Source: a virus
Length of the DNA: 40,819 bases
IMG/VR virus record: IMGVR_UViG_3300029369_000006
Coordinates: 1-40,819 of that record
Direction: 5' to 3' (one strand)
Positions within the stretch are counted from its first letter, which is position 1. The number at the start of each line of letters is the position of its first letter. The position numbers and the translations under genes were made by a program. Shown piece by piece: positions 1-40,819 of the stretch. Under the pieces are notes generated by a model. The model was given only the letters and a program-made list of their open reading frames with translations. It was not told the origin of the DNA and searched no databases.

Positions 1-123
1 CCATAAGACCTTTAAAGGATTTTCCGATGATACCTGTTTTTTTACCATTTGTTGGAATGGTACCGTTAATCTGAAACATACGATTATTTTCATCTATTTT
101 AACAGCACTGACCTTTGATGTTA
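1..123. repeat. terminal direct repeat, left copy (identical to 40697-40819)
   Basis: Base-for-base comparison by eye of 1-123 against 40697-40819 shows no mismatch. The sequences diverge immediately outside the repeat. Confidence 0.97.
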
Positions 124-313
124 CATGAGGTTTTACAGGAGTAAAAGATGATTTAGAGGGAATTGTACTCCAAATAGAGGCCAATTCGTCTTCTGATGAA
201 TTATTTGAGTTGGAACTTGTATTAATTTCACTGGTAGGACATCCGCAATTAGGACATGCCGAAGCTTTGTCAGAAAATTCTTTCCCACATTCAGGACATT
301 TGATTAATGCCAT
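1..313 (-). CDS. zinc-ribbon / glycine-zipper protein, N-terminal part (ORF continues across the circular junction into 40696..40293)
   Basis: The ATG is at 313-311 on the minus strand, preceded by a GGGAGG Shine-Dalgarno. Translation begins MALIKCPECGKEFSDKASACPNCGCPTSE (CPxCG...CPNCG zinc ribbon). The frame stays open to base 1 and is in frame with ORF 40293..40775, which lies partly in the repeat. Confidence 0.8.
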   Translation of the reverse strand, partial: MALIKCPECGKEFSDKASACPNCGCPTSEINTSSNSNNSSEDELASIWSTIPSKSSFTPVKPHVTSKVSAVKIDENNRMFQINGTIPTNGKKTGIIGKSFKGLM

Positions 314-334
314 AACGCATTCCTCCCTTTATAT

Positions 335-661
335 TTATTTCCTTTTGTTTTTCACAAACTCTGCGAACTGGCGAATTTCATCTAGTTCATCTTCTGTATA
401 TTCACTTCCATCAAAATGTGCAGCAATAGTAGTTGGCTCTTGCTCGCCTGAAAAAACGATTTCTCCATCAACTATCTTTTCCGCATCAAGACCTAATTCA
501 CGAGTGATTTTTAATACATTAGTTATATTGGAATTTGCCATTCCTCGTTTAAGAATACTGTCTAATGTTGTCCAAGGCATATTAATCGTTTCAGAAAATT
601 TCTTGAGACTTCCATACCTTTCTATAATAAGAGATTTAATATTGGCTTCAAGCTCTTGCAT
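335..661 (-). CDS. XRE-family HTH repressor (CI-like), no S24 peptidase domain
   Basis: 108 aa with an HTH segment FSETINMPWTTLDSILKRG..NSNITNVLKITRELGL. It is divergent from a Cro-like gene across an operator-rich spacer. Confidence 0.85.
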   Translation of the reverse strand: MQELEANIKSLIIERYGSLKKFSETINMPWTTLDSILKRGMANSNITNVLKITRELGLDAEKIVDGEIVFSGEQEPTTIAAHFDGSEYTEDELDEIRQFAEFVKNKRK

Positions 662-851
662 ATACGATTAACCCTCCTTTTTCAAATCTCTAACTAAATT
701 GATAATAACACCAAAATCTCGAAAAATCAATATAAATATATAATGAATCAATATAAAATCTCGAAAAATCGAAAAAATATATTGACATTCACGAAAATTC
801 GTATATACTTTAAAATGTAATCACGAAAAATCGAGAAAGAGAGGTGAGAAA
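662..851. promoter_or_regulatory. lysis/lysogeny switch region with divergent promoters and reiterated operator motif
   Basis: A 16-bp direct repeat AAAATCTCGAAAAATC occurs at 713-728 and 755-770. Related TCACGAAAA(T/A)TCG sites lie at 788-801 and 821-833. The rightward promoter is TTGACA (782-787), 16 nt, TATACT (804-809). A candidate leftward promoter has -35 at 730-725 and -10 at 707-702. Confidence 0.7.
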
Positions 852-1070
852 GTGTTTCCAAATTTAGAAGCAGAAATGGCACGAGGAAAAATAACACAAT
901 CTAGTATTGCATTGTCATTGGGAATTACACCAACAACATTTTCTTTTAAGTTAAATGGTAAAGCTCCAATTTCCTTAAAAGAGTGTGTAAAAATAAAAAA
1001 CACTTTTTTCCCAGACAAGACATTGGACTACTTATTTGCAACCGAATCAGACCAGAAGGAATCAGCGTAA
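852..1070 (+). CDS. Cro-like HTH regulator
   Basis: GTG start after GAGAGGTGAGAAA. 72 aa with the HTH ITQSSIALSLGITPTTFSFKLNGK. Its position is divergent from the repressor. Confidence 0.8.
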   Translation: MFPNLEAEMARGKITQSSIALSLGITPTTFSFKLNGKAPISLKECVKIKNTFFPDKTLDYLFATESDQKESA

Positions 1071-1083
1071 GGAGGTGAGAGAA

Positions 1084-1194
1084 GTGTTGGACAAAATAAA
1101 GTTCTTTCTTGAAGATGCCACAATCCCCATCATTGGTGGCATCATAGGAAGCTTCATAGGGATGGGGATAGCAGCGTTGTTAGGGATGTTGTAG
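1084..1194 (+). CDS. 36-aa hydrophobic mini-protein (single TM)
   Basis: GTG start after GGAGGTGAGAGAA. Translation is VLDKIKFFLEDATIPIIGGIIGSFIGMGIAALLGML. The ORF was read by hand and is below the ORF-track cutoff. Confidence 0.45.
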   Translation: MLDKIKFFLEDATIPIIGGIIGSFIGMGIAALLGML

Positions 1195-1292
1195 CCAGAA
1201 GGGGGCGAAAGAAATTTTATTAATTGTTACAGTTTTTGTTTTAAATACAGCCTCTTGTATTTTACTTATTAAGGGAGAGAAAGCTTTGGGCA

Positions 1293-1751
1293 TTATATTA
1301 AAGGGACTGGGAGATGGCATTTCTTTAATATACATTTGTACTCAAGCAATATTGAGGCTGTTATGTCATTAAATATTTGATCAAAGTGATCGGAACATTC
1401 AATGAGCGAATAATCTTCGCTATCGTCTTCTGCATCCAAAAGATCGAGATATGCAGCATAAAAATCACTATATTTGGATTGTGATATTGGCTCCATGAGA
1501 TGAATATTTCGTGTAAATAATTCAAGAAAAGCACTTCTTGATTCTGGGCTCATTTGGCTTAGACGATTGCGAAATAGAAAACCAGCACAGTATCTTCGGT
1601 AAAAAGGAATATAAAAATTATCAAGCTGCTCTCTTCGAACCTGTTGCTTTTCGCTGAATACATCTCGTATAGCACTAAGATACACAACAACAAAGGAACC
1701 AATAACTGAGATCAAAGAAACAATAATAGAAGCAACAATAGAAAAATCCAT
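1293..1751 (-). CDS. membrane-anchored protein of unknown function, antisense to the early operon (moron-like)
   Basis: 152 aa with an N-terminal TM helix (FSIVASIIVSLISVIGSFVVVYL). A strong SD (AAAGGAGAATTTAC) precedes the ATG. It is the only leftward gene embedded in the rightward early region. Confidence 0.75.
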   Translation of the reverse strand: MDFSIVASIIVSLISVIGSFVVVYLSAIRDVFSEKQQVRREQLDNFYIPFYRRYCAGFLFRNRLSQMSPESRSAFLELFTRNIHLMEPISQSKYSDFYAAYLDLLDAEDDSEDYSLIECSDHFDQIFNDITASILLEYKCILKKCHLPVPLI

Positions 1752-1887
1752 GTAAATTCTCCTTTCGTATCATAATATTCAGGCATGGCAGTGCCTGTAA
1801 TTACAGTATAGGAGGACATCGCATAAAACACAATATGCACAACCAAAATAGACAGGAATCGAAGAAAAAAGGAAAGAGGTGAATACC

Positions 1888-2034
1888 ATGACAGAAGAAA
1901 GAAAAATGTTATTAAACGAAATTACAGAAGACCTGAAGCATCTGGATCAGAAATCATTGGAGCTGATGCGTACAGGAGTTGAATTACTCAGATGTAGAGA
2001 TGCGATGGAAAAAGCCACAAAGAAAGCAGGATAA
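1888..2034 (+). CDS. 48-aa hypothetical protein
   Basis: ATG follows AAAGAGGTGAATACC. Translation starts MTEERKMLLNEITEDLKHLDQKSLELMRTG. Read by hand. Confidence 0.45.
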   Translation: MTEERKMLLNEITEDLKHLDQKSLELMRTGVELLRCRDAMEKATKKAG

Positions 2035-2145
2035 TTACTTACCCCGCAATCCCAGATACAAAAGATAGAGCTGATATGGAGTTAGAACAACGTGGTTCTG
2101 AATTTCCAAAAGTTCACCGTTGATGTAGATATCCATACGTAACAT
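2035..2145 (-). CDS. 36-aa hypothetical peptide, convergent and abutting the previous ORF
   Basis: Minus-strand ATG at 2145-2143 after AGAAAGGAGAATTGTT. Translation is MLRMDIYINGELLEIQNHVVLTPYQLYLLYLGLRGK. Its stop lies directly adjacent to the stop of 1888..2034. Confidence 0.35.
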   Translation of the reverse strand: MLRMDIYINGELLEIQNHVVLTPYQLYLLYLGLRGK

Positions 2146-2289
2146 AACAATTCTCCTTTCTACTTGTTGTTTATAGAATACTCACGAAATAAGGAGAAAA
2201 CAAGGAAAATAACTCGACAAACGTCGAGTACATTCGATGAGTGACAGTGGACAAGTACATTTCATACCATATCACAGGGAGGTGAGAAT

Positions 2290-2433
2290 GTGACAAAGTT
2301 AGAGTTCGTCACCAGAATACAGGTTAATGGTGTAAAAGAGGAAGTATCAGGTGCAAAAGAAAAAGAGGTTGTTCTTAAGAGCACGGAAAAAGGTCTACAA
2401 ACAATGCGCTATGTGAGAAAGGCTGCCGGATAA
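2290..2433 (+). CDS. 47-aa hypothetical protein
   Basis: GTG follows GGAGGTGAGAAT, the same SD context as cro. Read by hand. Confidence 0.4.
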   Translation: MTKLEFVTRIQVNGVKEEVSGAKEKEVVLKSTEKGLQTMRYVRKAAG

Positions 2434-2454
2434 GGGCGGCAGGGAGGGACAAGC

Positions 2455-2607
2455 ATGAGAGATATAATTGATTCCGCTTTGATTGGAAGTCTTGCAAGCT
2501 TCCTGCCGTTTTGGATGTGGGACAGCAGAAGCGACCAGATCGCCGGAGCAATCGCACTGATTGGAATGATATACATAGCTAGGAGGTGGAAAACATGGCT
2601 GGGTTAA
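2455..2607 (+). CDS. 50-aa hydrophobic hypothetical protein
   Basis: ATG follows AGGGAGGGACAAGC. Translation is MRDIIDSALIGSLASFLPFWMW...IALIGMIYIARRW. It overlaps the next gene by 13 nt. Confidence 0.4.
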   Translation: MRDIIDSALIGSLASFLPFWMWDSRSDQIAGAIALIGMIYIARRWKTWLG

Positions 2608-2918
2608 GCAAAAAGCAGCTGGAAATTAAAAATCAAGCACTGTTGGATTACATAAAAGCCGCGATCTGTGTGCTGGATGATCAGACAGCAGAGGCGAGAC
2701 ATAAGGCAGCATATACGGCAGGTCTTTTGAGCGTGGCAGAGGAAGGCGCAAACAGAAATGTAGCAAGAGGGTATTTTACACCGACTCCAAAATGGAGAAT
2801 CCGGTATGCGGATGGAACAGTTGGATACCAGCTATACGAAAGAAAATATGCTGTGGAAATTGCTGAGAAAAAGAAAGACGAATACGGCGGCAGTTATACG
2901 ATTGAGCCTGTGGAATGA
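2595..2918 (+). CDS. hypothetical early protein
   Basis: ORF-track 2586..2918. The ATG at 2595 is preferred because AGGAGG (2581-2586) lies 8 nt upstream. Confidence 0.65.
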   Translation: MAGLSKKQLEIKNQALLDYIKAAICVLDDQTAEARHKAAYTAGLLSVAEEGANRNVARGYFTPTPKWRIRYADGTVGYQLYERKYAVEIAEKKKDEYGGSYTIEPVE

Positions 2919-3010
2919 AAAAGGATCCTCAGAGCTGCAACTCAGAAGGATCCAAAAGATAATAATAGTTTATCACCCTTTCATTGTATGAGGGTAGAAA
3001 GGAAAAGTCA

Positions 3011-3214
3011 ATGATTAAAGCAGGGAAAACAGGAAACAAAATGTTACTGGAAATTACAGGAGATACACATGAGTTGCTTTGTGAATTTGATGCTGCACTA
3101 AAAGCCATATATGTGATACTGGATAACAGCCTTGTGGAATCAGCTCCATTTAATACGGAAGATATCTTACACACAATGGTAAAAAGAACAGCGGCAGAGA
3201 AAAGGGGAAAGTAA
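3011..3214 (+). CDS. hypothetical early protein
   Basis: In frame with ORF-track 2984..3214. The ATG at 3011 has an AAAGGAAAAG SD, whereas the upstream ATG has none. Confidence 0.55.
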   Translation: MIKAGKTGNKMLLEITGDTHELLCEFDAALKAIYVILDNSLVESAPFNTEDILHTMVKRTAAEKRGK

Positions 3215-3217
3215 GAA

Positions 3218-4489
3218 ATGAGTATGAAAATTAATAAGCTTGAAATTGAAAATGTCAAACGTATCAAAGCTGTAAAAGTAGAGTTTAAAGCAAACGGGCT
3301 TACAGTAATCGGCGGAAACAATAATCAGGGAAAGACTTCTGTTTTGGATTCCATTGCGTGGGCGCTTGGTGGGGAGCGCTACAAGCCATCACAGGCAACA
3401 AGGGAGGGTTCTGTGATTCCACCGACGTTACATATTGTAATGAATAATGGTCTTGTGGTGGAGCGCAAAGGAAAGAACAGCGCACTGAAAGTTACAGATC
3501 CCAATGGGCAGAAAGCAGGACAGCAGCTTCTGAATGAGTTTGTGGAACAGCTTGCATTAGACCTTCCTAAATTTATGGAAGCTTCCAGTGCAGAGAAAGC
3601 CAAAATCCTTTTGCGGATCATTGGTATTGGACCTCAGCTCACACAGCTTGAACAGCAGGAAAAAGAGCTTTATCAGGAACGTTTATACATTGGACGTACT
3701 GCAGATCAGAAAGAGAAATTTGCAAAGGAACAGCCATATTATACGGAGGCCCCCAAAGATTTAATATCTGCTTCTGAGCTGATCCGTCAGCAGCAGGAAA
3801 TCCTTGCAAGAAACGGAGAGAATCAGAGAAAACGTGAACAGCTGCACCAGTTAGAGCAGAGATACCAGCGGATCAATGAGCAGATGGCCAATCTGCTGGC
3901 CGAACAGAAAAAGGTGGAAAGTGATCTGGAGATTGCAAGAAAATCTGCACTGGATCTGCACGACGAATCTACGGAAGAGCTTGAACAGAATATTTCCAAC
4001 ATTGAAGAGATCAACCGGAAAGTCAGGGCAAATCTGGACAAGGAAAAAGCGGAAGATGATGCCAAAACATATCGTGATCAGTACAATTCGCTGACAAAAG
4101 ATCTTGAAGATGTAAGAGACAAAAAAGCAGAGTTGTTGAATGCAGCAGAACTTCCTCTTCCAGAACTTTCTGTCAAGGAAGGTGAACTGATCTACAAAGG
4201 TCAGAAGTGGGATAACATGTCTGGTTCTGATCGGTTAAAGGTATCAACTGCGATTGTGAGAAAGCTGAATCCAAACTGCGGCTTTGTGCTTCTGGACAAG
4301 CTGGAACAGATGGATATGAAGTCTTTACAGGAGTTTGGTGAATGGCTGGAAGCAGAAGGTCTTCAGGCAATCGCAACAAGAGTAAGTACCGGTGATGAGT
4401 GTTCGATCATTATCGAAGACGGATATGTGGTTGGACAGAAGACACCGGAAGAACCTGAAAAGAAAGAATGGAAGGCAGGTACATTTTAA
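3218..4489 (+). CDS. SMC/SbcC-like AAA ATPase (recombination/replication module)
   Basis: The N-terminal Walker A is GGNNNQGKTSVLDSI. A long central coiled coil follows. The C-terminal signature and Walker B-like region is GFVLLDKLEQMD. Confidence 0.8.
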   Translation: MSMKINKLEIENVKRIKAVKVEFKANGLTVIGGNNNQGKTSVLDSIAWALGGERYKPSQATREGSVIPPTLHIVMNNGLVVERKGKNSALKVTDPNGQKAGQQLLNEFVEQLALDLPKFMEASSAEKAKILLRIIGIGPQLTQLEQQEKELYQERLYIGRTADQKEKFAKEQPYYTEAPKDLISASELIRQQQEILARNGENQRKREQLHQLEQRYQRINEQMANLLAEQKKVESDLEIARKSALDLHDESTEELEQNISNIEEINRKVRANLDKEKAEDDAKTYRDQYNSLTKDLEDVRDKKAELLNAAELPLPELSVKEGELIYKGQKWDNMSGSDRLKVSTAIVRKLNPNCGFVLLDKLEQMDMKSLQEFGEWLEAEGLQAIATRVSTGDECSIIIEDGYVVGQKTPEEPEKKEWKAGTF

Positions 4490-5617
4490 ATGAAGATTAC
4501 AAAAGGAATTATTCCGTGTGCAAAGAAAGTGGTGATTTACGGTCCAGAAGGCATTGGAAAGTCAACATTTGCCAGCCAGTTTCCTGATCCGGTGTTTATC
4601 GATACAGAAGGCAGCACAAATTCTATGGATGTGGCAAGATTACCCAAACCTACAAGCTGGCAGATGCTTCTGGAAGAAATCCAGTATGTGAAGGATCATC
4701 CGGATGTCTGCAAGACATTAGTTATTGATACGGTGGATTGGGCTGAATCCATGTGTATCCAGAGCATTTGCGATAAGCATCAGAAATCCGGAATTGAAGA
4801 TTTTGGATATGGAAATGGTTATGTTTATACCAAAGAAGAAATGGGACGCTTCCTGAACCAGCTTTCGGAAGTGGTTGAAGTTGGTGTAAATGTGGTGCTG
4901 ACCGCGCATGCCCAGATCAGGAAATTTGAGCAGCCGGATGAGCTGGGAGCCTATGACCGCTGGGAACTGAAACTTGGAAAGAAAACATCTTCCCAGACAT
5001 CGCCACTCATTAAGGAATGGGCGGATATGCTGTTGTTTGCAAACTATAAGACGTTTTCCATTGCAGTAGATGATAAAGGTCAGAAGCGAAAAGCACAGGG
5101 TGGGGAACGTGTACTGTATACGTCTCATCATGCCTGCTGGGATGCAAAGAACCGTTATGGGCTTCCGGAACAGGTGCCATTCAGCTTCTCATCCATTGCA
5201 CACATCATTAATGGAAAGCCAGAGGAAAAAGCAGAAGTGCGTTCACCACAACCTACCTATCAGGTGGAGAAGCCAAAAACAACACAGCCTGTCCCGGAAC
5301 CAACTCAGCAGGCATACACTGCAGGTGAGCAGATGAATCTTCCGTTGAATGAACCGGTTAAACAGGAAGAACAGAAAGCATTCCCGGCACAGGATCCAGG
5401 AATCCCTAAGGCGCTGCGTGATCTGATGGAAGAAAATCATGTAGATGAATGGGACATCCAGAATGTAGTGGCTGCAAGGGGTTATTATCCGGCAGATGTG
5501 AAGATCAAAGATTATGATAAGGACTTTATTGATGGATGTCTGATCGGAGCATGGCAGCAGGTTTACGGTATGATCAGGGAAATGAAAGAAAAACAGGAAG
5601 TACCATTTAATAATTAA
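4490..5617 (+). CDS. Sak4-like / AAA_24 RecA-fold ATPase (single-strand annealing accessory)
   Basis: The sequence VVIYGPEGIGKSTFASQFPDPVFIDTEGST is characteristic of the phage AAA_24/Sak4 family. Its start abuts the previous stop. Confidence 0.8.
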   Translation: MKITKGIIPCAKKVVIYGPEGIGKSTFASQFPDPVFIDTEGSTNSMDVARLPKPTSWQMLLEEIQYVKDHPDVCKTLVIDTVDWAESMCIQSICDKHQKSGIEDFGYGNGYVYTKEEMGRFLNQLSEVVEVGVNVVLTAHAQIRKFEQPDELGAYDRWELKLGKKTSSQTSPLIKEWADMLLFANYKTFSIAVDDKGQKRKAQGGERVLYTSHHACWDAKNRYGLPEQVPFSFSSIAHIINGKPEEKAEVRSPQPTYQVEKPKTTQPVPEPTQQAYTAGEQMNLPLNEPVKQEEQKAFPAQDPGIPKALRDLMEENHVDEWDIQNVVAARGYYPADVKIKDYDKDFIDGCLIGAWQQVYGMIREMKEKQEVPFNN

Positions 5618-5631
5618 GGAGGATATGAGAT

Positions 5632-6078
5632 ATGGCAACAGAAGGAAGAGAGTTTGGTTGGGAAGACACCATTAAGGAAGATGCGCAGGAATTTGAGCCG
5701 CTTCCGGAAGGTGATTACAATGTAACGATTGAAAAATTTGACAGAAGCAGATCATCAGGAAGTGGAAAACTTCCGGCATGCAATATGGCGGTGGTTTATT
5801 TTAATGTACATGCTCCAAACAGAGAAATAACTATTCGTGAAAACTATGTGCTGCACAGTAGTCTGGAATGGAAACTGTCAGAACTGTTCCGTGGTGTCGG
5901 TCTGAAAAAAGAAGGTGAAGAGCTCCGTATGGACTGGAGTGCACTGCCGGGTAAGACTGCACGAGCAAAGATCGGGCTGAGAGCAGGGACAAAAGATCCG
6001 ACAAAGAAATACAATTACATTGAGAAGCTTTATCCGAAAGAGGCATCAAAACCGGCATTTACACCAGGGGGATTTTAA
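5632..6078 (+). CDS. DUF669-family protein (SSB-like partner of Sak4 modules)
   Basis: 148 aa with an EFEPLPEGDYNVTIEKF-type N-terminus. It holds the conserved position between the Sak4-like ATPase and the helicase. Confidence 0.7.
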   Translation: MATEGREFGWEDTIKEDAQEFEPLPEGDYNVTIEKFDRSRSSGSGKLPACNMAVVYFNVHAPNREITIRENYVLHSSLEWKLSELFRGVGLKKEGEELRMDWSALPGKTARAKIGLRAGTKDPTKKYNYIEKLYPKEASKPAFTPGGF

Positions 6079-6081
6079 AAA

Positions 6082-7671
6082 ATGGAGCTGAGACCATATC
6101 AGCAGGAAGCCAAGGAAGCAATCTTTGAACAGTGGGATAGCGGAGTGTTAAAAACTCTGCTGGTCCTTCCCACAGGTTGTGGTAAGACGGTAGTTTTTGC
6201 AAAAGTGACAGAAGACTGTGTTCGTCAGGGCAGCAGAGTACTGATACTTGCTCACCGTGGAGAACTATTGGATCAGGCAGCTGACAAGCTGAAAAAGACA
6301 ACGGGACTTGGCTGTGCAGTAGAAAAAGCAGAGTCTTCATGCCAGGGCACATGGTTCCGTGTAGTTGTCGGTTCTGTACAGACCCTCATGAGAGAAAAAC
6401 GTCTGAACAGTTTTTCATCTGACTATTTCGACACGATCATCATAGATGAAGCACATCATTGTATTTCTGACAGCTATCAGAGAGTGTTACAGCATTTTTC
6501 AGGAGCGCATGTACTTGGTGTTACGGCAACACCAGACAGAGGCGATATGAAAAATCTTGGTACATATTTTGAATCTCTTGCTTATGAATATACACTTCCG
6601 AAAGCAATCAAAGAGGGATATCTGTCACCAATAAAAGCACTGACGATTCCATTAAAGATTGATATGAGTAGTGTATCGGTACAGGCAGGTGATTTCAAAG
6701 CAAGTGATATCAGCACTGCATTGGATCCGTACCTGCAGGGAATTGCAGAAGAAATGAAGAAATACTGTCAGGATAAAAAGACGGTTGTATTTCTTCCACT
6801 GGTAAAGACCAGTCAGAAGTTCCGTGATCTGTTGAATGAAAATGGCTTTCATGCTGCAGAAGTAAACGGAGACAGTCAGGACAGAGCTGAAATTTTACGT
6901 GATTTTGATTCTGGAAAATACAATGTGCTGTGCAATTCCATGTTACTTACGGAAGGCTGGGACTGCCCGTCTGTTGATTGTATTGTAGTTCTGAGACCGA
7001 CAAAGGTCAGAAGTTTGTACTGTCAGATGGTTGGACGAGGTACCAGATTGTCACCAGAAACAGGAAAAAATCACCTGTTGTTGCTGGATTTTCTCTGGCA
7101 TACAGAGCGGCATGAGCTGTGCCATCCGGCAAGCTTGATTTGTGAAAATCAGGAAGTGGCGCAGAAAATGACAGAGAATCTGGAAAAAGATGCAGGAATG
7201 CCGATTGACATAGAAGAAGCTGAGAAAAAGGCATCTGAGGATGTGGTTGCACAGCGTGAAGAGTCACTGGCAAAACAGCTTTCGGAAATGAAAAGACGAA
7301 AGAAGAAACTTGTGGATCCATTACAATTCGAGATGTCGATTCAGGCAGAAGATCTGTCTAGTTATGTACCGTCTTTTGGATGGGAGATGGGACCGCCATC
7401 TGATAAACAGAAGAATACACTGGAAAAACTGGGTATTCTTCCTGATCAGATAGATAATGCAGGGAAAGCAGCTAAGATTCTTGATCGACTGGAAAAGAGA
7501 AGAAATGAAGGACTGACGACTCCAAAACAGATTCGATTTCTGGAAGGAAGAGGTTTTCAGCATGTAGGTACATGGCAGTTTGAGACAGCGAAGAACCTGA
7601 TTGATCGGATTGCCGGTAATGGTTGGCGAGTCCCAAGTGATATTGTACCACAGGAATATAAAGGAGCATAA
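6082..7671 (+). CDS. DEAD/DEAH-box superfamily 2 helicase
   Basis: Motif I is LPTGCGKT and motif II is IIIDEAHH. Also present are TATP and the C-terminal helicase motifs (LLTEGWD, QMVGRGTR). Confidence 0.9.
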   Translation: MELRPYQQEAKEAIFEQWDSGVLKTLLVLPTGCGKTVVFAKVTEDCVRQGSRVLILAHRGELLDQAADKLKKTTGLGCAVEKAESSCQGTWFRVVVGSVQTLMREKRLNSFSSDYFDTIIIDEAHHCISDSYQRVLQHFSGAHVLGVTATPDRGDMKNLGTYFESLAYEYTLPKAIKEGYLSPIKALTIPLKIDMSSVSVQAGDFKASDISTALDPYLQGIAEEMKKYCQDKKTVVFLPLVKTSQKFRDLLNENGFHAAEVNGDSQDRAEILRDFDSGKYNVLCNSMLLTEGWDCPSVDCIVVLRPTKVRSLYCQMVGRGTRLSPETGKNHLLLLDFLWHTERHELCHPASLICENQEVAQKMTENLEKDAGMPIDIEEAEKKASEDVVAQREESLAKQLSEMKRRKKKLVDPLQFEMSIQAEDLSSYVPSFGWEMGPPSDKQKNTLEKLGILPDQIDNAGKAAKILDRLEKRRNEGLTTPKQIRFLEGRGFQHVGTWQFETAKNLIDRIAGNGWRVPSDIVPQEYKGA

Positions 7672-7673
7672 AC

Positions 7674-9941
7674 ATGGAGCAGAGGACAAGCCTTGCAGAA
7701 ATAATTGAATACATCGATCCTGGTTCCCTGAGCTATCAGGACTGGGTGAATGTCGGAATGGCACTGAAGCTGGAAGGCTATCCGATCAGCGTCTGGGATC
7801 AGTGGAGCCAGAAAGATTTTAGCAGGTATCATTCTGGAGAATGCGAACGGAAATGGAGAACCTTTTCTGGAGCATCTTCACCTGTAACTGGTGGGACGAT
7901 TGTTCAGATGGCAATCGAACATGGCTGGGTGCCTGAAAGAGGGCATGAACTAGACTGGAACGACAGCATCCAGATTGACAGTGACCGTGTTGTTGTGGAT
8001 AAGAACTGGCTGGAAGGAAAAGAAATTCAGGAGCCTGAGAACTGGAATCCAGCTGAACAGCTGATCACATATCTGGAAACCCTGTTTGAAGCCGGGGAAA
8101 ACGTAGGGTATGTAACTGGAAGCTGGGAAAAGACAGATGAAAAAGGCACTCGTTGGCTTCCACAGAAAGGTTCCTGGGACCGTACAGCCGGACAGCTCAT
8201 TGAACAACTGAATAGCTGTAATGGTGATATAGGAGCAGTACTAGGAGATTACAATCCGGAAGCAGGAGCGTGGATCCGCTTCAACCCACTGGATGGAAAC
8301 GGCTGTAAAAATGAGAATGTAACAGAATACAGATATGCACTGGTCGAATCAGACCATATGGATATCGAACAGCAGAATGCTATTCTGCGTGAGCTGGAAC
8401 TTCCAATAGCCTGTCTGGTGTATTCCGGAAAGAAAAGTCTTCACGCTATCGTGAGAGTGGATGCAGCTGATTACAGTGAGTACAGGAAGCGTGTAGATTA
8501 TTTATATGAAGTATGTCAGAAAAACGGGATTGACGTTGATACGCAGAACAGGAATCCTTCCAGATTATCCAGAATGCCCGGTGTGCAGCGTGGAGAAAAG
8601 AAACAATTCATTGTAGATACCAATCTGGGAAAAGCATCCTGGAATGAATGGTATGAGTGGATTGAGGGGGTAAATGATGATCTCCCGGAACCGGAGAAAC
8701 TGGAATGTGTATGGGATAATCTCCCGGAGCTGTCCCCATGTCTGATTGAAGGAATACTCAGAAAAGGACATAAGATGCTGATTGCAGGTCCTTCCAAGGC
8801 TGGTAAGTCATTCCTGCAGATAGAGCTGTGCATTGCCATCGCAGAGGGTAAGAAATGGCTGCAGTGGTATTGTGCGCAGGGACGTGTGATGTATGTCAAT
8901 CTGGAGCTGGACAGAGCGAGCTGTCTGCATCGATTCAAGGATGTTTATACATCTATGGGAATCGCGCCGGAGAACCTTCAGAACATTGATATCTGGAATT
9001 TGCGAGGCAAATCAGTACCAATGGATAAGCTTGCACCTAAGTTGATCAGAAGAGCTGCAAAGAAAGATTATGTGGCCATAATCATTGACCCGATCTATAA
9101 GGTTATTACCGGCGATGAGAACAGCGCGGATCAGATGGCTAACTTCTGCAACCAGTTTGACAAGGTATGCACAGAGCTTGGCTGTGCGGTAATTTACTGT
9201 CATCATCATTCAAAAGGAAGCCAGGGAGGCAAGAAGTCCATGGATCGTGCTTCTGGCTCCGGAGTATTTGCCCGTGATCCGGATGCGCTGCTTGACCTGA
9301 TTGAACTTGAACCTACAGAAGCATTGATGAAACAGGAAGAGAATAAAGCAATCTGTGGTGCCTGCAAGAGTTTTTTAGACGCTCATTTCAAGTGGCAGGA
9401 TGACCTTTCGCAGGATGATCTTCTAAGCAGTACACAGATGCTGGACTACTGCAGAGGGCACCTTGATAAGTGGCAGATGATAGCACTGGAACGTCAGATT
9501 GAGGAAGCAAAGAAGACTGTGAAGGCAAGAACAGCATGGAGAATAGAAGGAACACTGCGAGAATTTCCGAAGTTTGATCCAGTAAATCTGTGGTTTGATT
9601 ATCCGGTACATCGTATCGATCAGGTTGGAAGTCTTAAGGATCTGCAGTTGGAAGCGGAGAAACCGATGTGGGAAAAAGCAGCACAGAAAAGGAAAGAAAA
9701 TGCTCAGAAAACTCGTGAGCGCAAGCTGAATGAATTTGAGATTGCATTTCAGAATATTGAGTTTGATGGCAGAGAAATATCTGCTACGGAATTGGCAGAT
9801 GCATTAGATACTAGTTCTAAAGAATTGCTTTCTTGGCTTGGAATTGGCAAGAGGAGAAAGAAAGAATTAACAGATAAATTTGAAAAATATCAGGGTGAAG
9901 ATGGAAAGATATATATAAAAAGAAAGGGTGCGCAAGACTGA
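7674..9941 (+). CDS. bifunctional primase / RepA-type (AAA_25-like) helicase
   Basis: The N-terminus is PriCT-2-like (YQDWVNVGMALK...WDQWS). A central primase-polymerase-like region follows. The P-loop is IAGPSKAGKSF with Walker B IIIDPIYK. Confidence 0.8.
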   Translation: MEQRTSLAEIIEYIDPGSLSYQDWVNVGMALKLEGYPISVWDQWSQKDFSRYHSGECERKWRTFSGASSPVTGGTIVQMAIEHGWVPERGHELDWNDSIQIDSDRVVVDKNWLEGKEIQEPENWNPAEQLITYLETLFEAGENVGYVTGSWEKTDEKGTRWLPQKGSWDRTAGQLIEQLNSCNGDIGAVLGDYNPEAGAWIRFNPLDGNGCKNENVTEYRYALVESDHMDIEQQNAILRELELPIACLVYSGKKSLHAIVRVDAADYSEYRKRVDYLYEVCQKNGIDVDTQNRNPSRLSRMPGVQRGEKKQFIVDTNLGKASWNEWYEWIEGVNDDLPEPEKLECVWDNLPELSPCLIEGILRKGHKMLIAGPSKAGKSFLQIELCIAIAEGKKWLQWYCAQGRVMYVNLELDRASCLHRFKDVYTSMGIAPENLQNIDIWNLRGKSVPMDKLAPKLIRRAAKKDYVAIIIDPIYKVITGDENSADQMANFCNQFDKVCTELGCAVIYCHHHSKGSQGGKKSMDRASGSGVFARDPDALLDLIELEPTEALMKQEENKAICGACKSFLDAHFKWQDDLSQDDLLSSTQMLDYCRGHLDKWQMIALERQIEEAKKTVKARTAWRIEGTLREFPKFDPVNLWFDYPVHRIDQVGSLKDLQLEAEKPMWEKAAQKRKENAQKTRERKLNEFEIAFQNIEFDGREISATELADALDTSSKELLSWLGIGKRRKKELTDKFEKYQGEDGKIYIKRKGAQD

Positions 9942-10135
9942 ACATAACCTAGATTGTGAGCAGTGCGCACAACCATATTTTTTATGGTCATGTTCACGGG
10001 TGCGCATAACCGTAATTTTATGGTCATGAGCAGTGCGCAAAAAGAGGGGTGCGCAATATATACTACGTATATAGGTTGTGCTCCCCCCACCTAGCGGGGT
10101 AGGTAGTCGTGCGATAAGCTCACGCACGACGACCA
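9927..10135. other. putative replication origin (iterons, A+T palindrome and G+C hairpins)
   Basis: Five copies of (G/A)GTGCGCA lie at 9927, 9962, 9999, 10032 and 10048. TTTTATGGTCATG is duplicated at 9980 and 10016. GAGCAGTGCGCA is duplicated at 9958 and 10028. A perfect palindrome TATATAC-TAC-GTATATA sits at 10057-10073. A hairpin pairs GTCGTGCG with CGCACGAC at 10106-10130. The region is immediately downstream of the primase-helicase. Confidence 0.5.
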
Positions 10136-10192
10136 CCCACCCGCACTCAGGTGGGCACCATACCTTGAGCAGTGAAAGAAGGAGTTGAAAAA

Positions 10193-10588
10193 ATGAGCAC
10201 TGAATTTTTTTTGGCTATGAATCCTCCGACAGTAACACACCAGAAACATAAAGTTGCTGTCGTGAATGGCAAGCCAGTATTTTACGATCCACCGGAATTA
10301 AAAGCAGCCAGGCAGAAACTGATGGCATATCTTGGCAGGGAAGTTCCGGAAGAACCATATCGAAAAGGTGTTCGATTGGTAACGAAGTGGTGTTTCCCTG
10401 ATGATGGCAAACATGGCAATGGTGCATACCGGATCACAAAACCAGACACGGACAATTTGCAGAAGCTGTTAAAGGACTGCATGACCAGAGTTGGCTTCTG
10501 GGAAGATGATGCTCTTGTGGCATCAGAAATTGTAGAAAAGTTCTGGTCGCAGGTTCCCGGGATTTATATCAGGATCGAAGAATTATGA
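10193..10588 (+). CDS. rusA: RusA-family Holliday junction resolvase
   Basis: Contains KPDTDNLQKLLKDCMT plus a C-terminal DD..V motif typical of RusA. The ATG at 10193 is preferred because AGGAG lies 8 nt upstream. Confidence 0.85.
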   Translation: MSTEFFLAMNPPTVTHQKHKVAVVNGKPVFYDPPELKAARQKLMAYLGREVPEEPYRKGVRLVTKWCFPDDGKHGNGAYRITKPDTDNLQKLLKDCMTRVGFWEDDALVASEIVEKFWSQVPGIYIRIEEL

Positions 10589-10809
10589 CAGGACAGGAAT
10601 TGACAAAGCTCTGGGAGTTGTACCCAGAGGCAAGAAACTTATATGAACAATATAACGGTATTCTGGTTGAAGATGATCCAGCCTGGAAAGAACTCACAGG
10701 CACAGCGGAAGCGTTGATCCGAAAGAGTAACACAGAATTATGCACAACAGTGATTCTGGAGACTGTACGTCAGCTGGAATATCTTGCAAAGAGGAGAAAA
10801 GCCGGATGA
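10585..10809 (+). CDS. hypothetical protein
   Basis: 74-aa ORF with an ATGA start/stop overlap with rusA, suggesting translational coupling. Confidence 0.6.
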   Translation: MTGQELTKLWELYPEARNLYEQYNGILVEDDPAWKELTGTAEALIRKSNTELCTTVILETVRQLEYLAKRRKAG

Positions 10810-11189
10810 ACAAGATGCGTGAATATGAGCGAGGCCGTGAAGATGGTCTTGATCTTGCCCTCAGGATAGTACGTCAGGGGGGAATTGAAGCTCTGGAGAA
10901 AGAAGTCAGGTTTCGGAACATTACCGGAGTACATACATCACTGGCAGTAAAGGATTTGGACAAAGCATCTGAACAGATCAAGGCAATGACCTTGGATACC
11001 TTTACAATACTAAGTATTGCAGTGCTGCATGATTATTTCGGATTCGGTCAGATTCGATGCCAAAGATACATGGATGGCATGGACAAGGGAGCTGAGTATC
11101 TGACAAATGATCTGGCAACATGGCCGGATTATATCGAGAGCATAAAGGAACAGCTTGGTATGAAGTTGGAAATCAGATGGAATAACTGA
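10806..11189 (+). CDS. hypothetical protein
   Basis: In frame with ORF-track 10740..11189. The ATG at 10806 overlaps the previous stop (ATGA). Confidence 0.6.
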   Translation: MNKMREYERGREDGLDLALRIVRQGGIEALEKEVRFRNITGVHTSLAVKDLDKASEQIKAMTLDTFTILSIAVLHDYFGFGQIRCQRYMDGMDKGAEYLTNDLATWPDYIESIKEQLGMKLEIRWNN

Positions 11190-11202
11190 GGAGGGATAGC
11201 TT

Positions 11203-11358
11203 ATGGATAAGACCTGTGCAACATGTATTGAGAATGACGATGGTCTCTGTGACCGCAAAGGAATCCTGGTCCATGATGATGATACCTGCAGTCTGCATAA
11301 AGAATCATGGAAAGATGCAATGTTAAGTCAGTTCAACAGAAGAACAATGAGGTATTGA
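11203..11358 (+). CDS. 51-aa Cys-rich mini-protein
   Basis: ATG follows GAGGAGGGATAGCTT. Translation is MDKTCATCIENDDGLCDRKGILVHDDDTCSLHKE (CxxC...C...C). Read by hand. Confidence 0.5.
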   Translation: MDKTCATCIENDDGLCDRKGILVHDDDTCSLHKESWKDAMLSQFNRRTMRY

Positions 11359-11448
11359 GTCCTTCATTCGTAATGAAGGGGTCGTGAAAATAGACAGAAA
11401 GGAGCCAGCCTCCGGCCGGGGCAAGGGTATACCGGGCTTCTTGAAAAG

Positions 11449-12663
11449 ATGGAAAAAGATTTATCCACAGAAGAGTGGAAGCAACAGAAAAAAGAACAGA
11501 GAGCTATATTTACGGCACGTCAAAGGCTGCCTTATGAGCTAAAGCTGAAGCGACAGGCACGAAGAGCCTGGCAGTTTTATGAGGAACTTTTAAGCAGAGA
11601 TATGAATTGTCATGTCAGTGTTGGAGGCTTAGACAGTATCACGCTTTATATTTGGTTGCTGAGCATTGGAATCGAAGTACCGGCCATATCGGTAACACAT
11701 GTAGAAGATGTCAGCATTCAGAGAGTACATAAGGCACTGGGAATCGAGATTGTCAGATCATACAAATCTAAAGTTCAGGTATTGAATGAGATGGGATTCC
11801 CAGTAATAAGCAAGAAGATAGCCGGCAGAATCAACCTGTTACAGAATCCAACACCAGATAACAAAACAGTACGACATGCAATTATTACTGGTGAATGTGG
11901 AGCACAGGGGCACTTTGCCAAGAACAGCAGAATGCAGTTACCGAAGAAATGGCTCAATAAGTTTGGCGGCTATGAAAATGAGAACGAAGGTACGCATTAT
12001 GGAAAACCGGATCCAGAAATCAAGGTATCAAAGGAATGTTGTTACTGGTTAAAGGAAAAACCATGCGATGACTGGGCGAAACAGCATAACAGTGCACCAT
12101 ATCTTGGAATGATGGCCAGTGAAGGCGGCCAGAGAGAGAAAGCACTAATCGAGCATGGCTGCAACTATTATGGCAAGACAGTAATCAGATCTGCACCATT
12201 TGCAATCTTTTTGAGGCAGGATATATTGTTGCTTGCTTTGGAGATGGACAAATGGTATCACGATCATTTAGATTATTTCGAAAAGAAATTCCATGAACAG
12301 CCTTATGGGAGAAATAAGGACGGAAGTCCTAAGAAATATGTCCCGGTAGATTCTATTGTTCCGGCAATATATGGCATGATCGAAGAAAACGACATTGGAG
12401 TGTTGAGAACGACAGGTGCTCAGAGAACCGGTTGTGAAATGTGTGGTTTCGGAATTCATTTGGAACAGCGTCCACATAGATTTGACCGGTTACGGGAAAG
12501 AAATCCGAAAGCCTGGGAGTTTTGGATGTACCGTTGTTGTACAGATCCGGAGACTGGCGAGAAATACGGATGGGGAAGAGTACTAGATTACATTGGAGTT
12601 GAGTGGGAAGATATTCCACCTGTACAGATGACAATATTTGATTATCCGGAGGTACTGCCATGA
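11449..12663 (+). CDS. PAPS-reductase-family PP-loop protein (IbrA/DndC-like fold) with Cys-rich C-terminal domain
   Basis: A degenerate PP-loop, SVGGLDSITL, replaces the canonical SGGKDS. The length is about 400 aa. The C-terminal region contains TGCEMCGFG and several further Cys residues. Confidence 0.7.
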   Translation: MEKDLSTEEWKQQKKEQRAIFTARQRLPYELKLKRQARRAWQFYEELLSRDMNCHVSVGGLDSITLYIWLLSIGIEVPAISVTHVEDVSIQRVHKALGIEIVRSYKSKVQVLNEMGFPVISKKIAGRINLLQNPTPDNKTVRHAIITGECGAQGHFAKNSRMQLPKKWLNKFGGYENENEGTHYGKPDPEIKVSKECCYWLKEKPCDDWAKQHNSAPYLGMMASEGGQREKALIEHGCNYYGKTVIRSAPFAIFLRQDILLLALEMDKWYHDHLDYFEKKFHEQPYGRNKDGSPKKYVPVDSIVPAIYGMIEENDIGVLRTTGAQRTGCEMCGFGIHLEQRPHRFDRLRERNPKAWEFWMYRCCTDPETGEKYGWGRVLDYIGVEWEDIPPVQMTIFDYPEVLP

Positions 12664-13022
12664 AAAAGAATACACCAGAACAACAGTTGAAATTACTATG
12701 CAGCCTGATAATCCGTGAACGTGCTACGTGGACATTCATCAATGAAAATGGTTGTAATGATCCATTTTGGCCGGATGGCTGTAATCTGAATCTGACCAGG
12801 AATCATATTATTTCGTACAAAAGAGCTATCGCAGAGTTATGTGAGAAAACTGGAATGACACTTCCAGAAGAATATTTCCTGAAAGTTCCGCCGGAAGTTG
12901 ATGATAATTATATGGCGAATCTGAAACAGAAAGAGCGTGTTGAGCGACTGAGAGAGCAGGGAAATAAATTAAGTCAGAAGAAACAGAAGTTTGCAGACGA
13001 TGGACAATTGGAATTTTGTTAA
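12660..13022 (+). CDS. hypothetical protein, translationally coupled to the PAPS-reductase-like gene
   Basis: 120 aa. Its ATGA overlaps the upstream stop. It has conserved-looking Cys/Trp positions (NENGCNDPFWPDGCN). Confidence 0.6.
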   Translation: MKKNTPEQQLKLLCSLIIRERATWTFINENGCNDPFWPDGCNLNLTRNHIISYKRAIAELCEKTGMTLPEEYFLKVPPEVDDNYMANLKQKERVERLREQGNKLSQKKQKFADDGQLEFC

Positions 13023-13036
13023 GGAGATGAAGAACA

Positions 13037-13228
13037 ATGGCAAGGACACCTGAACAGATACCAGTATATTTGATGTCACTGGAATGTTGCTATACATGCG
13101 AACATTATTCACATGACTATGCAACATGTAAGAATCCAACATCTCCTAGATACGGAAAAATAACATGTGTTGATGATGGTTGTAAATACAGGGAAGGGAT
13201 AGGGGGAGATGAAGAATGGATAAACTAA
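13037..13228 (+). CDS. 63-aa Cys-rich protein
   Basis: The sequence CCYTCEHYSHDYATCKNPTSPRYGKITCVDDGC carries seven Cys. An SD (AAGGAGATGAAGAAC) precedes the ATG. Confidence 0.6.
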   Translation: MARTPEQIPVYLMSLECCYTCEHYSHDYATCKNPTSPRYGKITCVDDGCKYREGIGGDEEWIN

Positions 13229-13602
13229 CACTGAAAGAATTAAGGCAAATGTCAGGACAACCAGTATGGTGCAAGGATTTAGAAGTGTATGGAATCATCA
13301 AATGTGAATCTAAAGGTAGGTGGAGTGGAAAACCGTTTCTTGTAGGAGTTTTTTACAGTTCAGAATATGGAGTAGCCCACAATTTTGAATATGATATTCA
13401 GAGAAGAAAGCTGACGTGTTATAGAGTGATTAATGAAAAGCAGATATCGAAGAAGCCTAAAAATATGAAGTCTATTCCAGATTTTTCAGGTAGATATTAT
13501 ACAACAAAAGGGGATTGTCCTATTTGTGGAGCAGAAGGGTTGTATAGATCAAGCCTGTATTGCAATAAATGTGGACAAAAACTTGACTGGGGAGAGGAGT
13601 GA
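13216..13602 (+). CDS. hypothetical protein with C-terminal zinc ribbon
   Basis: 128 aa. The C-terminus reads CPICGAEGLYRSSLYCNKCGQKL. Confidence 0.6.
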   Translation: MDKLTLKELRQMSGQPVWCKDLEVYGIIKCESKGRWSGKPFLVGVFYSSEYGVAHNFEYDIQRRKLTCYRVINEKQISKKPKNMKSIPDFSGRYYTTKGDCPICGAEGLYRSSLYCNKCGQKLDWGEE

Positions 13603-13606
13603 TAAA

Positions 13607-13900
13607 ATGGCATATAAAAATCACGAAGGTTATCCGGATCCGACTTCCGGACAGGCAATGCAGAACACCCACTGGGAAGAATTACAGCAGCTGCGTGAGA
13701 AGGAACATGGCCTGAAACGCGGCCAGAAGCTTGTACTCACTGAAATGTACAGAGAAGAACATAAGCCGGCCAGAAAGATTCAGAGAACCTATATCGTTCT
13801 TGAGCTGTACAAGTATTGTGTATTGTTGAAAGACGATAAGGGTTATCGTACAGCACCGTCTTACATACAGCTGCAAATGATGATGAGGGGTGTAGTGTAA
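13607..13900 (+). CDS. hypothetical protein
   Basis: In frame with ORF-track 13526..13900. The ATG at 13607 follows GGAGAGGAGTGATAAA. The N-terminus is MAYKNHEGYPDPTSGQAM. Confidence 0.6.
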   Translation: MAYKNHEGYPDPTSGQAMQNTHWEELQQLREKEHGLKRGQKLVLTEMYREEHKPARKIQRTYIVLELYKYCVLLKDDKGYRTAPSYIQLQMMMRGVV

Positions 13901-14313
13901 TGGAAATTAAGGTCACAAAAGATCTGCTGGACCGGTACCGGAAGTTAAAACAGGAAATACCAGTACTGGAGCTGGAACTCCTGATGATGAAGAATACAGA
14001 GGCAGGACTGGGGAATGATACGATCTTCGATTACCAGACCGGCTATCCCAGACCACAGAGCGTTGTTGGGTTTGATCAGAAGAAGTATGACCGGCGGGAG
14101 AAGGTATTGGAACGCAAAAAAGAAAAGGTCAAGGCCATGGATCAGTGGATTGACGACATCAAGGACGGACAGACCAGATGTGTGTTCCGGATGTTCTATA
14201 AGCAGGGGATGACCTGGAAAGCGATTGCGAAGCAGATCGGTATGCCACACAATGAGGATTATCCGAGGGTATGCATCAGGGATGCTTATTTGAAAAAAAT
14301 GAAGATTACATGA
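13900..14313 (+). CDS. late-gene transcriptional activator, sigma-70 region-4-like HTH (ArpU/RinA/DUF1492-type)
   Basis: 137 aa. The N-terminal LLDRYRKLKQEIPVLELEL motif and the C-terminal RCVFRMFYKQGMTWKAIAKQIGM HTH fit this class. It is the last gene before the packaging region. Confidence 0.6.
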   Translation: MEIKVTKDLLDRYRKLKQEIPVLELELLMMKNTEAGLGNDTIFDYQTGYPRPQSVVGFDQKKYDRREKVLERKKEKVKAMDQWIDDIKDGQTRCVFRMFYKQGMTWKAIAKQIGMPHNEDYPRVCIRDAYLKKMKIT

Positions 14314-14315
14314 CA

Positions 14316-14342
14316 ATTTTTCGGATATTTCGGTAATTTCGT
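14316..14342 (+). repeat. three tandem 9-bp units ending in TTTCG(G/T)
   Basis: The sequence ATTTTTCGG ATATTTCGG TAATTTCGT follows the activator stop codon directly, then GTATGAT (-10-like). Confidence 0.6.
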
Positions 14343-14488
14343 TGTATGATGAGAATGTAGCCAAAGGCTTAGAGGCCGGCGGCTCTTTCCCCGCTTCTCC
14401 GAAAAGAGAAGTTACAAGTACCCTTTTATCCCTAAGGGAAAAGGTTATTGCTTATCCTGATGACTAGAGGCTGGTCCGAAAAGCATAC

Positions 14489-14563
14489 CGGAACATAGCT
14501 CAGCAGCGGTAGAGCAGAGGCATTTCAGCACTTGTGTCGGTGGTTCGAGTCCATCTGTTCTGA
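14489..14563 (+). tRNA. tRNA-like gene with non-canonical anticodon arm (best reading anticodon UUC, Glu; no encoded CCA)
   Basis: The acceptor stem CGGAACA/TGTTCTG is 7 bp with one G-U. The D arm is GCTC-AGCAGCGGTA-GAGC. The T arm is GGTGG-TTCGAGT-CCATC. The variable loop is GTGTC. Only 3 of 5 anticodon-stem pairs form in GAGGC-ATTTCAG-CACTT. Confidence 0.55.
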
Positions 14564-14619
14564 TCACGTGAGGGAAGCGCGTGAATGTGGGTTTTTCATA
14601 ATAATATCTCCTTAAAGGG

Positions 14620-14646
14620 GCGGAGCTGGCAGCAGTTCCGCTTTTT
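14620..14646 (+). terminator. rho-independent terminator
   Basis: A 9-bp stem pairs GCGGAGCTG with CAGTTCCGC (one G-U) around a GCAG loop. TTTTT follows. Confidence 0.75.
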
Positions 14647-14654
14647 GAAATATT

Positions 14655-14681
14655 AAGGTGTCAAATTCGGACACCTTTTTC
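14655..14681 (+). terminator. second rho-independent terminator
   Basis: An 8-bp stem pairs AAGGTGTC with GACACCTT around a 7-nt loop. TTT follows. Confidence 0.7.
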
Positions 14682-14847
14682 TAATGCCAATTTTCGTACA
14701 GCGTGCACAGCACCAGCGCATACATACTTTAGGCATGGATTCACTGTATGTAAGCGTTAGCACCTCCTTTCGTCACGGTAGCAATCGGCTGTCGTGTATG
14801 GTGCTGGCAGGACTGTATTTTGAATAAAAGAAAGAAGGTGAGCCTGA

Positions 14848-15351
14848 GTGACAAAAAAACAGAAGATTTTTGCAGATGAATACCTGATAGACCTGAATGC
14901 CACAAGGGCTTACAAGGTAGCATATCCGGCCGTAAAGAGGGATGAAACAGCAGCTCAGGCTGGCAGCAGGATGTTGAGAAATGTCAAGGTTGCGGATTAT
15001 ATACAAAAACGGATGCAGGACCGTCAGAAACGCACAGAAATAACGCAGGACAGGGTTCTGGAAGAACTGGCGGCTATTGCTTTTGCAAGAGCTACTGATT
15101 TCGCAGAAGTAAAAGACGGATTCGTTATCATAAAAGATACAGCGGGGTTATCAGAACAGCAGATCAAAGCTATTGCCGGAATAAAAGAAGGCAAGTTTGG
15201 CATTGAACTGAAACTGAATGACAAGGAAAAAGCATTGGAGCTCCTCGGCAGACATCTCGGAATGTTCAAAGACAGGATGGAAGTATCCGGCCTGGAAGAA
15301 GAGAAAAAGAAACTGGGAGATATCCTGGAACAGTTGCGTGGTGGTGGATAG
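14848..15351 (+). CDS. terS: terminase small subunit (Terminase_2 / P27 family)
   Basis: GTG start after GAAGGTGAGCCTGA. The N-terminus KQKIFADEYLIDLNATRAYKVAYP...AAQAGSRMLRNVKV is characteristic of the family. Confidence 0.9.
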   Translation: MTKKQKIFADEYLIDLNATRAYKVAYPAVKRDETAAQAGSRMLRNVKVADYIQKRMQDRQKRTEITQDRVLEELAAIAFARATDFAEVKDGFVIIKDTAGLSEQQIKAIAGIKEGKFGIELKLNDKEKALELLGRHLGMFKDRMEVSGLEEEKKKLGDILEQLRGGG

Positions 15352-15364
15352 TGAAAAATAAAAC

Positions 15365-15408
15365 TTGACTTTTGCCAGACATAATATATAATAGAATTAT
15401 GCCAGACA
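15365..15408 (+). promoter_or_regulatory. near-consensus sigma-70 promoter bracketed by direct repeats (putative operator)
   Basis: TTGACT (15365-15370), 16 nt, TATAAT (15387-15392). TGCCAGACA is repeated at 15373-15381 and 15400-15408. Confidence 0.7.
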
Positions 15409-15425
15409 AAAAAAGAGGTGAAACA

Positions 15426-15590
15426 ATGAGTCCACGAACCGGCAGACCAACAGATAATCCTCGACCAAATAAAATTAGTATTCGGATTAGTGATTCGGAT
15501 AAAGAAATTTTGGAAAAATATTGCGAAAGAGAAAAAGTGAATAAGACAGAAGCAATTAGTAGAGGAATAAAAATGTTGGATAAAAAGTAA
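15426..15590 (+). CDS. ribbon-helix-helix (CopG/Arc-like) DNA-binding protein
   Basis: The ATG at 15426 follows AGAGGTGAAACA. Translation is MSPRTGRPTDNPRPNKISIRISDSDKEILEKYCEREKVNKTEAISRGIKML, with the beta-strand then helix-helix pattern. Confidence 0.7.
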   Translation: MSPRTGRPTDNPRPNKISIRISDSDKEILEKYCEREKVNKTEAISRGIKMLDKK

Positions 15591-15628
15591 AACAGTCGTA
15601 GCACCGACCAAAGCACACACGACTGTTT
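15590..15628 (+). terminator. stem-loop after the RHH gene (possible terminator or attenuator)
   Basis: A 10-bp stem pairs AAACAGTCGT with ACGACTGTTT around a 19-nt loop. A second hairpin, CAGAAG-TTTC-CTTCTG, lies at 15632-15647. Confidence 0.45.
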
Positions 15629-15709
15629 GTCCAGAAGTTTCCTTCTGTAAATATTATAATGCAGATGGGAATTTCTTTCAAGAACCAAAATTTGAAAGGA
15701 GTTTTTATT

Positions 15710-15919
15710 ATGCCAATAAAAAATGTTGTACAGAAAGCAAATTTGATGATCGGACAAATTAATCCCCACTACGATATGACTGTTAATAATGTAAAGGAAA
15801 TCCATGAAGTGTATGGTGGCAGTTTTGATACAATCTGCTGTTCTTTTAGATTTGGATATCTTCAAGGAATGAAAGCTGCTAAAGCAGAGATGAAGCGGGG
15901 GGCAGAATTAAATGGATGA
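15710..15919 (+). CDS. 69-aa hypothetical protein
   Basis: The ATG at 15710 is 8 nt after AAAGGAG. It contains the motif FRFGYLQGMKAAKAEMKRG. It overlaps the HNH gene start by 8 nt. Confidence 0.6.
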   Translation: MPIKNVVQKANLMIGQINPHYDMTVNNVKEIHEVYGGSFDTICCSFRFGYLQGMKAAKAEMKRGAELNG

Positions 15920-16547
15920 TCATGAGATTTGGAAGAGCATTTCAGGTTTCGAACGATATGCTGTTAGTAATTTAGGAAGAATAAAGAATAATGATTCTGA
16001 AAAAATCTTAAGTACAAGAAAAAGTACAAACGGTTATTTGCGTGTGAACCTACGGAAAGGTCATGTTAAATATGAAAAACCTACGGTAATTCATGTACAT
16101 AGACTGGTTGCAGAAGCATTTCTTCCGCCAATTGAAGGAAAAAAATGTGTTAATCACATTGATGGCAACAAAATCAATAATTGCGTGGATAATTTAGAAT
16201 GGGTAACAAATAGAGAAAATACAATGCATGCAATCAAGACGGGTTTAATGACTCCGGATTATTCAGAAATGAATAAAAAATCTCGGGTTAAAAGCAATGC
16301 GGCTCATAATACAAGACGATATCGCCAGAAAATGCAAATGATTAATCAAATGCTGGGACAGACACGACCTGTATTACAAATCAGCATAGATACTGGTGAA
16401 GTTTTACAGGAACATGTTAATTGCAATGAGGCCGCCAGATTTTTGTTTGGAGAAGGGACAACAAAGGACAGATTGATAAGTAGGTGCGCTAGAGGTAAAT
16501 GTAAAAGTGCATATGGTTTTTTGTGGAGATACAAAGAGGGCGAATAA
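15912..16547 (+). CDS. HNH homing endonuclease with NUMOD4-like N-terminus
   Basis: The N-terminus EIWKSISGFERYAVSNLGRIKN is NUMOD4-like. The HNH core is VHRLVAEAF...VNHIDGNKINNCVDNLEWVTNRENT. Confidence 0.85.
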   Translation: MDDHEIWKSISGFERYAVSNLGRIKNNDSEKILSTRKSTNGYLRVNLRKGHVKYEKPTVIHVHRLVAEAFLPPIEGKKCVNHIDGNKINNCVDNLEWVTNRENTMHAIKTGLMTPDYSEMNKKSRVKSNAAHNTRRYRQKMQMINQMLGQTRPVLQISIDTGEVLQEHVNCNEAARFLFGEGTTKDRLISRCARGKCKSAYGFLWRYKEGE

Positions 16548-16588
16548 TCGCTCTCTTTTGTTATATCAAGAGGGGGTGATTAAGCTCC

Positions 16589-17963
16589 ATGAGTTCTGAA
16601 AGATTAATATTATCTGATAAATACAAAGCATTTCTGAGATGCGATACACCGGTAGAATTCCTGGAGGGTTAGCACGACTGCAGCGGGCAAGACAACCGTT
16701 GGTCTGTTTAAGTTTATGTGCAAGGTTGCGGAATCACCGAAGAAACTGCATATCCTGGCAGCAGATGACACCGGAGCCGCAGAGAAGAACATCATCAACA
16801 AAGACCTTGGCATTCTGGATGATTTCGGAATATTGACTGAGTATAAAGGCAATGGATCCGGGGAATACAAGATGCCACATATCCTGTTCCATACATCCGG
16901 CGGGGATAAAATTATCTTTGTCGTTGGATATGGTAACAAGAGCAAGTGGAAGGATGCCCTTGGCGGTCAGTATGGATGCCTGTATATTGATGAAATCAAC
17001 ACTGCAAATATAGAATTTGTCCGTGAGGCATCCATGCGCTGTGATTATCTGATGGCAACGCTTAATCCGGATGATCCGAGTCTTGATGTATACAAAGAGT
17101 ATATCAACTGCGCCAGGCCACTTCCGGAGTGGGCGGACAACACTCCGCAGGAAATTAAAGAGGAATTGAAAGAAGAACCAAAACCCGGCTGGGTCCATTG
17201 GTTCTTTTCTTTTGACGATAATGCCGGTCTTCCGGAAGAAAAGAAACAGAGAATCATACAGAATACCCCGAAGGGAACAAAAATCTGGAAAAACAAGATT
17301 GAGGGGCTGAGAGGCAAGGCAACCGGGCTGGTGTTCCCGAATTTCAGTAGAAAGAAACATGTTGTATCTGAGAAATGGTTAAGGTCCCAGATAACAGCAG
17401 GAAAGATTAAATTCAAGAAGTTCACCTGTGGACTGGACACTTCCTATTCTTCAAAATCCCCGGATACAATCGCAATGATGTTTCAGGGAATCACAGAAGA
17501 CAGGAAGTTGATTACGCTTGCTGAAAAAGTATATAGCAACAAAGAACTGGATCAGCCACTTGCTCCGTCAGATACAGCGGTAAAATTTGTTGAATTTCTG
17601 GAAAGATGCCGCAAAGACTGGGGATTTGCAAAAGATACATTTGTTGACTGCGCAGATGCGGCAACAATTACAGAACTGCGGAAATATAAGCGTCTGCGTG
17701 GATGCTTATACAATTTCGTAGAATCTTACAAGAAAGTAGAAATACTGGACAGAATCAAGCTCCAGTTAGGTTGGATCCAGCAGGGATGCTATTTGGTATT
17801 GGACGCATGTACCAATCATATTACGGAAATGGAAAAGTATTCATGGAACGAAGACAAAGACATTCCAGAAGATAAAAATGATCATACGATCAACTCGCAG
17901 CAGTATGGATGGATCCCGTTCCGCAATATGATCGGATTTGAGGTGGAGGAACAGAAAAGGTGA
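16589..17963 (+). CDS. terL: terminase large subunit, reading frame interrupted by a +1 shift within 16656-16672
   Basis: The 27-codon N-terminal piece MSSERLILSDKYKAFLRCDTPVEFLEG ends at TAG (16670-16672). The Walker A STTAAGKTTVG and the rest of the protein (ORF-track 16716..17963) lie in the +1 frame, which is open from 16656. The C-terminal nuclease-like region is DTSYS...DHTINSQQY. Confidence 0.8.
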
Positions 17964-19588
17964 AATGGATGGAAAAATTAAATGAAAACATAAAAAAGAC
18001 GGTCAGGAGCTGGTTGAATGTTCTTCCGGCAAATCCCTTTAATTTTCAGATTAATGAAATGATGGATTTTGAAGGACATGCGATCTTAAACCGTATCTGG
18101 TACAGAGGTGACGGCAACGAGCTTGAACAGATCTATCGACAGAATGCAGAATTTGCAGACAGGCATAAGTTCTGGGCAAGCAAGTCAACACCTGGTATGG
18201 ATATACGTAAGATCCACACAGGACTTCCGGGACTGACAGTTAAAGTTCTTTCTTTCGTAGTTCTTCCAGACATGAATGATTTTGAATTTGAAAATCCGTC
18301 GCAGGAAGAATTATGGAAAAAGATTGAAAAAGATAATAAATTTCATAAAAAGATAGAAAGTGCCCTCAAAGAAACACTGTTTATTGGGGATGGTGCTTTT
18401 AAAGTTACCGTCGATACAACTATCAGTGAGTATCCGATATTGGAATGGTATCCCGGTGACAGAGTAGAATTTATTTACCAGAGAGACCGAATTAGAGAAA
18501 TTGTGTTTAAGACCCCATATGAAGAAAAGGGTAAGACATATGTACTGAATGAACGGTATGGCTATGGTTACATCATTAACGAACTGTATCTGGGAGATAA
18601 GCTGGTAGATATTAAGACAATTAAATCTACAGAAAATCTGGTAGATATAACGTTTGATGATTCTGTAATGTTTGCTGTACCATTGATGATTTACGAATCC
18701 TCCAGATACGAAGGCAGAGGCGGCAGCATCTTTGATGGAAAGCTGGACAGCTATGATTCGCTGGATGAAACATGGTCACAGTGGATGGATGCTTTAAGAG
18801 CAGGACGTGCAAAGACATATATTCCGGAATGTTTGATTCCGCATGATCCGGCAACTGGAGCACTGGTCAAACCTAATCCGTTTGATAACAGGTATTTTGC
18901 ATCTGACGGCGACATGAGGGAAGGGCAGAAGAATCAGGTTATTACAGATCAGCCGGTAATTCCGCATGACAGCTATATGGCATCGTATATAACAGCTCTT
19001 GACCTGTGTCTGCAGGGAGTTATCAGTCCTTCTACCCTGGGGATTGATACAAAGAAACTGGATAATGCGGATGCACAGAGAGAAAAAGAGAAAACCACAC
19101 TGTACACCAGAAATGCAATTGTAAAAGCCTTGCAGGAAACATTACCGGATGTTGTTGCGATGTGTATTAATGCGGACAATATTTTTCTGCATAAAAAAGG
19201 TGCAGAAGAAGTGAAAGTCAATGTTTCGTTTGGAGAATATGCAAACCCATCTTTCGAAAGTCAGGTTGAAACGATCGCAAAAGCAAAACAGGGCGGAATC
19301 ATGAGTATTGAACGATGTGTGGAAGAACTTTATGGTGATACTCTCGATGAGCATTGCAAAGAGGAAGAAATCACTCGTTTAAAAGCAGAACAGGGAATAC
19401 AGGATATGGAAGAACCGGCGGTGAACATGACAGCCGGTGATTTTTATGCAGATCTGGAAGGCGGTGAAGGTGATGAGGGTAAAAGTAGGACCACGAATGT
19501 ACAGAATGAGCCGCAAGGAGTACCAGGGACTACTCCAAGTAGCAAAGGAGCAGGTGCCGATGGGAATCTACGCGGTGGAAAAAGCTGA
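17960..19588 (+). CDS. portal protein (SPP1 gp6-like)
   Basis: 542 aa. Its start overlaps the terL stop. It holds the expected position and size, with an acidic/Gly-rich C-terminal tail. Confidence 0.85.
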   Translation: MKWMEKLNENIKKTVRSWLNVLPANPFNFQINEMMDFEGHAILNRIWYRGDGNELEQIYRQNAEFADRHKFWASKSTPGMDIRKIHTGLPGLTVKVLSFVVLPDMNDFEFENPSQEELWKKIEKDNKFHKKIESALKETLFIGDGAFKVTVDTTISEYPILEWYPGDRVEFIYQRDRIREIVFKTPYEEKGKTYVLNERYGYGYIINELYLGDKLVDIKTIKSTENLVDITFDDSVMFAVPLMIYESSRYEGRGGSIFDGKLDSYDSLDETWSQWMDALRAGRAKTYIPECLIPHDPATGALVKPNPFDNRYFASDGDMREGQKNQVITDQPVIPHDSYMASYITALDLCLQGVISPSTLGIDTKKLDNADAQREKEKTTLYTRNAIVKALQETLPDVVAMCINADNIFLHKKGAEEVKVNVSFGEYANPSFESQVETIAKAKQGGIMSIERCVEELYGDTLDEHCKEEEITRLKAEQGIQDMEEPAVNMTAGDFYADLEGGEGDEGKSRTTNVQNEPQGVPGTTPSSKGAGADGNLRGGKS

Positions 19589-19700
19589 CTATGCAGAACT
19601 CCGACGGGATAAATGTGAAAGTATCACAAAACTAAAAGAGCTGACACGGCAGTTCAAAGCACAGGGCTTCAAGGTGTGGTCAAATGGCAAAGATAAATGA
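19560..19700 (+). CDS. possible 46-aa protein overlapping the portal 3' end and the MuF 5' end
   Basis: The frame is open from 19437. Translation is MGIYAVEKADYAELRRDKCESITKLKELTRQFKAQGFKVWSNG, which has non-random helical character. The start codon is uncertain. Confidence 0.3.
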   Translation: MGIYAVEKADYAELRRDKCESITKLKELTRQFKAQGFKVWSNGKDK

Positions 19701-21297
19701 TGAGTACGATATTGGTGCTGCTTTCGAAGCAATCGAAAATGAACTGATCTCATCTATGATCCGGAACTTCGAAAACCATAAGCAGGAAGAACTTGATGAA
19801 AAAAAACACTGGTCCATGTGGCAGACGGAGATGTTAAAATCCCTGGAAAAGTACAAGCATGACAACCAGAAGAAATATGGAAAGCAGTTCAAGGACATTA
19901 ACAAACAGATCGAGGTACTGATCAGACTTGCAAGAAGCGAAGGTGGTATGAATCAGGAGAAACGGATACTGGAAGAAATCAAGAAAGGATTTCCTGCAAA
20001 ACGTATTGCAAAAGGCGGCACTGCAGAGTTTTTTAAAGTCAATGACAGAAAGTTGGATGCGCTGATTCAGGCAACCACATCGGACATACAGAAAGCAGAG
20101 GCAGCAGTTTTACGCATGGCAAATGATCAGTACCGAAAGATCATATATAACGCGCAGGTATACGCTAATACCGGAGCTGGTACATATGAGAAAGCGGTAG
20201 ACATGGCCACAAAGGATTTTCTTTCTGCAGGTTTGAATTGCATCCAGTATACCAATGGAGCAAGACACACAATTGCTGACTACGCAGATATGGCAATCCG
20301 GACAGCGAGCAAGAGAGCTTACCTGCAGGGGGAAGGCGAAATGCGTCAGCAGTGGGGAATGCATCTTGTGATTATGAATAAGCGAGGTTCTCCATGTCCG
20401 AAATGTCTGCCCTTCGTTGGTAAGATTCTGATAGATGATATGTGGAGCGGTGGCAGCAGTAAAGATGGGAAATATCCGCTTATGTCTTCGGCAATAGCAG
20501 CAGGTCTCTATCATCCCCGGTGCAAAGATTCTCATACTACATATTTCCCGGGTATCACGAAAGTAGATCCGAAATACAACAAACAGGAAATCTCTGATCT
20601 GGAAGAACAGGCACGGCAGGAAGCCAGACAGCAATATGCCGAGCGTCAGGAAAAGAGATTTGGAAGACTTACAGATTTCTCACTGGATCCGGAGAACCGG
20701 CAGAGGTACGAACAGAAACAAAAAGAGTGGAAACATGTTCGAATGAGAACCGGTGATATGGATACTCAGGAATATGTAGAAGTTAAAAAGGCAAAGGCTT
20801 TTTTAGGAGAACCAATAGATATAACATCTTTATGGACGGACAAGGATTCTGGACATGGAAAAGTAAAAGACATATTGAAAGTTCATATAAATAATGAGTT
20901 TTTTGAAGTAAACGGAAAAACAGTATTGCTGGATTATTCTGCGCATGAGAAAGAAATTGCTGAAATAATAGCTGAAAAATGTGGAAAAAATGTTGAAATG
21001 GTGCCACGAGTGACATACCCACAGGGAATACAAACACCGGATTATCTGATTGATGGATCAAAATATGATTTGAAAACACCGATTGGAAATGGAAAGAATA
21101 CATTGTATGGGATGATGAAATCCAAGAAACGGCAAGCAAATAATTTTGTTATATGTGCAGATAAAACAGAATTAAGCACGGAAGAACTGAAACGTCAGAT
21201 AAAAGCTATATACACATCTAGAAATACAACATTTGTTGATACGATTGTATTAATTCGAAATAAACAAATAGTAAAAGTGTATAGAAGAAATAAATAG
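19684..21297 (+). CDS. MuF / SPP1 gp7-like minor capsid (head morphogenesis) protein fused to a C-terminal nuclease-toxin-like domain
   Basis: The MuF core reads YRKIIYNAQVYANTGAGTYEKAVD...NKRGSPCPKCLPFVGK...YHPRCKDS. A coiled linker follows. The roughly 170-aa A+T-rich C-terminal domain carries TPDYLIDGSKYDLKTP (PD...D-x-K). Confidence 0.8.
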   Translation: MAKINDEYDIGAAFEAIENELISSMIRNFENHKQEELDEKKHWSMWQTEMLKSLEKYKHDNQKKYGKQFKDINKQIEVLIRLARSEGGMNQEKRILEEIKKGFPAKRIAKGGTAEFFKVNDRKLDALIQATTSDIQKAEAAVLRMANDQYRKIIYNAQVYANTGAGTYEKAVDMATKDFLSAGLNCIQYTNGARHTIADYADMAIRTASKRAYLQGEGEMRQQWGMHLVIMNKRGSPCPKCLPFVGKILIDDMWSGGSSKDGKYPLMSSAIAAGLYHPRCKDSHTTYFPGITKVDPKYNKQEISDLEEQARQEARQQYAERQEKRFGRLTDFSLDPENRQRYEQKQKEWKHVRMRTGDMDTQEYVEVKKAKAFLGEPIDITSLWTDKDSGHGKVKDILKVHINNEFFEVNGKTVLLDYSAHEKEIAEIIAEKCGKNVEMVPRVTYPQGIQTPDYLIDGSKYDLKTPIGNGKNTLYGMMKSKKRQANNFVICADKTELSTEELKRQIKAIYTSRNTTFVDTIVLIRNKQIVKVYRRNK

Positions 21298-21427
21298 GAG
21301 CTGTTTTCGCTCCCGGCAACCTTGAAGTATCAAGGGCAAAAGGGGGAACAAAACAACTCCTATAAGATATCTTATACATATTTTACGATAATATGCGTGA
21401 AAATGCAAGCTAAGTTTCGTTAATTTT

Positions 21428-21457
21428 CACCAGTCAGAAATGGCTGGTGGTATTTTT
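21428..21457 (+). terminator. rho-independent terminator
   Basis: An 8-bp stem pairs CACCAGTC with GGCTGGTG (one G-U) around an AGAAAT loop. GTATTTTTA follows. Confidence 0.6.
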
Positions 21458-21491
21458 ATACCCATTTTTATGAAAGAGAGGACAGAAAAAG

Positions 21492-21791
21492 ATGAAAAAA
21501 TTATTTATCAGCCAGCCTATGAGGGGCAAAACAGATGAGGAAATCCTTGCAGTGAGAGAAAAAGCAATCAAAAGCGCAGAAGAAATGATTGGTGAACCTG
21601 TGGAAGTGATTGATTCGTTCTTTCAGTCAGCACCTGCAGATGCAAGACCACTGTGGTTTCTTGGAAAATCACTGGAATTACTGTCTACAGCAGATGTGGC
21701 ATATTTTGCAGAAGGCTGGAATGAGTTCAGAGGCTGTAAGATTGAACATACCTGTGCTGTAGAATACAACATTGATCGAATTGAAGAGTAA
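21492..21791 (+). CDS. DUF4406 / nucleoside 2-deoxyribosyltransferase-like small protein (alternative: immunity protein for the MuF C-terminal domain)
   Basis: 99 aa. The N-terminal MKKLFISQPMRGKT and the C-terminal AYFAEGWNEFRGCKIEHTCA resemble the ISGPM...GW..S.G...E pattern of that fold. Confidence 0.45.
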   Translation: MKKLFISQPMRGKTDEEILAVREKAIKSAEEMIGEPVEVIDSFFQSAPADARPLWFLGKSLELLSTADVAYFAEGWNEFRGCKIEHTCAVEYNIDRIEE

Positions 21792-21815
21792 TTTGCACCA
21801 GCGCAATGGAGGGAG

Positions 21816-22004
21816 GTGAGAACGGTGAGGATAAGAGTAATCCACGATTTCAAAGATATGCAGAATGATCTGAAACTCAGATCTGTCGGTGAAACTATGA
21901 CGGTATCAAAAGAGAGAGCTGAGTATCTGGCACACATGAAAGTAGCAGAGATTATCGATTCGAAAGGCGGTGATCCGGAATCTCCCATTGAGGCGCAGGG
22001 TTAA
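21816..22004 (+). CDS. 62-aa hypothetical protein
   Basis: GTG start after GGAGGGAGGTGAGAACG. Confidence 0.5.
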   Translation: MRTVRIRVIHDFKDMQNDLKLRSVGETMTVSKERAEYLAHMKVAEIIDSKGGDPESPIEAQG

Positions 22005-22118
22005 GCGTCTTATTTTTATGTCCAAACACGATATGACGTGAAAAGGTGCGTGGCCGGTGACACCGATGACAATGGATGAAACAAGAGTGACACTCTCAAA
22101 ATGGAAAGGAGTCCAGAA

Positions 22119-22751
22119 ATGGCAGAGAATAACACAGGAACACAGAACAATGCAAATCCACAGGGTGAACCTCAGAATGGGGCACAGAACAGCCAGCAGC
22201 AGACACCACCAGCAATTGACTATGGAAAGATTCAGCAGATGCTGGACGGAACTCTTGCGGCAAAAGAAGATACTGCCTTAAAAGCGTATTTTAGGCAGCA
22301 GGGACTCTCGCAGCAGGAAGTTGAACAGGCAATATCTGCATTTAAAGAGCAGAAAGCAGCAAATCAGCCAGATGTGACTGGCATGCAGAACCAGATCACA
22401 GAGACGCAGGCACAGCTCGCGACAGCACAGAAAGCGGCTCAGGCGGCACATGTAGAAAGTGCAGCTACAATGATGGCTGTTTCACTGGGCATCGATGCAA
22501 AAACAATTCCATATGTCCTTAAAATGGCTGATTTCAGTCAGGTAATTGGACAGGATGGGAAAATCAATGAAGAAACATTGAAAACAGCGGTAAATAAAGT
22601 ACTGGAAGACATTCCGGCACTGAAACCACAGGCTGACGGAAAGACCGGCTTTACACAGATTGGGACTGGTGGCAATCCGGCACAGCATCCGCAGCAGACA
22701 ACAACAAATCAGCCGACAGTACCGACAAAACGCTGGAATCGTTGGAATTAA
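22119..22751 (+). CDS. capsid scaffolding protein
   Basis: The ATG at 22119 follows AAAGGAG. The N-terminus is Q/N-rich and disordered, followed by a helical region. It lies immediately upstream of the major capsid gene. Confidence 0.7.
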   Translation: MAENNTGTQNNANPQGEPQNGAQNSQQQTPPAIDYGKIQQMLDGTLAAKEDTALKAYFRQQGLSQQEVEQAISAFKEQKAANQPDVTGMQNQITETQAQLATAQKAAQAAHVESAATMMAVSLGIDAKTIPYVLKMADFSQVIGQDGKINEETLKTAVNKVLEDIPALKPQADGKTGFTQIGTGGNPAQHPQQTTTNQPTVPTKRWNRWN

Positions 22752-22798
22752 ATGTGTCCGATTCGGACACCTCAGAAAAAAGAAAGAAGGTATAAGAT

Positions 22799-23776
22799 AT
22801 GGCATTAAATTATGCAGAACAGTGGAGCCCGGAACTCCTTGAGATCCTGATGCAGGGAACCCTGACATCTCCGTTTGTGACCAGCAATGTAAGATGGCTG
22901 GATGCGAAAACATTCCATTTCACTCAGATGAGCACATCCGGTTACAAAAATCATAACCGTAAAGGTGGATGGAATACCGGAACTTATGATCAGAAAGATG
23001 TACCATTCACACTGGAACATGACCGCGATGTTGAATTTATGGTAGACAAAGCAGATGTTGATGAAACAAATGCAACAGCATCTATCCAGAATATTTCACG
23101 TGTATTCGAACAGACGTGGGTTGTACCGGAAACAGATGCATTATTCTTCTCGAAGGTAGCTCAGGCAGCACAGAAAGAAGAAGGCTACCATGGATCCACA
23201 GCTACATCCGCGTATACTAAAGCAAAAGTTTTTAGTATGTTAAAAGATATCCTTGCAAAAGGAAAACTTAGAAGATACAAAGCAAACGGTTCCCTGATTA
23301 TGTATGTTTGCAGTGAGATCATGGATGCCCTGGAGCAGTCCACAGAGTTTACACGTAAGATTGAGATAACTCAGATCGCAGAGGGCGGTATGGGAATCGA
23401 AACCAGAGTAACAGACATTGACGGAGTTCCGATCATGGAAGTAATCGATGATGAACGTTTTTATGATGCATTTGACTGGGAACCGGAAGGCGGCGGTTTT
23501 GCACCACTGAAAAAAGTTGCTGCAGATCAGGAACATAGTGTTGAAGCGGTGACAGGCGCACACAAAATTAATGTGCTGGTAGCGTGCGGACAGACCTGCA
23601 AGACAGTTCCGAAGATCAACAGCATCTATTACTTTGAACCGGGAGCACATACAAAAGGTGATGGTTATCTGTATCAGAACAGATCTTTCTCTGATGTATT
23701 TGTATTTCCGAATGGTCGTGATGGCAAGATTGACAGCATCTATGTAGATGTGGATACTACAGAAGTTGGTGCCTGA
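22799..23776 (+). CDS. major capsid protein
   Basis: 325 aa with N-terminus MALNYAEQWSPELLEIL. The position after the scaffold and the size fit the SPP1-type capsid class. Confidence 0.85.
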   Translation: MALNYAEQWSPELLEILMQGTLTSPFVTSNVRWLDAKTFHFTQMSTSGYKNHNRKGGWNTGTYDQKDVPFTLEHDRDVEFMVDKADVDETNATASIQNISRVFEQTWVVPETDALFFSKVAQAAQKEEGYHGSTATSAYTKAKVFSMLKDILAKGKLRRYKANGSLIMYVCSEIMDALEQSTEFTRKIEITQIAEGGMGIETRVTDIDGVPIMEVIDDERFYDAFDWEPEGGGFAPLKKVAADQEHSVEAVTGAHKINVLVACGQTCKTVPKINSIYYFEPGAHTKGDGYLYQNRSFSDVFVFPNGRDGKIDSIYVDVDTTEVGA

Positions 23777-23790
23777 CAAGAGGTGAGAAT

Positions 23791-24177
23791 ATGACTTACA
23801 AACCATACGCATCCGAAGATTATTACGTGGACCAGTATGAAGGCAGTAGCATCCCTGAAGATGGACTGGAGAAAGCCCTGAAACAGGCATCCAGACACGT
23901 TGATTCCCTGACTTACAACCGCATTGTAGGTCGGGGATTTTCTAATCTTACGGCTTATCAGCGGGAGATCATTAGGGAAGTCGTGTGCATGCAGGCGGAT
24001 TTCGAGTATGAAAATGCGGATGAGATAAACAGCGTGTTATCTTCGTACAGCATCAATGGAGTGTCTGCACAGTTCGGCAGCAGCTGGAATGTGTTCACCG
24101 GCAAAGGTGTGGCAATGAAACGTGATGTGTATGCATTGTTACAGCAGACTGGATTATGCTGCATGTTAGCGAGGTGA
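23791..24177 (+). CDS. head-tail connector / adaptor protein
   Basis: 128 aa and the first gene after the capsid gene. The SD is GAGGTGAGAAT. Confidence 0.55.
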   Translation: MTYKPYASEDYYVDQYEGSSIPEDGLEKALKQASRHVDSLTYNRIVGRGFSNLTAYQREIIREVVCMQADFEYENADEINSVLSSYSINGVSAQFGSSWNVFTGKGVAMKRDVYALLQQTGLCCMLAR

Positions 24178-24181
24178 TCGT

Positions 24182-24520
24182 ATGAGATACCCATGTTTGG
24201 TGCCGAAAAGACTTTGCAAGACAGATATTGCCTGTATGTTTGAACAGGAAGGACTGAACGAATACGGAGAACCTCTTAAGACGATAGAGTTTTCTGGCAA
24301 GTGTAATTATCAGGACAAAGCAAGAACAGTTCTGACAGCAGAGAAAAAGCTGGTACAGATTACCGGCACAGCGCTGTTCCCGGGTGACATCTGCCCGGAA
24401 CTGCCGGTGATCTCCGGAGGCTCTGCCGTGATCTTCGGGGTGAAAAGACGAATCGAACAGGGGACAAAGGCAAGAAATCCTGATGGTTCTGTGAATTATA
24501 CGGAGGTGATGCTGGTATGA
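24182..24520 (+). CDS. head closure / head-tail joining protein
   Basis: 112 aa. The call rests on synteny in the connector block. Confidence 0.5.
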   Translation: MRYPCLVPKRLCKTDIACMFEQEGLNEYGEPLKTIEFSGKCNYQDKARTVLTAEKKLVQITGTALFPGDICPELPVISGGSAVIFGVKRRIEQGTKARNPDGSVNYTEVMLV

Positions 24521-24909
24521 GTAATCTGATCAGTGTGAACTCGGTAATAAAACTGAATCTTCCGATGATCCGGAAACTGACCGAGGCACAGACAACTGCT
24601 CTGGAACAGACTGCGGAAGCACTACATACGGAAGTTGTGCAGGCACAGGTATTTCCGCGAGATACAGGAAATCTCCAGAATGAAAGTACATTTCTGGACC
24701 GTTCTGAAAGTGAGAATGGAAAAGTTTCTATCGTGTCCAGTACACCGTATGCCCGCCGTCTGTATTTCCATCCGGAATATCACTTCCAGACAGGAGAGAA
24801 TCCGAATGCACGTGGCAAATGGTATACAGACTGGCTTCCGGGAGGTAAAGAGGCTGATTTTGCGGCAAAAGCATTCAAAGAGATCTACAGGAGGCTGACG
24901 GGAATATGA
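24517..24909 (+). CDS. neck / tail-completion protein (minor capsid 2-like)
   Basis: 130 aa. It contains FPRDTGNLQNEST and YARRLYFHPEY motifs. ATGA couples it to the previous gene. Confidence 0.5.
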   Translation: MSNLISVNSVIKLNLPMIRKLTEAQTTALEQTAEALHTEVVQAQVFPRDTGNLQNESTFLDRSESENGKVSIVSSTPYARRLYFHPEYHFQTGENPNARGKWYTDWLPGGKEADFAAKAFKEIYRRLTGI

Positions 24910-25316
24910 TGATGTTGGAAGATGTAAGAGACTACATTGCGTCTCTTGATGTGGCAGAACATGTGTATATGGGAAAACTCCCGGATAAGGAAGATAAGTC
25001 CGTCGGAGTATACAACAGCAAACACCAGAACACATACCACACAGCTCTCGGAGGTCCTTCTCTGGAAGGCTACGGCGAGAAATACGTGACTTTGCTCGTT
25101 CACTGGAACAAATCCCCACGAGACACCGAGAAAGCCACTGTGGAGCTGTTCGAGAAGCTGAAAGAGGTACGTGATGCGGAAGTAAATGGTGAGACAATTA
25201 AGTTTTTTCAGCCGCTTTATGATATTCAGGATGTCGGAACAGATGATACCGGTATCTATGAAATGGTCATAGAAGGGGCTTTTATTTTTGAGAAGAAAGA
25301 AGGTAAAGAGACATGA
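24906..25316 (+). CDS. tail terminator-like protein
   Basis: 136 aa. It is translationally coupled and lies immediately before the tail tube gene. Confidence 0.5.
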   Translation: MMMLEDVRDYIASLDVAEHVYMGKLPDKEDKSVGVYNSKHQNTYHTALGGPSLEGYGEKYVTLLVHWNKSPRDTEKATVELFEKLKEVRDAEVNGETIKFFQPLYDIQDVGTDDTGIYEMVIEGAFIFEKKEGKET

Positions 25317-25768
25317 AAATGAATCTTCAGAAGTTTGCAGGGAAGACCAATGTATTCCCGGTTTCTGACAACCAGTTCAAGCTTGGCGCAAGCAAGGAAG
25401 CAGCTACAATGCCTGCGGATTTGGAAACTTTTTCTCCGTCGTTTTCTAATGGAGTAGAGACATGGACTCCTATGGATGCTGAAGGATGGCAGAGAGCATT
25501 GATGACTGCAAAGGCAGTAACGATTACACTCAGTGGCAAAAGGAATATCGGAGATACCGGAAATGATTTTGTAGCCGGAAAAACATTTACAAACGGCCAC
25601 GATTCAGAAGCTTATTTTGAATGGATCATGCCTGACGGAACAAGTATTTCCTGGCCAAATGCCGTGATCGATGTCAAAAACAATTCCGGCGGTGATGCTA
25701 CAAACGTTGGTGCGCTGGAATTTGATGTGATCAGTAATGGAAAACCGACGGTAACACCGGCACTGTAA
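25313..25768 (+). CDS. major tail (tube) protein
   Basis: 151 aa. It lies upstream of the chaperone pair and the tape measure gene. Confidence 0.7.
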   Translation: MKMNLQKFAGKTNVFPVSDNQFKLGASKEAATMPADLETFSPSFSNGVETWTPMDAEGWQRALMTAKAVTITLSGKRNIGDTGNDFVAGKTFTNGHDSEAYFEWIMPDGTSISWPNAVIDVKNNSGGDATNVGALEFDVISNGKPTVTPAL

Positions 25769-25779
25769 AAGGAGATAAA

Positions 25780-26088
25780 ATGGCAAAAGTAGTAAATATC
25801 ACAGAAAAGCTGGAATTTGAATCCAATCCGATTATGGAAATTGGAACACTTGAAGTTGAGGTAAAAGCAGATGCTGAAACAATGCTGAGACTGATGGGAG
25901 TTTTTGCAGAAAACAGTGAGCTTGAGGCAGTTGGTAAGGCGATGAACCTTATTTTTGATCCGGAAGACGTAAAGGCCATCTGCAATCTGAAAAGAAATGG
26001 AAGAAAACTGTCTGCCGGATCTTTGATGACCATTATCCAGGAAGCGATGAAACTTGTACTGGGAGAAGAAGAACAGGGAGAGCAGTGA
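25780..26088 (+). CDS. tail assembly chaperone (gpG-like)
   Basis: 102 aa and acidic. The position fits. Confidence 0.65.
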   Translation: MAKVVNITEKLEFESNPIMEIGTLEVEVKADAETMLRLMGVFAENSELEAVGKAMNLIFDPEDVKAICNLKRNGRKLSAGSLMTIIQEAMKLVLGEEEQGEQ

Positions 26089-26440
26089 CCCGTACTATGA
26101 TCTGATAGAAGACTTTGACCTGGTCGTGTCTTCTTTTCAGTCACAGTACGGGATTCGTTTGTCCAGGGAGCTGCCGGCCGGAATGAAATGGGAAGAGTTC
26201 CGAGATCTTCTTGTAGGAATCGGGCCAGATACAGCTCTTGGAAGGATTGTTTCTATTCGTGCAGAGGACCGGAAAGAAATTTTGGAGAATTTTACACCAG
26301 AACAGCACCGGGTCCGAAATGCATGGCAGTCGAGGCATGCAGAATTTGTGAAAGCACATACATCGAAAGCGCAGGTGGATGCACAGATGCAGGCAATGAA
26401 GATGGCATTTATGCGCATGGCAGGCCTTGGAGGTGATTAA
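26054..26440 (+). CDS. Gp15-family tail assembly protein (gpT-like), overlapping the previous gene in the +1 frame
   Basis: Contains YDLIEDFDLVVSSFQSQYGIRL...MKWEEFRDLLVGIGPDTALGRIVSIR. The only in-frame starts before this conserved N-terminus are a TTG at 26054 or entry by frameshifting. Confidence 0.65.
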   Translation: MYWEKKNRESSDPYYDLIEDFDLVVSSFQSQYGIRLSRELPAGMKWEEFRDLLVGIGPDTALGRIVSIRAEDRKEILENFTPEQHRVRNAWQSRHAEFVKAHTSKAQVDAQMQAMKMAFMRMAGLGGD

Positions 26441-26457
26441 AAATTGAAAGATTAAAG

Positions 26458-26592
26458 GTGAGATGCCCTTTCTGTGGACACGAACAGAAAGTACAGTATG
26501 CCCCGGATGCAAAATGCCGGGGCGTCTTTTTTAAGTGTCAGGCAAGACATTGTAAGAAAGAATTTGAAATAAAAATAAACCAGGACAAGTAG
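26458..26592 (+). CDS. Cys-rich zinc-ribbon mini-protein (Cys_rich_KTR-like)
   Basis: Translation is VRCPFCGHEQKVQYAPDAKCRGVFFKCQARHCKKEFEIKI (CPxC...C...C..C). The start is ambiguous between GTG 26458 and ATT 26443, the latter lying 6 nt after GGAGGTGA. Confidence 0.45.
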   Translation: MRCPFCGHEQKVQYAPDAKCRGVFFKCQARHCKKEFEIKINQDK

Positions 26593-26626
26593 TGCCGCTG
26601 TGCCGATGTCCTCGTGACAGAGGCAG

Positions 26627-29600
26627 GTGGTATATATGTCAGCAACAAGCGTTGGACAGATCGGCCTTGATCTGGTTGTAAATAAAAATCAGTTCGAAAG
26701 TCAGATGGCCGGGATAACCGGCATGGCGAAAAAAGCAGGAGCAGCACTTGCGGCAGCTTTTGGAGTAAAAAAGCTGATTGATTTCGGAAAACAGTGTCTG
26801 GAACTGGGCTCTGATCTTGCAGAAGTTCAGAACGTTGTAGATGTTACCTTTCCGAAGATGACCGCACAGGTCGATAAATTTGCCAGAAGTGCAGCGCAGA
26901 GCTTTGGTCTGTCAGAGACCATGGCGAAACAGTACACCGGTACATTCGGTGCCATGGCAAAAGCTTTCGGGTTTACCGAAAAGCAGGCTTACGATATGGG
27001 TTCAACCCTGACCGGACTGGCAGGTGATGTGGCGTCGTTTTACAACATTTCGCAGGACGAGGCATACACAAAGCTGAAATCGGTATTTACCGGTGAAACG
27101 GAAAGTTTAAAAGATCTCGGTGTCGTAATGACACAGACAGCTCTTGATTCCTACGCTATGGCGAATGGATTCGGGAAAACAACTTCGGCAATGTCCGAAG
27201 CGGAAAAGGTAGCCCTACGTTACCAGTTCGTACAGGACAAGCTGTCAGCCGCACAGGGCGACTTCGCACGCACTTCCGGAAGCTGGGCGAACCAGTGCAG
27301 GATACTGAGTCTGCAGATGCAGTCTCTTATGGCAACGATCGGACAGGGACTGATCAACTTATTTACTCCGATCATTCGGGTAATCAATACGGTGATCGGA
27401 AAGCTTGCTACACTGGCAAATGCATTTAAGTCCTTTACGGAACTGATTACAGGGAACAAATCCAGTGGTTCTGACAGCAGCGGTGTAGCGGCAGTTGCAG
27501 GAGCAGCAGATGATGCCGGAACCGGTCTGGAGAATGCGTCTGATTCTGCATCCAATCTGGCAAGCAACACGGATAAGGTTGGACAGGCAGCACAGAACGC
27601 AGCGAAAAAGATGAAAGCCCTCATGGGCTTTGACAAGATCAATAAGCTGGATTCACAGTCAGATTCAAGTTCTGGCAGTTCTTCTACTCCATCAACCGGA
27701 ACAGGAGGCACCGGAGCACTTGGAAGCGCGGTTGATTTTGGAAACCTTGCTAAGGGTGATACGGTTCTTGATAAGACAGATAAAAAAATGTCTGCACTGA
27801 TAAAACGGTGTCAGGAACTTGCGAAACTGTTCAAAAAAGGATTCGAGATCGGATTTGGAAATTCACAGAAGAAAATTGACTCCATAAATGAATCCGTAAA
27901 AAGCATCGGCAAGAACTTAAAAGAGGTCTTTACTGACACTGCAGTTGTAAATGCAGCGAACCGATGTGTGAATAATATTGCTCTTGCGTTTGGAAAAATC
28001 ACAGGATCCACAGCACGGATAGGGCTTACATTAGCAGATAATCTTGTTGGTGGTGTTGATAAATATCTTGCGAAGAGCAAGAACTATATTAAAAAACGCA
28101 TTGTTTCAATGTTCGATGCGACAGGAGAGATTGCAAAGCTTACCGGAGATTATTATGTGGCCTGTGCAGATATCTTTGATATTTTTTCAAGTGATGATGC
28201 GAAGGGAATCACTGCAGATATCATTCAGGTATTTTCAGATGGTTTTCTTGGAGCGGCAGATCTGGCGGTTAAATTCGAAAGAGATTTTGTATCACTTTTT
28301 ACTGTTCCGATTATCCAGAATACAGATAAAATCTCCGGAACTCTGGAAAATATGCTTTCCCGATGGAGAACTGCATTTGATGCTCTTTCACAGAGTGTCA
28401 CAGATACATTTGAGAAAGCGAATGAAGTTTATGATCAGTATTTCGCACCGTTCGTGGATGCAATCACGCAGGGTATTTCGGATATCCTTGGAACATTTCT
28501 GGATGTGTATAATACATATCTTTCACCGATTCTTGATTATCTGGCGGATAAGTTCAGCGCTGTGTGGTCAGAGTATATCCAGCCGGCACTAGATGGGATC
28601 CTTGAACTGATAGGAAAACTGTTAGAGAACCTGGGAGCTTTATGGCAGAACACGTTGGTTCCGTTCATCGAATGGATCATCAACAACATCATGCCGGTTC
28701 TTTCGCCGATCATTGGAACCATTGGCAATCTGATCCTTGACCTGCTGGGAGTGGCCGGTGATGTGATTAGCGGAATCACTACGATTTTAGGCGGTTTTCT
28801 TGATTTCTGTACAGGAGTATTTACCAGCGATTTTAGCATGTGCTGGCAGGGGATTGAAGAAATCCTGCAGGGATTCAAAAGGATTGCTGCTTCGATATTC
28901 GATTTTGCAAAGAAAAATATCCTGCAGCCGTTTATTGATTTTGTGAAGGGAATTTTCCAGACAGACTGGTCAAAGAGTTTCGGAACATTAGGCTCTGTTT
29001 TAAACACGTTCCTTGGTACCGTGCAGCGTATATGGGGAAATATAAAACGCGTATTCAATGGGATCGTGGAATTTATTACTGGTGTTTTTTCTGGAAACTG
29101 GAAGCAGGCATGGAACGGAATCAAGGAAATTTTCGGAGGAGTATTTGGCTCTCTCATAGCACTGGCAAAAGCGCCACTGAATGCCGTGATTGATCTGATC
29201 AATGAATTAATGAACAAGCTGAACTCAGGACTGGCGGCAATTGAAAACGCGTTCTCATTCAGTTATGACTTTAAGAATCCGATTACCGGAACAAGACATT
29301 ATGGACATTATGGAATGTCTCTTCCGAGAGTACCAACTATTCCACATCTGGCACAGGGCGCATACGTCAAGCCAAACACACCACAGCTCGCCATGATCGG
29401 TGATAACCTGCACCAGGGAGAAGTTGTAGCTCCGGAGAATAAACTGAGAGAAATGGCAATAGAAGCTGTCAGGGCAGCAGGCGGATCCGGTGTCACAAGG
29501 GAAGATCTGGAAACCATAATGAACCGTGCAGTGATGCGGATCATAGCTGCTCTTTCACAGATGGGATTCTACCTTGATGGTAAAAAGCTGGCAGAAGCTG

Positions 29601-29656
29601 AGAATGCAGTAAAAGCAGAAATAGATAGGCGCTTTAACACCGTGGACATTAAGTAG
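26627..29656 (+). CDS. tail tape measure protein
   Basis: 1009 aa. It is helical and Ala/Gly-rich, with an S/G-rich linker. Size and position are diagnostic. Confidence 0.9.
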   Translation: MVYMSATSVGQIGLDLVVNKNQFESQMAGITGMAKKAGAALAAAFGVKKLIDFGKQCLELGSDLAEVQNVVDVTFPKMTAQVDKFARSAAQSFGLSETMAKQYTGTFGAMAKAFGFTEKQAYDMGSTLTGLAGDVASFYNISQDEAYTKLKSVFTGETESLKDLGVVMTQTALDSYAMANGFGKTTSAMSEAEKVALRYQFVQDKLSAAQGDFARTSGSWANQCRILSLQMQSLMATIGQGLINLFTPIIRVINTVIGKLATLANAFKSFTELITGNKSSGSDSSGVAAVAGAADDAGTGLENASDSASNLASNTDKVGQAAQNAAKKMKALMGFDKINKLDSQSDSSSGSSSTPSTGTGGTGALGSAVDFGNLAKGDTVLDKTDKKMSALIKRCQELAKLFKKGFEIGFGNSQKKIDSINESVKSIGKNLKEVFTDTAVVNAANRCVNNIALAFGKITGSTARIGLTLADNLVGGVDKYLAKSKNYIKKRIVSMFDATGEIAKLTGDYYVACADIFDIFSSDDAKGITADIIQVFSDGFLGAADLAVKFERDFVSLFTVPIIQNTDKISGTLENMLSRWRTAFDALSQSVTDTFEKANEVYDQYFAPFVDAITQGISDILGTFLDVYNTYLSPILDYLADKFSAVWSEYIQPALDGILELIGKLLENLGALWQNTLVPFIEWIINNIMPVLSPIIGTIGNLILDLLGVAGDVISGITTILGGFLDFCTGVFTSDFSMCWQGIEEILQGFKRIAASIFDFAKKNILQPFIDFVKGIFQTDWSKSFGTLGSVLNTFLGTVQRIWGNIKRVFNGIVEFITGVFSGNWKQAWNGIKEIFGGVFGSLIALAKAPLNAVIDLINELMNKLNSGLAAIENAFSFSYDFKNPITGTRHYGHYGMSLPRVPTIPHLAQGAYVKPNTPQLAMIGDNLHQGEVVAPENKLREMAIEAVRAAGGSGVTREDLETIMNRAVMRIIAALSQMGFYLDGKKLAEAENAVKAEIDRRFNTVDIK

Positions 29657-29664
29657 GAGGGAAC

Positions 29665-30027
29665 ATGAAAAAAGGCGAAATTTTAAAATCAGGAGATGTG
29701 GTCCTTCCTGCACCAACCACCCTGTCTGTAGCAGATGAGATCATATGGACCTCAGACACCGGAAGGACGCTGATGGGACGGATGGTTGGAGATGTAGTAG
29801 CTGAGAAGAAAAATCTCAGTATAAAGTGGGAGTGGTTGACAGACAAAGAAGTGAAAATGATTAAAAACCGGTTGATAGCCGGCTTTTTTCCGTTCACATT
29901 CCATGATTCAGGAATTGATTTTACGATCGAAGCTTACAGGGGAACGCTGACCAAAGAACATTACGGTTATCTGGGAGATGGGAATTATTACTACAGGACG
30001 GTTTCAGTAGATGTGATACAGAGGTGA
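29665..30027 (+). CDS. small distal-tail-position protein
   Basis: 120 aa and the first gene after the tape measure. It is shorter than a typical Dit protein. Confidence 0.4.
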   Translation: MKKGEILKSGDVVLPAPTTLSVADEIIWTSDTGRTLMGRMVGDVVAEKKNLSIKWEWLTDKEVKMIKNRLIAGFFPFTFHDSGIDFTIEAYRGTLTKEHYGYLGDGNYYYRTVSVDVIQR

Positions 30028-30031
30028 CAAG

Positions 30032-32089
30032 ATGATCAATACAAGCATAGCATTCCGCAGAGCATTAAGCGAAAACAGGGAGTTCAGGATAAAAGATACG
30101 ATCACCCTGAAAAATAAAAAAGAGATTCCGATTCCGATGATGGATCTGAGAGAGTATAAGATCAATGAAGCTACTTCTGCATCTGGGAAATTCGAAATAG
30201 GCGCTGCAGTGATTAAAGAATACAAGGTTACACTGGATAATTCGGAAGAACAATATGATGACTGCGATTTTGAAGATGCCAATATACAGGCTGTGATCGG
30301 CCTGAAACTGGCGGACGGAACTTGGGAAGATCTGAAAAAAGGGCAGTATCGGGTATATACGGCAATATTTGGCGAAACCACACTACAAATCACAGCCTAT
30401 GATGAAATGATCTATTTTGACAGACCGTACAGTGAATGTACTCTTTCCTATCCGGCAACGATCCGGGACATTGTACTGGATGCCTGCCGGCATTGTCGGG
30501 TGGATTGCGAGTCTGGTTCAATTGAGATGGGAAACTACATTGTCAAAACAAAACCAGAAGGAAGCATAACGTATCGAGACGTGATTTCATATTGTGCACA
30601 GATAATGGGCTGCTATGCACGAATTAATCATCTGGGACGGCTTGCTTTTGGATGGTACGATTTTTCGGCAGTAGGATTCGGTGATCTGGATGGCGGGATT
30701 TTTGATACCGCATCACAGGAAAAATATTTGTCCGGTGATGAAGCTGACGGCGGAACATTTGACGATTACAGTTCCGGATATACATACGATGGTGGCACAT
30801 TTGTCGACATGGACACTTATCATCATTTCTACGATCTGTACAACAAATCAATAAACGGAACCGACATCAATGTCACAGGAATCCAGATCACAGCAAAGAA
30901 AGACAGTGCAGATGAAAAATATCTGTATGGCACGAATACATACGCACTGGAAATCAAAGACAATCCTCTGATCCAGACAGATACGATGCAGCAGGTAGCG
31001 AAACACATAGGAGATAAGATTATCAACAAACCGTTTCGTCCGATGAGCATTTCTGTTCAGGGGAATCCGGCAATCGAAGCCGGTGATGTAGCTGTGGTAT
31101 CACCAAAGACAACATCTTCATATACAACAGTGATCACAGACACCACATTCAGCCTGTTTGCGGCACAGTCGATCTTATCCACAGCCGAGACACCAACTGC
31201 AAAAACATTCACACGCTATGGAGCAGCGACAAAGCTACTGGAAGCCGCACGGAATTACACTGATCAGGAAATGTCTGCCTACGACCTTATCGTCCAGCAG
31301 ATGAGTCAACTCGCTGCCAACACCTTAGGTTTCCATGAAACAAAAATTATCCAGGACGATAACTCCGTGATTGTGTACCGGCATGACAAGCCGAAATTAT
31401 CCGAATCCAAGATTGTATATAAATCCGGTATTGACGGTTTCTTTGTTACCAGAAACTACACCGGAAAAGACTCCACTACAGTCTGGAAAGCAGGATTCGA
31501 CAGTAACGGCAATGCAGCCCTCAATATCCTTTCCGTGATCGGTATCCACTGGGATTGGGCATATGGTGGGACATTAAGCCTTGGTGGTGTGGGTAATGGG
31601 AATGGTGTTCTGAAAGTATTTGACGCTAAGGGAAATGTAGTCGGATTGTGGGACAAGGATGGACTGATAGCTAAGGCAGGTAAATTCTCTGGCGATATAA
31701 CTGGTGCTACAGGAAAATTCTCAGGAGACATAACCGGTGCCAGCGGTACTTTTTCAGGCAGATTGGATTCCCAGACAGGAAATATTGCAGGATGGGATAT
31801 TTCAAGTGAGGGACTGAGTGCCGCAAAAATGAAGATCTACAGCAATAAGTCTATTAATGACGAAGATCCCTTTGGTGACATAGAAAACGATTATACAAAA
31901 ATATATAAGGATGCTGTTTTGACAGATCAGATATCCGTAAATGAAGTTAATTTTACACCTAAAAGGGGCAGCACATATTACAAAGATGCCACGAGAACAG
32001 TAACCGTGGTAACAGATGTGAGTGGGTCGACTGTTAATTACACAAAATTAACATTCGTAGATGGAATACTGGTTAATAAGCTGAGTTAA
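30032..32089 (+). CDS. tail-tip / tail-associated (Tal-like) protein
   Basis: 685 aa and the second gene after the tape measure. It contains the tandem repeat GKFSGDITGA(T/S). Confidence 0.6.
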   Translation: MINTSIAFRRALSENREFRIKDTITLKNKKEIPIPMMDLREYKINEATSASGKFEIGAAVIKEYKVTLDNSEEQYDDCDFEDANIQAVIGLKLADGTWEDLKKGQYRVYTAIFGETTLQITAYDEMIYFDRPYSECTLSYPATIRDIVLDACRHCRVDCESGSIEMGNYIVKTKPEGSITYRDVISYCAQIMGCYARINHLGRLAFGWYDFSAVGFGDLDGGIFDTASQEKYLSGDEADGGTFDDYSSGYTYDGGTFVDMDTYHHFYDLYNKSINGTDINVTGIQITAKKDSADEKYLYGTNTYALEIKDNPLIQTDTMQQVAKHIGDKIINKPFRPMSISVQGNPAIEAGDVAVVSPKTTSSYTTVITDTTFSLFAAQSILSTAETPTAKTFTRYGAATKLLEAARNYTDQEMSAYDLIVQQMSQLAANTLGFHETKIIQDDNSVIVYRHDKPKLSESKIVYKSGIDGFFVTRNYTGKDSTTVWKAGFDSNGNAALNILSVIGIHWDWAYGGTLSLGGVGNGNGVLKVFDAKGNVVGLWDKDGLIAKAGKFSGDITGATGKFSGDITGASGTFSGRLDSQTGNIAGWDISSEGLSAAKMKIYSNKSINDEDPFGDIENDYTKIYKDAVLTDQISVNEVNFTPKRGSTYYKDATRTVTVVTDVSGSTVNYTKLTFVDGILVNKLS

Positions 32090-32101
32090 GAGGAGAATGA
32101 T

Positions 32102-32593
32102 ATGGCGATAACGATCAGAAAAGGACCATACGAGAAGTTTGATGCACAGAAGCTTCAGGCGGGGGAAATGGCCATGGTGACAGAAGGGGATCCTCATGCC
32201 AGTGACGGCAGGGCAATTTACGGATGCTTTTCCCCGGGTGATGTAAAGCGGATGGCAACTTATGAGGATATGGTTGAGAACGTGGACGCTTCCTGTAAAG
32301 AGGTCATTGACAGGCATATTGATAAAAAGACCGGTACGGCACTGGAAGCCTGCAAAGAAGCTACAAAAGCGGCACAGGATGCGGCAAAAGGAACAATCCT
32401 TGCAAAATCTGATGCTGAGCTTGCGACAGCAAATGCACAGAATGCGGCAGGAGCAGCCAATGAGGCAGCAGAAAGGGCTCTTGAAGCTGTGAAAAAGTGT
32501 GAGGGTCTTATGGATAACACGAGGGTAACAGCACTTGAAGAAAAAATGGAAAAAGTACTGGAACTGCTTAAAAATGTCGTATCTACGGAGTAG
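32102..32593 (+). CDS. coiled-coil tail fibre-associated protein
   Basis: 163 aa with an Ala-rich heptad region (AAQDAAKGTILAKSDAELATANAQNAAGAANEAAERALEA). Confidence 0.4.
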   Translation: MAITIRKGPYEKFDAQKLQAGEMAMVTEGDPHASDGRAIYGCFSPGDVKRMATYEDMVENVDASCKEVIDRHIDKKTGTALEACKEATKAAQDAAKGTILAKSDAELATANAQNAAGAANEAAERALEAVKKCEGLMDNTRVTALEEKMEKVLELLKNVVSTE

Positions 32594-32672
32594 ACCCATG
32601 AGCAGGTCTGGGATTCCCCCGTAGGGAAAATAGAAACGGTAACTAAAAATCAGACACAGAAAGGAAAATAAT

Positions 32673-33584
32673 ATGTCAGTAAAAACAGTACAGGCCGTGA
32701 TTAATGGCCAGACATACAACCTTACCCTGAACAGCAGTACAGGGAAATATGAAGCAACGATCACAGCACCCGGTAAATCCAGTTATACATTAAGCGGGCA
32801 TTATTATCCGGTCACTGTAAAAGCAACAGATGATGCCGGGAATACCACTACAAAAACAGATTCAGATGCAACGCTTGGCAGTTCCCTTAAGCTGCAGGTT
32901 AAAGAAAAAGTCGCACCGGTCATTGCGATCACAGCACCGACAGCAGGAAGTTACATTATCAACAGTAAACCTGCGATCACATTTAAGATCACAGATGATG
33001 ATTCCGGTGTCAATCCGACAACCATTGGGGTTACGATCGATTCTGGTTCGAAAATTACCGGAGATTCCATCACAAAGAAAGCAGTATCAGGTGGTTACGA
33101 ATGTACATACACACCAGACACGGCACTGTCTGACGGAAGCCATACGATCAAGGTTGATGCATCTGATTATGACGGCAATGCAGCAGTCCAGAAATCCGTT
33201 ACATTCAAGATCGATACAGTACCGCCGACACTGTCCATTACTTCACCGGTTGATGGTCTTGTTACAAATCAGGCGGCATGCACAGTCAAAGGTATTACCA
33301 ACGATGTTACTTCCAGTCCGGTTACAGTAACGATCAAGCTTAACAGCGGCAGTGCAGAGGCTGTGACAGTAGGATCCGACGGAAGCTTCTCCAAAGCCCT
33401 TACACTGGCAGCAGGAAGCAACACGATCACGATCGTTGCCAGAGATTCCGCTGGAAAGACCACAACGATCACAAGAACCGTCAAGCTGGATACCACACCA
33501 CCGACAATCAAGAGTATCACACTTACCCCGAATCCTGTTGATGCCGGCAAGACATTTGTCATCAGTGTAGAAGTAACAGACTGA
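32673..33584 (+). CDS. tail fibre / decoration protein built of Ig-like (Big) repeats
   Basis: 303 aa. Units of the form D-T-x-P-P-T...A-x-D-x-A-G-N/K-T-T recur, with T/S/V-rich beta-strand composition. Confidence 0.55.
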   Translation: MSVKTVQAVINGQTYNLTLNSSTGKYEATITAPGKSSYTLSGHYYPVTVKATDDAGNTTTKTDSDATLGSSLKLQVKEKVAPVIAITAPTAGSYIINSKPAITFKITDDDSGVNPTTIGVTIDSGSKITGDSITKKAVSGGYECTYTPDTALSDGSHTIKVDASDYDGNAAVQKSVTFKIDTVPPTLSITSPVDGLVTNQAACTVKGITNDVTSSPVTVTIKLNSGSAEAVTVGSDGSFSKALTLAAGSNTITIVARDSAGKTTTITRTVKLDTTPPTIKSITLTPNPVDAGKTFVISVEVTD

Positions 33585-33585
33585 T

Positions 33586-33930
33586 ATGGTGTCAAAGGTC
33601 TACGGCAAGGCTGATGGCGTAGATATCACCTTTTATCATGACCATGGGGACATCTGGCAGATAGATGTCCCCTGGAATGATGATGGGAAATACACTGCGG
33701 AAATATTCGCGGAGGATGATGGTGGAAACATAACTTTCCGTTGTAGCGCATTGTTTGTGATCTCGGGGCATGAACTACAGGCAGTGGTAATGTTGAATGA
33801 AATGTCTGCGCAGGTTGGCTGTGAAAAAATAAAATACTGCACAGAGATTATAGAAGAGCAGTTTGCAGGATCTGTACAGGAAGGAGGGTATCAGATTGAG
33901 AGTGTCATATGTAGCAGAAGTCACGTTTGA
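33586..33930 (+). CDS. hypothetical tail-region protein with Ig-like N-terminal segment
   Basis: 114 aa. The segment GKYTAEIFAEDDGGNIT resembles the HYYPVTVKATDDAGNTT motif of the preceding gene. Confidence 0.5.
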   Translation: MVSKVYGKADGVDITFYHDHGDIWQIDVPWNDDGKYTAEIFAEDDGGNITFRCSALFVISGHELQAVVMLNEMSAQVGCEKIKYCTEIIEEQFAGSVQEGGYQIESVICSRSHV

Positions 33931-34198
33931 TTTTCCGGAGGCCAGATACCTTCGCGCGGTTGTAAAGCCGAAATGTGATGCGGATCTTCCCTTTTCAATA
34001 GACAATGCCCGGTGGGAGCTGTATTACAGGGATGATGACGGTGAGGAGATATTGGAAGACTCTGGCGAATGCGAGGTCAGTGCGCATGAGCTGTCAGCAT
34101 TTATCCAGCCGCAAAAGACAGGAACATACAGATTCAAGTACATCTATGAGATCGCGGGTGAAACGTGGGTTGACAATGTAAAGATAAAGGCGGGGTGA
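33896..34198 (+). CDS. hypothetical tail-region protein
   Basis: In frame with ORF-track 33863..34198. The TTG at 33896 lies 7 nt after GGAGGG. Confidence 0.45.
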   Translation: MRVSYVAEVTFDFPEARYLRAVVKPKCDADLPFSIDNARWELYYRDDDGEEILEDSGECEVSAHELSAFIQPQKTGTYRFKYIYEIAGETWVDNVKIKAG

Positions 34199-34202
34199 TG
34201 GG

Positions 34203-34451
34203 ATGGCGGCAAATATTAAGATAGTGGATGTCAGCTTAATCCCAAACCCGGTTGCTGCCGGGGCAAGCCTTAAAATATCAGTAGAGATCCATAAGAATAT
34301 TTGTTTATTGTCAGATTATGATGATTATCTGCTGGCAGACAGTGACGGCTCCTATATTGATGTACAGAGGGACACGGTGGTCATGCAGGATGGCGATAAT
34401 ATATTGGTAGTTGATGATGATGGTGAATTGATTGAGACAGAGGAGGATTAA
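34203..34451 (+). CDS. hypothetical acidic protein
   Basis: 82 aa. The N-terminal VSLIPNPVAAGASLKISVEI echoes the C-terminal ITLTPNPVDAGKTFVISVEV of 32673..33584. Confidence 0.5.
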   Translation: MAANIKIVDVSLIPNPVAAGASLKISVEIHKNICLLSDYDDYLLADSDGSYIDVQRDTVVMQDGDNILVVDDDGELIETEED

Positions 34452-34454
34452 CAG

Positions 34455-34889
34455 ATGATAGATGAACAAAAAACAAAAAAGATTGAAGATTTTCCGGAAA
34501 ATGCAGAACCGGCAGATACAGATTATTTCCTTAATGCGACGGGGAATGTAATGAAAAAAACAAAAGTGTCGCAGCTGATCACTTGGCTGAAGGAGAAACT
34601 GGGGATTAATGCACTAAACACGAAAATGAATGATTATGTTACTATTAAAAATTTTACTCAAAAAATAACTCTGAAAAGTGGTATTGCGACTGTAAATATC
34701 AGTGCTGCATTAGATGGTTATATACTTTTAGGAATCGTGCGTTGCAGTTTCGCGAGTAGTTATTTAACTACGACTGGATATACAGTAAGTGGAAATAATT
34801 TATCACTTAATGTACGAGACATTTCGGCACCTACGACTGCCACAGCGTCGGTAAACTGCTATGTAACAGCATTGTATGTTAAAAAATAA
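34455..34889 (+). CDS. hypothetical protein, candidate receptor-binding tip
   Basis: 144 aa and the last structural-region gene before the lysis genes. Its 3' two-thirds are visibly A+T-rich. Confidence 0.45.
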   Translation: MIDEQKTKKIEDFPENAEPADTDYFLNATGNVMKKTKVSQLITWLKEKLGINALNTKMNDYVTIKNFTQKITLKSGIATVNISAALDGYILLGIVRCSFASSYLTTTGYTVSGNNLSLNVRDISAPTTATASVNCYVTALYVKK

Positions 34890-34932
34890 ATTGTTTAATT
34901 TGCGCCGGCGTAGCCGGAGAAAGGATAAAAAT

Positions 34933-35397
34933 ATGAAAGAAAATTATATCAAAGCATTTTTTACAGGGGTATTTGCATTGATCAGTTCAATGCTTGGTGT
35001 GCTGACGATTCCGGTGATCCTGATGGTAGCATGTAATGTGCTTGATTATGCCACAGGATTAATGGCATCTACATACCGGTCACAGGACATTAACTCTTAT
35101 AAGAGTATCAGAGGAATCATGAAAAAGGTATGCATGTGGCTTCTGGTAGTGGTGGGAGCGGTAATTGACCAGTTGCTTTTATATGCATCCCAGACCGCAG
35201 GTATTACCTTACCATTTACGTTTCTGGTAGCCTGCATTGTAGCAATATGGATCATCTGCAATGAGATCATCAGTATATTGGAAAATATTAAAGATATGGG
35301 AGTTGCAATTCCGGCATTTCTTTTACCGATTGTAGAGCATGTGAAATCACAGGTAGAGGATAAAGCAGATATAAATAAAGATTCAGGGGGCGAGTGA
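34933..35397 (+). CDS. holin (Phage_holin_4_1 / toxin-secretion holin family)
   Basis: Start is the ATG at 34933. It has several TM helices and the LDYATGLMAS...SYKSIRGIMKKV motif. It lies immediately upstream of the endolysin. Confidence 0.85.
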   Translation: MKENYIKAFFTGVFALISSMLGVLTIPVILMVACNVLDYATGLMASTYRSQDINSYKSIRGIMKKVCMWLLVVVGAVIDQLLLYASQTAGITLPFTFLVACIVAIWIICNEIISILENIKDMGVAIPAFLLPIVEHVKSQVEDKADINKDSGGE

Positions 35398-35424
35398 TCG
35401 TCCTCTTTTTTAATGGAGGTACAT

Positions 35425-36861
35425 ATGGAAATAAAAGGTATTGATGTCTCTGCATGGCAGGGCAAGATCGACTGGAAAAAGGTAGCTGATTATGGTATGG
35501 GCTTCGCTATTCTCCGGATCACAGAAGCAGGAAACATAGTAGATAAATATTTTGAAGCAAACCTGACCGGATGCAATAAACACAAGATCCCTGTTGGAGT
35601 GTACAAATATTCCTATGCTATGACTATCGCGGAGATCCAGAGCGAAGCCCGCAAGGTAGTCGCAACTCTGAATGGCCGGAAAATCCAGTTCCCGGTATTC
35701 CTCGATCTGGAATATCATAACCAGAGGACACTCGGAACTGAGAGTATCCACAAGATGGCGGATGCCTTCCGGAAGATCATTGAGGCGGCAGGATACAAGT
35801 TTGCAATCTACTGTAATGTAGACTGGTATGTAAATGTAATCTGTAGTCATCTGAAAAAACATGACTTCTGGATTGCCCGCTATCCGGCGAATGACAACGG
35901 AACCCTGCAGGAAAGACTCCAGCCGGATTTTGGAATCGGATGGCAGTATTCCAGTAAAGCAACGATTCCAGGAATCTCCACAAAAGTAGACCGGAATGTT
36001 TTCTATAAAGATTACGCAGAAACAAAAGCAGAACCAAAGAAGGAGGAAACAACGGTGGCAACAAAAATAAAACTGCAGAAATTTAATGACCTCGGTGATT
36101 TTTATGCCGGTGAAGGAACTGGTAAACCGTATCTGGAAAAAGGTACACTTGCATATCTGGATGATTTCCAGCGTAATGCAGGCTACAACAATTACACGCT
36201 GTTTGCCCGTGATATCAATAACTTAGGCCAGCCGGGATGTCAGGGACAGCCATGGTGCTCAGTATATCAGTTCTGGAAACTGGTAAAAGTATTCGGACTG
36301 AGTAAGGCGCTGGAAATCATGGGCGGAGGTTTCTACAACTGCCAGAGCGTCACACGACATGCAAAAGCAAACGGTACATGGAAGAAGACACCAAAGAAAG
36401 GTGCGTTGATCGTCTTCCGAAACGGTGCACATATTGGTTCTGTACGGAAGTATGATACTACTTACGTATACACCAATGAAGGTAACACTTCCAGTGCACC
36501 AGGTGTTGTTGCCAATGGCGGCGCATGCCGGAACAAAAAATATAAGCTTACAGATTCCGCAATTGACGGATATGTCTGGATTGATTACGGTGCAACCGCA
36601 GATCAGACATCAACAGCGGTTGCGGTTAAATTGAACAAGACACCGAAGTATGTAGCAAAAGTCACAGCAACAGAACTCAACGTGCGTTCCTGGGCTGGTG
36701 CAGAGAAGCCGAAGATTAAGAAGTGGCCACTTCTGAAGAAAGGAAATCTGGTGGATGTCTGTGATACCATCAAGGCAGCCGACAAGTCAAAATGGAACTA
36801 CATCCGGATTGCCGGAAAGTATTATGGATTTGTTGCAAAGAGATATCTGAAGAAACAGTAA
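35425..36861 (+). CDS. endolysin: GH25 muramidase + CHAP amidase/peptidase + SH3b
   Basis: IKGIDVSAWQGKIDWKKV...FLDLEY marks the GH25 domain. QPWCSVYQ...GAHIGSV...EGNTS marks the CHAP domain (Cys/His). The C-terminal LNVRSWAGAEKP...GNLVDV...WNYIRIAGKYYGFVAKRYL marks the SH3b domain. Confidence 0.9.
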   Translation: MEIKGIDVSAWQGKIDWKKVADYGMGFAILRITEAGNIVDKYFEANLTGCNKHKIPVGVYKYSYAMTIAEIQSEARKVVATLNGRKIQFPVFLDLEYHNQRTLGTESIHKMADAFRKIIEAAGYKFAIYCNVDWYVNVICSHLKKHDFWIARYPANDNGTLQERLQPDFGIGWQYSSKATIPGISTKVDRNVFYKDYAETKAEPKKEETTVATKIKLQKFNDLGDFYAGEGTGKPYLEKGTLAYLDDFQRNAGYNNYTLFARDINNLGQPGCQGQPWCSVYQFWKLVKVFGLSKALEIMGGGFYNCQSVTRHAKANGTWKKTPKKGALIVFRNGAHIGSVRKYDTTYVYTNEGNTSSAPGVVANGGACRNKKYKLTDSAIDGYVWIDYGATADQTSTAVAVKLNKTPKYVAKVTATELNVRSWAGAEKPKIKKWPLLKKGNLVDVCDTIKAADKSKWNYIRIAGKYYGFVAKRYLKKQ

Positions 36862-36873
36862 TATAAGAAGAAA

Positions 36874-36899
36874 CTCCGGCAGGTACCCGTCTGCCGGAG
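36874..36899. terminator. G+C-rich hairpin at the end of the late operon (bidirectional-terminator-like)
   Basis: A 9-bp stem pairs CTCCGGCAG with CTGCCGGAG around an 8-nt loop. The T-run is on the minus-strand side. Confidence 0.5.
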
Positions 36900-37040
36900 A
36901 AATATTGTATCATCTTAAAAATGTCAATTTTTTGCATTATAGGGTATGGAAGTCCGGGCCAGCAGAAAGATGCTGTCTAAAATGCTCAGTTTTCCTTGTT
37001 TTATAAGGCTTTTTAGGCTTTATATATAGCTTATTATTAT

Positions 37041-37088
37041 ATTATAGGGTATTGCACTCTGGTGGACTGGACTGTAATACCCTATAAT
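37041..37088. repeat. perfect 13-bp inverted repeat with 22-bp spacer: candidate attP core for the serine integrase
   Basis: ATTATAGGGTATT (37041-37053) pairs with AATACCCTATAAT (37076-37088). A third direct copy, ATTATAGGGTAT, lies at 36936-36947. The site is 66 bp from the integrase stop codon. Confidence 0.5.
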
Positions 37089-37153
37089 AGTGCCACAAAG
37101 CCTGTATTTATGCGGGTTTCAGGCACTTTATAAGGGAGAAGAAGGGATTAAAA

Positions 37154-38572
37154 TTACGATACGATAATGTCAAAGTACATTTTGCCGGATTCTTTGTCAT
37201 AGACAATCTGGTCAACAATTGTCCGTATCAGGGTTCCTTTTTCTTCATAACTCACATCTGGATTTTTCAAAATGTCATTCACGGATTTGATTTCGTGGAG
37301 GACATCATCTTTATTCAATTCTTTTTCTTCCTGCTCCTTTTGCAGTGTTTCCAATTCATTTTCGAGCTGCAGGCGGTTATTGATCAGGCGGTCTTTGTTG
37401 GCTTTGTATTCTTCCAGCGTGTCAATTCCACTTTCGTATGCATCCCGGATCCGATTCTCTCTGGTGGAGAGTTTGGACAACTCCCTTTGAATTTGTTCAA
37501 TTGCAGCAGTGTTGTCTGCAGTTGGTTCATCCTTACGGATGTATGTAAAGTCTGCTCCTGAAAGAATCTGATCAAAATATGTGATCACAGCTTCTTCTGC
37601 CTTTCTTACAGACAGAGCAACGGAAGTCTTGTGAAATCCTTTTGCATATTTCCAGCACTGGAAGTATGGACACTTGCCATTTCCAGTGTAGGAGAGGGTA
37701 GCGCCACAGACAGAGCATTTCAGCAATCCGGATAACCAGTGCTTGCACGTGGAAACATTCCGGGTTTTCATGGGACGTTTCCGGGATGCAATCAATCGCT
37801 GCCTCCGGTCAAAACGTTCCTTCGAGATTCGGACTTCATGCGCACCCTCGAACTCTACCCCGTTCCATGACACGATTCCACAGTAAAAAGGATTCTGCAG
37901 GATCCGGTCAATGGTCCGCCGCTCAAAAGGATTTCCCCGTTTGGTCTTATACCCCAGATCATTACATTTCCTTGCAATGGCAGTTTCATCCATGTTCTGG
38001 TTATCATACAGATCCATGATATAAGATACCATAGCATACTCGGCTTCATTGATCTGGTAGGGCTTTCCATGTCCGACAGCTTCATAGCCGAGACAAGGAG
38101 AGGACTGGTAGCCATTTCGGAGAGCTTTTTCTTTCATGCCTCGCAGGACTTCACCGGAGAGCCGGATAGAGTAGTATTCATCCATCCATTCAATGATGCG
38201 CTCGATCAGCGTGCCAAAAGGACCGTCCACAAGGGGCTCAGATACGCTTATTACCTCCACATGATCTTTCTTGAGCATACTCTTGTATACGATAGATTCC
38301 TCCTGATTACGGGCAAATCTAGAGTATTTCCAGACCAGTATCACATCAATCGGATGCGACGGCTGTTTGGCAATGCCAATCATACGCTGAAACTCAGGAC
38401 GCTTTTGCACATGCCGGCCGGACACGCTCTCAGAAAAGATAAAATCATTGGAAATAATGATGCCGTTCTTTTTGGCATAGTCCAGCAGCAGACGCTTCTG
38501 AGCATCGGGAGAAAGTTCTGCCTGATCATCTGTGGAGACACGGATATACAAAGCTCCAATACGATCACTCAT
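37154..38572 (-). CDS. int: large serine recombinase (integrase)
   Basis: The N-terminal resolvase domain YIRVSTDDQ carries the catalytic Ser. Also present are the VWKYSRFARN motif, a recombinase domain, a zinc ribbon (CSVCGATLSY...CPYFQC) and a C-terminal coiled coil. Confidence 0.95.
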   Translation of the reverse strand: MSDRIGALYIRVSTDDQAELSPDAQKRLLLDYAKKNGIIISNDFIFSESVSGRHVQKRPEFQRMIGIAKQPSHPIDVILVWKYSRFARNQEESIVYKSMLKKDHVEVISVSEPLVDGPFGTLIERIIEWMDEYYSIRLSGEVLRGMKEKALRNGYQSSPCLGYEAVGHGKPYQINEAEYAMVSYIMDLYDNQNMDETAIARKCNDLGYKTKRGNPFERRTIDRILQNPFYCGIVSWNGVEFEGAHEVRISKERFDRRQRLIASRKRPMKTRNVSTCKHWLSGLLKCSVCGATLSYTGNGKCPYFQCWKYAKGFHKTSVALSVRKAEEAVITYFDQILSGADFTYIRKDEPTADNTAAIEQIQRELSKLSTRENRIRDAYESGIDTLEEYKANKDRLINNRLQLENELETLQKEQEEKELNKDDVLHEIKSVNDILKNPDVSYEEKGTLIRTIVDQIVYDKESGKMYFDIIVS

Positions 38573-38748
38573 AATATCACCTCGGTTTTATAAAAATATG
38601 TAAAATTGGGTACAAAAATAACAGCCACACAAATGTTTGGGTTGTGCGACTGCTCCGAAGATGATACAATATCTTTGCAAAATGAGCATCTCTTCGGAGA
38701 TCTGAGCCGGTTCAGTGTTGGTAGCACTGGATCGGTTTTTTATTGCTT

Positions 38749-39093
38749 TTATTTATTTTTTATAAGTGATACAATTGCCAAAATTACATTGATCAAGCAC
38801 CAAGTAGCCCATATGTACAAATCTGAATAACTTCCAGCTAATCCATAGCCTAATAACGCACCGATGCCGAAAAGAACAATAAGAGCAATATTGCTGCTCT
38901 TGCCGCCTTTACGTGTTGCAATAGATACAATTCCGCCCGCTAAAAGCATAATCGCAACAATGATACCAGCGGAACCACCGACTTCTCCGGTCTCACCAAG
39001 AGTGTTGCCGATTCCTACAGCGCAGGATTGAAATGCAACCATAATAAATAATACGATTGACAAAATCCCTGATACAAGTTTCCATGTTTTCAT
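38749..39093 (-). CDS. small polytopic membrane protein (superinfection-exclusion candidate by position)
   Basis: The ATG at 39093 lies 8 nt after AGGAGG. 114 aa with three or four predicted TM segments. It lies between the integrase and the metalloprotease. Confidence 0.65.
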   Translation of the reverse strand: MKTWKLVSGILSIVLFIMVAFQSCAVGIGNTLGETGEVGGSAGIIVAIMLLAGGIVSIATRKGGKSSNIALIVLFGIGALLGYGLAGSYSDLYIWATWCLINVILAIVSLIKNK

Positions 39094-39121
39094 AAAGAAT
39101 TCCTCCTTCATATTGTTTTTA

Positions 39122-39589
39122 TCATTCAGCAGCAACAAACTTTATCACTGCAAATGGTTCGAAATATATCACATAATTATCAACAATTGTATATTGACCG
39201 TATTTTGCATGATAGCAATTTATTACATTTCTCAGATATTCTTCCGTCACATCCAGGTATTCAGCCATTTCATACAAATTCCGGCAGCCTTCTTCATAGG
39301 CACTGATCAGACCGGTAAGCCCCACCTTTAAGTTGTAACCATACAACCTAGCACGATATTCTTGTTTACGGTTCATGATGTCAGTCTGATCCAGGATGTC
39401 TCCGGAGCTGGTGCAGTGATGACCGATTTCCTCTGCAAGTACACAGGATTTTTCTACCTGAGTCATATCTTCGTTGAGAGCAACAGTACCATTGCAATAT
39501 AATCCTTTGATATTGCTACTCTTAAAAGGATATTCGATAATTTCTATACCGTCTTTGCAGGCTTGAATCTGTAATTCTTCGTAATTCAT
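39122..39589 (-). CDS. ImmA/IrrE-family metalloprotease-like protein (candidate anti-repressor protease)
   Basis: 155 aa. The motif VLAEEIGHHCTS sits in the HExxH position, followed by RKQEYRARLYGYNL. It lies in the lysogeny module. Confidence 0.7.
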   Translation of the reverse strand: MNYEELQIQACKDGIEIIEYPFKSSNIKGLYCNGTVALNEDMTQVEKSCVLAEEIGHHCTSSGDILDQTDIMNRKQEYRARLYGYNLKVGLTGLISAYEEGCRNLYEMAEYLDVTEEYLRNVINCYHAKYGQYTIVDNYVIYFEPFAVIKFVAAE

Positions 39590-39649
39590 GAAAACACCTC
39601 CCGCTCAAGTATATCATTTCGGAAGTACGAAAATCTGTACAACCATAAT

Positions 39650-39928
39650 TTAACAAAAGTAACGTATTTCACCAAAATATTTAAGCCATGCACGGATTAC
39701 ATCATCGTGCCGCGCCTCGATCATACGCATTATATTTCGAAGTGTATGATTAGGAATGCGTGAATTATTATTGCAAAGCAAACAATGCCCTGTGCTGGTT
39801 ATCCATATTTTAGTTGCATTTGCAGTAGGTGCACCTTTGGCAACATGTATATGAACCGGTTCAAGTGGTTCATTTTCGTTTGTCCAAAAATAAATCCAAT
39901 ATTCGCCAAACCTAAAAATTTGAGGCAT
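39650..39928 (-). CDS. DUF4160-family protein
   Basis: 92 aa. The N-terminus MPQIFRFGEYWIYFWTNENEPLEPVHIHV is typical of DUF4160. A GGAGG SD precedes the start. Confidence 0.7.
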   Translation of the reverse strand: MPQIFRFGEYWIYFWTNENEPLEPVHIHVAKGAPTANATKIWITSTGHCLLCNNNSRIPNHTLRNIMRMIEARHDDVIRAWLKYFGEIRYFC

Positions 39929-40184
39929 TGTTGAAGCCTCCTTCCTGCGAAAACTCCATAATCAGATGTGCCATAGAATGGATGATCTCATCAAATCGAT
40001 CAATTTCTTCATCTGAATATTGGAAGATGTCTTCCCATTCATAAGCAGGAAGCCAACAGGTGGCATGTTTAAAGCAATATTTTTCATCTGGAGTTTCGAT
40101 ATAAACTTTTACTTTTCCATCTGGATTCATTTCAGAATGTGTAATTTCTGTGTCATCATTAAGCGTCATAAATGGATACATCAT
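39912..40184 (-). CDS. 90-aa hypothetical protein, overlapping partner of the DUF4160 gene
   Basis: The ATG at 40184 lies 8 nt after AGGAG. Its 17-nt 3' overlap with the DUF4160 gene start suggests translational coupling. Confidence 0.6.
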   Translation of the reverse strand: MMYPFMTLNDDTEITHSEMNPDGKVKVYIETPDEKYCFKHATCWLPAYEWEDIFQYSDEEIDRFDEIIHSMAHLIMEFSQEGGFNNASNF

Positions 40185-40292
40185 AATAAAAGCTCCTTTC
40201 TGATTCTGCATAGAATATTATTTTGGTCTGACAAATATTATATGTCAATGTACCAGCGCATCCAAATCAGATGTGTTTTGTAGATTATGAAT

Positions 40293-40819
40293 TTATTGAT
40301 TATGAGAAATTACGTCTAAAACAGATAATATTTTGTGAGCTTCTTCGAATATCGTTTGATATTCTTTTGAAGATGTTTTTGTTGGTTTTGTTATTAAAGG
40401 AATTAATATACATGGTATGTTAAAATCGTTTAAAGTTACTTTGATATATAAAGATTCGATTTTTTTCTTCTGAGTTTTCTTTCCAGTAATAGCACCTGCA
40501 ATAGCTCCAGCACCTCCGAATACGGCACCGCCAATAAGTGCTTGCCCAACACCTCCACTTGTTACAAGGGAATCATCTTCCAGAAGATCGTAACTTACAA
40601 GGGCAGAAAAAGGAAACCATTTATTGGTTCCGGCTTTTGCTTTTCCACCGGAAATCATTTTTTCAGCAGCTAAAGACATTCCCATTGTACTTACAGCCAT
40701 AAGACCTTTAAAGGATTTTCCGATGATACCTGTTTTTTTACCATTTGTTGGAATGGTACCGTTAATCTGAAACATACGATTATTTTCATCTATTTTAACA
40801 GCACTGACCTTTGATGTTA
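40293..40819 (-). CDS. zinc-ribbon / glycine-zipper protein, C-terminal part (same gene as 1..313 across the junction; about 238 aa in total)
   Basis: ORF-track 40293..40775 starts at an internal Met. The frame continues open to the window edge and joins 313..1 in frame (234 nt separate ATG 313 from the equivalent of ATG 40775). It contains GGVGQALIGGAVFGGAGAIAGAITG. Confidence 0.8.
   Translation of the reverse strand, partial: TSKVSAVKIDENNRMFQINGTIPTNGKKTGIIGKSFKGLMAVSTMGMSLAAEKMISGGKAKAGTNKWFPFSALVSYDLLEDDSLVTSGGVGQALIGGAVFGGAGAIAGAITGKKTQKKKIESLYIKVTLNDFNIPCILIPLITKPTKTSSKEYQTIFEEAHKILSVLDVISHNQ
40697..40819. repeat. terminal direct repeat, right copy (identical to 1-123)
   Basis: See the left copy. 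Confidence 0.97.

Follow-up and report, generated by a model that had tools for sequence, protein, structure and literature searches.

A predicted MuF polymorphic toxin of a temperate phage and its convergent RNA element: a hint of RNA-based control

A stretch of 40,819 nucleotides from an IMG/VR virus record, analysed here at its full length and termed the window, encodes a minor head protein of the MuF type whose C-terminus is a nuclease domain related to a tRNase of contact-dependent inhibition systems. Directly after its stop codon lies a conserved, structured RNA element oriented against the toxin gene. From folding, covariation and locus comparisons, what accompanies the toxin domain across unrelated backbones and stand-alone copies is this predicted RNA gene and not any protein gene; we infer that the RNA is transcribed and functional. 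The presence of such a partner suggests an RNA-based control of MuF toxins. When the estimates for the toxin, its substrate and the RNA are combined, this overall explanation of the locus is probably correct.

The head protein and its C-terminal nuclease domain

The features of the head protein gene and its setting are as follows.

17960..19588, plus strand: portal protein gene (phrog_533, E=4.8e-99)
19684..21297, plus strand: MuF-toxin gene, 537 amino acids, directly 3′ of the portal gene (open reading frame list; Pfam PF06152 and PF18451)
19717..20658, plus strand: MuF2/Phage_min_cap2 head-morphogenesis domain, residues 12-325 (PF06152, phrog_581)
20659..20817, plus strand: charged linker, residues 326-378, holding the 5′ recombination boundary at about residues 348-378
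20818..21294, plus strand: C-terminal toxin module, residues 379-537, with a small N-terminal beta subdomain and a PD-(D/E)xK nuclease core (alignment, residue mapping, AlphaFold2, Foldseek)
20947, 21040, 21067, 21073 and 21124, plus strand: candidate catalytic codons E422, D453, D462, K464 and K481
21034..21270, plus strand: core match to Pfam CdiA_C (PF18451), residues 451-529 (E=4.7e-18)
22101..22751, plus strand: head scaffolding protein gene (phrog_2303, E=5.5e-41)
37154..38572, minus strand: large serine recombinase, or integrase (Pfam Resolvase, Recombinase and Zn_ribbon_recom)

The gene at 19684..21297 (+) encodes 537 amino acids as a first-pass annotation of the sequence had described, and the peptide strings quoted there are found in the translation. 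The N-terminal ∼300 residues were taken to be a MuF/SPP1 gp7-type head domain. Profile searches agree: Pfam PF06152 (Phage_min_cap2, MuF2) is matched over residues 12-325 with 114.9 bits (E=5.3e-33) against a gathering cut-off of 26.3 bits, and the MuF part matches the minor head protein family phrog_581 (E=3e-72). The gene order of the head module is terminase, portal, MuF, scaffold and major head (capsid) protein. The serine integrase, together with an ImmA/IrrE-like peptidase also encoded in the window, marks the phage by gene content as temperate, the setting that had been proposed.

The first-pass annotation further claimed an extra globular domain encoded by A+T-rich DNA, and both properties are seen. 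The G+C content drops from 0.40-0.49 over 19700-20799 to 0.29-0.375 over 20800-21299, and an AlphaFold2 model of the C-terminal region, with a mean pLDDT of 89.2 and a pTM of 0.85, predicts an independent folded domain. Its proposed start required adjustment. Position 20790 is one base out of frame, with residue 370 beginning at 20791, and the module starts at approximately residue 379 (DITSLW, nt 20818).

A resemblance to CdiA-CT nucleases had been noted from a P-D...D-x-K arrangement, and the HMM and structure searches suggested at that time support it. The CdiA_C profile (PF18451) is matched over positions 2-81 of 81 with 65.6-68.6 bits, above the gathering cut-off of 26.6 bits. A Foldseek search of the AlphaFold2 model against the PDB gives a sole significant match, chain 4g6v_A (E=1.4e-4, probability 1.00); the superposition, with the predicted structure as query, has a TM score of 0.67 normalised to the target, over 116 columns with an rmsd of 3.0. 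A profile of the toxin family also finds 4g6v_A (E=0.0044). A search of the PDB with the single sequence yields 4g6v weakly (E=0.45) amid antibody noise, and the link to this structure needed the family profile and the fold search. The NCBIfam search gave nothing informative for the toxin domain or the small downstream open reading frames.

PDB entry 4G6V is the CdiA-CT tRNase of Burkholderia pseudomallei 1026b. This domain, CdiA-CT(II), crystallised with CdiI, belongs to Pfam PF18451 and CDD cd13442 and is a Mg2+-dependent tRNA-Ala nuclease. The phage domain falls in the same Pfam family and has the PD-(D/E)xK core topology with the Glu, Asp and Asp residues aligned, at about 22% identity. 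The order of core elements in the model, beta-alpha-beta3-alpha-beta-alpha-beta2, is the order listed in a review for the Bp1026b domain. The profile columns E, PD, D and K align with E187, D214, D223 and K242 of Bp1026b, and both proteins share a D-D spacing of 9 and a D-K spacing of 19. There are also differences. The phage domain has an extra N-terminal beta subdomain, where Bp1026b CdiA-CT has a cytoplasm-entry domain of the CDI system, and a capsid protein, not a type V secretion filament, is predicted to deliver it.

The motifs in the phage protein are TPDY (D453) and YDLK (D462, K464), with E422 upstream. Conservation was assessed in 77 family representatives with less than 50% mutual identity, all of which match PF18451. 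D453 and K464 never vary, E422 and D462 reach a conservation of at least 90% and Q484 is likewise invariant or nearly so, which indicates purifying selection on an active site; the P-D...D-x-K arrangement is genuine and conserved. The catalytic lysine is a point of divergence. In Bp1026b, K242 is supplied by the following helix, and the lysine of KSKKRQ (K481) aligns within ∼1 position of it. K481 is absent from the conserved columns of the alignment, however, whereas the canonical D-x-K lysine K464, which Bp1026b lacks, is conserved. The geometry of the active site may thus differ from that of Bp1026b. The identity of the toxin domain and the MuF-toxin architecture are assigned with high confidence. 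By analogy with Bp1026b, tRNA might be the substrate, with the chances about equal either way.

The C-terminus had been proposed to be swappable, and comparison of loci reveals its boundaries. The closest MuF orthologue, from Anaerostipes phage AC844P2, is 63% identical over residues 7-348 and unrelated beyond, which excludes an alignment of the C-terminal region with ordinary MuF proteins. Identity to another related locus (L011), 76-96% before this point, is down to 23% over the 30 residues that start at residue 378, and similarity to MuF1-type fusions (e.g. L013) begins at KEWKHV, at ∼residue 346. The toxin cassette starts at ∼residue 347 and ends with the stop codon. The same toxin module is found on MuF1, MuF2 and stand-alone chromosomal backbones: 64 of the 77 representatives are MuF fusions (39 MuF1, 25 MuF2), and genomic homologues were located in chromosomes of Bacillota metagenome-assembled genomes. 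The stand-alone copies are situated in ordinary chromosomal operons, near genes for RNA methyltransferases and DprA/YraN. Phage loci of the family include those of Streptococcus suis phage SMP and Streptococcus phage Javan273, beside the Lachnospiraceae prophage in the window.

MuF polymorphic toxins of temperate phages have been described before (Zhang et al., 2012, PMC3482391; Jamet et al., 2017, PMC5576092), and the Bp1026b CdiA-CT domain, cd13442, is named among the MuF toxin domains (Jamet et al., 2017). The protein in the window resembles them in its MuF-superfamily N-terminus, in the position of its gene, which in this temperate phage follows that for the portal immediately, and in a variable C-terminal toxin domain common to other polymorphic-toxin families. 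The combination of MuF with a cd13442-type toxin is therefore already published and common, and is confirmed here.

A structured RNA element convergent with the toxin gene

The region 3′ of the toxin gene carries the following predicted features.

21278..21372, minus strand: antisense small RNA of ∼90 nt (fold, covariation, covariance-model match)
21374-21363, minus strand: 5′ leader of the RNA with the palindrome TAAGATATCTTA
about 21361-21294, minus strand: three-tier covarying hairpin of the RNA, ∼65 nt
21380..21408, minus strand: sigma-70-type promoter of the antisense RNA (promoter scoring, positional conservation across lineages)
21427..21460, plus strand: terminator-like hairpin followed by a T-run, a backbone feature outside the toxin cassette

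The predicted RNA ends in a U-rich tail that overlaps the toxin stop codon and the last 4-5 codons, a coding overlap of ∼15 nt. The segment folds with a free energy of −29.8 kcal/mol on the plus strand and −34.7 kcal/mol on the minus strand (z=−5.2). Of the 27 base pairs in the RNAalifold consensus, 15 show compensatory changes; 98.7% of alignment cells are paired, against 44-56% in slid controls, and none of 500 shuffles reached the observed covariation. A covariance model matches 21278-21371 (−) with 111.6 bits. Two observations point to the minus strand: 47 G.U cells are present on it while zero unpaired cells would become wobble pairs on the plus strand, and the fold is more stable on it in 25 of 30 loci. 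A scanning tool flagged a terminator-like site on the minus strand. Rfam gave nothing at gathering score for the element on either strand.

The promoter is predicted from a −35 box TTGCAT (21408-21403), a 17-nt spacer and a −10 box TAAAAT (21385-21380). The copy in the window is weak, its −35 box scoring 3/6, and a group of 17 loci represented by L013 is equally weak. Minus-strand promoter scores of at least 10/12.5 are found in 29 of 37 loci; in the controls, such scores occur in 0/37 plus strands, 8.8% of shuffles and 6.7-9.5% of within-locus comparisons. The predicted RNA start sites lie 45-75 nt beyond the toxin stop codon. In one locus (L059), the promoter fits the consensus perfectly, and promoter and terminator were confirmed independently by the scanning tool.

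The element is linked to the toxin. Covariance-model matches occur directly after the toxin stop codon in both phage and stand-alone loci, and in a control set the element is present in 4/4 toxin-bearing loci and in 0/156 toxin-less loci with matched head modules. As many of the counted loci are related, such counts overstate independence, and the loci correspond to ∼15 sequence-distinct lineages. The element was not found after the MuF gene of phage AC844P2, whose C-terminus differs; a homologue of the backbone hairpin at 21427..21460 (+) does occur in that phage, which lacks the toxin. A few toxin loci (L060, L061 and L096) have no recognisable hairpin. That the window carries a real, toxin-linked, structured antisense RNA element is considered very likely, if slightly less so than the toxin assignment.

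Several other candidates related to the element or its linkage were tried and rejected. The hairpin might mimic a tRNA-Ala acceptor stem, since its 3′ arm in the window has GCUCC, but the stem sequence covaries freely in other lineages; ARAGORN detected no tRNA at the hairpin. A tRNA gene as general partner of the toxin module is present in two lineages only. The phage in the window encodes a tRNA-Glu(UUC) (14489-14563), which might be a substrate that resists the nuclease. A second copy of TAAGATATCTTA at position 3158 lies within coding sequence, and the number of matches to this palindrome is at chance level. The window shows no enrichment of sites able to pair with the C-rich loop (AAAAGGGGG). 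Two further viral contigs retrieved with a loose DNA pattern proved to be GC-rich chance matches without the toxin.

The structure by itself could serve a simpler end. The element might be a mere terminator or insulator, or a stabiliser of the mRNA 3′ end, that closes the mobile cassette, the reverse promoter being incidental or a block to read-through. The minus-strand hairpin does resemble a canonical intrinsic terminator, and in L059 the terminator follows the promoter almost directly, with little RNA body left. The RNA also differs in its divergence from what is expected of a specific immunity factor: between the window and locus L035 the RNA is 95% identical in DNA and the toxin 58% identical in protein, so the RNA has diverged less than the toxin and the two do not co-diversify. 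A plain terminator, on the other hand, needs no invariant internal loops, and the loop sequences CCCC..UU..C and UUG.CGGGA are kept from the MuF fusions through to the stand-alone chromosomal copies. Nor would it account for the pairing of promoter and terminator in ∼15 lineages whose sequences are otherwise unalignable, or for the absence of the element from the 156 matched toxin-less head modules. An element that acts only as terminator, insulator or stabiliser is thus rather unlikely, though it is the strongest of the rival explanations.

Possible role of the RNA

In the preferred explanation, the gene product is a MuF polymorphic toxin composed of an SPP1-gp7-like MuF2 head protein, a charged linker and a swappable C-terminal nuclease of ∼160 amino acids. 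On the published MuF-toxin model, and by comparison with SPP1 gp7, a small number of copies might be incorporated into the capsid via the portal and reach the next cell together with the DNA. The delivered nuclease, if toxic, would cut tRNA there and arrest translation. In place of a conserved immunity protein, the cassette carries a predicted small-RNA gene, convergent with the toxin gene and immediately downstream of its stop codon, and the antisense RNA would restrain the toxin. The likeliest route would be base-pairing to the 3′ end of the toxin mRNA, with RNase III then cleaving the duplex, as in type I toxin-antitoxin systems or lambda OOP; less likely, the RNA may bind the nuclease directly as a decoy, as in type III systems.

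Whether the RNA regulates or neutralises the toxin by any route is, on present sequence evidence, an evenly balanced question. The fuller hypothesis is more tentative, and the balance leans somewhat against it: the ∼90-nt convergent RNA may be the immunity factor, or antitoxin, and toxin and RNA together may form a mobile cassette that spreads across MuF1, MuF2 and stand-alone loci of Bacillota.

Type I systems with convergent RNAs that overlap at their 3′ ends include txpA/RatA and bsrG/SR4 of Bacillus subtilis and CD2517.1/RCd8 of Clostridioides difficile (PMC6563280). The predicted small RNA in the window would likewise have its own promoter, be convergent with the toxin gene and overlap its 3′ end. 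Such systems are frequent on Bacillota prophages, and the RNA duplex would be a substrate for RNase III. Type I toxins, however, are membrane peptides of ∼50 amino acids (hydrophobic, under about 60 amino acids), with RalR, a DNase, and SymE as rare enzymatic exceptions, whereas the toxin here is a soluble nuclease domain of 160 amino acids, usually fused to a ∼370-amino-acid MuF virion protein and encoded in a late operon. The predicted overlap with the coding sequence is also short in comparison with type I systems, only about 15 nt.

Lambda OOP, a short phage RNA made from a promoter of its own and ended by its own terminator, converges on the phage gene cII, overlaps the 3′ end of that gene and triggers RNase III-dependent decay. 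The target of OOP differs in being a regulator and not a toxin, and OOP is not mobile with its target gene. In type III systems such as ToxIN and CptIN, the toxin is an endoribonuclease and is neutralised by an RNA that binds it directly. The antitoxins consist of tandem repeats encoded upstream of the toxin gene and on its strand, and the toxin itself processes them. The element described here is unlike them a single hairpin, on the opposite strand and downstream of the toxin. Direct binding of the type III kind would nevertheless explain both the conserved loop sequences and protection against a toxin that arrives as a protein.

To our knowledge, no immunity mechanism has been characterised for MuF toxins of the nuclease type, and a convergent small-RNA partner of MuF toxins was not found described in the searchable literature. 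If the proposal is true, this would be the first RNA-based immunity described for the polymorphic-toxin class. It touches the question of how a phage can afford to produce a tRNase while its own late proteins are being synthesised. Confirmation would link polymorphic toxins to the biology of RNA antitoxins, whether type I or type III, and would bring to light a small-RNA family, so far uncatalogued, with a wide distribution in prophages of gut Bacillota.

The need for an immunity factor would vanish if the nuclease were not an inter-bacterial toxin but a phage-beneficial or housekeeping enzyme that processes RNA or DNA, e.g. in host shut-off, counter-defence or RNA processing. No conserved immunity protein adjoins the domain, the stand-alone copies belong to the ordinary operons mentioned above, and MuF is a late gene, expressed in a producer cell that is already doomed. 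Against these points, homology links the domain to a demonstrated CDI toxin, whose catalytic residues it retains, the C-termini of MuF proteins are polymorphic in the manner of cassettes, and the nuclease is tightly coupled to an antisense RNA gene, as is typical for genes harmful when expressed. A non-toxin role is considered unlikely, more so than a simple terminator. It is very improbable that the domain lacks catalytic activity and only decorates the head protein structurally: the counterpart of the Bp1026b lysine K242 is not kept throughout the wide alignment, but E422, D453, D462, K464 and Q484 are invariant or nearly so.

Open reading frames downstream of the toxin gene

Two small open reading frames lie between the toxin and scaffold genes, and both had been named in the first-pass annotation as candidates for the immunity partner.

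21492..21791, plus strand: 99-amino-acid accessory open reading frame, DUF4406-like or nucleoside 2-deoxyribosyltransferase-like (phrog_355, E=1.9e-15)
21816..22004, plus strand: 62-amino-acid conserved small open reading frame of the head module (phrog_933)

A small immunity open reading frame downstream is typical of MuF toxins (89%) and not obligatory (Jamet et al., 2017), and a downstream immunity gene has been demonstrated for Apk2/IapK/Aph1 (PMC12226406). The position of the two reading frames is what favours them; neither proved to be specifically associated with the toxin. In locus L010, the toxin domain is 100% identical and the 99-amino-acid open reading frame is replaced by a DUF6275 gene, with sharp swap boundaries at 21470 and 21788. 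Members of the 99-amino-acid family were found in at least 595 viral contigs; the toxin is present in 0/80 of the closest loci. A homologue of the 62-amino-acid protein follows the MuF gene of AC844P2, whose C-terminus is unrelated, and this reading frame is missing from most toxin-bearing loci. In 17 MuF1-toxin loci there is no coding-strand open reading frame of more than 41 amino acids between the toxin and scaffold genes. Neither protein matches any immunity family or the CdiI chain of 4G6V. Both were rejected as candidates, and it is highly doubtful that either is the cognate immunity protein.

DUF6275 was also considered for this role. It recurs near the toxin (phage SMP and loci L004-6, L010, L028, L032 and L034), yet it is missing from the window, and the toxin is present in just 4/80 DUF6275 loci. 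Across the compared loci, no conserved protein adjoins the toxin. The locus thus departs from the MuF polymorphic toxin model in having a convergent small-RNA gene in place of a toxin-linked immunity protein downstream, and from Bp1026b CdiA-CT in that no CdiI-like protein was found next to the toxin.

If confirmed, the proposal would also warn against taking the next small open reading frame after a MuF toxin for an immunity gene. The slot after the toxin is here a hot spot for accessory genes, among them Tad2-like, DUF6275 and DUF4406 genes.

The MuF protein and its C-terminal domain

The window encodes a large serine recombinase, an ImmA/IrrE-type peptidase and a GH25+CHAP endolysin, and the element is therefore a temperate phage or prophage. 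The features of its head module are:

16716..17963, large terminase gene, first in the gene order
17960..19588, portal gene (phrog_533, E=5e-99)
19684..21297, plus strand, MuF-toxin gene of 537 aa (from the ORF list)
between the MuF-toxin and scaffold genes, two small ORFs
22101..22751, scaffold gene
22799..23776, major head protein gene

The first-pass annotation described a MuF protein ending in a nuclease-type toxin domain. The open reading frame is as described and the quoted peptide strings are present, but the domain start placed at 20790 is one base out of frame, as residue 370 begins at 20791. Residues 12-325 match Pfam PF06152 (Phage_min_cap2, the 'MuF2' domain; E=5e-33) and phrog_581 (E=3e-72). 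The G+C content is 0.40-0.49 over the MuF part and falls to 0.29-0.375 at 20800-21299.

Pfam PF18451 (CdiA_C) covers residues 451-529 over its whole profile, with 65.6 bits against a cut-off of 26.6 bits. In an alignment with 19 homologues of the C-terminal 168 residues, obtained by a word-indexed search, the conserved module starts at DITSLW, residue 379. The profile of this alignment finds one meaningful chain in the PDB, 4g6v_A (E=0.0044). The same chain is the single significant Foldseek match in the PDB (E=1.4e-4, probability 1.00, TM 0.67) to an AlphaFold2 model of the module (mean pLDDT 89.2, pTM 0.85), and is followed by weak restriction-endonuclease-type matches (XPF, MspJI). The chain is described as 'CdiA-CT/CdiI toxin and immunity complex from Burkholderia pseudomallei'. 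4G6V is a PD-(D/E)XK-fold, Mg2+-dependent nuclease that acts on tRNA-Ala, with active-site residues E187, D214, D223 and K242 (CDI-toxin review, PMC9086364). By profile alignment, E187, D214 and D223 of this protein from B. pseudomallei 1026b (Bp1026b) correspond to E422 (HEK), D453 (TPDY) and D462 (YDLK), and K242 corresponds, within about one position, to the lysine in KSKKRQ (K481). The spacing is the same in both proteins (D-D = 9, D-K = 19). Across 77 full-length representatives sharing <50% identity, three residues never vary (D453, K464 and Q484) and three others reach at least 90% conservation (E422, D462 and L463). The canonical D-x-K lysine, K464, is present in this family and absent from Bp1026b, so the lysine actually used may differ. 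The CdiA_C match, the agreement of profile and fold on 4g6v_A and the conserved catalytic residues support the toxin reading.

The module is a polymorphic, swappable C-terminus. The MuF protein of Anaerostipes phage AC844P2 (538 aa), the closest cultured-phage orthologue, shares 63% identity up to residue 348, beyond which the two proteins are unrelated. For a related locus, L011, identity is 91% over the MuF part and 66% over the toxin part, with an abrupt drop in the 30-residue window starting at residue 378. MuF1-type (HPNCRC) proteins have this module as a fusion partner too, in two Streptococcus phages, SMP and Javan273, and in numerous metagenomic phages. An exhaustive HMM search yields 1150 cluster representatives at E<=1e-3 (240 at E<=1e-30), almost always with the module at the extreme C-terminus of 400-600-aa proteins. 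The N-terminal partner in the 77 representatives is PF04233 in 39 and PF06152 in 25, and all 17 genomic loci recovered are from Bacillota MAGs (Lachnospiraceae, Clostridia, Bacilli).

Several minor observations concern these fusions. The AC844P2 protein (OP172636, where it is annotated as hypothetical; L062 225-1838) has a different C-terminal domain of ~190 aa with faint RadC/JAB-like similarity (E about 0.01), which may be another MuF toxin domain. Two of the 77 aligned representatives stand out, one by a Phage_portal_3 N-terminus and the other by an intein; P0010 (portal fragment plus toxin) and P0013 (aldolase plus toxin) look like assembly chimeras. In L003/L030 (L003: MuF 2802-4004, toxin ORF 4001-4465) and likewise in L006 (3061-4035 and 4001-4660), the MuF and toxin parts are assigned to two ORFs that overlap in different frames, and sibling contigs carry one 557-aa fusion; the split may stem from an error in sequencing, from pseudogenisation or from a genuine frameshift.

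The MuF phage-capsid route for polymorphic toxins was defined by Zhang et al. 2012 (PMC3482391) and the MuF toxins of temperate phages by Jamet et al. 2017 (PMC5576092), where cd13442, the Bp1026b CdiA-CT tRNase domain, is explicitly among the MuF toxin domains. In light of both papers, the polymorphic-toxin interpretation first given to this gene is right and its architecture already published; the gene is a new member of the class. What is added here is evidence against the two suggested immunity ORFs, together with a predicted antisense RNA gene linked to the toxin.

The gap between the MuF and scaffold genes

Two ORFs in this gap, 21492..21791 and 21816..22004, had been put forward as immunity candidates, and their linkage to the toxin is not borne out. 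The first encodes a 99-aa DUF4406-like/nucleoside-deoxyribosyltransferase-like protein (phrog_355, E=2e-15). Locus L010 is 97.8% identical in DNA over 17791-21470, with a 100% identical toxin domain, and has an unrelated DUF6275 gene in the slot of this ORF; homology picks up again at 21788. The swap is sharp, replacing 21471-21787 by L010 3681-3970 between regions 95-98% identical. At least 595 viral contigs contain a member of the 99-aa family; its 80 closest loci (77-99% identical) all lack the toxin module. The 99-aa ORF is rejected as the immunity protein on both counts. DUF6275, present in at least 565 contigs, is rejected as a toxin partner as well: only 4 of 80 loci have the toxin, and the gene was not found in the window. 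The 62-aa ORF at 21816..22004 is also rejected, since a homologue follows the AC844P2 MuF gene with its different C-terminus and most toxin loci lack it. In 17 MuF1-toxin loci, the ~315-nt gap before the scaffold gene has no coding-strand ORF >41 aa.

Across related phages the gap holds Tad2-like (anti-Thoeris), ORF6N, DUF6275, DUF4406 and HNH-like genes. It is an accessory-gene hot spot, not an immunity locus; with Tad2-like, ORF6N and HNH-like genes besides the swapped pair, it acts as a hot spot for accessory or anti-defence genes. The computational analysis shows the identity of the domain, its cassette behaviour and no linked immunity protein.

In phage SMP, the ORF after the MuF-toxin gene (L001 3625-3948) has an HEIAH motif and weak M78/ImmA-like metallopeptidase similarity (E about 0.02-0.04); the SMP DUF6275 gene sits three ORFs beyond it. 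A plus-strand terminator-like hairpin with a T-run (21427-21460) precedes the 99-aa ORF of the window and is homologous to one in AC844P2 (L062 about 1990-2035), and so belongs to the phage backbone, not the toxin cassette.

An RNA element directly 3′ of the toxin stop codon

A further result of the analysis is a toxin-linked RNA element, conserved and structured, whose promoter and terminator signals lie on the opposite strand. An element of ~65 nt directly 3′ of the toxin stop codon is common to nearly all toxin loci. Between the window and locus L035 it is 95% identical in DNA, while the toxin domains are 58% identical in protein. It folds as a three-tier hairpin with the stop codon in its base (dG -29.8 kcal/mol, z=-5.2). 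Its features in the window, all on the minus strand, are:

21408-21403, predicted promoter -35 (TTGCAT, weak)
21385-21380, predicted promoter -10
near 21372, predicted RNA start
about 21361-21294, hairpin
near 21280, predicted RNA end

The element covaries strongly: of 27 pairs, 15 have double-sided changes, a number that none of 500 shuffles attains (shuffles give 5.9 +/- 1.2), and 98.7% of cells are paired versus 44-56% with partners slid.

Base pairing, fold stability, a U-rich tract and a predicted minus-strand promoter all point to an RNA of the opposite strand as the functional molecule. Coding-strand C.A mismatches in the stems become G.U pairs when the other strand is read: across 15 aligned sequences the minus strand has 47 G.U cells, and there are no unpaired cells that would wobble on the plus strand. 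The minus-strand fold is the more stable in 25 of 30 loci (mean difference 3.2 kcal/mol). Each hairpin runs, on this strand, into a U-rich tract complementary to the toxin's A-rich last codons, and a scanning tool calls this site a terminator in the window and in locus L059. Just beyond the hairpin, 29 of 37 loci have a predicted minus-strand sigma-70-type promoter with a score of 10 or more out of 12.5, a threshold reached by 0 of 37 plus strands, 8.8% of shuffles and, after other ORF stops of the same loci, 6.7% (n=165) or 9.5% when AT-matched (n=84). Predicted start sites gather 45-75 nt past the toxin stop codon, and the -35 TTG and -10 TAnnAT hold the same register in lineages otherwise unalignable. 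The predicted L059 promoter reads TTGACA-17-TATAAT, has an extended -10 TG and leads straight into a 16-bp stem and U8.

The C-run of the conserved internal loop (plus-strand G-run, e.g. 21342-21346) has 5 to 8 residues and differs in length between otherwise near-identical loci (L013/L016/L034/L004/L006), a difference that slippage or noise in the assemblies could account for.

A covariance model built from 15 sequences was searched against 507 kb of toxin-related loci. All matches lie directly after a toxin stop codon bar one weak stray, the strong ones on the minus strand with much weaker plus-strand mirrors at the same sites. The stray (L089 4172-4247, minus strand, 22.7 bits, E=0.02) is about 700 nt downstream of the genuine element of its locus. 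Lineages outside the model are matched in L041-L052 (E about 1e-7), Clostridia prophages (1e-6 to 1e-3) and, marginally, phage SMP (E=0.04). There is no match in the toxin-less AC844P2 locus and no second one in the 40.8-kb window. In 792 kb of head-module control loci, 4 of 4 toxin-bearing and 0 of 156 toxin-less loci match (Fisher's exact p about 4e-8, by hand). No Rfam family matches the element on either strand, in any variant.

Stand-alone toxin genes of ~160-180 aa in ordinary chromosomal neighbourhoods (Rho-SpoU-toxin, DprA-YraN-toxin-KsgA, HTH-toxin-YpeB) carry the RNA gene with good predicted promoters and have no partner ORF. These copies, in non-phage chromosomal contexts, are L007 3951-4433, L266 3001-3486, L265 1343-1888 and L262-L264. 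Two adjoin RNA methyltransferase genes, SpoU/TrmH upstream in L007 and KsgA/RrnaAD downstream in L266.

Possible action of the toxin and the RNA

By analogy with SPP1 gp7, the MuF-toxin model and Bp1026b, the protein would be packaged through the portal and injected with the phage DNA, and would then cleave tRNA. The antisense RNA would be transcribed and would restrain the toxin. An antisense mechanism is favoured by analogy with lambda OOP, a phage precedent for such action, and with the Bacillota prophage-toxin RNAs. The latter are convergent, 3′-overlapping RNAs that silence prophage toxins via RNase III (PMC6563280). Antisense action leaves unexplained the invariant loops of the element (CCCC-UU-C and UUG-CGGGA) and how the tRNase is kept quiet during late phage translation; both are better explained by direct, type III-like inhibition of protein by RNA. 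The chief rival reading takes the hairpin to be nothing more than a terminator or insulator. In the literature searched, no paper was found that ties polymorphic or MuF toxins to an antisense RNA, and the RNA gene gives a directly testable hypothesis for the control of nuclease-type MuF toxins.

Immediately past the antisense-RNA promoter, at most about 125 nt from the toxin stop codon, a tRNA gene is found in two separate toxin lineages, with different identities; 46 other loci have none. These genes are:

L054 2467-2540 and L055 3518-3591, tRNA-Trp (CCA)
L057 3561-3637 and L059 3562-3638, tRNA-Pro (UGG)

The window itself has a tRNA-Glu gene (anticodon UUC; 14489-14563, plus strand) just upstream of the small terminase gene, which could provide a toxin-resistant replacement tRNA beside a predicted tRNase toxin, or could be unrelated.
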